DNA of 60,737 nucleotides from an uncultured Mollicutes bacterium (GTDB lineage Bacteria; Bacillota_I; Bacilli_A; ML615J-28; CAG-313). Under the pieces are notes generated by a model. It was given only the letters and a program-made list of their open reading frames with translations. It did not search any database and was not told the origin of the DNA. The translations under genes were made by a program, and so were the position numbers. Shown one piece after another: positions 1 to 60,737 of the stretch. How positions within the stretch are numbered: the stretch's first letter is position 1; each line of letters begins with the position of its first letter. The stretch spans positions 1-60,737 of the forward strand of contig CALEGV010000007.1 in NCBI GenBank assembly GCA_937875785.1, read 5' to 3'.

Positions 1-620
1 ATCACCAATACTTGCTTTATAAATACTTGGAGGCATAATACCTCTTTTATTTAATTCTCTAGTAATCTTAACTACACCGATATTACTTAATGCTAAATCA
101 AAGATTAGTCTAACAACTCGTGCTGCCATAAACATCCCCTTTTGCATTAATAATCTTTTAGCAGTCTTCACTTTTCTTGATGTGTCTTTAGCATACATAT
201 CATTTAAGATATTTTTAAATGGTAAAAGTGAACATTGTTCACTTTATCATTATTATCATAAAGTGTATCAACATTATCATTAACCGCAATATATCTAATA
301 TCGTTATCTGGGAAGAATATTTCAATAAAGTAACTTGTTTGAATATGATTTCTTCCTAGCCTTGATAAGTCTTTTGTGATAACTAAATTTACTTTACCAT
401 CACTTATATCTTGCATCATTTTTTTAAATGCTGGACGTTCAAAGTTTAGACCACTATAACCATCATCGATATAATAGTCATAAATAGTAAATCCATGTTC
501 CAATGCATATTTTTCTAACATCATTTTTTGAGTTCTAATACTTGATGAATCACCCTCATTTCCATCGTCTAATGATAGACGACAATAAATTGCTGTGTTG
601 TAAAGTTTATTTTGCTTCAT
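1..620 (-). pseudogene. Large serine recombinase (resolvase catalytic domain plus recombinase domain), frameshifted; 3' part runs off the left window edge
   Basis: ORF 204..620 has resolvase-type motifs (YCRLSLDD, SIRTQK, GYSGLNFERPAF, ITKDLSRLGRN). Below about 240 the conserved continuation is in another frame: LLPFKNILNDMYAKDTSRKVKTAKRLL...RVVRLIFDLALSNIGVVKITRELNKRGIMPPS. KGMFMAA joins directly to RVVRLIF, so the usual ~25 aa PYGY-type linker segment seems absent. Confidence 0.75.
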
Positions 621-924
621 ATTTGGATACTCCTTTTATTAAAGCAAATAAGCTTTCACAAGCAAGTATATTATACCATACAACTAATTTAATTGCCATC
701 AGAATGGTTAACCTCTTCTTTACTAGTTAAGTTATTTTTAATATCTTTTAAAATTAGTTTTTCAATAATGTTAAAAACTTTATTTTCTCCTCCAACGGAT
801 TCTTTAATTACATAAATTGCATTCTTTTTCTCATCAATAATTGATGAAATTTTAACTCTTTGAATATTTAATTTGTTTTTCTTCTCTATAAATTTATCCT
901 CCTTTATTTCTTTTTCTATAAAAT

Positions 925-941
925 CGAAACGGGTATCCCGT
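925..941 (-). terminator. GC-rich hairpin downstream of the relaxase gene
   Basis: aaacggg-tat-cccgttt, a perfect 7-bp stem in AT-rich sequence. On the minus strand it is followed by cgattttat. Confidence 0.45.
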
Positions 942-1003
942 TTGCGAAACCTTCATGGGGAATATTAAAAAATAATATTTCCCTTATGCTCTTTCTAAAA
1001 TAA

Positions 1004-2188
1004 CTACATTTCAACTTCAATAATACATTCTTCAACAAGTCTTTCATATTCAGCTTTCTTAAGTTTGTATTGATATTCTTCAAATATTCTTGCTTCTTCA
1101 TCTTCTAATTTGTTCATAAGTTCAAATGATTTTCCTAACATCTCAAGTAACATCTTTCTATGAAATGCTTGTTCACTTTTCTTGTGTTTTAATTTCTTTT
1201 TTTCTATTTTTTCAAATCTTTTACGATTAAGTAGTTCTTTAATAATTACATTACCCATTCTTCTAAATAGATCATCTTTAAATTTATCTCTTAATAAGTA
1301 ATCGTATTCATCAATATTATGAGTTTCTGCAATACTAGTTATCTTATTATCATATTCTTGAAGTCTAATATCTAAATCTGTATATTCAAATGAATGTTTT
1401 CCTAAGTTTAAAATCTTCTTAATAATGTTATCTACGATTGGTCTACATTCCTTCATATTTGGGCTTAAATAAGCGATATGACCTTCATTTGGTAATTTGT
1501 TATAAAGTTCCTTTAAAAGCCATTTAAAGTCTTTATCTAGGCTTAAATAGGAAGATGAATTCATACTACTTCTTGCTTCATCTACCATTAACCTACGAAC
1601 TCTTTTCATTGATTCTTTAGGTGACAAAAAATGCTTTTCTATGTTCATCTTTAATTCTTTACAAGATTTAACATTTATTCTTCCTGGTCTATATTTATAG
1701 GTCTTCTTTTTGGCATCATAATACATTGACTCTTTTTCAAAAAATGATATATGAATATGTCTATTATCGGTATTGGTATGAAGACCTGCAAACCAAATAA
1801 TATTATCTTCTTTAAGTTTAAGTGCTTTAAAGAATTTAGGGAGTACACTTTTTACTAACTCTAAAGCATCTTCATAACTATCAACATTATTTAAACCATA
1901 TTCAGTTTCAAATGATATTACTAAATCCCAAATGCAGCTTTTTGTATTTCTTAATGCTTCTCTAATTAATCTTTTAGAATCATAATTAAGTAATCCTGTT
2001 TGATTAAAGACTCCAGAACTTTTTTCTAAATTACCAGTATAATCTAAATAATCAATATCTTTATTTAACTTAACACCTTTATCTATATATCCTAGATAAT
2101 CATCTTTACTATTAGATGAATAAAATACTCTTCTAGGATTATCACATTCAATATATTGAATCTTAGCAATTACATTAGGTTTGCTCAT
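1004..2188 (-). CDS. Mobilisation relaxase, MobL/MOBP-like
   Basis: 394 aa. The N-terminus MSKPNVIAKIQYIE...YLGYIDK is typical of MobL relaxases. Histidine triad HTNTDNRHIHISF (HxDxxxHxH-type). Overlaps the upstream RHH gene by 14 nt. Confidence 0.7.
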   Translation of the reverse strand: MSKPNVIAKIQYIECDNPRRVFYSSNSKDDYLGYIDKGVKLNKDIDYLDYTGNLEKSSGVFNQTGLLNYDSKRLIREALRNTKSCIWDLVISFETEYGLNNVDSYEDALELVKSVLPKFFKALKLKEDNIIWFAGLHTNTDNRHIHISFFEKESMYYDAKKKTYKYRPGRINVKSCKELKMNIEKHFLSPKESMKRVRRLMVDEARSSMNSSSYLSLDKDFKWLLKELYNKLPNEGHIAYLSPNMKECRPIVDNIIKKILNLGKHSFEYTDLDIRLQEYDNKITSIAETHNIDEYDYLLRDKFKDDLFRRMGNVIIKELLNRKRFEKIEKKKLKHKKSEQAFHRKMLLEMLGKSFELMNKLEDEEARIFEEYQYKLKKAEYERLVEECIIEVEM

Positions 2189-2618
2189 AACTATCTAACG
2201 CCTTTCGTAATTGCTTTTTAAGTCTTAAATCTAATTCATCATAATGCCCACTTTCTTCCCAAGATTCAATTAATTGATTATCCCATTTAACTCGATTATC
2301 AATAACGCATAGTAACTTATGATAAATATCATCTTTAATTTCTTTTTTATCCATTTTAGATATAATTTCAAATAATATTGCTATCATTTTATTTTGATTA
2401 TCAATTACATTAGTTAACATACTAACACATGGATCATTATAATCACCACTACGATAATCTAATGCATCATTAAGTAAATCACATATTAATGAAGTCTTAT
2501 TTGTTGTCTTTTCTTTGATTGCTTCTTTTAGTAATCTATCACTTAATTCTTTATCGTGAATTACTAAAGAAGTTACATTAAAATTTAATTTTTTCTCTAT
2601 AATCTTTTCTCCTTTCAT
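2175..2618 (-). CDS. Relaxosome accessory / ribbon-helix-helix-like protein
   Basis: 147 aa, translationally coupled to the relaxase. The N-terminal KLNFNVTSLVIHDKELSDRLLKEAIKEKTTNKTSLICDLLNDAL has a beta-alpha-alpha (CopG/MobC-like) pattern. Confidence 0.4.
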   Translation of the reverse strand: MKGEKIIEKKLNFNVTSLVIHDKELSDRLLKEAIKEKTTNKTSLICDLLNDALDYRSGDYNDPCVSMLTNVIDNQNKMIAILFEIISKMDKKEIKDDIYHKLLCVIDNRVKWDNQLIESWEESGHYDELDLRLKKQLRKALDSYEQT

Positions 2619-2792
2619 TTTTAAAATAATATTTTTTAATATTTTCTCTTATTATTAATTACTACAGACACAGTATTAATATATAAGAGATAGTAAGTAT
2701 TAAATAATTAATAATCACTAATAATAAGTGTGCTTGTATAAACTAAATCAGATGAATATAATCATTCCTCCTTTCATCTCCCTTCACCTACT

Positions 2793-2910
2793 TATACTAA
2801 ATTTCACCCATAAGTGAAGGGGTCCAACTTTAAACTTTTTTTAAATATTTTATAAATGTGTCTGTTGAAGACATAGATTTGCCTTCAAAGGAATATACTA
2901 ATTTTCACCC
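2793..2910. repeat. Two 17-nt direct repeats 101 bp apart, in the 385-bp spacer upstream of the RHH-relaxase operon
   Basis: tatactaaatttcaccc (2793-2809) and tatactaattttcaccc (2894-2910), 16/17 identical. An 8-bp inverted repeat cccttcac (2780-2787) / gtgaaggg (2814-2821) brackets the first copy. Confidence 0.6.
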
Positions 2911-2944
2911 TTCGTTACCACCCATTAATTAAAAATTTTTTTGT

Positions 2945-2986
2945 TTTTTACAAAAAGAAAAGCTTGCTTCTATTACGAAACAAGCC
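2945..2986 (-). terminator. Rho-independent terminator candidate after the wHTH gene
   Basis: Stem gcttgcttc (2962-2970) / gaaacaagc (2977-2985), 8/9 paired. On the minus strand it is followed by tttctttttgt. Confidence 0.5.
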
Positions 2987-3003
2987 TGGTGCTTAATATT
3001 TAA

Positions 3004-3528
3004 TTATTTAGAAAGAAACTTTTCTCTTCTCTTTCTTAATTCTTCTTTATGATCTTTTAATATTTCAAATTGATTAATTCTTTCTTCTGGTTCTAAATCC
3101 GGATGTAATTTAAAATCCATCCAATCCCAATCTCTAAAACCATAAGGATTATTAATATCATAAAGTAATTCTAGTGTTAATTCTTTACCAGTTTTAATTC
3201 TAGGTGTTCCTATATAAGTAATCTTATTACCAGATTGTCTTCCATTAATAAAGCATGACTCAACATTAATTAATCCTTCATTAACTAATTCTTTAATTAT
3301 CTTTTGTATAGTTCTATCGCTAACTGCTAGTTTAGATGATAAATAATTAACTTTAATTGGAGTACCATTATTATCGATAATATAATTTAGGATTATTTCT
3401 TTTCGTTCACTAGGAGTAGGTTTGCGATAATGATAAACTGTTGTTCTTAAAGTTTCATCATATACTTCTAGTATTACTATACCGTATTTACGATAATTTT
3501 CTTCTTCTGATGTGTAGTACATATTCAT
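3004..3528 (-). CDS. Winged-helix DNA-binding protein (regulator or Rep-like)
   Basis: 174 aa. HTH segment VNYLSSKLAVSDRTIQKIIKELVNEGLI. Only 2 nt downstream of the Toprim gene. Confidence 0.5.
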   Translation of the reverse strand: MNMYYTSEEENYRKYGIVILEVYDETLRTTVYHYRKPTPSERKEIILNYIIDNNGTPIKVNYLSSKLAVSDRTIQKIIKELVNEGLINVESCFINGRQSGNKITYIGTPRIKTGKELTLELLYDINNPYGFRDWDWMDFKLHPDLEPEERINQFEILKDHKEELRKRREKFLSK

Positions 3529-3530
3529 TC

Positions 3531-4744
3531 CTATTTATTTTGAAATTCATTATTCCTTTCTCTTATCCAAAACGCAATTATGTCATCTAATAAAAATTTA
3601 ATTTTAGATAAATTGTAATCTTCATTTTTATAATTAGAAAAAAACACTTTGGAATATTGTTCTTTATTTTCTAAAGCTCCTTGATATTGATTCATAGAAA
3701 TATTATATCCTCCCCATCTAATGCGAGGATTGGTATCATTTTTATAATTTAAATCTAAAAAATTCTCAATAGAAACAGCTTTACCATTTATATTATCAAA
3801 AGTCTCACCGCAAGGACCAATACATAAAAATTCTTCAAATTCAGAATAATTCGGCAAATGATAAAATTTTATATTTGCCATTTTAGTACATTCATTTTTG
3901 CACTTGTTGTACATTTCTATTCCAGAAGTATCATTATCAAATATTACCAATACATTATTTATTATTTTAATATGTGTCAATCCTTTACAAAAATTATACA
4001 ATTGTCCACAACTACCAAATGGATAATTTTTATCCATATCGACAAAATCAAATAAATCTGATATTTCTCCATATAAATATTGAAGAGATTTTTTTATTAT
4101 ATTTGTATCACTTGATCCTTCTGTAACTATCATTATTTTATCTTTTTGATTAACATGTGGTTTTAATTCTTCTTCAGTCACCCATTCCGACTCTATAACA
4201 TCCGCAATATACCAAGTAACCTCTTCTTCTTGCACACTAGGATTATCGCATAATATCCTCAAAATTAATCTTGGAGGTATATTTTCATACCATTCATAAT
4301 CAATTCCCATTTCATTAAATGGTAATATTTTTTTAATTTCTAGTTGTCCGAAAACTTCAATTTTTGCATACTCACCTAAATCATAATCCTCATTATATAA
4401 ATTTTGATTAATCGTTCCAATATCAATTTTTGTGAATACATTATAAAACTCTTCGAACGTTAATAAGACAATTTCCTCATCTCTATATTCGTAATACTCT
4501 TTAAACAGATTATCGTATATTCTTTTACATGAACCTATATCATACCCTAAAACATCTAATCTTTTTTTATTTTTTGTATTGGAGAAGAATACGCTAGTTT
4601 TCTTTCGATAACATTCTCGGCATAATAATAATCAACATACTTATAATCATTATCTTGAAAAAGATCATTAAAAGGCTCAAAATAATTATTTTTTCCCCAC
4701 GCAACATCAAATTTTTTAATCCCTAATGTAATATATGTTCCCAT
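3531..4744 (-). pseudogene. HEPN/Toprim-associated N-terminal domain plus Toprim-domain protein, split by one frameshift in an A6-T-A7 tract
   Basis: ORF 4556..4756 (ATG at 4744 after GGAGG; MGTYITLGIKKFDVAWGKNNYF) stops at 4556. The -1 frame is open from the A-run (plus-strand T7 4562-4568) and reads RLDVLGYDIGSCKRIYDNLF... straight into ORF 3531..4310. Toprim-like acidic motifs IMIVTEGSSD and VIFDNDTSG. Confidence 0.7.
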
Positions 4745-4800
4745 GTCATCCTCCAAATTTTAAATATTAAAATTTTAATTTATAAAAGATTTTTTAACAT

Positions 4801-5466
4801 TTATCGATAAAAAGTTATTCTTTCTTGGTTGTTACAAATATATTTATTCTCAACATAATTTTTAAGCATTCTTCTTTCAACAATTTGTAATCCTTCTTCT
4901 TTAGTTTCCCATCTCCAAACAACTTTTGTTGCTTTTCCAATTAACACATAATTTTGAGAGGTTTCTACTAACTCTGGATTATAAACTTCTAAATAAAATC
5001 TATCTTCTCCATTATTTGTAAATACATATAATGTATAACCTACATTTACTTTTGTATCTATTAATTTGAAGCAACTATCCGCAATTTTATAATTTTGATC
5101 TCTAGATCCTATGATAATTCTTCCATACGCCTTTACACCATTAGCCACTTTATTAATTTCAACAGCAAAATGGTTGTATTCTTTTATGCCAATCACTTTC
5201 TTTTCTAGCTTTTTTGATTCTTTATCAGAAATTGAAAAAATATGATAATGTCCTAATCCATATTCAATAGCAACAAAGAAAATAATTTTATCTTTAGAAA
5301 TAACATAAAATACTTGTTGCATAAAAGGGCTCACAACATTCTTTTTGCCAATTGGAATAATAAATTTATTATACTCATTCCAATATTCTTGCATTATCTT
5401 AACACCATTTAATTCAACATCAGAACCAAGTGGATAAAACCCAAAATATTTAACTGCTACAAACAT
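4801..5466 (-). CDS. Hypothetical protein (soluble)
   Basis: 221-aa ORF, 3 nt downstream of the previous gene in the same operon. No motif recognised. Confidence 0.55.
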   Translation of the reverse strand: MFVAVKYFGFYPLGSDVELNGVKIMQEYWNEYNKFIIPIGKKNVVSPFMQQVFYVISKDKIIFFVAIEYGLGHYHIFSISDKESKKLEKKVIGIKEYNHFAVEINKVANGVKAYGRIIIGSRDQNYKIADSCFKLIDTKVNVGYTLYVFTNNGEDRFYLEVYNPELVETSQNYVLIGKATKVVWRWETKEEGLQIVERRMLKNYVENKYICNNQERITFYR

Positions 5467-5469
5467 AAT

Positions 5470-6192
5470 TTATCTACTCCATTTCTCATTAAATTCTTTT
5501 ATTGTTTTTTTAATGTCAATATTATCAATGTGATAATGAGTATAATTAGCATAACGCTTATTAAATCTTAATTTATCATGATTAACCATTGTTTCGTAAA
5601 AATCTATGAAAAATGTAAATCTATGGATTCCTAATTTCCAAACAATAGTATCATTTGTAAATGTAAAATCACCTTCAAGATAATTTTCATCAACGTATTC
5701 TTTAATTTCTTGAATTATTCTTTCAATACTTGTCCCAAATTTTACTTCTCTTAATCTTTTCATAAGTTCATCAATACTAATTGATAGTTCATCTTTTGGA
5801 ATGTAATAATAAGATTTTTTTAATTCTAAAAAAACATACTTTTTGTATGAATAGAAATTAATATTTTCTTTTTCTTTTATTTCTTTGCTATCTTTAAAGA
5901 ATTTAAATTCTTCAATTACAAATAAATGTTTAGTTTTTATACCTTTTTCTTTTAATATTTTATCATCATATTTACTAAAAGCACTCGCAAATAAAACTAT
6001 CAACAACAAAAATGCAAATATTCCCCAAACATATAGTAATTCATACAAAGGAATTGCGATTGCAACAATAGATATAGCAATACAAATTAAAGCAAATATT
6101 AAAAACATTTTTGTTAAATTACGTTTATTATAAGCTGCAATAGCTCTAGCATCATTATATCCGTAAAATTGAATCATAAGTTTACCTCTCAT
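5470..6192 (-). CDS. Hypothetical membrane protein, YcxB-like architecture
   Basis: 240 aa. Two adjacent N-terminal TM helices (FLIFALICIAISIVAIAI, VWGIFAFLLLIVLFASAF), then a segment YVFLELKKSYYYIPKDELS resembling YcxB-like domains. Confidence 0.5.
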   Translation of the reverse strand: MRGKLMIQFYGYNDARAIAAYNKRNLTKMFLIFALICIAISIVAIAIPLYELLYVWGIFAFLLLIVLFASAFSKYDDKILKEKGIKTKHLFVIEEFKFFKDSKEIKEKENINFYSYKKYVFLELKKSYYYIPKDELSISIDELMKRLREVKFGTSIERIIQEIKEYVDENYLEGDFTFTNDTIVWKLGIHRFTFFIDFYETMVNHDKLRFNKRYANYTHYHIDNIDIKKTIKEFNEKWSR

Positions 6193-6235
6193 AAATTAAT
6201 TTTTTAACTATTTTTTTAAGAATAATATCAAAATT

Positions 6236-6997
6236 TTATTTGCTTTTGTATGTTTCTAAATTACTCCAGTTAAAACAATAGATAATTGTATTAAAAGGAA
6301 CTTTCTTATTTCTAAGTGATTCTAATCTTTTTTCTAAATCTTCAGTATCGTCAAACTCCGGGTTTTCATCCTTATAATAGCATTCATTACCATACCATCT
6401 ATTGTTTAACTTTGAATGGTAACACACGAAAGTCATTTTGTTTTGCATAACTTCTTTTATCGTATTTAAGTATGAATCTATAAATTCTTGTTCATTATGA
6501 CACTCATAATATTCAAACCAATAAGTGCCAAACCATAAATCAACAACACTATCCAACACTTTATCAATTTCAATTTCTAAATGTTGATTATGATTAGGAT
6601 TGGTTATTTCAAGAATAACTAAATCACAAGTTGCACAATCAAGTTTTGACCCTTTTTGTTTATAATAATCATAATCCGTTGTATCATATTTTCTATAAGC
6701 AATATTGTTTTTCTCCAATATATTAACAATATCATTTAATCCTAAACATCCATCTAAGCTATGTATGTCTTGTAACCTTCTAATAAAGTGTTTTAAATTG
6801 TTTGAACGAACAAGTTCAATTAAATAAGTCAATTTAAAGCTTAAAAGATATTTTACTTCCAAATCGTCTAAATCAAATTTGCTTTTCAAATTTTCTTTAG
6901 CAATATCTAAATTCTCTGATGTTTGAATAGTTTTAATTATTCCATTTACAAAATGTTTTGGAAATAACTTATATTTAAATTTAATCATAACAATCAC
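6236..6997 (-). CDS. Hypothetical protein (soluble, Cys/Trp/Tyr-rich C-terminal half)
   Basis: 253-aa ORF in the operon. No motif recognised. Confidence 0.55.
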   Translation of the reverse strand: MIVMIKFKYKLFPKHFVNGIIKTIQTSENLDIAKENLKSKFDLDDLEVKYLLSFKLTYLIELVRSNNLKHFIRRLQDIHSLDGCLGLNDIVNILEKNNIAYRKYDTTDYDYYKQKGSKLDCATCDLVILEITNPNHNQHLEIEIDKVLDSVVDLWFGTYWFEYYECHNEQEFIDSYLNTIKEVMQNKMTFVCYHSKLNNRWYGNECYYKDENPEFDDTEDLEKRLESLRNKKVPFNTIIYCFNWSNLETYKSK

Positions 6998-7002
6998 TTC
7001 CT

Positions 7003-7317
7003 TTAGTTAGTAAAATACTTAGCTAAGATATAAACGATTTTAGTAGTAGGTTCGTAAATATCTTTATCTCTATAATCACACGATTTATATTTATAGATAA
7101 TATTTTCCACTTCTATTCTATCCTCATAAGTTATGAATAAGGATTTTTCTACATCATCAAATGTTGATCCATTATCTATACTTATTTGATATGAGTCAAA
7201 TTCACTAATTTTAATAATAAAGTTATTCTTCACTAGTTTATATGTGTATTTTTTATTATTTTTTTCTTTGTTTAATTCAAATCCCTTTTCTAATAAGATT
7301 TTACATTTATTTGACAT
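7003..7317 (-). CDS. Hypothetical small protein
   Basis: 104-aa ORF, 5 nt upstream of the next gene. Confidence 0.5.
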   Translation of the reverse strand: MSNKCKILLEKGFELNKEKNNKKYTYKLVKNNFIIKISEFDSYQISIDNGSTFDDVEKSLFITYEDRIEVENIIYKYKSCDYRDKDIYEPTTKIVYILAKYFTN

Positions 7318-7332
7318 TCTATTTCTAAGAGA

Positions 7333-7623
7333 CTAAATAATTAAATTAACTATAGTAAATATTGCTATTGGGATAATAACAATCACTATAACTGGTGCTA
7401 ATGCTATTAAACGCAAGCAATCTTCAACTTTATCTTTTTTAATAACTGGATTTTTATTAGTAAGCATAATAAAACCTGCCGCTAACCAAATTGTAATAAC
7501 TATAATAGATAATATTAATCCCAAACTACCTTCATATGAAGGATTAATCAAGTTAAAATATATTAATATAAATCCTAAAAGTAAATATGAACTTATTAAT
7601 AATAAATAACAAATTTTCTTCAT
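7333..7623 (-). CDS. Hypothetical small membrane protein (3 predicted TM)
   Basis: 96 aa, almost entirely hydrophobic helices. Confidence 0.5.
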   Translation of the reverse strand: MKKICYLLLISSYLLLGFILIYFNLINPSYEGSLGLILSIIVITIWLAAGFIMLTNKNPVIKKDKVEDCLRLIALAPVIVIVIIPIAIFTIVNLII

Positions 7624-7639
7624 ATAACTATCCTCTACA

Positions 7640-8776
7640 TTACACTCCTAAAATATAAAATCCTTTATAGTTTCTTTGAACCATATGTAGCCACTCAAGA
7701 ATTGTTTCATAATCTTTTGGTCTATTATCTTCTATTTTCTTAATAATTGTTTCTAAATCAGTTAATGAATAATAATTTATACCAAATAAGTCTAGTGACT
7801 TTGTATTATTTGGATGCAAACCATTATCAAAAACATCTCCATAGTTAACTAAAAATTCATCCATTGATTCATCGCTAATAACATCCACAAATAAGGATGA
7901 CTTTTTAGAAAACTCTATTTTATTAAAATTCGGCTTATTTGATTCTATTAATTGAAATTCAATATAACCACTGCCTTTTTTTTGATAATAAAATAAAAAC
8001 ATTTTGTCAGTAGGAGTAGAATAACCATAATCATACCAATAAATAATTTTGCTCATTTCATATATAGCTTCTTCCAAAGATAAATACACTTTTTCTTCAC
8101 ATTCATATTCTTCACACCATATTAGTATATCAGTGTCAATTTCTTTTGCTTTAAAAAATGTGTTTGCTAAATCCAACTTATATATTTTTATCTGATAATT
8201 ATTATCATTCTTTTGAATTGTTACAGCGTGATTATAATTTTTATCATATTTAATTTCCACAGAATCCATTAAACTATAATTATTTGGTGTAGTTTTTTTT
8301 ATATAGGACAAATTCTTCTGTTTATCTTCAATTAATAATTCGAATGAAAAAGTATTATTTTTATTTTCTTTTACTTTTTTTACAATCAATAGTGAATAAT
8401 TATCTTCACGATCTATTATATCAAAATATACTTTTGCATATTGATTTTCAAAATAACAAGACTTAATTGTCTTTCCACCAAATTTGTTTTTAATTTTTTT
8501 ATTTAATAATTTCTTTTCCCTAATTATCTTGCATTTCTCTACAATATTATCAGAGTATCTATAATAAACATGATCGATAATTACTATATAACATTTTCTT
8601 GATGAACCTATCAAATCAAATATTAATAGAGACAACATACAAACAGATAAAACTGTTAAACTTATCAAAGTGTTAGTTTCCTTTGAAATGCTAAATGAGA
8701 TAACATTTGCAGCAATGGCTATAGACCAACAAATATATAAAATTCTTAAAACATTAAATTCTTTTTTCATGTTCAT
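7640..8776 (-). CDS. Hypothetical membrane-anchored protein (2 N-terminal TM plus ~300-aa soluble domain)
   Basis: 378-aa ORF, first gene of the operon, directly downstream of a consensus promoter. Confidence 0.55.
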   Translation of the reverse strand: MNMKKEFNVLRILYICWSIAIAANVISFSISKETNTLISLTVLSVCMLSLLIFDLIGSSRKCYIVIIDHVYYRYSDNIVEKCKIIREKKLLNKKIKNKFGGKTIKSCYFENQYAKVYFDIIDREDNYSLLIVKKVKENKNNTFSFELLIEDKQKNLSYIKKTTPNNYSLMDSVEIKYDKNYNHAVTIQKNDNNYQIKIYKLDLANTFFKAKEIDTDILIWCEEYECEEKVYLSLEEAIYEMSKIIYWYDYGYSTPTDKMFLFYYQKKGSGYIEFQLIESNKPNFNKIEFSKKSSLFVDVISDESMDEFLVNYGDVFDNGLHPNNTKSLDLFGINYYSLTDLETIIKKIEDNRPKDYETILEWLHMVQRNYKGFYILGV

Positions 8777-8838
8777 ATGCCTTTCATAAATTTATACTTT
8801 AATTCGTATAATAAAATCACGAACATTTCATTGACTAT

Positions 8839-8867
8839 ATTATACTTTTTTATTTTGATATAATCAA
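8839..8867 (-). promoter_or_regulatory. SigA-type promoter for the six-gene operon
   Basis: Minus strand reads TTGATT (8862-8867), a 17-nt spacer, then TATAAT (8839-8844), about 60 nt upstream of the 8776 start. Confidence 0.5.
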
Positions 8868-8989
8868 TTTAAACAAGCATATATCAGACTTGTTCTACTA
8901 TATAAAGCTAGACGTACTTTATATAGTTTGGTTGTGGAGACGAGTATCATTTAATTGGACATCTATATGATGAACCCGTGGTATAATAT

Positions 8990-9141
8990 GTCTCCCTTCC
9001 ACCTCTTGTATAACTAGATCAATCAATTTGGATACATATATTATTTATGTAAACCAGCATCAAAAGCGAATATAAGTAAAAAGAGTCATTGGAAGTTCTT
9101 CAACCATATCACTATTACGTCTAGAAATCGAGGTGTTATAT
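8990..9141 (+). ncRNA. Candidate IS110 bridge/seek RNA in the 5' non-coding end
   Basis: Extended -10 TGgTATAAT at 8979-8987, with about 150 nt of non-coding sequence before the transposase RBS (aggtg 9131-9135). In IS110-group elements the guide RNA lies upstream of the recombinase gene. No structure was verified. Confidence 0.3.
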
Positions 9142-10351
9142 ATGAATCCTTGTATAACAATAGATGTTTCCAAGGAATCAAGCCATATTCAAGGCTTCTT
9201 AGATTTTGAAAAACAATTATCAAAACCTAAAAATTACTCATACTAAAGAAGGATTTGCTACTATTCTATCAATCTATAATCAAATAATAGAAAAGACAAA
9301 TATCATTCCGATAGTATATTTCGAATACACTGGTGTGTATCATAAAACTCTTGTTGCTTTCTTAAAAGAAAACAATATAGAGTTCCATCCAATTCCTCCT
9401 CTTGTTGCCGCAAAAGAAAGAAAATCAGATATAAGAAATAAGAAAACAGACACTAGAGACTGTAAAACTTTATCTTATGTCGTTTATAAAAACAAAACTA
9501 AAATATATTACGAACCTACAAAAGAAGAGAAAAAATTAAAAGATTTACAAAAGTATTACATGACTACTGAAAAACAATATCAAGAAATTACAGTTCATCT
9601 CTATGAGATGATTGATATAATTTATCCGTTTTATAAGTCTGTTTTAAGTGAATTTGATTGCAATACTTCTCTTAAACTACTTCAAAAGTATCCTCATCCA
9701 GATTTTGTTACTTCTCATAGAAAAGCAACTCTTATTAAAGATTTTAAAGAAATAACTGGTCATGGTGATGTTTATGCTACTAATGTAATAACTAAGCTTT
9801 TAGCTCTTATTGAAACAATTGTTCCAGGTTGTTCTAAAGATGACTTTGAAGTTGAAATGCTTAAAGATTATGCAACTCAAGCTTTATTCTATAAAACAAG
9901 GCTAAATAAAACTCTAGATGAGATGAATGAAATTATAAATGCTGATGAAGATAAAAAACGTTCTCTTGATTGCATAGATTCCATTCCAGGTATTGGTACA
10001 AACACCGCTTCTAGATTACTTGCAGAACTTTATAATCTTGAAAGATTTCATTCATATAAAGCATTAATTGCTTTTGCAGGTACTGATCCTAATATTGATC
10101 AATCAGGCAAAAAAGATGGCAAACATCTATCTATAACTAAATGTGGCAACAAACGACTTAGAACAATTTTATTTATGATGGTACGATCAATGGTTCGTAA
10201 TCGTATTCCAAAAAATCCTATAAAAGACTTTTATAAAAAGAAAACACAACTTGGTCTACCTCCCAAAGTTGTGTTAATAGCTTGCGTCAACAAATTACTC
10301 CATATAATTTATCAACTGAATAAAAATGGTGAAATTTTTATCTACCATTAG
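9142..10351 (+). pseudogene. IS110-family transposase, frameshifted in an A5 run near the 5' end
   Basis: ATG 9142 gives MNPCITIDVSKESSHIQGFLDFEKQLSKPK (the IDVSK first-Asp motif) and stops at 9244. The +1 frame (ORF 9206..10351) continues ITHTKEGFATIL... and carries the C-terminal IPGIGTNTASRLLAEL...SGKKDGKHLSITKCGNKRLR motifs. The shift is at A5, 9229-9233. Confidence 0.8.
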
Positions 10352-10520
10352 TATATCACAACTTTAAGTTTTTTTATCCTCTTTTTATAAAAAAGATGAA
10401 ACGAGGATTTTTTTGTCATGCGTTTAAGAAGAAAATAATTTTAATTTTTTTAATTAAAAATATATTGACTTCTCTTCAATCAATTATAACATTTTTCTAT
10501 TAAATAATCTATTAATATAG

Positions 10521-10560
10521 ATTAAATAAAAAGGTGAATCTACCAGAAGGTAAACTCACC
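10521..10560 (-). terminator. Terminator of the RHS-tip/immunity pair
   Basis: Stem 10533-10544 / 10549-10560 (10 of 12 paired) overlaps the TGA stop. Followed on the minus strand by tttttattt. Confidence 0.55.
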
Positions 10561-11050
10561 TAGTTTTTGCTTGTGAAAGTAATTTGCTATTATTTATTCT
10601 TTTGTTTTCTTTTCTAAATTTTCTTAATTGTTTTAACTCTTCCTTTTCTTTTTTGGTGAATTTAAACTCGTTATAATCAACAATTTCCCACCAAATAACA
10701 ACAATAAGGAAGTACAATATACTAACACCTAAAATGCATAGCATTATTATTATAAATACTTCTTTAGGAACTACACTTGTAATAAATCCATTAGCAAAGA
10801 TGTCAACAAATAATAAGATTAAACTAAGAATTGCTAATAGTAGAAATACATAAAATGGAACGATTTTAAAATAATTGCAAGGATAGTGTTCTTTGTCTTT
10901 AAATTTTATTATTTTTCTAAAAATCGAATCATCCTTAACTCTATATTTATATTTTAATTTAGTTGACATTGGTCTTCTTGTATCAAGACACATAGCAAAT
11001 GTTATTAATAAAATTGACCATATAGTTCCAACTAAATATAACAATTCCAT
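10556..11050 (-). CDS. Multi-pass membrane protein, candidate cognate immunity protein
   Basis: 164 aa, starts 10 nt after the toxin stop. At least 3 TM helices and a Lys-rich C-terminal tail. Position and size are typical of polymorphic-toxin immunity genes. Confidence 0.55.
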   Translation of the reverse strand: MELLYLVGTIWSILLITFAMCLDTRRPMSTKLKYKYRVKDDSIFRKIIKFKDKEHYPCNYFKIVPFYVFLLLAILSLILLFVDIFANGFITSVVPKEVFIIIMLCILGVSILYFLIVVIWWEIVDYNEFKFTKKEKEELKQLRKFRKENKRINNSKLLSQAKTR

Positions 11051-11060
11051 ATTTTTCCTC

Positions 11061-11960
11061 CTAGAATCCCCAATTAATTTGTCCTAAACCATAACTTGCT
11101 CCATATGTTGCAGCCGTTGTGCCCCAAATAATTAATGCACTTTTTGTAAAGTTTTGAGAAATAGATTTAGCAAGAGAATTTGCAACTCTACCTCCCCATA
11201 AGTTCATTACTTTTTGATAACCCGCACCTGTTCCATATTTATCAAATGCAGTTAAAATCGCCTTAACACCAGTTCTTCCAGTATCATCAAGATTACTTCC
11301 AATAGATTTAAAGTGTTGAGCACCTCTTCCACTAGCCAAGCCTCCCAACGCTCCTAATCCAGTTGCAATTAACGCACCAGACCAACTAAAGTCATCATGG
11401 AATACAGCCGAATCTAATGTGTATTGTGCCAATCCCATTCCAGCCCCAGCTGCAATAGAGCCTATTAAACCAATACCTGTATAAGCTAATGCTGTGGAGG
11501 CAACTGCAAATAATCCATCTACTCCAGCTTGAAGCCAATTTACATCACCATATTGAACATACTGACTAATTGCACTAGCTGTTGTACCAATAGCAAATGA
11601 CACAACCAATCCTACAATTAAAGAAATTGCAATATGTCCTGTAGGATCGTACTTATTAATGGGATCATTACCGCAGTAGCAATATAAATTCAATCCATTA
11701 ATACTTTCAGGGTCTAAATATTCGATTGAATCTGGTGAAATCCATCTACATAATTCAGGCGAATAATAGCGTGAGGATACCCAATAAAGCTGAGTTTCTT
11801 CATCATAATAATATCCCTTGTATCTGATTTTGTTGATATTTCCTATGAAACTTTCTTCTTTGTTTTCTTGGTTTGTACTATCTATTACCTTATGGTTTCC
11901 ATATCCATCATAGGTGATAGCTCTTGTGTTGGTGTTGTTTGATATATAATAAATACAAAT
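11061..11960 (-). CDS. Orphan RHS/YD-repeat C-terminal tip: last YD repeats, RHS core end and a glycine-zipper membrane toxin domain; no N-terminal body, no canonical start
   Basis: The frame is open from the stop at 11961-11963 and reads ITYDGYGNHKV...IRYKGYYYDEETQLYWVSSRYYSPELCRWISPDS...GLNLYCYCGNDPINKYDPTGH (RHS core hallmark). It is followed by ~190 aa rich in G/A/S with GxxxG runs (GIGLIGSIAAGAGMGLA, GLGALGGLASG). There is no in-frame ATG before the TTG at 11693. Confidence 0.8.
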   Translation of the reverse strand: MCIYYISNNTNTRAITYDGYGNHKVIDSTNQENKEESFIGNINKIRYKGYYYDEETQLYWVSSRYYSPELCRWISPDSIEYLDPESINGLNLYCYCGNDPINKYDPTGHIAISLIVGLVVSFAIGTTASAISQYVQYGDVNWLQAGVDGLFAVASTALAYTGIGLIGSIAAGAGMGLAQYTLDSAVFHDDFSWSGALIATGLGALGGLASGRGAQHFKSIGSNLDDTGRTGVKAILTAFDKYGTGAGYQKVMNLWGGRVANSLAKSISQNFTKSALIIWGTTAATYGASYGLGQINWGF

Positions 11961-12091
11961 TTATTCCCCATGATTCCATCGTTTACTTTTAGTGTTTTTA
12001 TTTCTCTTTTCCTTTCTTCCCCCAATGGATTGCATTCTAGCATAATTGAATTATTTTTTCAATTGTTTGTGTAATTTTTTACATAATGCCT

Positions 12092-12862
12092 TTATTTTGC
12101 ACATTCATACATAATGATACTTGCTGCAACACTTACATTCAAGGATTCAACATCATTTTTCATTGCAATTTTGATATTTTCATCCATAAGTGATAGTATA
12201 TCTTCAGACATCCCATTTGCTTCATTTCCAAAACAAATGGCGTATTTTTGAGGTGGTTTTATATCCTTTAATTCTTTTGCATTCTTTATACTTGTTCCAA
12301 AACATTTTATTTTATGATTTTTGCATAAAGGAATGATTTCTCTTAACTTACCTTGTACAATAGGTAGTTTAAACAATACTCCTTGCGTTGAACGAATAAC
12401 CTTTTCATTATATAAATCTACAGTATCTTCACTAAGGATTAAAACATCATATCCAAGAGCAGCAGTTGTCCTAACAATTGTCCCTAAATTACCTGGATCA
12501 TTTATCCGATCTAATATTACAATTCTTAAAGTATCCCTTTTGAAAATAGGGTGCAAAAGACTTATTGAGTGGTCTAACATCGTCACAATTCCCAAAACAT
12601 TTTGAGGATTTTTAGTGGTAGATAGTTTATCAATGATAGCATCAGTCACTAAATATTTTTCAATATTTTTAAATTTATTAAGGACATTTTTCTCAGTTGC
12701 AATAACTCCCTTCAAAAAAGGAGTTTTAGATGCCTCTTCTACTAAATGATATCCTTCAATCAAAAAAAGTCTTTCCTTATTTCTTGTTTTTTTATCTAGT
12801 AATGATAAAAAATATTTTATTTTTTCATTATGAACAGATGAAATTATTTTTACTTGCTCCAT
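12092..12862 (-). CDS. TrmH/SpoU-family RNA 2'-O-methyltransferase (RlmB-like)
   Basis: 256 aa. SpoU motifs ILDRINDPGNLGTIVRTTAALG, FGNEANGMS and SLNVSVAASIIMYE. Confidence 0.8.
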   Translation of the reverse strand: MEQVKIISSVHNEKIKYFLSLLDKKTRNKERLFLIEGYHLVEEASKTPFLKGVIATEKNVLNKFKNIEKYLVTDAIIDKLSTTKNPQNVLGIVTMLDHSISLLHPIFKRDTLRIVILDRINDPGNLGTIVRTTAALGYDVLILSEDTVDLYNEKVIRSTQGVLFKLPIVQGKLREIIPLCKNHKIKCFGTSIKNAKELKDIKPPQKYAICFGNEANGMSEDILSLMDENIKIAMKNDVESLNVSVAASIIMYECAK

Positions 12863-12934
12863 GTAAACTCCTATCTATCTTTTTATTTTATTCTATCAAA
12901 TTTAGCATTTTTTTGCAAGTATATGTATTTTTAA

Positions 12935-12972
12935 AAAACAAAAGGGTGCAATCTTTACTTTGCACCTTTTCA
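12935..12972 (-). terminator. Rho-independent terminator after the SASP gene (bidirectional shape)
   Basis: ggtgcaa (12945-12951) / ttgcacc (12960-12966), extended by A/T pairs. A T-run follows on the minus strand. Confidence 0.7.
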
Positions 12973-12980
12973 TTTGTTCA

Positions 12981-13190
12981 CTATTTGCCTTGTAAACTAG
13001 ATTGAGCCATAGATACTAAACGACGAGTGATTTCACCACCAACTGAACCGTTTTGACGTGCTGTTGCATCTGGGCCAAGGTTAACTCCTAATTCATTAGC
13101 AATTTCATATTTCATTTGGCTAATTGCGTTTTCAGAACCAGGTACTACTAATCTATTTTTAGAGTAAGATGAGTTATTCATTAATTTCAC
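12981..13190 (-). CDS. Alpha/beta-type small acid-soluble spore protein
   Basis: 69 aa. [23 protein letters not shown] and [12 protein letters not shown] are the two conserved SASP blocks. Confidence 0.9.
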
Positions 13191-13256
13191 CTCCTGTCAA
13201 AAATAGTATTTACGTTTTTTGAGAAATTATTATAAATTTCTTATGGTAATTAATGG

Positions 13257-14498
13257 TTAGAATAGTTCATTATCAATTTTTATTTGCTTGTCTTGATGAT
13301 ATAAAATATAGTCTATATGTTCATTGCTTTTGATAACAAAGGTTTTTGTATCGTTCACCGCTTGGTTTATCATTTTTATAAATTCAAACTTACTTTCTTC
13401 TATTTCTGCTTGTTTTATTTGTGGTTTAATTTGTGGATGTCTTGGAACAAAAACTGTACAACAATCTTCATATGGTCGAATAGAAATATCATATGTATCA
13501 ATACGTTTTGCTATATCAATAATGTCTTGTTTATCAAAGGTTGCAAGTGGCCTAATCACTGGTATTTTTACAACAGCTTCAATCGTTGCCATACTTTCAA
13601 GAGTTTGACTTGCTACTTGACCTACATTTTCTCCATTTACAATCGCTTGGGCATCAAATACTTGAGAAAGTTGCTCAGTAATTCGATACATCATTCTCCT
13701 CATAATGGTAATACAATAATCTTCACGACAAGAATCATAAATTGCTTTTTGAATCGTTGTAAAGGGAACAATATGTAAATGAATTTCTTGGTGTTCTGTG
13801 TAAGGAACAATCGTTTCTAATAGATCTATAACTTTTTGTACGGCTTGATCTGATGTATATGGTGGTGCAGCAAAATGAACTGCTTCTATACTTAAACCCT
13901 TTTTGACTGCCATATATCCCGCAACAATGCTATCAATTCCTCCTGATACCATTAACATTGTCTTTCCGAGTACGCCAGCAGGAAAACCACCAAGGCCTAG
14001 TTGAATATTGGTAAATAAAAATGTCCCCTCTTGTCGTACATCAAGAAATAATGTAAATTCAGGATGATGCATATCTGCTTTTAAATGAGGAATATTGATG
14101 AATAAATGTTTACTTACCTCTTTTGATATTTCTAAAGAGGTCATTGGAAATCCTTTATCCCCTCTATTGGTTTCCACCTTAAAGGTTTTTGCGCCCTTTT
14201 TTATCTCTTTTTCAACTAAACTTTGTGCCAACTTCTTAATCTCCCCCATATTTGATTCGCAGCGTGAGACCACACTGAATGAATAAATACCAGGAATTTT
14301 TTTTAAGATGTTACAGATTTTTTCTGCATTTTCTTGATGTAAAATAATATAAAATCTAAGTCCTCTACTTTCATATGTAAGATTTTTGAATGCTCTACAC
14401 GCTCTTTTGATATTTGAATTGATTTTATTGATGAATTGCTTACGATTAGATTTCTTTAAACTTAATTCACCGTATCTTATTAAAATATGATCTTCCAT
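13257..14498 (-). CDS. thiI: tRNA 4-thiouridine synthase ThiI (no rhodanese domain)
   Basis: 413 aa. N-terminal ferredoxin-like/THUMP region, then PP-loop MVSGGIDS. Confidence 0.85.
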   Translation of the reverse strand: MEDHILIRYGELSLKKSNRKQFINKINSNIKRACRAFKNLTYESRGLRFYIILHQENAEKICNILKKIPGIYSFSVVSRCESNMGEIKKLAQSLVEKEIKKGAKTFKVETNRGDKGFPMTSLEISKEVSKHLFINIPHLKADMHHPEFTLFLDVRQEGTFLFTNIQLGLGGFPAGVLGKTMLMVSGGIDSIVAGYMAVKKGLSIEAVHFAAPPYTSDQAVQKVIDLLETIVPYTEHQEIHLHIVPFTTIQKAIYDSCREDYCITIMRRMMYRITEQLSQVFDAQAIVNGENVGQVASQTLESMATIEAVVKIPVIRPLATFDKQDIIDIAKRIDTYDISIRPYEDCCTVFVPRHPQIKPQIKQAEIEESKFEFIKMINQAVNDTKTFVIKSNEHIDYILYHQDKQIKIDNELF

Positions 14499-14500
14499 CT

Positions 14501-15622
14501 TTATATCCTCTCCAATTGTTTTAATCCGTTTATCAATTGATCAATTTCTTCTCTTGTATTTTGCTCTGATAAACTAATACGTATCATATTGATTGCCCTT
14601 GTTTCATCTGACGTAATCGACATAATTGCTCTTTCTAATGTTTTTTGTCTTTCATTACAAGCTGAACCAATTCCTACATATATGTCTAATTGTTCCAAAT
14701 AGTGCATTGCTGTCTCACCCTTTACATGTTCAAAGCTGATACTTAATACATAAGGAGAATGCACTGTTTTTCCCTCATTTATCTTAATAAATGAAAAATT
14801 TTCTAATTTTTTTTTGAAATAACTGTTCAATTCTTTCACATAATAATAATGATAATTTAAATCTCGATACGCAAGACTGATTGCTTTTGATAAAGCAACA
14901 ATTCCAGCAACATCCATTGTACCTGCACGCATATTTTCTTGTTGGTGTCCACCTTTGATAATGGATTCAAAGCAAATGTTTTTATTAGCAATCAATAAAC
15001 CAGTTCCTTTTAACCCTCCAATTTTATGTGAGGTTAAAGTTAACATATCCACATCATTTTGATTAAAATTAAATGGCATTTTTCCGATTCCTTGAACAGC
15101 ATCAACATGAATTTTCGCATGAGATAGACAACGAATAGTTTGAATAATTTCATCTAGTGGCTGAATAGAACCAATAATATTGTTTACCCACATAATAGAT
15201 ATTAAAATCGTATCTTTGGTAATTGCTTCCTTTAACTCTTTAATATCAACTACTCCACCCACACATCTCAAATATGTAACACGAAATCCTTTTTTTTCCA
15301 AATCATTAAAGACATTGTAGACTGAAGGATGTTCAATCATTGTCGTTATAATATGTTTGTTTGCACCGATATATTTATTGCATATACCATATATTGCCAT
15401 ATTGTTTGCTTCAGTTGCACCAGAAGTATAATAAATTTTTTTTTCTTTCATATCTAGTGTATGTAATATTGTTTCTGATGCTTTATCAATATAATTTTTT
15501 GCGATAATTCCAAGTTTATGCATACTACTTGGATTATACCAAATATTGTTTGCAACTTTTTGATACACTTCAAGTACTTCTTTTTTAGGAATTGATGTTG
15601 CTGCACTATCAAAATAAATCAT
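14501..15622 (-). CDS. Cysteine desulfurase (NifS/NifZ/IscS class V aminotransferase)
   Basis: MIYFDSAATS start at 15622 after AAGGTGA; the track ORF start at 15700 is an upstream extension. PLP-Lys motif SHKIGG and active-site GSAC. Confidence 0.85.
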   Translation of the reverse strand: MIYFDSAATSIPKKEVLEVYQKVANNIWYNPSSMHKLGIIAKNYIDKASETILHTLDMKEKKIYYTSGATEANNMAIYGICNKYIGANKHIITTMIEHPSVYNVFNDLEKKGFRVTYLRCVGGVVDIKELKEAITKDTILISIMWVNNIIGSIQPLDEIIQTIRCLSHAKIHVDAVQGIGKMPFNFNQNDVDMLTLTSHKIGGLKGTGLLIANKNICFESIIKGGHQQENMRAGTMDVAGIVALSKAISLAYRDLNYHYYYVKELNSYFKKKLENFSFIKINEGKTVHSPYVLSISFEHVKGETAMHYLEQLDIYVGIGSACNERQKTLERAIMSITSDETRAINMIRISLSEQNTREEIDQLINGLKQLERI

Positions 15623-15716
15623 ATTATCACCTTTTTTCCTGTATATTATACTATAAAAGCAAAAGTTTTGCAAAGATTTAAAATATGTGTATAATAACAT
15701 TGTTAGGAGGATGTTT

Positions 15717-15977
15717 ATGAAACATATTGAATTTGTTCCTCACGGAGTATGCTCACGTTTAATTAGTTTTGATTTAAGTGATGATGGTCGTATTCATAAT
15801 CTTGGTTTTTTAGGTGGCTGTTCAGGTAATTTAAAAGCTATTTCCAAATTAGTTGAAGGTGCAGAAGCATCAAAAATAGCTCAAATACTTGAAGGCAATC
15901 AATGTGGTCCACGTCCTACAAGTTGTGCTGACCAACTATCTAAGGCGTTAATACAAGCAATCCATGAAAATAAATAA
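15717..15977 (+). CDS. TSCPD-domain protein (TIGR03905-like)
   Basis: ATG 15717 is 6 nt after AGGAGG. Contains GCSGNL and the eponymous TSCADQL motif. Confidence 0.7.
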   Translation: MKHIEFVPHGVCSRLISFDLSDDGRIHNLGFLGGCSGNLKAISKLVEGAEASKIAQILEGNQCGPRPTSCADQLSKALIQAIHENK

Positions 15978-16012
15978 GATAGGAAAGTTTTACTTTCCTA
16001 TCTGTTTTTTTT
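15978..16012 (+). terminator. Bidirectional terminator between convergent genes
   Basis: gataggaaagt-ttt-actttcctatc, an 11-bp perfect stem, then tgtttttttt. Confidence 0.85.
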
Positions 16013-16753
16013 ATATACATAACTATTTTTTATTTTACCAATACGTGTTAATACACCTATACTTGTTAATATATTTAAAGCTACACTTGCCTTTTTCATA
16101 GTCAAGTGCGTTATTTTAGCAAAATCAGTAGAAATAAAGGGCTCTGATAATCGATATTCATCAAGTAATTTTAAATAATCCTCTTGGTTTGTTAAATCAA
16201 TGATTCGTTCAATTTTTTTAGGGATTTGTACTTGTCTAATATATCCACTACTTCTAAAATGCTTTTTTTCCACACTTTGTCTGTATTCATCCATATCAAT
16301 CATTATAACTTTAAATGATAAATTGGGATGACTGAGATAACTTTTAATTTTATATAATTCATAAAAAATTTCCAATGGGTTTCCTGTTTTAGGAGACTTT
16401 TTTTGTGATACCAAACAACGATTTTCATCCAATTTAAAAATATTTTTATGATACGCTATGGGATATATAATAGTTACTTGATATTGTTTTAAAAATTCAT
16501 CTAGTTTTTCTCTTAAGGCATTAAAACTTCTTGTTTGAATTTCGTATATGGTCGTACCTATTTTGATATCCGCATATAGATATCCCTTTGTCAACTTTTG
16601 GACTTTAATTTCATGATATGCATCATTATTACAAAAAAAGTATTTTAGGGTCCGATGAAGAATTTTTTCTTTTTGAACACCTATAACTTGCGTATTTGCT
16701 TTATATTCAAGTGCTTTATGGTATGCTTCTTCAATAGTTAAATTATTTTCCAT
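15998..16753 (-). CDS. Hypothetical protein: possible PD-(D/E)XK-like N-terminal region plus C-terminal winged helix
   Basis: 251 aa. YADIKIG...IYEIQTRSF resembles CoiA/restriction-endonuclease-like cores. C-terminal ITHLTMKKASVALNILTSIGVL is HTH-like. Weak assignment. Confidence 0.3.
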   Translation of the reverse strand: MENNLTIEEAYHKALEYKANTQVIGVQKEKILHRTLKYFFCNNDAYHEIKVQKLTKGYLYADIKIGTTIYEIQTRSFNALREKLDEFLKQYQVTIIYPIAYHKNIFKLDENRCLVSQKKSPKTGNPLEIFYELYKIKSYLSHPNLSFKVIMIDMDEYRQSVEKKHFRSSGYIRQVQIPKKIERIIDLTNQEDYLKLLDEYRLSEPFISTDFAKITHLTMKKASVALNILTSIGVLTRIGKIKNSYVYKKNR

Positions 16754-17591
16754 AACTCTTTATCAACTTACCTGCAATTGCAAATAGGATAAAAATAATC
16801 AAATTCACAACAACAACGCTAGCACCAAAAGGATAATCGGTAAAAATAAAGAAAGTTATTAAGAACGAAAAAATAGAAATACAAGCACTAGAGATAATCA
16901 CTTTTTTAAATTTCTTAAAAACTTGCATTGATGAAAGAGCAGGAAAAATAATAATACTAGAAATTAATAGAGTACCCATAATTCTCATTCCAATCACGAT
17001 GGTTATTGCTGTTAAGGTGGCAAAAAGCATATTAAATAATTGTGTATGCACACCTGTGGCTTTGGCAAATGATTCATCAAATGTTACAGCAAAAATACGA
17101 TGATACAATAAAACAAACAAACTGAGCACGATACATGAAGTAATGAGCATAATGATAAAATCTTGCTTATTTGCAAATACAATACTTCCAAACATTAAAC
17201 TATTGATATCGGTTGTAAATCCACCATGTTTTAACGATCCCACTAAATATCCTATTGCAAGTGCCGAAGATGAAAACAGACCAATTGCAGCATCACTTTT
17301 CATTTTCTTGCTTTCCCCAATGCGCAAAAGAATATAAGCAGCGAGCATTACGAAAGGGATAACAATCAATAAAGGAGCATCTGTTAATCCTATACCAATT
17401 GCCACCGCATATACACCAAAACTAACATGACTTAATCCATCACCAATCATTGAATAACGCTTTAAAACTAGAACAACCCCTAAAATAGAAGCGGTAAGAG
17501 ATAAAAGAATACCAACAAATAAGGGATATTTAATAATATCAAAGTTATTGAAAAAATTATCCACAATTCCACTATTGAATATCATCTTCAT
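16743..17591 (-). CDS. Metal (Zn/Mn) ABC transporter permease, ABC-3 family
   Basis: 282 aa, multi-TM, ZnuB/TroD-like. Overlaps the ATPase gene. Confidence 0.8.
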   Translation of the reverse strand: MKMIFNSGIVDNFFNNFDIIKYPLFVGILLSLTASILGVVLVLKRYSMIGDGLSHVSFGVYAVAIGIGLTDAPLLIVIPFVMLAAYILLRIGESKKMKSDAAIGLFSSSALAIGYLVGSLKHGGFTTDINSLMFGSIVFANKQDFIIMLITSCIVLSLFVLLYHRIFAVTFDESFAKATGVHTQLFNMLFATLTAITIVIGMRIMGTLLISSIIIFPALSSMQVFKKFKKVIISSACISIFSFLITFFIFTDYPFGASVVVVNLIIFILFAIAGKLIKSYGK

Positions 17592-18309
17592 CTCCCCCTC
17601 CTACATTTAATTGATGCCTACTTAATACATATTCTTTTTTATAGTGATCAATATATTCTTTCGGATTACCACAAAACATACAATTTTGTGTTAAATGAAT
17701 CACTTTGGTCGCATGTTTTAAAATGTCTTCAATAAAGTGTGAAACAATAATAATTGTGACACCTAATTCCTGATTGATTTCATCTAATGTTTCATATAAT
17801 TGTTTAGCAGTTACACCGTCTAGTCCTGTAAAAGGTTCATCTAAAATAAGTAACTTGTCTGTTGCACAAAGTGCCCTAGCAAGTAAAACCCTTTGTTGCT
17901 GACCACCAGACAATTCACTAAATGAACGATTAGATAAATTTGTAATCTTAAGAATTTCCATTGTTTTTTTTGCTTTTTGCACTTCTTTTTTTCCATAAAA
18001 AGGACGACACCCAAGTCTATTTAAACATCCTGAACGAACAACTTCATAAACCGATGCTGGAAAATCTGCAAGATTGTCATTCTTTTGTGGAAGATATCCA
18101 ATGGAACGTTGTTTTAAATCATCACCAAATACAATTTCCCCTTTTATTTTAGGAAGAAGGCCAAGAATAGTTTTGACTAAAGTTGATTTTCCACTCCCAT
18201 TATCACCAAAAATGCACACATATTCCCCTTGATTAATCTCAAGATCAATATCTTTCAAGACAATATGATTATTATGACCAATGGTAAGATTCGAACATTT
18301 CAAAATCAT
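17572..18309 (-). CDS. Metal ABC transporter ATP-binding protein
   Basis: Walker A GDNGSGKST, signature LSGGQQQR, Walker B LLILDEP. Confidence 0.85.
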   Translation of the reverse strand: MILKCSNLTIGHNNHIVLKDIDLEINQGEYVCIFGDNGSGKSTLVKTILGLLPKIKGEIVFGDDLKQRSIGYLPQKNDNLADFPASVYEVVRSGCLNRLGCRPFYGKKEVQKAKKTMEILKITNLSNRSFSELSGGQQQRVLLARALCATDKLLILDEPFTGLDGVTAKQLYETLDEINQELGVTIIIVSHFIEDILKHATKVIHLTQNCMFCGNPKEYIDHYKKEYVLSRHQLNVGGGDEDDIQ

Positions 18310-19352
18310 TCTTCATCACCTCCTATAGAAATATGATTTACTTTCAGCATTTGTTTCAAATTATCAACATCATTTCTTAAAATCGTCAAATATGATACTT
18401 GAGGATCATAAAAATCAGTAGCACTTACATTATGACCCGAATGCATAACTAAAATTTTAGCATTTGTATGAAAACGAATCATTTCACATGCCTCTTGATT
18501 GATCAACTCCTTTGCAAAAATAACATCTACATCATTTTCCTTCATTTCACGAATAATCGAAGTCAAAACTTCAATAGAGGGTTCCGACTCTGTTGAGCAA
18601 GTCGCATATGTTAATCGATATTCTAACCCATAAAAAATATGCCAATAGTAAAAGGAAAAAGGGGAACCAAAATACATTGTGTTTCTCTTTGTTGTTTCTT
18701 TAGCAAGTTGAACGGTATCTTTAATCTCCTGATCAATTTCCTTTAATGCTTTGATATACTCACTTGCATTTGTATATATTACATTAGTGATGGGTTTTTC
18801 TGGATATGGATCTTGTAGTATTTCAATCAATGCATCACGAATTTGTTCAACCATATAGGTAGCATATATTGGATAAATCCAATAGTGTGGGTCATATTCA
18901 TGAATATGTGTGTGATCATGACCAGGTTCTTCTTCACCATTGTAGTCTTGGGTCAAATGCGCATCTTCTTCTGATGCTTTAACAAGTTCAATTCTATCAT
19001 CATCTGATAAATTAATAACTTTGGTTTTTTCGCTAAATTCGATATCTTTTACCCATGTTTCCATTTCATCTGCCGTATAGATAAATAAATCAGCACTTTT
19101 GATTGTGATTAAATTTCGAATACTTGGGTCATAAGTATGTGAATCTTGCCCAGGAGGTATGATTAAAGTTACATCAAACAAATTTTTGGTTTCTTCATTA
19201 TCACCAATAATTTTCATTATCATATCATATTCTGGATATAAAGTTGTAACAATTTGTTTTCTTGTAGTTGATTTTGTAATAAATGCACAACTTGATAAAA
19301 TAGATACAACAATGAATAAAAGAAATAAATATGTAATTCTTTTTATTTTCAT
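18306..19352 (-). CDS. Metal-binding lipoprotein of the ABC importer (ZnuA/AdcA-like, His-rich loop)
   Basis: ATG 19352 is 6 nt after AAGGAGG. Lipobox ILSSC. His-rich EEPGHDHTHIHEYDPH suggests zinc. Confidence 0.8.
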   Translation of the reverse strand: MKIKRITYLFLLFIVVSILSSCAFITKSTTRKQIVTTLYPEYDMIMKIIGDNEETKNLFDVTLIIPPGQDSHTYDPSIRNLITIKSADLFIYTADEMETWVKDIEFSEKTKVINLSDDDRIELVKASEEDAHLTQDYNGEEEPGHDHTHIHEYDPHYWIYPIYATYMVEQIRDALIEILQDPYPEKPITNVIYTNASEYIKALKEIDQEIKDTVQLAKETTKRNTMYFGSPFSFYYWHIFYGLEYRLTYATCSTESEPSIEVLTSIIREMKENDVDVIFAKELINQEACEMIRFHTNAKILVMHSGHNVSATDFYDPQVSYLTILRNDVDNLKQMLKVNHISIGGDEE

Positions 19353-19529
19353 AATTTTCCTCCTTCTCAATGATTGATTTGCATTGTTAGTCTTTTTTGA
19401 TTAAATTTTTAACAATACTTGACTTTTCAATTTATATAATAGGTTTAACCTCATTTTGGTAATATTTCTATTTCATACTTTATTCTAATTTATTATACAC
19501 CTTTTTTTTATTTCTATCAACAAAATGAG

Positions 19530-19566
19530 ATATAAAATGAAAACTCCTCAAATGAAGAGTTTTCAT
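19530..19566 (-). terminator. Terminator of the XRE-HAD-TPR-Zn-ribbon operon
   Basis: atgaaaactc (19537-19546) / gagttttcat (19557-19566), a 10-bp perfect stem with a T-rich tail on the minus strand. Confidence 0.65.
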
Positions 19567-19568
19567 TT

Positions 19569-19898
19569 TCATTTATTTTTCACTTTAGAAACCATAACTT
19601 CCTTCGTACCACATTCTGGACAAACCAACACTTTAGCACCATGCTTTGCATTATAAGTTGTGATATCTTTTATAACATGAATTCTAAATTCTTTTTTGCA
19701 AGCAGGACAAGTATACACATACGTAAATGATCTGAAAAGATGAATAAGTAAATACAAAACAATGACAACACCTACATAAATCATTAAAATCCAAATAGGC
19801 CAAGTCAAAAGCAATGTAAATATAAAAGTAATTGGAAATAAGCAAATCATTATAAAATAAATCCACTTCAAAATGATTATTTTTCTCTCATTATTCAT
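19569..19898 (-). CDS. Small membrane protein with C-terminal CxxC...CxxC zinc ribbon
   Basis: 109 aa, two TM helices, then CPACKKEF...CPECG. Confidence 0.6.
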   Translation of the reverse strand: MNNERKIIILKWIYFIMICLFPITFIFTLLLTWPIWILMIYVGVVIVLYLLIHLFRSFTYVYTCPACKKEFRIHVIKDITTYNAKHGAKVLVCPECGTKEVMVSKVKNK

Positions 19899-20928
19899 CC
19901 TTTTTCTCCTTTTGTAGTGTTTCTAATTCTTCTAATTCTTTTAATTGATTGATATACATTGTAGCATTTGTTAATTCAATGGCAATATTTAAAAGATATC
20001 GCGTTGTTTTATAATCACGCAACTGTTTTGTATAACCAATAAAATCCTGAATGGCCTGTATAACAAGAGAGGATACTCCATGTTGTAAGTTATACTTTTC
20101 ATATGTTTTTATAATATCTTGTGGTTGATCAAAACGAATGATACCCGTTTTTTGGGTAATTTCAAGAATGTGTTCTAGATTGGCTTTGTTTTCACTATAG
20201 TAATTACTTGTCATAAAACAACATATAGCAATATCAAAATTTCCTTTTTCTTGGTAATACTTTCCAAGTTCTTGGTAACAAAATGCAAGTTGTTGTTTAT
20301 CATATGCATATTTTAAACTATCTAATGTAAGCTGATAAGCCTCTTCTTTTTTTCCAACTTGTAGATATAAAATAATCAATTCTTGCATAACATACTGACA
20401 TCTAGGATTATATACTAAAGCTTTTTCTAGCGATTCAATAGCTAGTTTTGTATTATTTTCTTTTAAATAAATAGAGGCAAGTTGATACATATAATAAGTA
20501 ACTGGCTCTGGATATCGTTTTATTTTTAAACTTCTAGCTTTTTCTACTGTTTCACAAAATATGAAGTATTCAATCATTTGGTCAAAATCATAATAGTTTT
20601 TTTCTTTGGTATAACTTGCTTTTTCAAAGATACTGACCAAATCAATGAGTATTTTTTTGGCATCTTTTGTTTTTCCTTCTTCAATTAACCCCAAAACAGT
20701 TTCATATGTATGTCGCCTTTCATCTAAAATTTGATGTGTTTTTAAATCTAAACGTTCTTTTATTTTAGGATCTAAATATTCAAAAAGAAGGTTACAGATT
20801 CCATATATAACTTCATCATTCTCTAATTCCCTATATATTTTTAACTCTGTTTGTAGATAAGGCACATCCACATCTTTATCCTTCGTTAATCTTTTCTTGA
20901 TTTCATCTAGGATTTCTTGATTACTCAT
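19891..20928 (-). CDS. TPR-repeat protein
   Basis: 345 aa. Repeated A/Y/L-spaced helical pairs (e.g. AIESLEKALVYNP, YQELGKYYQEKGNFDIAI). Confidence 0.6.
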   Translation of the reverse strand: MSNQEILDEIKKRLTKDKDVDVPYLQTELKIYRELENDEVIYGICNLLFEYLDPKIKERLDLKTHQILDERRHTYETVLGLIEEGKTKDAKKILIDLVSIFEKASYTKEKNYYDFDQMIEYFIFCETVEKARSLKIKRYPEPVTYYMYQLASIYLKENNTKLAIESLEKALVYNPRCQYVMQELIILYLQVGKKEEAYQLTLDSLKYAYDKQQLAFCYQELGKYYQEKGNFDIAICCFMTSNYYSENKANLEHILEITQKTGIIRFDQPQDIIKTYEKYNLQHGVSSLVIQAIQDFIGYTKQLRDYKTTRYLLNIAIELTNATMYINQLKELEELETLQKEKKDE

Positions 20929-21778
20929 TTACATCACCTAAAAATGTGAGGCACTGATATCTATGTGTTTCAATCAATTCCGAAGTCAAAGCCATTTGAT
21001 GAATGATAAGTTTTACAAGATTTTCAAGTTCTGAGTTTTGCGAATAATCGGCTTTACACATATAGCCTACTCTTTTTTCTTTTAACAGGCGCTTGGCGAT
21101 GGAATCATCACCTTTGTGATAAATCGCAATAGATTCTCCACCTTTCATTTTTACAAGTTTCATACATGGAACATCTGTCATACCATCACCAATATAAATC
21201 ATATTTCGATATGGAACCCTTCGATTATCTTTATCTATTAGACTATTTAATTTTGAATCATCCATTTGGTCTAATGAACCTTTTGATATTCTAAAGATAA
21301 ACTGTGTCTTTGTAGTAAAATTGATGACTTGTTTAGGCCAATCCGCATTTCCACTTTTGTTATAATGAAATTCACAAGCATAAATCCTTTTAAAATATTT
21401 AGCAATCGATGTGCCTTCGATAATTTCTTTTACACCTGATGATAAGATATAATGTTCAACTTCAACACCAAGAGATTCACCATACTCATTGATACGTTTA
21501 AACCATGATTTAACACCTTTTAAGAAAATAACATCTTGTCCACGTTTCATAAAAGATTGTTTCGTAATTTCGACTCCTTTTTCTTTCGCTCTTTTAATCA
21601 TTAAAAACATATACGAAAGAATTCTATCCATATTATTCTTGATAGATATTTGATTGGACTCTTCCCAAAACTCACTTGGATTCATACCAATACTAGGAAT
21701 AAAACTATATTCTTGCATATCTTTTGCACATAATGTTTTATCAAAATCATACATTAAAGCAACAATTGGTTTTTTCAT
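20921..21778 (-). CDS. HAD-superfamily hydrolase
   Basis: Motif I YDFDKTL and motif IV IGDGMTDVP. Confidence 0.7.
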   Translation of the reverse strand: MKKPIVALMYDFDKTLCAKDMQEYSFIPSIGMNPSEFWEESNQISIKNNMDRILSYMFLMIKRAKEKGVEITKQSFMKRGQDVIFLKGVKSWFKRINEYGESLGVEVEHYILSSGVKEIIEGTSIAKYFKRIYACEFHYNKSGNADWPKQVINFTTKTQFIFRISKGSLDQMDDSKLNSLIDKDNRRVPYRNMIYIGDGMTDVPCMKLVKMKGGESIAIYHKGDDSIAKRLLKEKRVGYMCKADYSQNSELENLVKLIIHQMALTSELIETHRYQCLTFLGDVNE

Positions 21779-21786
21779 TTCCTCAC

Positions 21787-22425
21787 CTACCGATTTCTTC
21801 CTCTTCGGATAATTCCTTTATAAAAAGCGTATACATATAGTATAGGAGAAGTTAGGGCACCGATGATTGTACCTATAGTCACGATAGCTGAAATCCAAAA
21901 AATATACCACCAGCGAAAAATCATAATTCTTTTTTTAAATAGATAAATGAAAATATAAATACCACTTATAAATCCAATGACAATAAAAGAATATAAAATA
22001 GATACACCTGTAATGGACTGTACAACAACCTCTTCTGGATACGCTTGTTGTAGGGATTCTAATGTAGTTTTGGATAATAGAAAAACAATTACAAAACATA
22101 TAGGGATAATAATTAAATATGAAATATAAAATGACATTAAGGTCCTACTTCCTAGATACCAGTTATAATCCGATCTTGTTTTCCCTTTTTTCATCCTGTT
22201 TCCAGCGTCAGTTCTTTCTGACAAAATATCTCTTTCTAAAAAATCCTCAACATGAATTCTTAAAAATGGACACATTCTTCTTATTTCACTATCTGTTGGG
22301 TCAAGTTTTCCCTTCTCCCAAAGAACTACAGTTTCAACAGAAACACCCATTTTTTCAGCAAATTCTTCCTTTGAAAGCCTTGCTTCTTCTCTTAAAACTT
22401 TAATATTAGTATGAATATTAGACAT
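21787..22425 (-). CDS. Membrane-anchored XRE-family HTH protein
   Basis: ATG 22425 after AAGGGGTG. N-terminal LSKEEFAEKMGVSVETVVLWEKGK HTH, followed by about 4 TM helices. Confidence 0.65.
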   Translation of the reverse strand: MSNIHTNIKVLREEARLSKEEFAEKMGVSVETVVLWEKGKLDPTDSEIRRMCPFLRIHVEDFLERDILSERTDAGNRMKKGKTRSDYNWYLGSRTLMSFYISYLIIIPICFVIVFLLSKTTLESLQQAYPEEVVVQSITGVSILYSFIVIGFISGIYIFIYLFKKRIMIFRWWYIFWISAIVTIGTIIGALTSPILYVYAFYKGIIRRGRNR

Positions 22426-22696
22426 AACAACACCCCTTATGTATATTATACCATTTTTTCCAAAAAAGCACAAATCTTACACGTATAAACTCTTCAAAAG
22501 AAAAAATGAATATATTTTTTAACCAAATAGTCTTTTTTATTCCACTTTTCCTTCTACTTCTTATAAAATATAGAAAATAAGTTGAAACATATGCTATAAA
22601 AAGGATAAACATGATTCTAAAATGTCAACAATTTTGAGAAAATAAATTGACTAAATGATAGAAATTGTGATATAATGAATATAAGGAGGAATTAAA

Positions 22697-23167
22697 ATGA
22701 AAAACAATAACCACAAACAAACCAAGACGATTTTAAAAGTTGTGGGAACTATCACCGTAATTGTCGGACTTATTTTGTTGTTGCGTGGAATAATACCATT
22801 TTTTCGTGGCGATACAGACACATTTTTTCTTACATTTATCAGTATGCCTTTACTTTTTATTGGTATTTCATCTCTAATGCTAGGCTTTATGGGGGAAATG
22901 AATAAATATGTAGCAGACGAGCAGAAACCTGTTGCTAAAGACGTTGCCAATTATATGATAGATGGTACTCGTGAACAAATTGTTCAAACAGTGAAAGAAA
23001 TCAAGGGTGAATCTTATCCTATTTGCCCTACATGTGGAACGAAAAACGAACCAAATGCACAGTTCTGTGACAATTGTGGAACCCCTCTTTCTAAGATATG
23101 TAGCCAATGTGGCGAACAAAACGACAGCGACGCAAATTTCTGTCGAAAATGTGGTAAAAAACTATAG
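22697..23167 (+). CDS. Membrane protein with double zinc-ribbon C-terminus
   Basis: 156 aa, 2 TM, then CPTCG..FCDNCG and CSQCG..FCRKCG. Confidence 0.65.
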   Translation: MKNNNHKQTKTILKVVGTITVIVGLILLLRGIIPFFRGDTDTFFLTFISMPLLFIGISSLMLGFMGEMNKYVADEQKPVAKDVANYMIDGTREQIVQTVKEIKGESYPICPTCGTKNEPNAQFCDNCGTPLSKICSQCGEQNDSDANFCRKCGKKL

Positions 23168-23302
23168 GCAATATTTCTTGTATTGATTTGATACAAAAGT
23201 AGGGTTTAAATATAAGAATATTATTTGAAAAGATTTTTTGAATTCCTCATGGTACTATATACCTACTACTTCACTTTAAATCATAATAGACAACATAAAA
23301 TT

Positions 23303-23334
23303 AGGGCTTATTCCAAACAGGAATAGGCCTTTTC
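23303..23334 (+). terminator. Plus-strand terminator about 140 nt after the zinc-ribbon gene
   Basis: ggcttattcc (23305-23314) / ggaataggcc (23320-23329) with one G-U pair, then ttttc. Confidence 0.6.
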
Positions 23335-23493
23335 AAATACAACTATTCAAAATAGTATGATAACATTACTTGACTTTTCTTTTCTATATTTCGTATCTAC
23401 AATCCATTTATTTTATTGATTAAAATCTCTAATCTTCAAGCAATAATCATAAATTTGAAGGTTCTATATTATAGTAATTAGATTTCTATTCGT

Positions 23494-23535
23494 AATAAAA
23501 GACACAAATATGCTTTATTCCATATTTGTGTCTTT
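23494..23535 (-). terminator. Terminator of the Hsp20 gene
   Basis: 15-bp perfect stem aaagacacaaatatg / catatttgtgtcttt. A T-run follows on the minus strand. Confidence 0.85.
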
Positions 23536-23538
23536 ATT

Positions 23539-23979
23539 TTAATTTATAGGTATATATTTTGTTGTGTCTTGTTTCGTTTCATCAAATTCTGGTATAACAA
23601 CGGTTAAAACACCATTATGATACGTTGCATTTGCCTTAGCATCATCACTACATCCTACATAAAATGTTCTAGAATATTGACCACTAAAACGTTCTTGGTG
23701 TAAATATTCATATTCATCATCAGTGGTATTCACTGTTGATGATGGTGCTTTATCCACCATAATTGTTAAATATCCCTGATCAAGTTTTACTTGAATATCA
23801 TCCTTTGTATATCCAGGAATTTCAACATCAAAAACATAGTTTCCTTTTCTTTTTGAAATATCAGTTCTCATGAAACCTTTTGTATATGTTCCATTGTACC
23901 AATTACTATCAAAAAAATCATCAAAAATACTTGGTGTATATACTGGTTTTGTATATTTCCAATTTGTTATTTTACTCAT
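23539..23979 (-). CDS. Hsp20/alpha-crystallin small heat-shock protein
   Basis: ATG 23979 after GGAG. Alpha-crystallin core YVFDVEIPGYTKDDIQVKLDQGYLTI...HNGVLTVVIP. Confidence 0.85.
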   Translation of the reverse strand: MSKITNWKYTKPVYTPSIFDDFFDSNWYNGTYTKGFMRTDISKRKGNYVFDVEIPGYTKDDIQVKLDQGYLTIMVDKAPSSTVNTTDDEYEYLHQERFSGQYSRTFYVGCSDDAKANATYHNGVLTVVIPEFDETKQDTTKYIPIN

Positions 23980-24194
23980 AATTATCTCCATTTTTTTATT
24001 AGTATACCAAATTGAAAACATATTTATACAAATAAAAAAAGAAAAGTTTAAAGAAGCACTTTAAACCATTCTCTCTTGCATTTTAATTATGAAAACCAAC
24101 CTATATAAGTTTCACATAAATAGTATATTATATTTTACAAAAATAGTCAATATCTTATAAAATAGAATGCAAAAAATTACTATTAGAATGCACA

Positions 24195-25142
24195 CTATTT
24201 TTGGTTACTTTCAATCTCTTTTTTCTTCAGCCATTTATCTTGCATTTTGTCTACATATAATAATAACAAAAAGCCAATAATAGCAAATACAACTGCCAAG
24301 ACAATCTGAAGTACTAAATGAGATTGAATAGATGCCAAAAGATCAGGATATGGTAAAACTCTTTTTTGATATGCATCTTTAAAAATAGTAATTGGTGAAA
24401 CAACTAATAAAGCAAGAATTGCATACCAAATAATAGAAGCATGCTTATCTAATAGTTTAGAAATTACTCTTGCAATACCTATTGTACCAATGAAAATGCC
24501 AACAATAAATGGGAATATAAACCAAGCTTTATTGAATAGTGGTTGAAAGTCGAAATGCCCTAATCCCTTGATTATTTCCCCAAGAGTTGTCATCAAAGGA
24601 TAATACACACCAAAGATTAAAAGGATAGTCATTCCACTTGCGGCAGGAATAATCATTGTTGCACTACCCAATGTGGAAATGAGAATAATATATACTATTC
24701 CCAAAATACTTGCTTTTTCAAAATTGGTATTGATAGAAATATTCAATTCTTCACTAAATGCCATTACTAAAGCAATTGCTAAAAAACATATAAAGGTTAT
24801 TATACTTCCTATTGTACATTCTGTTTTTTTAATGTTTTTGATTACAACGGGAATGGTTCCAAAAACAAATCCTACAAATAATCCCGACATAATAATTGGA
24901 AAATGGTTTAAACATGCAACAATAGTGATTGCAGCAAGACCCAAACCACATAAAGCACCAATAATATATACCCATAATTCCTTTAGAGCTTGTAGTGGTC
25001 TTTTAGATAATTTAGCCACTGATTCTGTAAATTTTTCATATATTCCAAGTATCAAAAGCATTGTTCCACCACTAAATCCTGGTATCATGCAACTCATTCC
25101 AAAAAGGATTCCTTGTATTAGTTCGATTAATCTTCTTTTCAT
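24195..25142 (-). CDS. DUF368-family membrane protein (family recently linked to undecaprenyl-phosphate translocation)
   Basis: 315 aa, about 8-9 TM. Signature IPGFSGGTMLLILGIYE near the N-terminus, with an internal repeat IPAASGMTILLIFG. Confidence 0.7.
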   Translation of the reverse strand: MKRRLIELIQGILFGMSCMIPGFSGGTMLLILGIYEKFTESVAKLSKRPLQALKELWVYIIGALCGLGLAAITIVACLNHFPIIMSGLFVGFVFGTIPVVIKNIKKTECTIGSIITFICFLAIALVMAFSEELNISINTNFEKASILGIVYIILISTLGSATMIIPAASGMTILLIFGVYYPLMTTLGEIIKGLGHFDFQPLFNKAWFIFPFIVGIFIGTIGIARVISKLLDKHASIIWYAILALLVVSPITIFKDAYQKRVLPYPDLLASIQSHLVLQIVLAVVFAIIGFLLLLYVDKMQDKWLKKKEIESNQK

Positions 25143-26563
25143 TTTTTCTCCTTTTGTAATTTAATATAATTTGCAATAGTTTTATGATAAAAACCTATAC
25201 TTATAGTCAAAAACAAAAATATATAAGTGACTAGTTGAACCAAAATATTTGGTATTAAAAAAACAATAAGATAGAACACTGCTATCATGATAAGAATATA
25301 TATCATGTTTTTCATATTTTTTAATTTCATTTTATTCAATAAGTATCTATCACATACTACATACCAAATAAATAAACATATGACACTAGCAATTGAGATG
25401 GGATAAGTATGATATGAAATTTTATATGCAATAAAATTAGCACAAAATGATAGGATTAGAATACACAAGCAAATGAAAAAATATTGTTTGTGCTTTCCAA
25501 AAACTTTAAAGTAATTATGCATCAATATTGAAATTGATGATGAAAATGAAATTGCTGGAATAATAATTTTAAAAATAATTATCGAATCCATATAATCTTG
25601 TAAGAAGGTTTCAACAATATAGGCAATTGGAAAAAAACCAATGATACAAAAAAACAATAGCATTAATAACAAACTACTAAATTCTATATAATGTTTTTCC
25701 AAAGTCTTTGGGCTTGTTGTTTTCATCATTGGAAAAACAACAACTGATATGGTTGAAATAATTGTTGTAAATAGGGATAAAATACTATAGGCAAACGAAT
25801 ATGAACCATATGTATTATAATCAAATAAAACATTAACAAATTGTCTATCCAAATTCAATATCAATGTTACAATCGTATTTGATATTAGCAAAATACTACC
25901 ATTAAAGAAGATTTCTTTACATAGACTCTTTACTTCTTTCAATTTATAAATTTTTCCAAAAAGAATCTTGCGATAATTCACTATATATATTAGTAAAACA
26001 ATGATGTATGATATAATGACGAGAATGATAAACAAATATGGCGATTGATAGCTACTTGTATAACTCCATAAGAAAAATATAATTAAACATGATAGAATTT
26101 GAAATATAGATTGAATGATATTTAATATAGAAAATTCTTTAAATCGCATAGTTACTTGAGAAATAGTTCTTAAATAACCTAAAAAATGATTTGGTATGAT
26201 TGTTAAAGCCAATAATAGAAAAATAATTTTATATTCATTTTGTAAAAATACAAGAGAAATAAAAATTGTGCTTGTCACAACAATGGTATCAATACTAAAT
26301 AAAATGATGGTTAGCGTTCTTAGTTCACGATAATCAATTTCATCATACATTTTACCAGAATATTTTAAGTACACACCTTCAATGAACCCAAAATGCATCA
26401 TCCCAAAATAAGTTAAATACAATGTATATGTTTTATAAATACCATAATTATATTCGCCTAATGCTTTAGGTACCAAAAAGCCAATCAATACACCCGATAT
26501 TAAAACAATGATTTGACCAATTAAAACTTGAAAAATACTTTTATTTATTTTTAATTTTGTCAT
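25139..26563 (-). CDS. Polysaccharide flippase (Wzx, MOP superfamily)
   Basis: About 474 aa from MTKLKINKS (26563), which removes the overlap with the upstream GT2 gene. Roughly 12-14 TM helices. Confidence 0.65.
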   Translation of the reverse strand: MTKLKINKSIFQVLIGQIIVLISGVLIGFLVPKALGEYNYGIYKTYTLYLTYFGMMHFGFIEGVYLKYSGKMYDEIDYRELRTLTIILFSIDTIVVTSTIFISLVFLQNEYKIIFLLLALTIIPNHFLGYLRTISQVTMRFKEFSILNIIQSIFQILSCLIIFFLWSYTSSYQSPYLFIILVIISYIIVLLIYIVNYRKILFGKIYKLKEVKSLCKEIFFNGSILLISNTIVTLILNLDRQFVNVLFDYNTYGSYSFAYSILSLFTTIISTISVVVFPMMKTTSPKTLEKHYIEFSSLLLMLLFFCIIGFFPIAYIVETFLQDYMDSIIIFKIIIPAISFSSSISILMHNYFKVFGKHKQYFFICLCILILSFCANFIAYKISYHTYPISIASVICLFIWYVVCDRYLLNKMKLKNMKNMIYILIMIAVFYLIVFLIPNILVQLVTYIFLFLTISIGFYHKTIANYIKLQKEKK

Positions 26564-26567
26564 ATGC

Positions 26568-27437
26568 TTACAACTTATAAACCTTAGATATAATTTTTGT
26601 AACAAAAAATAGAAATGATTTATCATGATAATCATATTTTTTGTTATTTACTATACAATATAAGACCCAGTATTTCATATAATATCTGATTCTCCATCGT
26701 AATGGCAGTTTTTCTTTTTTCATTATCACACTTATTTTATTGAATGCGTCAATCAAAAAACCTTCTGCGTTTTTCTTTAAATGCTCTTTTGAATTACTCG
26801 TTATACCATCTTCTTGATACTCAACAATTTTTAACCCTTCATTATAACAAGCTAGTTTATAATTTAATCCAATTTGATCAAAAACATATCGTTCGGGAAC
26901 AAATTTATAATTTCCTTCTGGAAAAGATTGCTCTTTTAACAAAGATGTTTTAATTGCTTCAATACAATCACCATATTGTCTCTTTCTACGATAATGGAAA
27001 TCTAAATAGGATAAAATAAGTCCATCATATTCAAAAGTATCACCAATCATTGTATGATTCGTATCTACACACTTGGCCATGATTCCTGCTAATTCCTGAT
27101 CATTTTCATTTATTTTTTGGTTTAGAAAAGATAAGCAATTTGGGACAAGATAATCATCTGAATCAAGAATGATAAAATATTCCCCTTCTGCCTCTTTAAA
27201 TCCACGATTGAGTGCGGTATGTTTTCCACCATTATTTTTTGCTATGTATCTTAGCCTCGAATCCACTATTTTTTCAATTTCCTTTTTAGTATCATCTGTT
27301 GATCCATCATCAATAACTAATAGTTCAAAATCGTTAAAATCTTGTACTAAAACGCTATGAATTGCTCTTTGAACCAATGAGGAACGATTATAGGTTGGAA
27401 TGCATACAGTAAATCTCTTCATTTCTGTTTTCCTCAT
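26568..27437 (-). CDS. Glycosyltransferase family 2
   Basis: FTVCIPTYNRSSL, LVIDDGSTD and ILDSDD motifs. Confidence 0.8.
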   Translation of the reverse strand: MRKTEMKRFTVCIPTYNRSSLVQRAIHSVLVQDFNDFELLVIDDGSTDDTKKEIEKIVDSRLRYIAKNNGGKHTALNRGFKEAEGEYFIILDSDDYLVPNCLSFLNQKINENDQELAGIMAKCVDTNHTMIGDTFEYDGLILSYLDFHYRRKRQYGDCIEAIKTSLLKEQSFPEGNYKFVPERYVFDQIGLNYKLACYNEGLKIVEYQEDGITSNSKEHLKKNAEGFLIDAFNKISVIMKKEKLPLRWRIRYYMKYWVLYCIVNNKKYDYHDKSFLFFVTKIISKVYKL

Positions 27438-28527
27438 CTTCCTTTTTATAATTCACTAATCCAATGGAAACAATTATCCATAACCAAAGTGAGACAGTCA
27501 TATTATTATTCAATAGGATTAATTCAAAAGTAACTAATATTAAAATGGATATCCAAACCATTAAGTAACTTTTTTTCTTATTTAAAATGTTTATAGCAAG
27601 TAGAATAAAGAAAAGCAGAATAGGAAGCAATGTAAGATAACCGCCTACTAAATAGATAAATATATATAAATTATGAGTGGAAAAACTAATTTCAAATGAT
27701 TGTAAGTAATTGTTCCCAAGACCTAAACCATAAAATATGTTGGGTTGAGATAAGGCGGTTTTCCAAATAACATGTCTTCCGGAAAAAAAGTTTTCTCCCG
27801 TTTTTTCTTTCACAAACGTATTAATCATTGTACCAAGTGAAGTTGTCGATAGATTTACATAAAAATATGGAAATACCCATAGAGCAAGCATGCCTAAACA
27901 AAATAAAATGGTAATCATCTTTTTCGATTTTACTCTTTTTATCATGAATAACCCTATCCAATATATGACAACAATCAAAGCAGAAGTTCTTTCTCCTAAA
28001 ACATATAACAGGAAAAAGGAAAGAAGGAAAGTCAAAACATGATGCCTTTTATACAAAATAACTAGAATGCCTCCCAACAAAGCTTTGTAATAGGTTGTTG
28101 AAATAATTCTATTCTCCATCTTTAATAAATTTAATCCTATGCTGATTATCGCCAAAACAACTGTAATAATTTCTATTCTGCTCGTAATTGCATCAAATAC
28201 TTTTTGATTTAATTGTAGCTTTGTCGCTACTACAGGAATTAACAATAGTGCTGTAATTTGGAAAAAGACATACACTGCTTGAAAATTAAAGCGAGCGATT
28301 AAATTACATACATTAATCACTAAAATGATAAGATATAATGAAAAAATAGCATCTATTTTCCAATGTATAAATTTTATAATCGTTGCAATAAATAAAACTA
28401 TAAAGAAAAGCAGAATGCATATAAACCCAATTTTTGAAATAATAGAAATATTAAACAAATATAATAATGATAAAACTAAAGAAATGGTAACAAAATGAAT
28501 GAGTTTTTTTTCATTTTTAGTAATCAT
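27388..28527 (-). CDS. O-antigen polymerase/ligase-like membrane protein (Wzy)
   Basis: 379 aa, about 10-11 TM with one larger loop. Located between GT genes and Wzx. Confidence 0.6.
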   Translation of the reverse strand: MITKNEKKLIHFVTISLVLSLLYLFNISIISKIGFICILLFFIVLFIATIIKFIHWKIDAIFSLYLIILVINVCNLIARFNFQAVYVFFQITALLLIPVVATKLQLNQKVFDAITSRIEIITVVLAIISIGLNLLKMENRIISTTYYKALLGGILVILYKRHHVLTFLLSFFLLYVLGERTSALIVVIYWIGLFMIKRVKSKKMITILFCLGMLALWVFPYFYVNLSTTSLGTMINTFVKEKTGENFFSGRHVIWKTALSQPNIFYGLGLGNNYLQSFEISFSTHNLYIFIYLVGGYLTLLPILLFFILLAINILNKKKSYLMVWISILILVTFELILLNNNMTVSLWLWIIVSIGLVNYKKEDEENRNEEIYCMHSNL

Positions 28528-29636
28528 ATTTTCTTACCTTCTTGTAATAAGATATCCACAATTCGACGACAAGCAAACCCATCTCCATAAGGATTAGAAG
28601 CATATGCCATTTTATCATAATAGTCTTGATCCATTATTAATTTTTTAAATTCCGTATATATCACTTCTTCAGTTGTCCCTACTAATTTTAATGTCCCCGC
28701 AAGAATTCCTTCTGGACGTTCAGTTGTATCTCTCATGACTAAAACAGGTTTTCCCAAAGAAGGAGCTTCTTCTTGAATGCCACCACTATCTGTTAAAATT
28801 AAATAACAACGAGCCATAAAATTATGAAAATCAATCACATCTAGAGGTTCAATGATTCTAATTTTTTCATTATTACCAAATACTTCATATGCAATACTAC
28901 GTACAACAGGATTCATATGAATTGGATAAATGACCTTTACATCATTGTGCTCATCTACAATTCTTTTAATAGCTCTAAACATATTCCCCATTGGTTCACC
29001 AATATTTTCACGACGATGTGCTGTAAGTAAAATGAGTTTTGAATCTTTTGCCCACTCTAAATGTTCATTATAATAATTTTGTTTTACTGTCGTTTTTAGA
29101 GCATCAATGGCAGTGTTGCCAGTAATATAAATTGTTTCTTCACTTTTTCCTTCTTTTATTAGGTTTTCTTTAGCCATCATTGTTGGTGCAAAATTATACT
29201 TAGAAATAATAGATACTGCCTGCCTATTAAATTCTTCTGGATAGGGGGAATAAATATTATAGGTTCTAAGTCCTGCCTCGACATGTCCTACTGCGATTTT
29301 CATATAAAAACATGCTAGTGCTGTAACAAATGTTGTTGATGTATCCCCATGAACTAAAACAATATTTGGGTTTTCTTTTTCTAAAACATTTTTAATTTTT
29401 TCCAAAATATTTGTTGTTACATCAAATAATGTTTGTTGTTGTTTCATGATTGATAAATCATAATCTGGAACTACATGGAACGCTTCAAGAACTTGATCTA
29501 ACATTTGACGATGTTGTCCTGTAACGCAAACAATAGTTTCTATTGTTTTTTCCTTTTTTAATTCATTGACTAAAGGGCACATTTTAATGGCCTCAGGACG
29601 AGTTCCAAATACTAGCATTATTTTTAACATAATCAC
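28524..29636 (-). CDS. wecB: UDP-N-acetylglucosamine 2-epimerase (non-hydrolysing)
   Basis: VFGTRPEAIKMCP, HGDTSTT, HVEAGLRT, TDSGGIQEEAPSLGKPVLVMRDTTERPE. Confidence 0.9.
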   Translation of the reverse strand: MIMLKIMLVFGTRPEAIKMCPLVNELKKEKTIETIVCVTGQHRQMLDQVLEAFHVVPDYDLSIMKQQQTLFDVTTNILEKIKNVLEKENPNIVLVHGDTSTTFVTALACFYMKIAVGHVEAGLRTYNIYSPYPEEFNRQAVSIISKYNFAPTMMAKENLIKEGKSEETIYITGNTAIDALKTTVKQNYYNEHLEWAKDSKLILLTAHRRENIGEPMGNMFRAIKRIVDEHNDVKVIYPIHMNPVVRSIAYEVFGNNEKIRIIEPLDVIDFHNFMARCYLILTDSGGIQEEAPSLGKPVLVMRDTTERPEGILAGTLKLVGTTEEVIYTEFKKLIMDQDYYDKMAYASNPYGDGFACRRIVDILLQEGKKI

Positions 29637-30709
29637 ACTTCCTTTTTAAATATTTCTATTTCATATTTAACCGTATTTTCTTCAAAATACTTATCATTTT
29701 TCTCTAAACTAGGACTTAAATTATGATACACTTCTTCAAAATCATCCCAATTTCCTTCATTATTTATATATCCAACATTTTTAAAAGTGTCAAAGACTTC
29801 ATGGCACACAGGAATATTAGATGTAATCAAAGGTATTCCAAAAGAAGCAATTTCACAAGCCATTAATCCTTGAGCATCAGTCCTTGTTGGCATAAGAGCA
29901 CATCGAGATTGATTTAAAATCTGTACAATTTCATTATGATCCATATATTGATTTAACCATACAATATTATCTGGTTTACCATAGTAGTCAAATATGTTTC
30001 CTTTTCCAACAACACAAAAAATATAATTTGGATATTTTTTTGCAAGAGAAATAACTAAATCAACTGCATATTTGGAACCATCTAAAAATGATCGAATGGT
30101 TATAAAATCATATTTTTTTTCACCATTTTTATCATATTGGAGTGTTTCAAATTCCTTACTTATACAATTATACGTCACAAAAACTCTTTCCTGATATTTT
30201 GTTAAAGGAAAACACCACTTTTCAAACTCATTTTTCATCCAATTTGATACAAAAATAAATTTAGATTTCTTCATTAATTTTGGCAAATAATGGCGCCAAA
30301 GAAATAATTTAAAAGTATCATATATATTTTGTAATATATTCTTACATATATTTTGATGTACATAAGAATATGGCTTGGAATAAACCTTATTTATCTTTAA
30401 TACTTCATGTCCATGGTAGAAAAAAATAATAGTTCCAAAGCGCTTTTGATATTTCTTCAAAAATCGATAATGGTTTCTAATATTTGCAGCATGACAAAGC
30501 AAAATATCTGCATCTGGTTTATCTGTTTGATAAGATTCCAAAGTAATAACGGATATTCCATCTATACTATAATTTTCTTTACTTGAAAAGTTTAAAACAG
30601 TAACTGCATATCCTTTAGCTCGATATGCCAAATTTCTAGTGTGAATATACATCAAAGAAACCTTACCACTATTGTCTGGATAATCAGTTGCCAAAACAAG
30701 TAATTTCAT
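29633..30709 (-). CDS. Glycosyltransferase family 4 (GT-B)
   Basis: 358 aa. C-terminal MPTRTDAQGLMACEIASFGIPLITS (EX7E-like region). Confidence 0.7.
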   Translation of the reverse strand: MKLLVLATDYPDNSGKVSLMYIHTRNLAYRAKGYAVTVLNFSSKENYSIDGISVITLESYQTDKPDADILLCHAANIRNHYRFLKKYQKRFGTIIFFYHGHEVLKINKVYSKPYSYVHQNICKNILQNIYDTFKLFLWRHYLPKLMKKSKFIFVSNWMKNEFEKWCFPLTKYQERVFVTYNCISKEFETLQYDKNGEKKYDFITIRSFLDGSKYAVDLVISLAKKYPNYIFCVVGKGNIFDYYGKPDNIVWLNQYMDHNEIVQILNQSRCALMPTRTDAQGLMACEIASFGIPLITSNIPVCHEVFDTFKNVGYINNEGNWDDFEEVYHNLSPSLEKNDKYFEENTVKYEIEIFKKEV

Positions 30710-30713
30710 ACTT

Positions 30714-32033
30714 TTATAATCTCCAATATTTATAACCTAATTCAAGCATTTCTTTACGATCTTTAATCCCTTTTACATCAACAATTATTTTTTTATGCAT
30801 TGGTATATCTTTAAACATAGCATTGATTTGTTCATTGGATAAGTTCATAAATTCCTTATGAGCAACAGCAATCATCACACAATCTAATTCTTTTAAATCT
30901 TCCAACGAATGAAGTTTTATATTATAGAATTTTTCTGCATCTGCTTTATCAGCTACAGGATCATAAATCATGGGTTCAATGCCATAGCTATTCAATTCTT
31001 TAATTACATCGTCCACTTTGGAATTTCTAGCATCTGGACAATCTTCTTTAAAAGTAATACCTAGGATACCCACTCTTGCTTTTTTTACATTCACTTCTGC
31101 ATCAATCATCAACTTTATCGTCTCATCGGCAATGTATTTTCCCATATTATCATTTACACGGCGTCCTGCCAAGATAATTTTAGAATGATAACCAAATTGG
31201 TCAGCACGATAAGTAATATAATAGGGATCAATACCAATGCAATGTCCACCAACTAAACCTGGCTTAAAGTTTAAAAAATTCCATTTAGTTGAAGCAGCTC
31301 GTAAAACATCTTGAGTATCAATTCCTAAACGATTAAAAATCATTGACAATTCATTCATAAAAGCAATATTAATATCCCGTTGAGAATTTTCAATTACTTT
31401 TGCGGCTTCTGCTACTTTGATTGTTTCGGCACGATGCACACCAGCAGCAACAACAATTTCATATATATGAGCAATTTCATCTAGTGATTCAGCATCCATA
31501 CCAGAAACAATTTTCTTAATCGTCGTTAAACGATGTACTTTATCCCCAGGATTAATTCTTTCAGGGGAATATCCAACTTTAAAATCAACACCGCAGATTA
31601 AACCCGATTCTTTCTCAAGAATAGGTATACAAGTTTCTTCAGTAACTCCAGGATATACTGTAGATTCATAAACAACAATACTTCCCTTTGTTAGATTACG
31701 TCCAACAATTTGTGAAGAACTCTCAACTGGTGTTAAATCTGGAGTTGTATCCGCATTTACAGGGGTTGGTACAGCAACAATGATAAACTTCGCTTCTTTT
31801 AGTTTTGTCTCATCGCTTGTCCATTCTACACTTGACTTTTGGATTTCTTCATCACCAACCTCTTTTGTGGGATCAATTCCTTTTTGATACAATTCAATTT
31901 TTTTCTTATTAATATCAAACCCAATCACTTTGACATGTTTAGAAAATTCAACGGCAATCGGCATACCAACATATCCTAAACCAACAAGAGCTATTTTTTC
32001 TTCACCTTTTAATATTTTTTCATAAAGTTTCAT
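30714..32033 (-). CDS. UDP-N-acetylhexosamine 6-dehydrogenase (TviB/WbpO-like nucleotide-sugar dehydrogenase)
   Basis: GLGYVGMPIAVEF, VIGFDINKKKI, GYSPERINPGDK, AEAAKVIENSQRDINIAF, PGLVGGHCIGIDPYY. Confidence 0.8.
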   Translation of the reverse strand: MKLYEKILKGEEKIALVGLGYVGMPIAVEFSKHVKVIGFDINKKKIELYQKGIDPTKEVGDEEIQKSSVEWTSDETKLKEAKFIIVAVPTPVNADTTPDLTPVESSSQIVGRNLTKGSIVVYESTVYPGVTEETCIPILEKESGLICGVDFKVGYSPERINPGDKVHRLTTIKKIVSGMDAESLDEIAHIYEIVVAAGVHRAETIKVAEAAKVIENSQRDINIAFMNELSMIFNRLGIDTQDVLRAASTKWNFLNFKPGLVGGHCIGIDPYYITYRADQFGYHSKIILAGRRVNDNMGKYIADETIKLMIDAEVNVKKARVGILGITFKEDCPDARNSKVDDVIKELNSYGIEPMIYDPVADKADAEKFYNIKLHSLEDLKELDCVMIAVAHKEFMNLSNEQINAMFKDIPMHKKIIVDVKGIKDRKEMLELGYKYWRL

Positions 32034-32941
32034 TTTTTATTTTCCTTCTTTCTTTTTTGTAAGTTTAGTGCCTCTTTTACAGACAAAAAAGGATTTGTTA
32101 GACATGCTACTAATAAATACCATACAGCTTTAACATAGTTCTTATTTCTCTTATTAGCAACAGCCATTACCGCAAAATGGCGGCATCTGATATAATTTCT
32201 TTCTTTTCGTTTCAATTGTTTAAAAAACTGTTTTTTATATTGATATAGTTTTCTTTCACCAATCATTTTATTTGGTCCTGTGGAAATAGCTTCTATATCA
32301 TAACGATACGCCCTAATATTTGATTCTGCAAAATAACCAATTTTTGCTTTACTTTGAATTGTTTTCGCCATTAAGTAAAACTCTTGTCCCATAATTGCAT
32401 CATCGAAACCACCAATTTTGTCTAAAACATCTTTTTTAAACATAAACGTAGGTGTTCCTGTAATTTGTTTTGTCAAATGATAGCGAAATAAATAATCAGG
32501 ATCAAACGATTCAATATCATGATGATTACGATAATCGATAAGTTGATTTTTTTCATTATAAATAGATAAATCACTTACACATACATCAAGTTGTTTTTCT
32601 TGCATATACTGGTATTGATGATTGATTTTATCTTTTTCATACATATCATCATCATCGAGAAAAGTAATATATGTACCATCAGATTCTTTAATTCCATGAT
32701 TTCTTGATAATGCTCCACCTAAATTTCTTTCATTTTGGAGATATTTAATTTTTTTACTATTCATGTCTTTTACCATTGCTTCAATCATCATTCTATATTC
32801 CTGATGCTCTGGTTTAGCATTATCATCTACTAAAACAATTTGAATATTTTCGTACGTTTGGTCTAACAATGATTGAATAGCTCTTTTTACAAGTTCTGGT
32901 TTTCTCTTATAGGTGGGAACAATGATACTTACTAAATCCAT
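32030..32941 (-). CDS. Glycosyltransferase family 2
   Basis: VSIIVPTYKR, VLVDDNA and FLDDDD motifs. Confidence 0.8.
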   Translation of the reverse strand: MDLVSIIVPTYKRKPELVKRAIQSLLDQTYENIQIVLVDDNAKPEHQEYRMMIEAMVKDMNSKKIKYLQNERNLGGALSRNHGIKESDGTYITFLDDDDMYEKDKINHQYQYMQEKQLDVCVSDLSIYNEKNQLIDYRNHHDIESFDPDYLFRYHLTKQITGTPTFMFKKDVLDKIGGFDDAIMGQEFYLMAKTIQSKAKIGYFAESNIRAYRYDIEAISTGPNKMIGERKLYQYKKQFFKQLKRKERNYIRCRHFAVMAVANKRNKNYVKAVWYLLVACLTNPFLSVKEALNLQKRKKENKK

Positions 32942-32948
32942 ATGATTT

Positions 32949-33629
32949 CTACCTCTTTAAAATCGCGATAACTGTTTGAAATAGTAACGCGATATCATAA
33001 AAAATATTTATTTTCTTTAAATATTGATAATTATATTTCATTTTTTCTGGTAAAATTTCGTTGATATACACTTCATCTGCATCACTTGCATGTTCAAGCA
33101 ACTTGTTTTCATCTTTGTACTTAATACTAGCAAGTGAGGTTACACCAGAACGTACAAGGAGAGTTGCATACATTTCCTCTTGATATTGATTCACATATTT
33201 TTCAACCTCTGGTCTTGGTCCGACAAAACTCATTTGACCAAATAAAATATTGAATAATTGAGGAAGTTCATCTAACCGACATTTTCTTAAGAATTTCCCA
33301 ACTTTAGTAATTCGTGGATCACCTTTAATTGTTACCTGTGTTCCTATTTTATCCGCATGTTTGACCATAGTTCTAAATTTCCATATCTTAAAGATTTTTC
33401 CATATTTTGTTACCCTTCTTTGTTTATATAGAATTGGACCCTTAGATGTACATAATATAATAAAACTAATAATAATCAATACTGGACTTAAAATAACAAT
33501 CATACATAATGACATTATAATATCAAATAATCTTTTGAAAAAAAAGGTTACTTTTTTCTTTTTTAACAAATCATAATATGCTTTAGTTGTGGGATTTTTT
33601 AAATTTGTAGGAAGTTTATCGTATTTCAT
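32949..33629 (-). CDS. Initiating phosphoglycosyl transferase (small PglC/WcfS-type bacterial sugar transferase)
   Basis: 226 aa, one N-terminal membrane helix. KFRTM, DELPQLFNIL and MSFVGPRP motifs. Confidence 0.85.
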   Translation of the reverse strand: MKYDKLPTNLKNPTTKAYYDLLKKKKVTFFFKRLFDIIMSLCMIVILSPVLIIISFIILCTSKGPILYKQRRVTKYGKIFKIWKFRTMVKHADKIGTQVTIKGDPRITKVGKFLRKCRLDELPQLFNILFGQMSFVGPRPEVEKYVNQYQEEMYATLLVRSGVTSLASIKYKDENKLLEHASDADEVYINEILPEKMKYNYQYLKKINIFYDIALLFQTVIAILKR

Positions 33630-33634
33630 TTTCT

Positions 33635-34846
33635 TTACTTTATCATTTCAATCAATGATGCAATAATATAATCAACATCATCATCAGTCAATAAGGTATG
33701 CAAAGGTAGTGTGATTTCATTTTGATAAAAATCAAAAGCATTTGGATAATGGGTAATATCGAATCCTAGATTTTTATAAGCAGTCATCATCGGAAGTGGC
33801 TTATAATGCACATTACATGCAATTCCCTTTTCAGCCATTTTTGCAATGATTTCTCTTCTTTCACTATCTGTTTTTCCAAGTATTCTTAAAATATACAAGT
33901 GGCCAGAACCATTTGTGTCATCATGATAATGATTTAAAATTTGCACTGGATAATTTTGAAAGGCCGCATTATATTTTTCAATAATTGTTCTTCTACGATT
34001 TAATAATTCATGATATCTTTCAATTTGAGCAAGACCAATTCCTGCCATAATATCCGTCATATTACACTTATAGGCTGGATATACGATATCATATTCCCAA
34101 GAACCCAGTTGCGTTTTCGCCAGAGCATCTTTATTTTGACCATGAAGAGAAAGTAACTGATATTCTTTATATAATTGGTCATTATCCATTCCTAAATGAG
34201 TTTTCCAAGTTACTGCTCCACCTTCACCAGTTGTAAGATTTTTTACTGCATGAAAAGAAAAACATGTAAAGTCTGCAACTTCACCACTATACTTACCTTT
34301 ATATGTTGCACCAAAAGAATGTGCAGCATCTGCAACTATAATCACACGATCAAAACAGTTTTGAATTGCATTTCTTGGATGATATAAATGTTTTTTTGTT
34401 TCAATTTTTTGATAGATTTCATCATAATCGCACATAATTCCCGCAATATCAACAGGAATGATTGCTTTTGTCTTTTCTGTAATGGCATTTGCCATTTGCT
34501 CATAATCCATTTCCAACGTATCTTTTTTGACATCTACTAAAACAATTTTAGCCCCAACATGTTCAATCACACTTGCGCTTGCGGTATAAGTATAAGCAGA
34601 GGTAATTACTTCATCTCCTGGACCGATTCCTAGAGCTCTTAATGTTAATTCTAAAGCTGCAGTTGCACTATTTAAACATACTGCCTTATTTGTATGACAA
34701 TAGTTTGCAATCTCTTTTTCAAATTGTTTTGTTTTGGGTCCCGTTGTAATCCAACCACTTCTTAATGCCTCGACAACCAATTCAATTTCTTTATCTGTTA
34801 TATCTGGGGGAGAAAATTTAATTACTCTTTTTGACATTTCACTCAT
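33635..34846 (-). CDS. DegT/DnrJ/EryC1/StrS-family sugar aminotransferase (PglE/WcfR-like)
   Basis: 403 aa. DAAHSFGA and SFHAVKNLTTGEGG (PLP-Lys). Confidence 0.85.
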   Translation of the reverse strand: MSEMSKRVIKFSPPDITDKEIELVVEALRSGWITTGPKTKQFEKEIANYCHTNKAVCLNSATAALELTLRALGIGPGDEVITSAYTYTASASVIEHVGAKIVLVDVKKDTLEMDYEQMANAITEKTKAIIPVDIAGIMCDYDEIYQKIETKKHLYHPRNAIQNCFDRVIIVADAAHSFGATYKGKYSGEVADFTCFSFHAVKNLTTGEGGAVTWKTHLGMDNDQLYKEYQLLSLHGQNKDALAKTQLGSWEYDIVYPAYKCNMTDIMAGIGLAQIERYHELLNRRRTIIEKYNAAFQNYPVQILNHYHDDTNGSGHLYILRILGKTDSERREIIAKMAEKGIACNVHYKPLPMMTAYKNLGFDITHYPNAFDFYQNEITLPLHTLLTDDDVDYIIASLIEMIK

Positions 34847-34877
34847 ATATAAATCCTTCTTTCTCTAACTATATTTA

Positions 34878-36755
34878 TTATTCATCAATTTTATATGTAG
34901 AAACGATTTGCTTGACTAATTTTTTCATTTCACCCGTTTCTTCGTAAGCTGCCTTATATATTTTATCCAAACTATCCCATAACTTATCTTCATCTAAATC
35001 AATTGGTTTTGCAATGGAGATTAATCCATTTGCTGTTTTTTGCATACCTTCTTCGGCCATTAATCTTTCCTCGTATAATTTTTCTCCTGGTCTTAATCCA
35101 GTAATCTTAATTTCCATATCCACCCCAGGGGTATATCCAGACAATTTGATTAAGTTGAGTGCTAAATCATATATTCTCACAGGTTCTCCCATATCAAGTA
35201 CATATATCTCTCCACCTTTTGCATAAACACCAGCTTGAAGTACTAAAGAAACTGCCTCAGGTATAGTCATAAAATAGCGAATAATATCTTGATGTGTTAC
35301 TGTGACTGGTCCACCTTCACTAATCTGTTTTTTAAATAAAGGAATAACTGAGCCATTGCTACCGAGAACATTTCCAAACCTTACAGCAACAAATTCACAA
35401 TTTTTAGAGTGCCTTCCAATGGTTTGAATCATCATTTCACAAATTCTTTTGGACGCACCCATAATACTTGTTGGATTTACCGCCTTATCAGTTGAAATTT
35501 GAACAAAACGTTTGGTACCATACTTATCTGCTGCTCTTGCAACATTTAATGTGCCAAAGACATTATTCTTAATTGCCTCATTAGGAGATGTTTCCATGAG
35601 CGGAACATGTTTATGTGCTGCAGCATTGAAAACAATATCTGGATGATATTTATTAAAAATATCTTCCACTTTTCCTTTATCACGAATGCTGGCAATAAGA
35701 ACCAATAAATTCAAATTCGGAAGTCTTCTTTTTAGTTCTTGTTCAATATCATATGCATTATTCTCATATATATCAACAATAATCAGTTGTTTCGGATTAT
35801 GTGTTGCAATTTGGCGACATAGTTCAGAGCCAATTGATCCTCCTCCACCTGTTACTAAAACAACTCTTCTTTCAATATATCCTAAAATTTCATCTAAATT
35901 TACTTTAATTTGTTCACGACCAAGTAAATCAACAATTTCCACATCTCTTGCTTTTGCAATTGACGCGGTACCATTTACAAATTCATAAATACCTGGTATT
36001 ACTTTTACCTTACACTTCGTCTCTTTGCAAATGTTTAATATATCTGCTTTTGCTTTAGCACTCAACGATGGAATGGCAATAATAATTTCTGCTACTTCAT
36101 ACTTTTTGGCCATTTCTATAATATCATTACGATTACCAACAACAGGAACTCCTTCAATATACGTATTCTTTTTCGTCTTATCATCATCAATCATACATAC
36201 AGCAGTTTTCGTTATTTTATTACTACTTTGTAATTCTTTCACAATTGTACATCCTGCATCTCCTGCACCAATAATCATTACCCTTAACCCCTGATGATCT
36301 TTTTGTAATGTTTTTGTACTTTGGAGAATATATCGTAATACACGATATGAAAATCTCGACATTGCAACTAAACATACCATTAATATTCCATTAATAATTG
36401 GAAAGCGAATAGGCAATAATTCAATATTATGGTTAGTTGCAAAATCAGATAGAAAAATCTTACAACATAATATGACAGTAAGATTGATTAAACTAATTGA
36501 TACACAAGCAATAATAATATTAATAAATTCTGCAAACCCTGCATAGCGCCAAAGACTATGGTATAATTTTAATAACTTAAAAATGAAAATAACTAAAATA
36601 ATTTCTAGTGGAAAATAAATCAATAACGACCACTTATACATTTCTAAATCTGTTGTGCCCGTAATTAACCATGTAGTAACAACCCCTGATAAAACAATAA
36701 TGATGGCATCTAACAGGATAAATAATATCTTTTTTAATGTCCTACTTTGTTTCAT
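34878..36755 (-). CDS. Membrane-anchored UDP-N-acetylglucosamine 4,6-dehydratase (CapD/PglF/EpsC-type)
   Basis: 625 aa. 4 N-terminal TM, two Rossmann motifs IIGAGDAG and VTGGGGSIG, and ISTDKAVNPTSIMGASKR. Confidence 0.85.
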   Translation of the reverse strand: MKQSRTLKKILFILLDAIIIVLSGVVTTWLITGTTDLEMYKWSLLIYFPLEIILVIFIFKLLKLYHSLWRYAGFAEFINIIIACVSISLINLTVILCCKIFLSDFATNHNIELLPIRFPIINGILMVCLVAMSRFSYRVLRYILQSTKTLQKDHQGLRVMIIGAGDAGCTIVKELQSSNKITKTAVCMIDDDKTKKNTYIEGVPVVGNRNDIIEMAKKYEVAEIIIAIPSLSAKAKADILNICKETKCKVKVIPGIYEFVNGTASIAKARDVEIVDLLGREQIKVNLDEILGYIERRVVLVTGGGGSIGSELCRQIATHNPKQLIIVDIYENNAYDIEQELKRRLPNLNLLVLIASIRDKGKVEDIFNKYHPDIVFNAAAHKHVPLMETSPNEAIKNNVFGTLNVARAADKYGTKRFVQISTDKAVNPTSIMGASKRICEMMIQTIGRHSKNCEFVAVRFGNVLGSNGSVIPLFKKQISEGGPVTVTHQDIIRYFMTIPEAVSLVLQAGVYAKGGEIYVLDMGEPVRIYDLALNLIKLSGYTPGVDMEIKITGLRPGEKLYEERLMAEEGMQKTANGLISIAKPIDLDEDKLWDSLDKIYKAAYEETGEMKKLVKQIVSTYKIDE

Positions 36756-37766
36756 TTACATAATCCCCTTAGGATTTTTTTGTTGAAAATTCCAAGAATC
36801 TCTGCACATATCTTCTAAGGTTCTTGTTGTTTTAAAATGTATTTCTTTTTCTGCTTTACTTGGATTAGCATAATAAATTGCAATATCACCAGGGCGCCTT
36901 GCAATCACTTGATATGGTATTTTTACATGATTGACTTTTTCAAAAGTATGCACAAGATCAAAAACACTATACCCAATACCATTACCTAAATTATAAATGA
37001 CTAAACCAGGTTTTTCATTTAATTTACGAATAGCACAAATATGCCCATATGCTAAATCACAAACGTGAATATAATCACGAACTCCTGTTCCATCAGGTGT
37101 ATCATAATCATCACCAAATACATTTAAATATTCCAATTTCCCAATAGCAACTTGCGTAATATATGGCATTAAATTGTTTGGAATACCACTAGGATTTTCA
37201 CCAATTAATCCTGACGGATGAGCACCAATAGGATTAAAATATCTTAATATTACAATATTCCAATTATGATCTGATGCATATAAATCTTTTAAAATATATT
37301 CAATAAAAAGTTTAGTTTTTCCATAAGGATTATTAGCACCAACAGGCTCATCTTCATTAATCAATATCGGATTTTCGGCAGTATATACTGTGGCACTTGA
37401 TGAAAAAACAAAATTCTTACAATTAAACTTTTTCATCACTTTTAATAGGGAGATTGTTCCTATTACATTATTTTCATAATAATCCAATGGCTGTTGAACA
37501 GATTCACCAACTGCCTTCAATCCCGCAAAATGGATGACACAATCAATCTGATTTTCTTGAAATATCTTTTCCAGAGCAGATTCATCAAGGACTGTGTCTT
37601 GATAGAATTTGATGTTTTTTCCTACAATTTTTTCAACTCTATGTAATGCCTCTTTTTTAGCATTAGAGAGGTTATCTATCACAACAACCTCATAGTTTTC
37701 TTTTAATAATTCTACACATGTATGGGTACCAATATATCCAGCACCACCTGTTACTAAAATAGACAT
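36756..37766 (-). CDS. galE: UDP-glucose 4-epimerase
   Basis: ILVTGGAGYIGTH, SSSATVYT, YGKTK, LRYFNPIGAHPSG. Confidence 0.9.
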   Translation of the reverse strand: MSILVTGGAGYIGTHTCVELLKENYEVVVIDNLSNAKKEALHRVEKIVGKNIKFYQDTVLDESALEKIFQENQIDCVIHFAGLKAVGESVQQPLDYYENNVIGTISLLKVMKKFNCKNFVFSSSATVYTAENPILINEDEPVGANNPYGKTKLFIEYILKDLYASDHNWNIVILRYFNPIGAHPSGLIGENPSGIPNNLMPYITQVAIGKLEYLNVFGDDYDTPDGTGVRDYIHVCDLAYGHICAIRKLNEKPGLVIYNLGNGIGYSVFDLVHTFEKVNHVKIPYQVIARRPGDIAIYYANPSKAEKEIHFKTTRTLEDMCRDSWNFQQKNPKGIM

Positions 37767-37792
37767 AATATCCTCCCAATATCCTATCCTAC

Positions 37793-38704
37793 TTATTTTA
37801 TTTTTTTTCCATCAATAATCAATGAAAAAGGTTCAACATAAGTTCCATCTCGTAAAATGGTGTTTCCTCTTATTACCGAACATGCATCAATCGTAACATT
37901 TTTTTCAATTTCTACTGTATCCTCAATCAAAATAGTATCAGGATTGATAAGATGAACCCCATTTAACATATGATTTTTATTAATCAATTGTTGATATTGT
38001 TTTTCAACTTGGGAAAGCGTAAATAAATCGTTTATGCCTGTTAATCTAAAATCTTCATCTACAACAAAAGAATTTACTTTTTTAGTTGAACCTAGTATTT
38101 CTACAATATCAGTTAGATAGTACTCATTTTTAGCATTATTGTTTTTTATTTTGCCTAATGTTTCATCAAGAAGTTCAGTATTAATACAGTATAAACCTGT
38201 ATTAATTTCTTTTATATCTTTTTGAGAACAAGTTGCATCTTTTTCTTCAACAATCTTTTTTACCTGTCCACTTTTGCGGACAATTCTTCCATATCCAGTT
38301 GGATTGTTGACTATTGTTGTCACAACAGTTAAATCATTCCCACTTTCAATATGTTGATTAATTAAATCCTCAATCGTTTTGCTATCAACTAAAGGCATAT
38401 CTCCTGGAAAAATCAATGTAATTCCTGTTCTTGTTGAATAGAATTCATTTGCACATTTTACAGCATTTCCTGTTCCAAGTTGTTCTTCTTGATAAGCATA
38501 TTCTACATCATCGTGTAAAATATTTTTAATAATTTCCTTTTTATGTCCAACAATTACACATATATCATCAATGCCAGCTTTTTTGCATGAATGAATGATG
38601 TATGTAATCATTGGTTTACCAAAGAATGGATAGACACACTTCGGTAATTCTGATTTCATTCTTGTTCCCTTACCTGCAGCAAGGATAATAGCGCTATAAT
38701 TCAT
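37793..38704 (-). CDS. GlmU-like sugar-1-phosphate nucleotidyltransferase lacking most of the acetyltransferase domain
   Basis: AIILAAGKGTRMKS..LPK, QEEQLGTGNAV, NEYYLTD. Only 303 aa, ending after a few left-handed beta-helix turns; canonical GlmU is about 450 aa. Confidence 0.7.
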   Translation of the reverse strand: MNYSAIILAAGKGTRMKSELPKCVYPFFGKPMITYIIHSCKKAGIDDICVIVGHKKEIIKNILHDDVEYAYQEEQLGTGNAVKCANEFYSTRTGITLIFPGDMPLVDSKTIEDLINQHIESGNDLTVVTTIVNNPTGYGRIVRKSGQVKKIVEEKDATCSQKDIKEINTGLYCINTELLDETLGKIKNNNAKNEYYLTDIVEILGSTKKVNSFVVDEDFRLTGINDLFTLSQVEKQYQQLINKNHMLNGVHLINPDTILIEDTVEIEKNVTIDACSVIRGNTILRDGTYVEPFSLIIDGKKIK

Positions 38705-38725
38705 TTTTGTACCTCACATTTTTAC

Positions 38726-39553
38726 TTATATCCAATCGTGAAATGCACTATAAATTATCACTATCATTCCCATTAAAATGCAATACAAGGAAAAATAAGA
38801 TAATTTATTATCACGAATGATTTTTGATAAAAACTGAAAGCTAATATAGGTTGTAATCATAGCAAGAAAAAAGGCTATAAAGTAACAAGCTAGACTTGCT
38901 GATGGCAAAGTAAACAAATTCTTTAAATTATCAATTTCTAAAATCATTGCTCCTAAAGCTGATGGAATAAACATCATAAATGCAAATTCTTTTGCTTGTT
39001 CCTTATCAATTTTTTGTTTAAAGCAACCACATAAGCAACTTCCACTTCTCGATATCCCAGGAAATAATCCCATCATTTGAAAAGCCCCAATTACAAGTGC
39101 ATCCTTGAAAGATATTTCTTGTTTATTTCCTTTATTATTCCTTTTTGATAAAAAGAGCATCGTTGCATTGATAATTAAACAAATGCCTACAACCAACAAA
39201 CTACTTGTCTGATATCCTAGTTTTTTCATAAGCAATGTGAATAAAACTAACGGAATCGTTGCAATCATAAGTTTTAACAAATAATAAAACTCATGTTGAT
39301 ATTGTTTATCTTTTTTAAAAAGATATTGAAAGCAACCAACTATCAATTGTTTTATCCTTTTTCTTAGGAAGAATAAGATGGCAATTAGTGAAGCCAAATG
39401 CAAAAAGACCTCAAAAGTTAAATTATCTTCTTTTATTCCCAAAATAGTTGAAACAATGATAAGATGGCCACTTGATGAAATTGGAAGAACCTCACAAATA
39501 CCTTGTAAAATGCCTAACAAAATATATTTTAATAATTCAACCAATTTTTCCAT
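38726..39553 (-). CDS. uppP: Undecaprenyl-diphosphate phosphatase
   Basis: Start MEKLVELLKY at 39553. LPISSSGHL and PGISRSG motifs. Confidence 0.85.
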   Translation of the reverse strand: MEKLVELLKYILLGILQGICEVLPISSSGHLIIVSTILGIKEDNLTFEVFLHLASLIAILFFLRKRIKQLIVGCFQYLFKKDKQYQHEFYYLLKLMIATIPLVLFTLLMKKLGYQTSSLLVVGICLIINATMLFLSKRNNKGNKQEISFKDALVIGAFQMMGLFPGISRSGSCLCGCFKQKIDKEQAKEFAFMMFIPSALGAMILEIDNLKNLFTLPSASLACYFIAFFLAMITTYISFQFLSKIIRDNKLSYFSLYCILMGMIVIIYSAFHDWI

Positions 39554-39625
39554 TAAAAAACCCCCAATATGATTTGATATCAATATAAGATATTCAATTT
39601 ATACGCATACTAGAAGTTTTATTTG

Positions 39626-40354
39626 TTAAAGGTTTTCCTTAACTACATGATTTTTGTTTTTCTTACTCATGTATTTGATGAGTCCTATAAGATACCCTAT
39701 AACTAATCCCAAAATAAATGCTATCAATACAATCGTAATGGAAGAATCAGTTATTCTACAAGTTGATGCAAGTGAAACCTCTTGTAAACGATTCGCTAAT
39801 TGGTTTCCGTATTTGTAGGTGACTTCTCCTGAATCATTTTCAATAGTTCCATTTAAAAGAGAAATGGATTGTTTTACAACACTATTGACAACTTGTATTG
39901 CAAATTTTTCTTTGTCTTGAACTTTAGTTGAATTCGTTGAAAAATTCACATTAATAATTAAACTTTGATTACTATTACTAATATCAATTCCATCTTTGAT
40001 AATGTTTTTCACATCTTGATAGTTTAAATCAGACCATTCTTTACTACCCAATAGTTCATCGGCCACAGCAGAAATAACAACATCGTTAATCATAAATGCC
40101 TTAATTGTATTTGTTGTTAACAAATCTTCACTCAATGATGTAACACCTTTACTATCTACATCAATAATATCTTTAGAAATAACAATTACACTAGCTGAAG
40201 TTGAATATGTGTCTTTTTTCAAAGCAAATCCATAAATGGCACCAACCAGTGTACAAGCAATAGTAATGATTAAAATAATTAACCAATTCAATTTGAATAC
40301 TAAAAATAAATCTAGAACTGTAAGTGTATCATTATCTTTTTTCTTTTCTTCCAT
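39626..40354 (-). CDS. Wzz/YveK-type chain-length determinant protein
   Basis: 242 aa. N-terminal LDLFLVFKLNWLIILIITIACTLVGAIYGF TM, a periplasmic-type domain, and a C-terminal TM. Confidence 0.7.
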   Translation of the reverse strand: MEEKKKDNDTLTVLDLFLVFKLNWLIILIITIACTLVGAIYGFALKKDTYSTSASVIVISKDIIDVDSKGVTSLSEDLLTTNTIKAFMINDVVISAVADELLGSKEWSDLNYQDVKNIIKDGIDISNSNQSLIINVNFSTNSTKVQDKEKFAIQVVNSVVKQSISLLNGTIENDSGEVTYKYGNQLANRLQEVSLASTCRITDSSITIVLIAFILGLVIGYLIGLIKYMSKKNKNHVVKENL

Positions 40355-40555
40355 ATTTTCTCTATCCTTTATTAGTGTATATTTTATATTATTATACTAC
40401 ATTTTGTCTTACAAATCAACAAAATTGTTAAGTTAAATGCCTTATTATATAAAAATCAAAAACAATGAAATATTTGGGATAATACTATACCCATAGAATC
40501 TCTTGTTTGATAGATGTATTCAAATACATTTTGAGCATGATGTTCTAAATATTAT

Positions 40556-40588
40556 AAAGACTCAAAGAATGCTCTTCTTTGAGTCTTT
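40556..40588 (-). terminator. Terminator after galU
   Basis: 14-bp perfect stem aaagactcaaagaa / ttctttgagtcttt with a 5-nt loop. Confidence 0.8.
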
Positions 40589-40591
40589 AAT

Positions 40592-41458
40592 CTATTTTTC
40601 TATTTCTTTTAAAAATGAATGAATACCTTCCTTTAAATCCTCGCGATATTTTGCAACTATTATTGTTGCTTCAACATAACCCAATTTATTTCCAATATCA
40701 TATCGTTTCCCATTAAAAGTTGAGGCAAACACTGGTTCATTTTTTTGGGCAATGGCAATGGCATCTGTTAATTGAACTTCACCACCAACGCCTTCAGTTA
40801 TTTGTTCTAAATATTTAAAAATACTATTTTTTAAAATATATCTACCAACACACGCCATATTTGAAGGTGGATTCTCTTTTGGCTTTTCAATAATTCCATT
40901 AATCTTAAAATAATTTCCTATTTCCTTTTCAGGACTTACAATTCCATATTTATAAGTTTCTTCATATGGTACTTTTTGAACTCCTAAATAATAAGTTGGA
41001 TTATGTTGATAATACTCACATAGAGTGCCAATGCCATAATTGGATTGATTTTCACCAAATACGAAGTCATCTCCTAATATAACGGCGAAATCATCCTCTC
41101 CAGCAAAAGCTTTGGCATGATATATGGCATCTCCTAACCCTCTTGCCTTCTCTTGGAATACATAAGAAATTCTAATTTTCGATTTTAAATTCTTAATATT
41201 ATTGATTTCTTCATATTCTTTTTCTAGATGATTTACGTACTCACTTTCAGTATTAAAATAATTTACAACATCATTTTGGTCAATACCAATTATAATTAGT
41301 GCTTCCTTTATGCCTGCTTGAATTGCTTCTTCAAGCAAATAATGAATAACTGGACGATCAATAATAGGTAATAAAGTTTTACTAATTGTTTTTGTAATTG
41401 GTAAAAATCTTGTTCCTTTTCCCGCAACAGGAATAACAACTTTTTTTATTTTTTTCAT
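40592..41458 (-). CDS. galU: UTP-glucose-1-phosphate uridylyltransferase
   Basis: KVVIPVAGKGTRFLPITK, FQEKARGLGDAI, VGRYIL, EVQLTDAI. Confidence 0.85.
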   Translation of the reverse strand: MKKIKKVVIPVAGKGTRFLPITKTISKTLLPIIDRPVIHYLLEEAIQAGIKEALIIIGIDQNDVVNYFNTESEYVNHLEKEYEEINNIKNLKSKIRISYVFQEKARGLGDAIYHAKAFAGEDDFAVILGDDFVFGENQSNYGIGTLCEYYQHNPTYYLGVQKVPYEETYKYGIVSPEKEIGNYFKINGIIEKPKENPPSNMACVGRYILKNSIFKYLEQITEGVGGEVQLTDAIAIAQKNEPVFASTFNGKRYDIGNKLGYVEATIIVAKYREDLKEGIHSFLKEIEK

Positions 41459-42597
41459 TTTTCACCTCGATATCCAAGTTCATCAAGTGTATCTTGGATT
41501 ATTTTATTTAATTCATCATAATGCTTTTCGATTTCTGATACTAGTTTTAACTGATTACGTGCTCTTTCTAAATTAATCTTCGGGCGTTTTTCTTTTTGTT
41601 CATCATTTAAAGCAAAATACTTATCCCCATCTAAATAATCAGTTAAAAAACGCATACCCAATTCTAAAGTCATCGTGAAATATCCTGTTAATAATAGATC
41701 TATTTCTCCTTGTTCAATAATTCCTTTGACTGTTTCTAAAAAACCATAAGTAAAGGCCCGAACAAGTTCAAAATTGATGTGCACTTTTTTCAAATCAACC
41801 TCATCTTCAGCAGCGGTTGAAGCTCCAAGTCGTAAGGCATCACCATAATCATAAACGAGTGACCCTTTCATAGCAGTATCAAGATCAATTAAACATAAAG
41901 CCTTTTTACCATTTTTTGAAAACATAATATTGTTTAATTTGGTATCATTATGGACTACTCGCCTTGGAATTCTTTTTTCAGCAATTGCTTGAGTAATAAT
42001 ATTCATTTGATTAGAACGTTTTTTGATAAACTCAATTTCTTTTTTGCATTCTTTCACTCTTTCAACATGATCACTTATTTTAACAATATCTACAAAAGTC
42101 TCATATCGATAAGGCGTATTATGGAAATTCTTAATATTATCGGTCAAAAAACGCGTATGGAATCCATCTAGTAAATTTTGAAAACGTCCAACTGCTCTTC
42201 CTGCCTCACAAAAAATTTCAGGATCAGTTGTACTATCATATGTTTTCCCGTCAATCCATGTGTAGCATCGCCAATATTCATCATCATTTACAATAACAAA
42301 ATTTTTATTTAGTTTACTTTTTACTAGTGTTAAAGTAGAATTACGATAATTCTCTCCTTCATATATGACACGATTCCGAATATATTCAGTAATCAAATCT
42401 ATATTATACATTACACCAATCGGGCTTTGAAATACATAATCATTGATTTTTTGAAGGATATATCTAATTTCTTTAAACTTTACAATATATGTATCATTGA
42501 TCAAACCTGTTCCAAATTTTTCAATCGAAATAACTTTGTCAGGATTAAAATATTCTTTTACGACTTTTTCAATGGTTGTTTCTTTATTTACATCCAT
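41455..42597 (-). CDS. Aminoglycoside-phosphotransferase-fold anomeric sugar kinase (N-acetylhexosamine 1-kinase-like)
   Basis: 380 aa. Catalytic loop VVHNDTKLNNIMF and IDLDT. Overlaps galU by 4 nt. Confidence 0.6.
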   Translation of the reverse strand: MDVNKETTIEKVVKEYFNPDKVISIEKFGTGLINDTYIVKFKEIRYILQKINDYVFQSPIGVMYNIDLITEYIRNRVIYEGENYRNSTLTLVKSKLNKNFVIVNDDEYWRCYTWIDGKTYDSTTDPEIFCEAGRAVGRFQNLLDGFHTRFLTDNIKNFHNTPYRYETFVDIVKISDHVERVKECKKEIEFIKKRSNQMNIITQAIAEKRIPRRVVHNDTKLNNIMFSKNGKKALCLIDLDTAMKGSLVYDYGDALRLGASTAAEDEVDLKKVHINFELVRAFTYGFLETVKGIIEQGEIDLLLTGYFTMTLELGMRFLTDYLDGDKYFALNDEQKEKRPKINLERARNQLKLVSEIEKHYDELNKIIQDTLDELGYRGEK

Positions 42598-43140
42598 TTT
42601 TATCCATTCCTTTCTTTCACTTATACTTTTACATATAGTAAATTATATGATTAGATACTTTTTTTATTACTTAACCATTTTTTTGACTAAGCAATTATTT
42701 CCTTATTTATATTATACGTTTTGGTTTTATCAATTTCAATACTATAACAAAATCTTTCTCATTGTCAATTATACCAAAAAATAGAAAAAAAAGCAAACAT
42801 TACTATTCAAACTGAATATAAAAAATAGAATTGCCATTAGCAACAGAAGGATAATTTTACTCACATGATATATTTTACTTCTTGTTTTTTCATTTTTGCT
42901 TTAATCGGTTCCAACTATTTACTTCCATATTTTCATTGTTCTCAGCAATACTTTCATTTATAAGAACTTTACACTATTTCAAAATAGCGATTTGATTTTA
43001 CCAATCATTTTTAGCATGAATCTCTTTTTACGAACTAAAAAAGATTATACATAAAACTCTTTCTTAATCATACCTTTTATAATTATAATTCAAAACGAAG
43101 TTGTATATGAAGAAATCCCTTTTCAACTATCTCAAATAAA

Positions 43141-43177
43141 AACCAGTAAGGTAAAATATGATTTTTCCTTACTGGTT
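43141..43177 (-). terminator. Terminator after the rubrerythrin-fusion gene
   Basis: aaccagtaagg / ccttactggtt, an 11-bp stem. A T-run follows on the minus strand. Confidence 0.8.
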
Positions 43178-43201
43178 AATTTTATTTAGATTTTATGAAT
43201 A

Positions 43202-44302
43202 TTATTTAAAATAACGTTTTAGCAATGCCTCTAGAGCCTTTCCATGTCTTGCTTCATCTTTTGCCATTTCATGAACAGAATCATGAATTGCGTCATAATT
43301 TAATTGTTTTGCACGTGTTGCAATTTCTTTTTTGCTCTTACATGCTCCATTTTCACCAGCCAACATTTTTTCAAGATTTTCTTTTGTACTATTGGTTACA
43401 AGTTCTCCCAACATTTCCCCAAATCTTGCTGCATGTTCAGCTTCTTCATGAGCAATTTTTTCCAAAACGACACCAATTTCAGGATATCCTTCACGATATG
43501 CTTGACGAGCCATCGCTAAATACATGCCAACTTCACTACATTCTCCCTTAAAATGATCTCTTAATCCACTTAAAACAAATTCATCTACTCCTTTGGCAAC
43601 ACCGATAACATGTTCATCCGCCCATGTTAACTCCTCTTCAATATATGGTACAATTTTATCAGCACCTGCACCACATACTGGACATTTTTCTGGACTATCA
43701 ATAATTTGTCCACAAACTAAACATTTGTATTTCATCTTCTTTTCCTCCTTTTGATTGATTACTAATGTTTTTTCAATACTTTCTTCTTTCATATACGTTG
43801 GAGCATTTTTTGGGCTTACTCCCTTTACAACCTTATGGTAATATTCATAAGTCATTACATGATCATCATTTAATATATCACCTTCCACTACTGTTGCAAT
43901 AAATAAGGTGTGCGTTGAGGTCTCCACCATTTGTTCTATTTCACATATCATATATGCATTTGCACCACAAATGATAGGCATGTTATCTTTAGTTTGATAC
44001 TTGATATGTGCAAATTTATCTATATTTCTTGAACTATTGAAACCAAGGGTACCAATAACTTGTTGTTCAATGGTCTCAGGTAATATTGATATTGCAAATT
44101 TCTTTACCTTTTTTAAGACTTCATTTGTATAATTTTGATGATGGATACTTGCAACAATCGTTTCTGGTTGAGATGTTACTTGCATAATACTATTCGCAAT
44201 GCATCCAACTTTTTTATCATACATAACACTTGTTACTGCATATACACCATATGATAACTGGTGAAAAACTTTAGGATTCAATTTCTTCATCATTTGCCTC
44301 AC
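43202..44302 (-). CDS. Three-domain redox protein: flavin-reductase-like, rubredoxin-like Cys4 and rubrerythrin/ferritin-like domains
   Basis: N-terminal FMN-binding split-barrel-like region. YKCLVCGQ...CPVCG. C-terminal diiron E..EEAEH.. and EMAKDEARH motifs. Confidence 0.7.
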
Positions 44303-44666
44303 AATTCTTACAAATTCCCCTAACGAGGATATGATAATCTATCGCATGCATACCAATCTCTTGATAGATTCTATTTTTTAACTTCATTTCATCTAAACTT
44401 AAATCATATATTCTTTTGCATTTTAGGCAATACGCATGATGATGGGGAAGAATTTTACCATCATAGTGAATTTTACTATTTGGCATTATAAGTTCTAAAA
44501 TGATACCCTCTTCACTTAGCTGATGCAAATTTCGATAAATTGTGCTAATGCTATAACTAAATCCCAAATCTAGTAGTTGTTTATATACATCTTCTGCTGT
44601 TGGATGATTACAACTCGTTTGTACTACTTTTTTGATTTCTTCCCGAACTTTTGAATGGTAATACAT
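44271..44666 (-). CDS. perR: Fur-family peroxide-type repressor
   Basis: 131 aa. w[12 protein letters not shown] and CKNC zinc site. Placed immediately upstream of a rubrerythrin-type gene. Confidence 0.65.
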
Positions 44667-44737
44667 GGCTACACCTCTTGTAAAATTATAACATATTTTA
44701 CTTCTATTGTCAATAAAAATAAAAATAATTTTTATTT

Positions 44738-45397
44738 TTATTTTATTTTATCTTTTATAGCAATGTCTAGACTGATTAATGTGGATGCAAATAGAAAACC
44801 AATGCATACTCCTCCCAAACAATCAGTAAACCAATGCATACCTGAAGTCATACGAAGAATAAATGTAACAACAACTGCTATGCTCGAAATTAGATATGTA
44901 GTTATAGTAACCCAGACTCTATGTAATCGCTTATTTATCATCCAAGAAAAAATAAAGAATGTAGTTGTAACAACCATTACATGTGTAGAAGGATATGATG
45001 AGGCAGAACTATGTGGTCTATAACTAATTGGACATCTTTCAAATATAATCCACACAACAATCATCAAAAGAACAATTCCACCAAATAGCAAAATATCGCT
45101 ATCCACTTTTTTTATACTTCTTCTTTTTATGAGTTGATATAACCCAATACCTGCCATAATTAGCATAATCAATACTCCAATTACCATAAAAGCATCTGAT
45201 ACTTTGTCTAATATACGATTGTATTCAAAATAAGGAAATGCACCATTCAAATGAATAAGCCCTGTTTTTTTTACAAAATCAATAGTTTCCATATAGTCAA
45301 TTGTACAAATTAACAAAATAGTAAGGATAATAAAAAAGATAAGAAATATAAAGGGTATTGCATATAGTATTTTTTTTGTTTTCATAATTTGCTCCAA
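44738..45397 (-). CDS. PAP2-family membrane phosphatase
   Basis: YPSTHV and SGMHWFTD motifs, 5-6 TM. Confidence 0.7.
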   Translation of the reverse strand: MEQIMKTKKILYAIPFIFLIFFIILTILLICTIDYMETIDFVKKTGLIHLNGAFPYFEYNRILDKVSDAFMVIGVLIMLIMAGIGLYQLIKRRSIKKVDSDILLFGGIVLLMIVVWIIFERCPISYRPHSSASSYPSTHVMVVTTTFFIFSWMINKRLHRVWVTITTYLISSIAVVVTFILRMTSGMHWFTDCLGGVCIGFLFASTLISLDIAIKDKIK

Positions 45398-45415
45398 ATA
45401 TATAATTTATATTTA

Positions 45416-46345
45416 TTATTTGTTTTTTTTCTTTTCTTTCGCCCTTTTATCATTAATTATTCGCATTTCTTTTTCTGTGATTAATGTACAATTATTTTCT
45501 TTTGCCCAATTCACACAACCAGTTAAAACGAGTTTTAAAAAAGGGCGTGGTACTTTAACCAACATTTTTAAAGCATCATCTGTAAATTTTATTTTATCAT
45601 CAACACGTTTTGCAGCATATTGAATTGAAGTTAAATCTACTTCTTTATCTGGTATTCCTTCTGCTTGTGGTTTTTTATAATTTGAACACCAAAAGTTTTT
45701 TGAATCTCGATATCCCCAATTCGTTGGAAGGGGACAAAAATTACTTGTAGTCACACCACGAATAATCGAATTATAGTACTTCTCTTTCATCAAAATATGA
45801 TTTATCTTTAAAATAAAATGAGCACCATATTTTGAAGTAATACCATTAAAGTTATGATATGGTCCTTCATATTCTTCCTGCACTACATCATATTGCGCAT
45901 TATCTAATTCCTTTACCCAAGTGCATTCAAATACTTGAAGTGCTTCACTAATTACTTTAGGAAATTCTTCTTCTGGATAATCTACCTTACTCAAGCCATT
46001 TTCCGTATGGAACTTAAATTCCTTCATTTTTTCTTCTGGTGTATCCCCTGGAAATCCCAAACGAACATGTTCTTTAAAACTTTTTTTAGAATATGGCAAA
46101 AAATTAATTGTGCATTTTCCATGTCTTAATAGTCCTTTACATGTATTAGAACTATTACGAACTTCTAAAACCATTGCATAAAACTCTTTCCCTGCAATAT
46201 AATAAGGAAAGCAAAGGGAATACGCTCCAAAACTAGTCATTGTTTTATCTTCATTCAACGTTCCTACCAAACAAAGTGGCATTGGAAAAAAAGCAGATGT
46301 TTGATAAAAATTATCTACTATTCTTAAATCTTTAAATCTACTCAT
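45416..46345 (-). CDS. Flavin-reductase-like protein with C-terminal PCP_red-like helical domain
   Basis: 309 aa. The N-terminus is similar to FMN-binding split barrels. The C-terminal FTDDALKMLVKVPRPFLKLVLTGCVNWAKENN resembles the protochlorophyllide-reductase C-terminal domain. Weak assignment. Confidence 0.35.
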   Translation of the reverse strand: MSRFKDLRIVDNFYQTSAFFPMPLCLVGTLNEDKTMTSFGAYSLCFPYYIAGKEFYAMVLEVRNSSNTCKGLLRHGKCTINFLPYSKKSFKEHVRLGFPGDTPEEKMKEFKFHTENGLSKVDYPEEEFPKVISEALQVFECTWVKELDNAQYDVVQEEYEGPYHNFNGITSKYGAHFILKINHILMKEKYYNSIIRGVTTSNFCPLPTNWGYRDSKNFWCSNYKKPQAEGIPDKEVDLTSIQYAAKRVDDKIKFTDDALKMLVKVPRPFLKLVLTGCVNWAKENNCTLITEKEMRIINDKRAKEKKKNK

Positions 46346-46385
46346 TTCAATATCTCCTTATCCTTTAATGATTGTATTATACAAC

Positions 46386-46400
46386 TTTTTTTTTTTTTTT
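46386..46400. repeat. T15 homopolymer in a divergent intergenic region
   Basis: 15 consecutive T between the start of 45416..46345 (minus) and the decarboxylase beta-subunit gene (plus). Confidence 0.95.
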
Positions 46401-46629
46401 GAAAATAAAGTGTTAATTTAATTACAAAAGTATTATTTTTTGGTATTATACAGGCATACATTTTCATATAATGTATTATAATTTAGATAAAAGGGGAGTA
46501 GCTTCATATTATATTCGTCATCACGAAATAAGCAAATCCATCTTATTTCCGGATATAATAGTCAAACTATATTTCAATTTCGACCAGCAAGACCTTTTAA
46601 TAACTTTAATTATTAGGAGGTTTTTTATT

Positions 46630-47730
46630 ATGGATTTTTTATTTGATGGTATAAAAAATATTACCTTTGGACAATTGGTAATGTATATCATTGGCGTTTT
46701 CATGATTCTAATTGCTATAAAAAAGAATTTAGAACCAACGCTTCTTATTCCGATGGGTTTTGGAACGATTCTTGTGAATATTCCCTTTAGTGGAGCAATT
46801 GGGGAAAATGGAGCAATTGAGTGGTTATTTAATGTTGGAATTAAAGCAAGCGAAATTATGCCACTTTTATTGTTTATTGGAATTGGAGCAATGCTAGATT
46901 TTACCCCTTTAATTAGTAATCCAAAATTATTTTTGATTGGTGCTTTCGCCCAATTAGGAATTTTCATTACCATTATTCTAGCAACTATTTTGGGATTTAA
47001 TATAAAGGATGCAGCATGCATTGGTATTATTGGTGCTGCTGATGGACCCACTTCAATTTTAGTTGCTCAAACTCTTCATAGCAACTACTTAGGCGCTATT
47101 ACGATTTCGGCCTATTGTTATATGTCATTAGTACCCTTCATATTACCATTGGTCACCCGATTATGTACAACAAAGAAGGAACGGCTTATTAGAATGGAAT
47201 ACAATACCTCAAAAATTTCTAAAGGGAACAAATTGCTTTTTCCTATTGTCATAACAATTGTTGCTGGAACATTCACTCCTGATGCAATCTCTTTAATTGG
47301 TTTTTTAATGTTTGGGAATTTAATTAAAGAATGTGGAGTTTTAAACCATTTGACTGCTACAGCAACAACTACTTTAACCAATTTAATTACTCTTCTTCTT
47401 GGAATTACCATTTCATTTACTATGCAAGCAAATTTATTTTTAAGTATAGAAACTTTGATGATTATGGGACTTGGATTGTTCGCTTTTATCTTTGATGCAA
47501 TAGGAGGCATTTTCTTTGTTAAAATCATCAATCTTTTTACCAAGAAAAAAATCAACCCAATGATTGGTGCAGCTGGCATTTCTGCTTTCCCAATGGCATC
47601 AAGAATTGTTCACCAAATGGGTGTAAAAGAGGATAAAGGAAATTATTTATTAATGCCTGCGGCAAGCACCAATATGGCAGGACAAATTGCTAGTGCTATT
47701 GTTGGTGGAATTATCCTTTCATTTTTTTAG
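46630..47730 (+). CDS. Na+-translocating decarboxylase beta subunit (OadB/GcdB/MmdB family)
   Basis: ATG 46630 after AGGAGG; the track ORF start at 46471 is an extension. 366 aa polytopic protein with IGIIGAADGPTSI and MIGAAGISAFPMASR motifs. Confidence 0.8.
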   Translation: MDFLFDGIKNITFGQLVMYIIGVFMILIAIKKNLEPTLLIPMGFGTILVNIPFSGAIGENGAIEWLFNVGIKASEIMPLLLFIGIGAMLDFTPLISNPKLFLIGAFAQLGIFITIILATILGFNIKDAACIGIIGAADGPTSILVAQTLHSNYLGAITISAYCYMSLVPFILPLVTRLCTTKKERLIRMEYNTSKISKGNKLLFPIVITIVAGTFTPDAISLIGFLMFGNLIKECGVLNHLTATATTTLTNLITLLLGITISFTMQANLFLSIETLMIMGLGLFAFIFDAIGGIFFVKIINLFTKKKINPMIGAAGISAFPMASRIVHQMGVKEDKGNYLLMPAASTNMAGQIASAIVGGIILSFF

Positions 47731-47740
47731 GAGGTCAATT

Positions 47741-47893
47741 ATGTTTTTATTCAAATTCAATCAGGAAGATATTATTCAATCTTTACAAATTAGCGCTATA
47801 GGTTTTATATCTCTTTTTATCATCATTTTACTCATTACTATTTTTGTCTATTGTGTGAATTTCATCATAAAAAAAATAGATGCTAAAAAATAA
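47741..47893 (+). CDS. Small single-TM subunit, OadG-like
   Basis: 50 aa from the ATG 6 nt after AGGAGG. One TM helix. Position matches gamma subunits. Confidence 0.5.
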   Translation: MFLFKFNQEDIIQSLQISAIGFISLFIIILLITIFVYCVNFIIKKIDAKK

Positions 47894-47965
47894 AATCACA
47901 CTTATTATGCTATCCACCAAAGACAAAAGATAAAAATAATTATACATCCTTCCCTATAAATCAAC

Positions 47966-48000
47966 TATAAAAAAAGTAAAAGACATAATATGTCTTTTAC
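47966..48000 (-). terminator. Terminator after the FAD/Rieske gene
   Basis: gtaaaagacat-aat-atgtcttttac, an 11-bp perfect stem overlapping the stop. T7 follows on the minus strand. Confidence 0.8.
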
Positions 48001-49343
48001 AATGTTCTTTTTGATTCTGTTTGATTTATAGGGCTATTTTTTAGTTCTTTCTTCGTAGGATTATCTATAACTTCACCATTTTCACTAAATCTTGATCCAT
48101 GACATGGACATTCCCAAGTTTGCTCTTCCTCATTCCATACAAGAGCAGAACCCAAGTGTGTACAGGTTTTTCTACGAGGTTTCAATACATTCTTTAAATA
48201 TGTTCCTAAATTCATAAATAATTGCTTATGAAACATATTCCGATTAGGATTAAATAATTCTTGGTATGGATTATCTCTATTCATAATTAAATCAGTCAAT
48301 ATATTCGCACTAATCATTGCTTGCGTCATTCCCCACAAATTAAATCCCGTTGCAACATATAAATTTTTTCTAAACCCACTGTATTGTCCAATATATGGTT
48401 TATCATCAAGGCTAATACAATCTTGATTTGACCATTCATTTGTAATGCTTGCTGTTGGATAATATTGCTCAACAAATTTTCTTATGCTTTCAAAATGATT
48501 TTCTGACGTACCACTTTTACAATCATTACCTCCAATGATTAAATAGTCTTGATATTTACGGAAATAGAAATCATTTTCATCAAGGTTAGTATATATCCCA
48601 TCAATCTTATCCTTTGTTTTTATAGCTACTACGTACGAACGTTTTTGATACATTTTAGCATAATATAAACCTAAACGATTCACAAAAGGAAAATGAGTAG
48701 TTATAATAATAGAATTGGCTTTAACCATGTGTTCATTTGCAATTACACAATCTTTTTTTATTTTAGTAACTGTAGTATTTTCATATATATCTAATTTTTT
48801 AGAAAGACATGCGATTAGTTTTAAAGGATTCATTTGAGCTTGATTTGGGAATTCAACTGCTTTCACTATTGAGAATGGCAAATCAATCTTTTCTTTTATT
48901 TTTGCATCAATTCCTAAATTTTGCAAACAAATTGCCTCTTCTTCAATCACTTTACTTTCCTTTGTTGAATACAAAAAAGAGGAAAGTTGTTCAAAATCAA
49001 ATGCATATGTTTTGCTTAATTTTTGATAATCTAAAATTGCTTTTTGATTTGCTTCTAAATACAATTTTGTATGATAGTATCCATCTTTTTTAAGACGTTC
49101 TTGATAAAGCGTATCTTGTTGAGAAGTAATAAAGGCAGTAGTATTCTTAGTAATACCCATACCAATTTTATTTTTTTCTAAAACAACTACTTTTTTGCCT
49201 TCCTCTGAAAGCTTATATGCAATCAGTATCCCTGCTATTCCACCACCAACAACTAAAATATCGGTTTCAATATCGGTTTCTAATTTTTTAAATTTTGGAA
49301 GTTCTATTGAATCAATCCAAATTGAATTATTCTTTTTTTCCAT
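47997..49343 (-). CDS. FAD-dependent oxidoreductase with C-terminal Rieske [2Fe-2S] domain
   Basis: VVGGGIAGILIA dinucleotide motif and CTHLGS...CPCHGS Rieske motif. Confidence 0.8.
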   Translation of the reverse strand: MEKKNNSIWIDSIELPKFKKLETDIETDILVVGGGIAGILIAYKLSEEGKKVVVLEKNKIGMGITKNTTAFITSQQDTLYQERLKKDGYYHTKLYLEANQKAILDYQKLSKTYAFDFEQLSSFLYSTKESKVIEEEAICLQNLGIDAKIKEKIDLPFSIVKAVEFPNQAQMNPLKLIACLSKKLDIYENTTVTKIKKDCVIANEHMVKANSIIITTHFPFVNRLGLYYAKMYQKRSYVVAIKTKDKIDGIYTNLDENDFYFRKYQDYLIIGGNDCKSGTSENHFESIRKFVEQYYPTASITNEWSNQDCISLDDKPYIGQYSGFRKNLYVATGFNLWGMTQAMISANILTDLIMNRDNPYQELFNPNRNMFHKQLFMNLGTYLKNVLKPRRKTCTHLGSALVWNEEEQTWECPCHGSRFSENGEVIDNPTKKELKNSPINQTESKRTL

Positions 49344-49389
49344 TTCATCACCTTTTATATTATTATTTACATTTTAAACGATAAAATAC

Positions 49390-49419
49390 AAAAAAAGACA
49401 AGATTTCTTGTCTTTTTTA
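49390..49419 (-). terminator. Terminator after the rlmI-dapF-symporter operon
   Basis: agacaag-attt-cttgtct flanked by A6 and T6. Confidence 0.75.
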
Positions 49420-49468
49420 ATAAAAATAATTTGTCAATTTTGATATGTATCTGGATATACTATATCTA

Positions 49469-50860
49469 TCATTTTAAATTTTTAAAATATTGATTCGTAT
49501 CTTTTGAAACAACCTTACTTAAAGCAAGTAGAGCAATCAAATTAGGAATTGCCATTAATCCATTAAATATTTCAGCAATTGTCCAAATCACATCAACCTT
49601 TAAAAATGCTCCAAGTAAAATAGCAAGAATATATAGCCATTGGTATATTTTTTCAATCATTTTATTCCCACCAGTTACATAATCAAGACATCTTACTCCA
49701 TAAACGTTCCATCCAACGATTGTTGTAAAGGCAAAGCATGTAATACAAATAAATAATAATATAGAACAAACTAAATCACTAAACGGAAGTCCAATTGAAA
49801 AAGCATGATTTGTAATATTAATGCCCTGTAACCCTAAATCCCATGCTCCAGTTAAAACGATACAAATTCCTGTCATTGTACAAATAATTAATGTACCTAA
49901 GAACGTTGAAGTCATTGATATTAATCCTTGCTTCACAGGATCATCAGTTTTGGCAGTTGCCAGAGCGATTGGTGCACTTCCAAGACCTGCTTCATTTGTA
50001 AAAATCCCCTTAGCTACACCTTGTTGAATAGCATTTCGAATTGTGATTGCAACCACACCACCAACTGCTGCTCTTCCTGTAAATGCCATTTTAAAAATAG
50101 AGGCAAACGCGCTAGGAACTTCTTTTATATTCGTAAATATAAGTGTTAAACAAATCACAATGTAAACACTTGCCATAATAGGAATTAAGTATTCACATAC
50201 ACGACCAATCCTCTTTACTCCACCAATTAAAACAAGAGCAGATAATAAAGTAATAATACCTCCAACAATAATGGATACTATTGAAATCTCATTTCCAAAT
50301 AGATGAAAGACATGTAATGAATCCTTATCGAAAACATCTTTTGCGGAATCGGTAATTCCATTTATTTGTGTGAGTGTACCTATTCCGAGGATTGCCGCAA
50401 GCATACCAAGCACAGCAAATACTTTAGCAAGCCACTTAAATTTATGTCCCATTCCAAACTCAATATACGCATGAGGTCCACCAATCAAGCGCCCATTTTC
50501 AATATGTCGATATTTGATAGCTAAAAATCCTTCTGCGTATTTGGTTGCCATTCCAAAAATTGCTGTTATAACCATCCAAAATAACGCACCTGGTCCACCA
50601 ATTGCAATTGCCGCAGCGACACCAGTTATATTCCCTGTACCAATAGTAGCAGAAAGCGAAATACATAAAGCTTGAAATGTAGATACTTCGCCACTTCCTT
50701 CTTCCTTTTGCGTTAGACATTTAAAAGCCTTTGGAAGTTTAGTAACTTGAATTCCTTTCAGTATAATTGTTAACCATAATCCAACAATGATGATTAATGC
50801 AATTAAAGGGATTCCCCAAATAAAATCATGAATTTCATGAATGAATGATACATATTCCAT
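49469..50860 (-). CDS. Alanine/glycine:cation symporter (AGCS family)
   Basis: 463 aa polytopic protein. ATIGTGNITGVAAAIAIGGPGALFWM is the family signature. Confidence 0.85.
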   Translation of the reverse strand: MEYVSFIHEIHDFIWGIPLIALIIIVGLWLTIILKGIQVTKLPKAFKCLTQKEEGSGEVSTFQALCISLSATIGTGNITGVAAAIAIGGPGALFWMVITAIFGMATKYAEGFLAIKYRHIENGRLIGGPHAYIEFGMGHKFKWLAKVFAVLGMLAAILGIGTLTQINGITDSAKDVFDKDSLHVFHLFGNEISIVSIIVGGIITLLSALVLIGGVKRIGRVCEYLIPIMASVYIVICLTLIFTNIKEVPSAFASIFKMAFTGRAAVGGVVAITIRNAIQQGVAKGIFTNEAGLGSAPIALATAKTDDPVKQGLISMTSTFLGTLIICTMTGICIVLTGAWDLGLQGINITNHAFSIGLPFSDLVCSILLFICITCFAFTTIVGWNVYGVRCLDYVTGGNKMIEKIYQWLYILAILLGAFLKVDVIWTIAEIFNGLMAIPNLIALLALSKVVSKDTNQYFKNLK

Positions 50861-50870
50861 ATTTGACTCC

Positions 50871-51671
50871 TTAATGATTGATTATTTTTCCGGCAATACT
50901 AGGTCCAATAATAAAAGGGCCAAATTCGTTCAATCCCGCACGAATCATACCGCCATCTGTTTGTATTGCGACATCATTATCATAAAGTTTTCCTAATTTT
51001 CTAAGAACTAAATACACGGCCATCACACCTGTTCCACACGCTTTGGTAAAACCGACGCCTCTTTCATATGTTTTCACATATATAAAATCATTTCTAAATT
51101 GTACCATATCAATATTTACTTCCTTATGAAAAAGAGGATAATCAAAAATCTCTTGAATATCTACCAATGATTCATCAAAATCTGTAGGTATAATTACGCT
51201 ATGCCATACACCCGTATAAATAAGATTCACTTCATATGTATGATGATTGATTTCTATTGGATACAAAGAGTACCTTTTTCCATGAAAACAATCTTTTGCT
51301 TCATTCATCAAAACCATTACCATAAACGGATAAATAGAAATAATCTTTGTTTGAACAATACCACTTTTAGTGACAACTTGATTTACTTTGCTATGTAGCA
51401 AATTGTGATTATAACAATAATGAATAAAACATCTTATTCCATTGCCACACATTGTAGCAAGACTCCCATCCCGATTATATATGACCATTTCTAAAGGATT
51501 TTGCTTTACTAAAATGAATCCATCATATGTATTCCCACAATATTTCTTGGCTGATTCAGAGTTATCAAACTTATTTTCATACATTCTGATTACAAATGAG
51601 TTTTCACAACCATTATACACTTGTGTCGCATATATTTTTTCACTACTTTGTTTTTCCATATTTCCCACCAT
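50871..51671 (-). CDS. dapF: Diaminopimelate epimerase
   Basis: GCENSFVI, MCGNGIRCF and ACGTG catalytic-Cys motifs. Confidence 0.8.
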   Translation of the reverse strand: MVGNMEKQSSEKIYATQVYNGCENSFVIRMYENKFDNSESAKKYCGNTYDGFILVKQNPLEMVIYNRDGSLATMCGNGIRCFIHYCYNHNLLHSKVNQVVTKSGIVQTKIISIYPFMVMVLMNEAKDCFHGKRYSLYPIEINHHTYEVNLIYTGVWHSVIIPTDFDESLVDIQEIFDYPLFHKEVNIDMVQFRNDFIYVKTYERGVGFTKACGTGVMAVYLVLRKLGKLYDNDVAIQTDGGMIRAGLNEFGPFIIGPSIAGKIINH

Positions 51672-51713
51672 TAACTCACTATTAAGATATTCAAGAACCC
51701 TTATATTTATTTC

Positions 51714-52889
51714 TTATAAAACTCTTAAAATCACACATTTTAAATATAATGATTCATCGCCACCTAATCTTGTAGGATGATCTGGAGATTGAATTTTAAA
51801 ATCTATCATTTGTACCATCTTTTTTGCATCTTTGGCTGCCTCTTTTAACATTTCTAAAAACAAAGCAGGTGTCATATGTTGTGAACAAGAAAACGTAAAT
51901 AAAATACCATTATGCTCTAACAATTGAAGTGCATGCATATTAATTTCTTTATATCCTCGATATGCCTTCTCGATGGTTTCTTTTGATTTGGTGAAAGCAG
52001 GTGGATCAAGAACAATGACATCGTATTTCCCTTTATTTTTTTCATCATGAAGAAAATCAAACACATCAGCACATACGATTTCTATATTCTCTTCAAAATG
52101 ATTTAACTTGGCATTTTCTAAAATATCTTTACAGGCCTTTTCACTAATGTCAACAGCGGTTGCTGATTTTGCCCCATAATGTAAAGCGTGGAGAGAAAAA
52201 CCACCTGTATGTGAAAAACAATCCAAAACATTTTTTTCTTTTACATATCTTTCTAAAGCGGCTCTATTTGTTTTTTGATCTAAAAAATATCCAGTCTTTT
52301 GACCATTTTCTAAATCTACTTTAATGAATACTCCATTTTCTTCTATGGTTACAATGGGATTGAAACTCTTGGGATATAGTATCTGTTTTCTTTCTTCTAA
52401 ACCTTCCTTTTTCCGGACAGAAACATCACTTCGTTCCATGATTCCTAAAGGATGAAATATTTCTATCAATGCTTGCACAATTAAATCTTTATTTTTTTCC
52501 ATTCCAAGTGATAAAACTTGAATAGAAAGATAATCTCCATATTTATCAACAATTAATCCAGGTAATAAATCTGCCTCTCCAAAAACAACACGATAGTTAT
52601 TGTCAAATCTTACATTCTTGCGATACATATACGCATCATAAATTCTTGATTTAAAAAATTCTAAATTGATTTCAATATGTTGGAAACTAAGCATTCTAAC
52701 CATTATTTTACTAGAAGTATTTAAAAAGCCACAACCGATGAAAGTTTTATCCCATGTGTAAACATCACAAATCTCACCTGATACAATATGTCCTTCAAAA
52801 GCCAGAACTTCATTTGAAAAAATCCATGGGTGTCCTTCTAATATTCTTATTTCTTCATTCTTTTTTAAAATTACTTTTTGTATATGCAT
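51714..52889 (-). CDS. Class I SAM-dependent rRNA methyltransferase with PUA domain (RlmI-like)
   Basis: GHPWIFSNEV N-terminus. DCFSHTGGFS and VLDPPAF motifs. Confidence 0.8.
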   Translation of the reverse strand: MHIQKVILKKNEEIRILEGHPWIFSNEVLAFEGHIVSGEICDVYTWDKTFIGCGFLNTSSKIMVRMLSFQHIEINLEFFKSRIYDAYMYRKNVRFDNNYRVVFGEADLLPGLIVDKYGDYLSIQVLSLGMEKNKDLIVQALIEIFHPLGIMERSDVSVRKKEGLEERKQILYPKSFNPIVTIEENGVFIKVDLENGQKTGYFLDQKTNRAALERYVKEKNVLDCFSHTGGFSLHALHYGAKSATAVDISEKACKDILENAKLNHFEENIEIVCADVFDFLHDEKNKGKYDVIVLDPPAFTKSKETIEKAYRGYKEINMHALQLLEHNGILFTFSCSQHMTPALFLEMLKEAAKDAKKMVQMIDFKIQSPDHPTRLGGDESLYLKCVILRVL

Positions 52890-53224
52890 GACTTACCTCT
52901 TTACATCTTTGCATATTATATTACAATTTGACTTTTTTTTCAATTAATTGATTAAAAATCTATTGTTTTTTTGACGATGGATGAAAAATATTGTACAAAT
53001 TAGGCAAAAGAGGATAAGAGATTAAATACATTAATTCTTTATTCTCATCTTGTTACTTTATGTTTCATATTCACTTGCTTTGCATTATAAGTAATATAAA
53101 ACTTCTTTCTACACCTCAAAATACATTTTCTACGTTCTCCATACCTAGTATAAACAAAACTATATTTACCAATTGTTTTGTTTACATGATGATGAAAGAT
53201 TTCATCAGTTTCTTTATTTCTACT

Positions 53225-53269
53225 TTGTCATATTTGACAATAATTTTTTTAATAATGTCAATGTTGACA
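53225..53269. promoter_or_regulatory. Two palindromic operator candidates upstream of the XRE gene
   Basis: TTGTCA-tatt-TGACAA (53225-53240) and TGTCA-atgt-TGACA (53256-53269). Further half-sites TTGTCA (53285-53290) and TGACAA (53316-53321). TATAAT at 53299-53304. Confidence 0.55.
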
Positions 53270-53333
53270 AATAATGTATTTTTCTTGTCAAAATAGTATA
53301 TAATATTAAAAAAAATGACAAAGGAGGCAATGT

Positions 53334-53615
53334 ATGTATTGGTGTAAACGAATAAAAGACTTGCGTGTAGATTCAGATTTAACAATTGCCGAACTTGCCG
53401 AAAAACTAGATATTAGTGCTAGAACAATATCTAGATATGAAAAAGGCATATCAGAGCCAACTGTAAGTGTTTTAATAAAACTATGCTTAATATATAATGT
53501 CAGCATAGATTATATTTGTGGTATAAAAGATACAACAGAAATAACAGAAAAAGGTATTAAAGAGAAATTAACTAACGCAACAGAAAATCTATTAAAACTT
53601 ATCAATGACCTTTAA
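53334..53615 (+). CDS. XRE-family HTH transcriptional regulator
   Basis: 93 aa. AAGGAGG lies 6 nt upstream. LTIAELAEKLDISARTISRYEKG HTH. Confidence 0.85.
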   Translation: MYWCKRIKDLRVDSDLTIAELAEKLDISARTISRYEKGISEPTVSVLIKLCLIYNVSIDYICGIKDTTEITEKGIKEKLTNATENLLKLINDL

Positions 53616-53630
53616 ACTTATAATACTTTA

Positions 53631-53657
53631 AAAGAAGGAAACATCCTTCTTTTTTTA
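53631..53657 (+). terminator. Terminator after the XRE gene
   Basis: aaagaagga-aaca-tccttcttt, a 9-bp stem followed by a T-run. Confidence 0.75.
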
Positions 53658-53722
53658 TATGCATCAGTTAATATTGTAAAAAAAATTTGTTTGAGACTAC
53701 TCATGCTATTTTTGTATAAAAA

Positions 53723-53750
53723 TTGACATTTTTTTCCAAATATGTATAAT
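53723..53750 (+). promoter_or_regulatory. Near-consensus SigA promoter for the IbrA/IbrB-like pair
   Basis: TTGACA (53723-53728), a 16-nt spacer ending in TG, then TATAAT (53745-53750). Confidence 0.6.
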
Positions 53751-53784
53751 ATATTTAAAAGATAAGTAATTGAGGATATGGCCT

Positions 53785-55110
53785 ATGATGAAAAAGTATT
53801 TAAATACAAATGTCTATCAAAATCTACTAAAACGATTAAATTTTATATTTCAACAATTTGATAATATATATGTTTCTTTTTCTGGAGGAAAAGATAGTGG
53901 TCTACTTTTGAATCTTGTTTTAGATTTTCAAAAAAAATATTATCCTAATCGAAAGATTGGCGTTTTTCATCAAGATTTTGAAGCTCAGTATACATTAACT
54001 GTAGAATATGTGGAAAGAACGTTTGAAAGAATTAAAAATGATGTTGAACCCTATTGGGTATGTCTTCCTATGGCTACAAGGACAGCAGTAACAAATTACA
54101 AAATGTTTTGGTATCCATGGGATGATACCAAAAAAGATTTATGGGTTAGAAAAATGCCAGAACATGAGTATGTCATAAATTTAAATAATAATATCATAAC
54201 AACTTATCGCTATAAGATGCATCAAGAAGATTTGGCAAAACAATTTGGTAGATGGTATAAAGACAGCCATAATGAACTATCAACCATTTGTTTGCTTGGA
54301 ATTCGTGCGGATGAATCTTTACAAAGATATAATGGTTTTTTAAATAAAAAATATGGCTATATGGGCCAATGTTGGATTACAAATCAGTTTAAAAATGTAT
54401 GGTGTGCCTCCCCATTATATGATTGGACAGTCAGTGATGTATGGCATGCAAATTTTCTTTTTGGTTATGATTATAATCATATCTATGATTTATACCACAT
54501 GGCAGGTGTAAAACCATCACAAATGCGAGTAGCATCACCTTTTAACGATAGTGCTAAAGAAAGCCTAAACCTTTATCGTATTATTGATCCAGAAATTTGG
54601 GTAAAGTTGGTTGGCAGAGTACATGGAGCAAATTTTGCGGCAATATATGGAAGAACCAAAGCTTTAGGTTATCGCAATATTACACTTCCTGAAGGACACA
54701 CATGGGAATCTTATACTAAATTTCTTCTTTCTACTCTTCCAACTAAAATTAGAAATAATTATGTTAAAAAATTTAATACATCTATCCATTTTTGGCATAC
54801 AACAGGTGGTGGTCTAGAAGACAAAGTAATTAGGGAACTATTAAGTAAAGGTTATAATATTAAATGTAATGGTATATCTAATTATACAGTACTAAAAAAT
54901 AAGCGAATTATTTTTGTCGGAAAAATTCCAGATAATACAGATGATATAAAATCAACAAAAGATATTCCTAGTTGGAAAAGAATGTGTTATTGTATCTTAA
55001 AAAATGATCACACTTGCCGTTTTATGGGATTCGGTTTATCCAGAGAGCAACAAAAAACAATTGAATTAATAAAAGAAAAATATAAAATATTAGACGAGGT
55101 AGAATTATGA
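53785..55110 (+). CDS. ibrA: PAPS-reductase-like PP-loop ATP pyrophosphatase with DUF3440-type C-terminal region (IbrA-like)
   Basis: ATG 53785 after GAGGA. PP-loop VSFSGGKDSGLLLNLV. About 440 aa, matching IbrA/DUF3440 proteins. The stop overlaps the next start (ATGA). Confidence 0.7.
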   Translation: MMKKYLNTNVYQNLLKRLNFIFQQFDNIYVSFSGGKDSGLLLNLVLDFQKKYYPNRKIGVFHQDFEAQYTLTVEYVERTFERIKNDVEPYWVCLPMATRTAVTNYKMFWYPWDDTKKDLWVRKMPEHEYVINLNNNIITTYRYKMHQEDLAKQFGRWYKDSHNELSTICLLGIRADESLQRYNGFLNKKYGYMGQCWITNQFKNVWCASPLYDWTVSDVWHANFLFGYDYNHIYDLYHMAGVKPSQMRVASPFNDSAKESLNLYRIIDPEIWVKLVGRVHGANFAAIYGRTKALGYRNITLPEGHTWESYTKFLLSTLPTKIRNNYVKKFNTSIHFWHTTGGGLEDKVIRELLSKGYNIKCNGISNYTVLKNKRIIFVGKIPDNTDDIKSTKDIPSWKRMCYCILKNDHTCRFMGFGLSREQQKTIELIKEKYKILDEVEL

Positions 55111-55661
55111 GTAACAAAAGTCCTGTTTATCATATTATTGCGGTACCAATAGAAAAGATTATTCCTAACACTTATAATCCAAATTCTGTGGCACCACCAG
55201 AACTTAAATTATTATATGAAAGTATTAAAATTGATGGTTATACAATGCCTATCGTTTGCTACCATAACCAACTGGACGATACATACACAATTGTCGATGG
55301 TTTTCATCGTTATCGTATTATGCTAGAAAATCAAGATATTTATGATCGGGAAGAAGGGATGTTACCTGTATCAGTGATTGATAAGCCTTATGATTATCGA
55401 ATGGCTAGTACAATTAGGCATAATCGCGCTCGTGGTAGCCATAACGTTGATTTAATGAGTAACATTATAAAAGAACTAACAAAATTAGGTCGTTCTGATA
55501 ATTGGATTTCTAAACATTTAGGTATGGATAAAGATGAAATACTACGTCTTAAACAAATTACTGGTTTAGAATCACTATTTAAAGATGTTGAATTTGGAAA
55601 AAGTTGGATTCCAGAAGAGGAAATAAAATTAGATGATGAAAAAGAGGAAAAAAGTAATTAA
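55107..55661 (+). CDS. ibrB: ParB/Srx-fold N-terminal-domain protein (IbrB-like, DGxHR motif)
   Basis: 184 aa. IPNTYNPNSV, IVDGFHRY and IRHNRARGSH motifs. Confidence 0.7.
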   Translation: MSNKSPVYHIIAVPIEKIIPNTYNPNSVAPPELKLLYESIKIDGYTMPIVCYHNQLDDTYTIVDGFHRYRIMLENQDIYDREEGMLPVSVIDKPYDYRMASTIRHNRARGSHNVDLMSNIIKELTKLGRSDNWISKHLGMDKDEILRLKQITGLESLFKDVEFGKSWIPEEEIKLDDEKEEKSN

Positions 55662-55682
55662 TATACTTTTTCCTCTTTTATT
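55641..55682 (+). terminator. Terminator closing the plus-strand islet
   Basis: aaagaggaaaaaagta / tactttttcctcttt (15 bp with one bulge) overlaps the stop, followed by a T-rich tail. Confidence 0.75.
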
Positions 55683-55782
55683 ATTCAATTACTCATAGTT
55701 ATACCTATTTTTTCTCTCACTTCAAAATTATGATATAAACTATATTATATTAAAATCTTACCAAAAAGGTTCAAATGATACA

Positions 55783-56769
55783 TTATTTGGTCAAATTTTT
55801 TTGCATTCCCGCAAATGATTGTACAATTTTAAATCCAGCACCCATATAGATATATCTTGCATGATTGTTTAACCCCGTATAAAAGGTCATAAATTTTGCT
55901 CCATGCATTTTATTATAATATGCAAGGCTACTAAATAAAGCTTTTCCAAGTCCTCTTCCTCTTACTTCTTCTAATATGGCAATTCCATCAAAATGCCCTC
56001 TTCCACTTGTTTCATTCCACATTGCACCTGTCCAACCAACAATTCTGTTGTGTTTGGCAACAACTAGAAATGGATATGGGTGTTCTAAAGATAGATTACT
56101 CCTAATTACCGATTCAAAATCATTAATGTTTAAATCACGATAAAATTCTTCCAAACCATAATGCTTGTTTGGATCATATAGTTCTATCACAATTCCATCT
56201 TTTTTGTTTTCATCTATAATTTTTTTTACACTATCGCTTAATTCATACTGCTCCAAATCTAAATGAAAAGCATCTTGATAAGCATAAGTCTCATATCCGC
56301 GATGTAAATAGAAAAAATACTCATTAGAATTAATTCTAATACCAGGTGAACAAGGATGATCATGATTGTCTGTGTTGGGAATATACCAAGAATAGCAAGA
56401 TGGTAAAAAATATGTTGCGGCAACTTTTGTTCTTCCATGCTCCTTAAAATATTGTTCTAAATTCCTTAAAAGGGTTGACCCTATTCCTTTATGACGATAT
56501 TCTTTTTTTACGATAATAGCATTGATGATCCCCGCAACATTAGGATTATCTAAATATTTTTTTCGCAAATATCCAATGGAATAGGCAATCAGTTCATCAT
56601 TATCATAAACAACTGTAACTGTTTCATAAGTAAAATCAGGGTTTGTGAGAAGTTTTTCTTGGTATTCTTCTAAAGTCATTGGCTTAAAAAAATATTCTTC
56701 TTGGACGACTTCATTCCACAACTCACACATCTTTTCTAAATCCTTTTTTTCTGCTTGAAAGTATTTCAT
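55783..56769 (-). CDS. Tandem GNAT N-acetyltransferase
   Basis: Two acetyl-CoA motifs: YRHKGIGSTLL and VRGRGLGKALF. Confidence 0.75.
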   Translation of the reverse strand: MKYFQAEKKDLEKMCELWNEVVQEEYFFKPMTLEEYQEKLLTNPDFTYETVTVVYDNDELIAYSIGYLRKKYLDNPNVAGIINAIIVKKEYRHKGIGSTLLRNLEQYFKEHGRTKVAATYFLPSCYSWYIPNTDNHDHPCSPGIRINSNEYFFYLHRGYETYAYQDAFHLDLEQYELSDSVKKIIDENKKDGIVIELYDPNKHYGLEEFYRDLNINDFESVIRSNLSLEHPYPFLVVAKHNRIVGWTGAMWNETSGRGHFDGIAILEEVRGRGLGKALFSSLAYYNKMHGAKFMTFYTGLNNHARYIYMGAGFKIVQSFAGMQKNLTK

Positions 56770-56771
56770 AT

Positions 56772-57863
56772 TTATTTTCCTCTTTCTTTTAATTCTTTTA
56801 GAAATTCTTCAATTTCCTGTAATTTATGAATAAAATTGTTTGTATCATTTAGGCTTGGAAGCATAAAGATATGCATATCTTTATTTACTTTAGGTTTATT
56901 TGTTAAAACAAGAATGGATTTAGCACTTTTTTCATTTTGAAACATTGAAATGGGTAGAACGATTAAACACTCTATATGTGCATGTTGATATAGATACGTG
57001 TTAAACAGTTTACTATCTTTATTTGTAAAAAAATCATTATCTATTAAATAAAAAGATGGATGAAATTCTTTATTCAACAAATCATGTTCAATAGCAAGAT
57101 ACGGAAAATAGGTAATATGTTGATCATAAAGTTCGGAATGAAATTCACTATTTTCATAATCATATACCGCTAAATCACTAATGACAACGTCAATATCATG
57201 GATAATATATTCCAAAGTATCTTGATAATACATTGTTAAATCTTCCATCATCATATTGGCCTTATGAACAGCTACTTTTGCAAGCAACTCATGATTTTCC
57301 ATTCCAATCATTTTTACCTCTTTATCCAAATGATTATTTACTGTAAACATAAGATTTCCAATACCAAAATTAGGGTCAAAAATAGTAAGTTTTTTTTCGT
57401 TATAAAAATATGCGTTTAAAAGTTTGGCAAAAATCATACCGATAGCATCAGGAGTAAGAATATCTAATGAAAAATTCACACTTTTATATGCCTTAATATC
57501 TAATAAAAATAGTGCCTTTCTTATTTCCTCTGTATTTAATCCATTTTCTTCCACATCTAATCGAAAGGTTTCTAATATATCATCAATTTCTTTTTGGGCT
57601 TCATCATCAATATGAAGAGGTACCTCATCTAAAAAATAATCTATAACCTTTATCATTGCTTCATAGTAATTCGTTGATGGGCGCTCAACATTATAGTTGG
57701 TGACATCTGAATTTTCATGTTCTTCATCAATTGATGCAAAATAGCATTTCATAATTGCTTCATCAAGTAAATCAACCATTCGATTAATCATATTTCCTTT
57801 TGTTGTTTTTTCTTTTGATACCCATTGATTTCTTTTAGCTTTTTCCATTGTTAACCTCCTCAA
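56772..57863 (-). CDS. Class I SAM-dependent methyltransferase, YtxK-like (N6-adenine-MTase-like fold)
   Basis: 363 aa. IFDPNFGIGNL (motif I-like) and VISDLAVY in place of NPPY. Confidence 0.5.
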   Translation of the reverse strand: MRRLTMEKAKRNQWVSKEKTTKGNMINRMVDLLDEAIMKCYFASIDEEHENSDVTNYNVERPSTNYYEAMIKVIDYFLDEVPLHIDDEAQKEIDDILETFRLDVEENGLNTEEIRKALFLLDIKAYKSVNFSLDILTPDAIGMIFAKLLNAYFYNEKKLTIFDPNFGIGNLMFTVNNHLDKEVKMIGMENHELLAKVAVHKANMMMEDLTMYYQDTLEYIIHDIDVVISDLAVYDYENSEFHSELYDQHITYFPYLAIEHDLLNKEFHPSFYLIDNDFFTNKDSKLFNTYLYQHAHIECLIVLPISMFQNEKSAKSILVLTNKPKVNKDMHIFMLPSLNDTNNFIHKLQEIEEFLKELKERGK

Positions 57864-59439
57864 TGATTTTTAAGGCACATTTTATTCCATCTACAGCACT
57901 AGTGATGATTCCCCCAGAATACCCTGATCCTTCACCAATTGGATAAATTTTTTTAATATTTGTTTGATATGTTTCATCTCTTGTGATTTGAACAGGACTT
58001 GATGATCTTGTTTCAACAGCCGTTAACACGGCATCATCATAAGCAAAATGATTCATCTTTTTGTCAAAATGAAGAATTGCCTCTTGAATATTATCACATA
58101 GCCAAGTTGGCAAAATATCATAAAGATTACATCCAATATATCCTGGCTGGATTGTAGGTTTCACACTTCCAAATTGTATTGTAGAAATATTCTTTTTAAA
58201 ATCTTTATACATTTGACATGGTGCATAAAAATTGTTCGCCAAAGCATATGCTTTATTTTCTAATTCTCTTTGAAATTTTAATCCATCTAGGGGACTATTT
58301 TGATAATAATCCTCTGGTTTAATCTCAACGAGGATAGCTGCATTTGCATTTTTTCCATCACGACGAGAATTACTCATACCATTTACAACTAAATGCTGGT
58401 CATCGCTACTTGCGTTTACAACAAATCCTCCTGGACACATACAAAAAGAATAGGCAGCACGTCCATTTGAAAGATGTGTTACAAGTTTATATGAAGCAGG
58501 AGGAAGAAATTTAGACGCATCATGGTATAGCAATGCATCAATCAATGATTGGGGATGTTCCATTCTTACTCCAATTGCAAAGGCTTTTGGCCTCAAATTG
58601 ACTCCTATATTGCATAACATTTGATATGTATCTTCAGCACTATGTCCAATTGCCAACACCACCCCATGATATTGTTTTTCCATTTTATCCTTATTTTCAA
58701 GAATAGTGGATATATTATAATTTTCCTCTTTCATTTCAATAAGTTTTGTTTCAAAAAGAAGTTCAACACCAAGTCTTCCCAATTCTTCTCTTATATTTTT
58801 TATAATTTTCCTTAATTCATCGGTTCCTATATGTGGCTTTGCTTCATATAGGATGTTAGGGTTAGCTCCAAATTCAACAAAAATTTTTAAAACTTCATTC
58901 GTAAATGTTATCGTATTTCCTGTATTCAACTTTCCATCAGAAAAAGTGCCTGCTCCCCCTTCACCAAACTGAACATTTGATTCTTTGTTTAACACCCCTG
59001 TTTGAAAAAAACATTCAACATCTTTGAAACGCTCCTCAACTTTTTTTCCTCTATCAATAAGCGTTACCTTTGCACCACTTTTTGCCAGAATGAGTGCATT
59101 AAACAATCCAGCTGGTCCCATTCCAACAACTAAATAATGTCTATTTTCCTGAATACGTGGTATTTCTAAATGACTAGGGAGATGGGGTTTTAACCCTCCA
59201 TCTTTTTCATATTTTTTTAACAACTTACTTTCTAAATCTCTTTTGCAAGAAAAACCAACTGTTAAAATATACATTGCTTTTTTTCTTGCATCAATACTTT
59301 TTTTTAATAAAAAGATATTGCTAATATCACAAGATTGTAATTTAAATTTTTTTATAATATGTGCTTTTGCATATTCTAATAAAGTGGTATCCGTTACTTT
59401 ACAATTGATTTCATATTTTATTCCTTGGTATTTTAACAT
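57835..59439 (-). CDS. NAD(P)/FAD-dependent oxidoreductase (uncharacterised FAD-dehydrogenase family)
   Basis: 534 aa. VVGMGPAGLFNALILAKSGAKVTLIDRG. Confidence 0.7.
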   Translation of the reverse strand: MLKYQGIKYEINCKVTDTTLLEYAKAHIIKKFKLQSCDISNIFLLKKSIDARKKAMYILTVGFSCKRDLESKLLKKYEKDGGLKPHLPSHLEIPRIQENRHYLVVGMGPAGLFNALILAKSGAKVTLIDRGKKVEERFKDVECFFQTGVLNKESNVQFGEGGAGTFSDGKLNTGNTITFTNEVLKIFVEFGANPNILYEAKPHIGTDELRKIIKNIREELGRLGVELLFETKLIEMKEENYNISTILENKDKMEKQYHGVVLAIGHSAEDTYQMLCNIGVNLRPKAFAIGVRMEHPQSLIDALLYHDASKFLPPASYKLVTHLSNGRAAYSFCMCPGGFVVNASSDDQHLVVNGMSNSRRDGKNANAAILVEIKPEDYYQNSPLDGLKFQRELENKAYALANNFYAPCQMYKDFKKNISTIQFGSVKPTIQPGYIGCNLYDILPTWLCDNIQEAILHFDKKMNHFAYDDAVLTAVETRSSSPVQITRDETYQTNIKKIYPIGEGSGYSGGIITSAVDGIKCALKIIEEVNNGKS

Positions 59440-60584
59440 AGTCTTTCTTTCTCTATTATTCTATTAGATGACGATATTGCACTTGCAATTGCAAAATGAA
59501 GATTATAGCCACCACAAGGACCATCAACATCGAGCAGTTCCCCAATAATATACAGATTAGGCATTTTTTTGCATTCAAGATTTTCATCTACTTCCTTGCT
59601 ATCTACTCCCCCAAGAGTGACTTGTGCCCTCTCTAACCCATAATTGGCAATCACATGGATAGGATAATGTTTGATTAAATGAACCATTTCTTCTATAGTT
59701 GTACTACTATTCTTTACTTTTTGAGCAATCATTTTAGGCAAAATACAAATTAAATCAAAGTGACAAAGAAATTCCTTTATGTCTTTTTCTAAAAGTTCTG
59801 GTAACAAATCCAATTCGATTGTATATTCATTTGTTTTTCTTAATAATTTTCTTGAGGCATTCATTACTACAATTCCACTAATCCCATCTTCCTTAAATTG
59901 TACTTCTCCTTGTTCCCTAAATATGATGTCTTCATGATGAAAAATAGATAATACACATTTTTGTCTTAATCCGTTTAATCCCCTTACATCAGATGGCATG
60001 GTTTTAAAGCCCACTAAACCTGGATGAATATCGGTAATTTGAATACCAAGTGGTTGCAAGAGATGATATCCCTCTTGATTAGATCCAAAAACAGGTGATG
60101 CCCCTCCTCCTGTTGCAACTACAATAATATCGAAATCACAAATCTCTTGGTCAGTTGTAATTTGATACTTGTCTTTTTTTCTTATAATTTTTTTTACAGG
60201 ATGATTTGTATAAACATAAATGTGATATTTTTTTAGATTAAGTAACAATATATCTAATACTGTATTGGAACTATCTGTTATTGGATATATTCTGCCTGCC
60301 GTATCATGATGGGTTATCAATCCGATTTCTCTTAATTCTCTTATAATATCATTGGGTGAATATTGACTACTAATCTTTTTTCCCAATTCATTATTATATA
60401 AAGAAGAATCTAAATATGTATTAGATAAATTGCATTTTCCATTCCCAGTTGCTAAAAGTTTTTTCCCAACACGATCCATTTTTTCATATATGGATACTTC
60501 TACTGAATTCATCAATGTTTTTTTTAAACGAATTGCTGCGATAATTCCTGCTGGTCCTCCACCAATGATTGCAATTTTTTTCAT
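59433..60584 (-). CDS. HI0933/BaiN-like FAD-binding protein
   Basis: IAIIGGGPAGIIAA, ATGGGASP, and C-terminal GELLDVDGPCGGYNL. Confidence 0.75.
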   Translation of the reverse strand: MKKIAIIGGGPAGIIAAIRLKKTLMNSVEVSIYEKMDRVGKKLLATGNGKCNLSNTYLDSSLYNNELGKKISSQYSPNDIIRELREIGLITHHDTAGRIYPITDSSNTVLDILLLNLKKYHIYVYTNHPVKKIIRKKDKYQITTDQEICDFDIIVVATGGGASPVFGSNQEGYHLLQPLGIQITDIHPGLVGFKTMPSDVRGLNGLRQKCVLSIFHHEDIIFREQGEVQFKEDGISGIVVMNASRKLLRKTNEYTIELDLLPELLEKDIKEFLCHFDLICILPKMIAQKVKNSSTTIEEMVHLIKHYPIHVIANYGLERAQVTLGGVDSKEVDENLECKKMPNLYIIGELLDVDGPCGGYNLHFAIASAISSSNRIIEKERLC

Positions 60585-60737
60585 AAATTTCTCACCTAAT
60601 CCTCATTATTTATATATTATATCAAAAAGAAAAAGAAAGTTCAACTTTCTAGAGTTTAAACTTTCTTTTCACTCATATTTTATTTTGATTTGACATATAA
60701 ATGATAAACGATTTTCCATCTAATTTTTATCTTTTTT

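Follow-up and report, generated by a model that had tools for sequence, protein, structure and literature searches.

The window, by which we mean the whole 60,737-nucleotide stretch analysed here, carries mostly minus-strand genes, and the block described below occupies one of only four plus-strand gene positions within it. The block consists of three plus-strand open reading frames, the latter two of which are related to ibrA and ibrB (ybdN and ybdM) of Escherichia coli, together with the following features:

53225-53240, no strand: perfect palindrome TTGTCATATTTGACAA (0 mismatches), probably an operator of the resident XRE gene and part of the backbone
53255-53270, no strand: palindrome ATGTCAATGTTGACAA (1 mismatch), spaced 30 bp from the preceding one, probably also an XRE operator and part of the backbone
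53334-53615, plus strand: XRE/Cro-C1-type HTH regulator of 93 aa (Pfam HTH_3, 1.7e-17), resident backbone gene divergent from RlmI
53630-53653, plus strand: intrinsic terminator 3' of the XRE gene, a 10-bp stem followed by a T run
53714-55645, plus strand: ibrAB cassette as delimited by DNA homology (blastn against the L001 copy)
53723-53750, plus strand: cassette promoter, TTGACA-16-TATAAT, 12/12 consensus match
53733-53738, no strand: one TTTCCA hexamer within the promoter spacer, left over from the TGGWAA/TTWCCA repeats that precede ibrA in relatives
53785-55110, plus strand: ibrA/ybdN-like gene of 441 aa, with an N-terminal PAPS-reductase-type PP-loop ATP pyrophosphatase domain (SGGKDS) and a C-terminal DUF3440 domain
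55107-55661, plus strand: ibrB/ybdM-like gene of 184 aa, whose product starts with a ParB/Srx domain (DGFHR, RHNRARGxH), continues with an HTH domain and ends in an acidic tail
55640-55679, plus strand: cassette terminator overlapping the ibrB stop, with a 13-bp perfect stem, AAAAGAGGAAAAA/TTTTTCCTCTTTT

The open reading frames, the SGGKDS and VDGFHRY motifs, the two palindromes and both terminators described in an initial annotation of this DNA were all found in the sequence, as was the ATGA at 55107-55110 in which the ibrA stop and the ibrB start overlap, bearing out its proposal that the enzyme pair is translationally coupled. The mechanically called ORF of the ibrA-like gene begins earlier, with a TTG at 53770, and we took ibrA from 53785. 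A search of Rfam over 52800-55900 returned no riboswitch or leader. That no partner gene lies nearby held for DndA/D/E, SspB/C and restriction genes in the window flanks, but not entirely for methylases, as a weak Pfam N6_Mtase match was found in the gene at 56772-57863, 1.1 kb downstream of the block, a backbone gene also present in relatives lacking the cassette.

Boundaries of the cassette and its XRE neighbour

In four Anaeroplasma-like relatives (L086-L089) the gene order at this site is FAD2-FAD1-YtxK-GNAT-XRE-RlmI-DapF-AGCS and ibrAB is absent from it, the gap between XRE and GNAT measuring ~50 nt with one hairpin, compared to 2167 nt in the window. Backbone homology to L086 ends at 53530 and restarts at 55811. 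Within these limits, the ibrAB DNA aligned by blastn to the copy of L001, a related genome that carries it at a different locus, with 81.9% identity over 1934 nt that span exactly promoter to terminator. The ibrA promoter was conserved in both L001 and L002, which have a different genomic context, and so appears to travel with the cassette. By these comparisons, ~1.9 kb (53714-55645: promoter, ibrA and ibrB) evidently constitute a cassette inserted in this lineage, the insertion point lying between two convergent backbone genes, XRE and GNAT. Identities of RlmI place the window between two empty-site lineages, thereby favouring insertion, a polarity drawn by parsimony from few genomes. In two of the four empty-site assemblies ibrAB is found on a different scaffold, where its surroundings are of the MarR/ABC-transporter/amidase type. 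The cassette flanks contained no terminal direct or inverted repeats and no recombinase that would explain movement, and the window contained neither a tRNA gene as a possible integration site nor, reciprocally, an empty version of the L001-type location. Recent horizontal transfer was considered as a source of the high identity and judged unnecessary, as the islet's GC content of 28.8% equals that of the window and IbrA divergence stands in a similar ratio to RlmI divergence whether the genomes compared are close or distant.

The initial annotation had regarded the XRE protein as a dedicated repressor of ibrAB, a three-gene inducible conflict or defence module being controlled through TTGTCA-N4-TGACAA operators. 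The placement of the XRE gene directly upstream of ibrA on the same strand fits such a module, as do the two palindromes just upstream of the XRE gene, which are the sole sites in the window at ≤1 mismatch (0.38 expected; two sites were reached in 4 of 100 shuffles). Dedicated regulators also occur elsewhere in the family: a small Cro/C1-type HTH gene abuts ibrA in two of the related loci (L069 and L076), and the E. coli ybdNM operon is repressed by the divergent LysR-type regulator CitR/YbdO (PMC9068703), which shows that control is the norm in this family. However, XRE orthologues of 52-63% identity hold the same RlmI-XRE-GNAT position in all four relatives that lack ibrAB at the site, with a conserved promoter region and GACA/TGTC palindromes at the corresponding upstream position. 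Moreover, a terminator separates XRE from ibrA, no operator-like site was found within 53616-53785 (the ibrA promoter region), 79 of 80 related ibrAB loci had no XRE gene as a neighbour (the 80 yielding 1 weak match), and of 79 other loci one had XRE-type operators upstream of ibrA, about as often as by chance. The defence aspect fared no better: defence genes were not found nearby, neighbours in the 80 loci were ordinary, searches of PADLOC gave weak or no matches for the pair and generic HTH models only for the XRE protein, and the conservation of IbrA and IbrB is far above that usual for defence genes. We therefore consider the three-gene module highly improbable. The XRE gene is probably autoregulated, and, judging from the sequence comparisons, it and its palindromes are neighbours of ibrAB that lie outside the system. 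Thus, the description of an insulated unit stands for the ibrA-ibrB pair as a transcription unit and not for the XRE gene and its operators as members. A repressor with good operators next door can mislead.

Predicted folds of IbrA and IbrB

Both domains proposed for the IbrA-like protein exceeded their Pfam gathering scores, DUF3440 (PF11922) with 290 bits (7.5e-87) over 181 of 182 profile positions and PAPS_reduct (PF01507) with 37.2 bits (3.9e-9) against a cutoff of 22.5, and the protein was homologous over its full length to YbdN of E. coli K-12 (28% identity over 435 columns, E=3e-58) and matched phrog_2302 (2.3e-98). Its AF2 model (pLDDT 87) matched CysD, CysH, the PAPS-like domain of FAD synthase, TilS and TtuA in Foldseek, in its N-terminal half only, and a sequence search of the PDB returned no relative of IbrA or of its DUF3440 domain. 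The PP-loop reads SFSGGKDSG, with S33, G35, K36, D37 and S38 invariant or nearly so, and the same holds across the family for the motifs SGGKDS, DxE and GxRxDESxxR. Among 36 diverse homologues C93 was the only near-invariant cysteine; no conserved Fe-S cysteine set was found in them, and the C-terminal CxC-x7-C of the window protein was not conserved. IbrA thus has a PP-loop domain of the PAPS-reductase fold, in which the SGGKDS loop is intact, and attached to it a DUF3440 domain of undescribed structure. Fusions of IbrA to other domains in the representative library (ABC_tran, PGA_cap, PRC-barrel and epimerase fragments with partial PAPS_reduct/DUF3440) looked like assembly or gene-calling chimeras and were set aside.

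The IbrB-like protein scored slightly below the cutoff of Pfam ParB_N (25.7 bits, 1.2e-5, against 26.3), and the ParB/Srx fold that its DGxHR motif had suggested was confirmed by the predicted structure and Foldseek. It is homologous over its full length to E. coli YbdM (50% identity, E=7e-57) and matched phrog_2159 (2.1e-76). The moderate pLDDT of its AF2 model (76) reflects a shallow input alignment, its sequences being 72-80% identical. Foldseek matched the model to Noc (7ol9, 5e-8), KorB, ParB and sulfiredoxin with a probability of 1.0, as well as to small-molecule kinases (SbnI, free serine kinase); the best TM-score was to KorB, and in Noc, KorB and ParB the matched region took in the DNA-binding HTH domain. 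Following the HTH domain, the C-terminus is a disordered acidic tail with no C-terminal dimerisation domain. In an alignment with YbdM and four phage proteins the motifs NxYNPN, DGxHR, RHNRARGxH and GMxxDExLRxKQ were invariant, and 54 columns were invariant across phyla and phages, from E. coli to mycobacteriophage, making IbrB the more constrained of the two partners. IbrB is predicted to follow the two-domain layout of ParB, Noc and KorB, i.e. a nucleotide-binding ParB/Srx domain and an HTH domain.

By homology, then, the window pair is a further member of the known, uncharacterised IbrA/IbrB (YbdN/YbdM) family, a widespread "known unknown" with a copy in E. coli K-12 and no assigned chemistry; a literature search on IbrA/IbrB (YbdN/YbdM), DUF3440 and PAPS reductase with ParB retrieved no mechanistic study. 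One reading of the two folds is a minimal Dnd/Ssp-like phosphorothioate or base-modification system, protecting phages, serving cells as an epigenetic mark and drawing its sulfur from host IscS-type desulfurases. The fold pairing is that of DndC and DndB, PADLOC gave weak DndC and BrxP matches to IbrA (27-31 bits with the DndC models), the single near-invariant cysteine would suit such chemistry, and so would the helicase linkage described below; in E. coli, loss of CitR raises both ybdNM and the cysteine regulon, which would fit sulfur consumption, though as a correlation only (PMC9068703). Against this, IbrA scored 27.3 bits with the DndC equivalog TIGR03183, whose cutoff is 290.4, it is devoid of the conserved Fe-S cysteines, IbrB had no PADLOC match, and no DndA/D/E, SspB/C or restriction gene recurred in the 80 loci. 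We regard this reading as unlikely.

Distribution of the pair, its upstream repeats and possible function

Each partner was matched by >6,500 protein clusters among 8,000 candidates scored, and relatives were found in over 560 species-level genomes and 224 phage records. In 79 of the 80 related loci ibrB follows ibrA (adjacent in all 79 that could be checked), while the flanks vary, with transporters, tRNA/rRNA modification genes and repair genes as neighbours. The family comes in two architectures, with and without a SNF2 helicase. A SNF2-like helicase adjoins ibrAB in Lactobacillus phage CR28, Streptococcus phage PYS40 and Fusobacterium phage phiFN37 and lies beside the pair in all 13 viral contigs (IMG/VR) of the 51-62% clade, and Listeria lmo1309-1311 form a module of SNF2-like helicase, IbrA and IbrB (PMC5736727). 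No helicase was found with the pair in the window or the 80 related chromosomal loci. This two-gene clade sits among housekeeping genes, several of them for RNA modification, an observation that runs against a DNA target.

Such surroundings raise the alternative of a housekeeping pair for RNA modification or for activation of nucleotides or small molecules that takes no part in DNA transactions or in conflict. An RlmI homologue was found in the fetched flanks of 6 of the 80 loci, as it is beside the cassette in the window, and QueA and a PP-loop/rhodanese (ThiI-like) gene recur. Between Anaeroplasma-like genomes and Clostridia, IbrA is ~75% and IbrB ~79% identical where RlmI is 43-47%, an extreme conservation; furthermore, the ParB/Srx fold includes the small-molecule kinases and the sulfiredoxin matched by IbrB, and CysD and FAD synthase belong to the PAPS-reductase fold. 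An RNA or small-molecule substrate is possible. Nevertheless, the patchy distribution, the carriage by phages, the linkage to a SNF2 helicase, the full HTH domain that IbrB retains as in DNA-binding ParB proteins, and an E. coli phenotype of transcriptional activation of prophage genes speak against a purely housekeeping role, which we deem unlikely.

Upstream of ibrA, TGGWAA/TTWCCA pairs at 9-11 nt spacing were present in 33 of 79 loci, accounting for 33 of the 47 such pairs in 1.11 Mb, and de novo k-mer enrichment yielded the same motif. Clostridia cassettes combine the conserved promoter with these repeats, which may serve there as the cassette's own operator, and L018 carries a full palindrome, TGGTAAATTTTACCA, at the position aligned to the TTTCCA hexamer of the window; the element was absent from helicase-type loci. 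The motif partly resembles a CodY box, and the recognition helix of IbrB does not vary, not even in the homologues from E. coli and phages, which have no such motif upstream, so a host regulator is as possible a binder as IbrB. With one hexamer left in the window, next to a perfect -35, the pair may here be expressed largely constitutively. An RNA-level reading of the motif as a CsrA-type GGA site was thought less likely, since half of the variants are inverted or GGTAA.

We somewhat favour the view that ibrAB is a self-contained inserted cassette (53714-55680; promoter, coupled genes and terminator), unrelated to XRE, whose products act on nucleic acid. The last element is our best guess and stems mainly from the SNF2 linkage, as a SNF2-type helicase added in the phage and Listeria versions indicates DNA as the target. 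In this model IbrA and IbrB would form a complex whose target is nucleic acid, DNA being the likeliest, with IbrB binding nucleotide and DNA and positioning or activating IbrA, and IbrA spending ATP to adenylate a target group for substitution, possibly by sulfur on C93. The outcome would be a modification or a nucleoprotein state that alters gene expression, comparable to the way in which eib prophage genes are activated in E. coli ECOR-9, an effect that needs both IbrA and IbrB (Sandt et al. 2002, via PMC6008420) and that is the sole genetic phenotype on record for the pair, from this E. coli strain only. In the two-gene chromosomal clade, expression would probably be set by a cassette-borne operator, the TGGWAA repeats ~10 bp apart near the promoter, possibly bound by IbrB itself.

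The eib phenotype is also the starting point for a purely regulatory pair of co-activators or anti-silencers, with IbrB as a KorB-like nucleotide-switched DNA clamp that IbrA would load or accompany, and with no covalent modification involved. That both proteins are needed, that the IbrB model is closest by TM-score to a ParB-family transcriptional repressor, and that a repeat element adjoins the cassette promoter are all in keeping with it; yet the invariance or near-invariance of IbrA's catalytic-looking motifs points to enzymatic turnover and not to a scaffold, and we find it very unlikely. A bolder but improbable reading is a minimal self-regulated DNA-marking machine, in which IbrB would load as a ParB-type nucleotide-switched clamp at TGGWAA repeats, including those of its own promoter, and carry IbrA along the DNA to adenylate and then substitute (e.g. 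thiolate) backbone or base. If true, DNA would be modified here in a new manner, which would account for the switching on of silent prophage genes in E. coli as well as for the carriage of the pair with a SNF2 motor in phages.

The window locus by itself adds little, but the comparison that it prompted yields usable constraints: a two-gene unit with a portable promoter, a more constrained IbrB, an IbrA lacking an Fe-S set, and two architectures. The conserved repeat element of the chromosomal clade is in addition a directly testable binding-site candidate.

Comparison with known systems

E. coli YbdN/YbdM and the paralogous IbrAB island of ECOR-9 share with the window pair the gene order, the overlap, the PAPS_reduct and DUF3440 domains and a ParB_N-type partner. 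They differ in that ybdNM is a LysR-regulated operon, whereas the window cassette brings a promoter of its own and the XRE gene beside it is unrelated backbone, and in that YbdM bears a 45-residue N-terminal extension and the window IbrB an acidic C-terminal tail. The helicase modules of phages and Listeria contain an orthologous pair (IbrA 40-62%, IbrB 66-77%) in the same order and with the same coupling; the chromosomal clade has, instead of the helicase, a conserved stand-alone promoter and the TGGWAA element.

DndB/DndC, as well as SspD and BrxP, resemble the window pair in joining a ParB/Srx-fold protein to a PAPS-reductase-fold PP-loop ATP pyrophosphatase, and DndB binds the promoter of its own operon. 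Unlike DndC, IbrA has DUF3440 and no Fe-S cysteines, and the motif of IbrB is DGFHR rather than the DGQHR of DndB. Finally, the predicted fold of IbrB superposes on the CTP-dependent clamps ParB, Noc and KorB (Foldseek E 5e-8 to 1e-5, TM up to 0.51), although their GERRxRA arginine patch is replaced by VDGFHRYRIM, with RHNRARGxH as the third motif, and whereas these clamps have a C-terminal dimerisation domain and ParA or KorA as partner, IbrB ends without that domain and is partnered with an enzyme.

The ibrAB pair, its insertion site and the XRE gene

The initial annotation described a three-gene unit comprising an operator-controlled XRE repressor and a coupled IbrA-IbrB pair, and what it read in the sequence was confirmed: the three plus-strand open reading frames encode 93, 441 and 184 amino acids as described, and the legible SGGKDS and VDGFHRY motifs, the ATGA overlap, the palindromes, the promoter and the terminators are all present.

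Features of the XRE-ibrAB region in the window (coordinates, strand, feature)
53334-53615, plus, XRE-type HTH protein, 93 aa (Pfam HTH_3, 1.7e-17)
53630-53653, plus, terminator behind the XRE gene
53723-53750, plus, ibrA promoter (sigma-70 consensus at 12/12 positions)
53785-55110, plus, IbrA-like protein, 441 aa (Pfam DUF3440, 7.5e-87; PAPS_reduct, 3.9e-9)
55107-55110, plus, ATGA stop/start overlap of ibrA and ibrB, read in the sequence
55107-55661, plus, IbrB-like protein, 184 aa (Pfam ParB_N, 1.2e-5; 25.7 bits, slightly below the 26.3-bit cutoff)
55640-55679, plus, unit-ending hairpin with a 13-bp perfect stem

Only the palindromes at 53225 and 53255 match TTGTCA-N4-TGACAA with at most one mismatch anywhere in the window (0.38 sites expected), and two such sites were reached in 4 of 100 shuffles. 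Rfam gave no match on the ibrAB region.

Searching the RlmI protein against 185,579 species genomes yielded four close relatives (L086-L089), whose RlmI is 72-77% identical and all of which have the gene order FAD2-FAD1-YtxK-GNAT-XRE-RlmI-DapF-AGCS in common with the window. Their XRE orthologues (52-63% identical) occupy the same divergent position beside RlmI and keep the position of the promoter region, with a TATAAT box, a ribosome-binding site and GACA/TGTC palindromes, and only ~50 nt with one hairpin separate the XRE and GNAT stop codons, compared with 2167 nt in the window (53616-55782). Since the XRE gene and its promoter region are conserved at these sites, where ibrAB is absent, the XRE gene and its operators belong to the backbone, and the functional unit consists of two genes, not three. 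Furthermore, no XRE-operator-like site was found near the ibrA promoter in the window, and 5' of ibrA elsewhere such sites occur in 1 of 79 loci, about the chance level. Thus, the enzyme pair and its insulation were correctly recognized, and the proposal that XRE is its dedicated repressor is not supported. One relative, L089 (Acholeplasmatales), carries two tandem XRE paralogues (8960-9807; 60% and 63% identical to the window XRE), and each of the two has a similar promoter region of its own.

Two relatives (JAMPDF01 and JAMPAL01) do carry ibrAB elsewhere, on a separate scaffold where a MarR/ABC-transporter group flanks it on one side and an amidase gene on the other (loci L001 and L002). The DNA of L001 is 81.9% identical to window 53714-55645, a span reaching from just 5' of the -35 box to the terminator start, and the cassette promoter is common to the window and both of these loci despite their different surroundings. 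Backbone DNA homology between the window and L086 ends at 53530 and restarts at 55811. By RlmI and GNAT identity, the window falls between L089 and the clade of L086-L088, and because the sites of both are empty, insertion of the cassette in the window's lineage is the parsimonious reading. A search for features that would account for the move found neither terminal repeats nor an integrase or tRNA gene.

Three further observations concern these genomes. JAMPDF01 (source of L001 and L086), titled 'Prevotella sp. NALB_7821b_9', has gene order and 77-88% protein identity in common with the window and likewise with an Anaeroplasma bactoclasticum MAG, and its label or scaffold binning looks wrong. 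RlmI and XRE are 444 nt apart in the window (noted at 52972-53308) and ~205 nt apart in the relatives; the extra DNA has no counterpart in them by DNA homology and holds two short hairpins (53151-53184 and ~53188-53207). A methyltransferase-like neighbor overlooked in the initial annotation (56772-57863, minus strand; weak N6_Mtase match, 2.5e-6) shares 29 nt with the gene next to it (57835-59439); it is also kept in relatives without the cassette and is therefore not a partner of ibrAB.

Distribution, conservation and architectures of the family

A genome scan with IbrA returned at least 562 stretches encoding relatives, and we analyzed the best 80 of these loci (IbrA 73-88% identical), which are mostly from Lachnospiraceae, the remainder being other Clostridia and Erysipelotrichaceae-labelled and Anaeroplasma-like MAGs. 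In 79 of these best 80 loci ibrB directly follows ibrA, the single exception being a contig end, and no other gene family recurs at more than 12 of the 80. The annotated neighbors are ordinary (MatE, ABC transporters, OGG, QueA, a PP-loop/rhodanese protein, PdxT and AraC-type regulators). A homologue of RlmI (window 51714-52889) lies within the fetched flanks of 6 of the best 80 loci (L014, L016, L022, L028, L040 and L053; ~0.4 expected by chance, as a rough estimate), directly 5' of ibrAB and co-directional in L016 and L028. Part of this association is Lachnospiraceae synteny (RlmI, OGG, MatE); the window cassette, 0.8 kb from RlmI, is independent of it.

Between Anaeroplasma-like and Clostridia genomes IbrA is ~75% and IbrB ~79% identical, compared with 43-47% for RlmI, and inside the Anaeroplasma-like group the values are 88% for IbrA and 77% for RlmI. 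This unusual conservation, together with an islet GC content equal to that of the window, argues for strong purifying selection over recent transfer. Such conservation is atypical of defense genes; with ordinary neighbors and no convincing match of IbrA or IbrB to a known defense system, the framing of the pair as a conflict system is not borne out.

Homologues of the pair also occur in phages (IbrA 40-43% and IbrB 56-68% identical), where a short SNF2-like helicase adjoins the pair in Lactobacillus phage CR28, Streptococcus phage PYS40 and Fusobacterium phage phiFN37. In IMG/VR, a helicase lies directly 5' in 13/13 loci whose IbrA is 51-62% identical to that of the window and in none of the three whose IbrA is 73-74% identical. 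Listeria lmo1309-1311 are annotated as IbrB, IbrA and SNF2 (PMC5736727). No SNF2-like helicase was found in the window or in the best 80 of the at least 562 chromosomal loci, which assigns the window to a two-gene chromosomal type, like ybdNM.

Two phages show additional arrangements. In mycobacteriophage Gaia, a PD-(D/E)XK protein lies 5' of the pair in place of the helicase, and gp104 (L084:5308-6207) fuses IbrB to an N-terminal ectoine-synthase-like cupin (1.3e-32). In phiFN37, a second ParB-like gene (L085:8763-9293), 3 kb downstream of the IbrA-IbrB-helicase module, is followed by a gene annotated as queuine tRNA-ribosyltransferase, an arrangement typical of 7-deazaguanine DNA modification. 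Four apparent IbrA fusions in the representative library (P0159, P0164, P0193 and P0254), in which a truncated PAPS_reduct or DUF3440 domain is joined to unrelated enzyme fragments, most likely stem from chimeric contigs or chimeric gene calls and are not genuine fusions of domains.

The TGGWAA element upstream of ibrA

In the chromosomal clade, TGGWAA/TTWCCA hexamers occur 5' of ibrA at 8.8 per kb, compared with 2.1 per kb across whole loci, and at least two are present in 41 of 79 upstream regions, compared with 5% of random 160-nt windows. Pairs whose starts are 9-11 nt apart precede ibrA in 33 of 79 chromosomal loci (range L006-L080), and these account for 33 of all 47 such pairs in 1.11 Mb; 21 of the 33 repeat in direct orientation (consensus TGGAAAAAnATGGWAAA), the others being inverted in either sense. 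One example reads as follows.

L009, 7950-7975: TGGAAAAAAATGGTAAAA

Unbiased k-mer enrichment against other intergenic regions returned the same TGGWAA words together with a conserved promoter, TTGTTGAAT ... TGTGCTAAAT. In the Anaeroplasma-like group the element overlaps the promoter, and at the aligned promoter position the window has TTGACATTTTTTTCCA in place of the TGGTAAATTTTACCA of L018, leaving one hexamer (53733-53738) beside the perfect -35 box. Neither the helicase-type viral loci nor the region 5' of E. coli ybdN contain the element.

We read these repeats as a candidate operator belonging to the cassette, for which IbrB, as the only protein of DNA-binding type that always travels with the element, is the obvious candidate binder. 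Alternatively, a host regulator could bind it; some variants of the element resemble a CodY box. In two Clostridia loci (L069:7729-7992 and L076:7747-7992) the element is missing and a small Cro/C1-type HTH gene (HTH_26, 1.1e-18) abuts ibrA on the same strand, apparently a different way of regulating the same cassette.

Protein features, proposed activity and comparison with known systems

Both proteins show full-length homology to their E. coli K-12 counterparts, IbrA to YbdN (28% identity, E=3e-58) and IbrB to YbdM (50% identity, E=7e-57). Across 36 diverse homologues, the (near-)invariant features of IbrA are the PP-loop, DxE, C93 in CLP, GxRxDESxxR, PxYDW, YNxxYD, RVxGxN and KND. The window protein has a C-terminal triad of cysteines that is not conserved among these homologues, which makes an Fe-S cluster unlikely. 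The AlphaFold model of IbrA (pLDDT 87) matches CysD, CysH, the PAPS-like domain of FAD synthase, TilS and TtuA in its N-terminal half only, and DUF3440 has no sequence relatives in the PDB. IbrB is strikingly constrained, with 54 columns invariant among Clostridia, Anaeroplasma-like genomes, E. coli and phages of Lactobacillus, Streptococcus, Fusobacterium and Mycobacterium, with the motifs NxYNPN, PPE, DGxTxPxV, DGxHR, RHNRARGxH and GMxxDExLRxKQxxGL. Its model (pLDDT 76) is matched by Noc, KorB and ParB across the nucleotide-binding and HTH domains and by sulfiredoxin, SbnI and free serine kinase in the N-terminal domain. The protein terminates in a tail that is acidic and disordered.

The coupled pair thus joins a protein of PP-loop ATP-pyrophosphatase fold with intact catalytic motifs to one of ParB/Noc/KorB fold with a variant nucleotide pocket and an HTH. 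We propose that the two would form a complex in which IbrB binds nucleotide and DNA and IbrA activates a target group by adenylation so that it can be substituted, possibly with sulfur held on C93, the outcome being either a nucleic-acid modification or a nucleoprotein state that alters expression. Such a mechanism fits the phage SNF2 linkage and the sole known genetic phenotype, in which the two proteins jointly activate eib prophage genes (Sandt et al. 2002, cited in PMC6008420). The paralogous E. coli operon is repressed by CitR/YbdO (PMC9068703), and in a published table CitR loss raises ybdNM along with cysteine-regulon genes (PMC9068703), a correlation only, compatible with sulfur use. 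Chemistry on RNA or a small molecule, or a purely regulatory role of the pair, would be alternatives to this proposed mechanism.

Database labels for the family already exist ("DUF3440 domain-containing protein" and "ParB N-terminal domain-containing protein"), and the locus carries every sequence-level defining feature that was tested; judged by these, it is a further member of the already annotated, uncharacterized IbrA/IbrB (YbdN/YbdM) family. It differs from Dnd in that its DndC model score is 27 bits against a cutoff of 290, its IbrA lacks the Fe-S cysteines and dndA, dndD and dndE are absent at the locus; by these features it is not a Dnd system. Likewise, IbrB lacks both the GERRxRA motif and the C-terminal dimerization domain of ParB, and is therefore not a canonical ParB CTPase. 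For the IbrA/IbrB family itself, the repeat element and the split into two architectures provide concrete handles for experiments.
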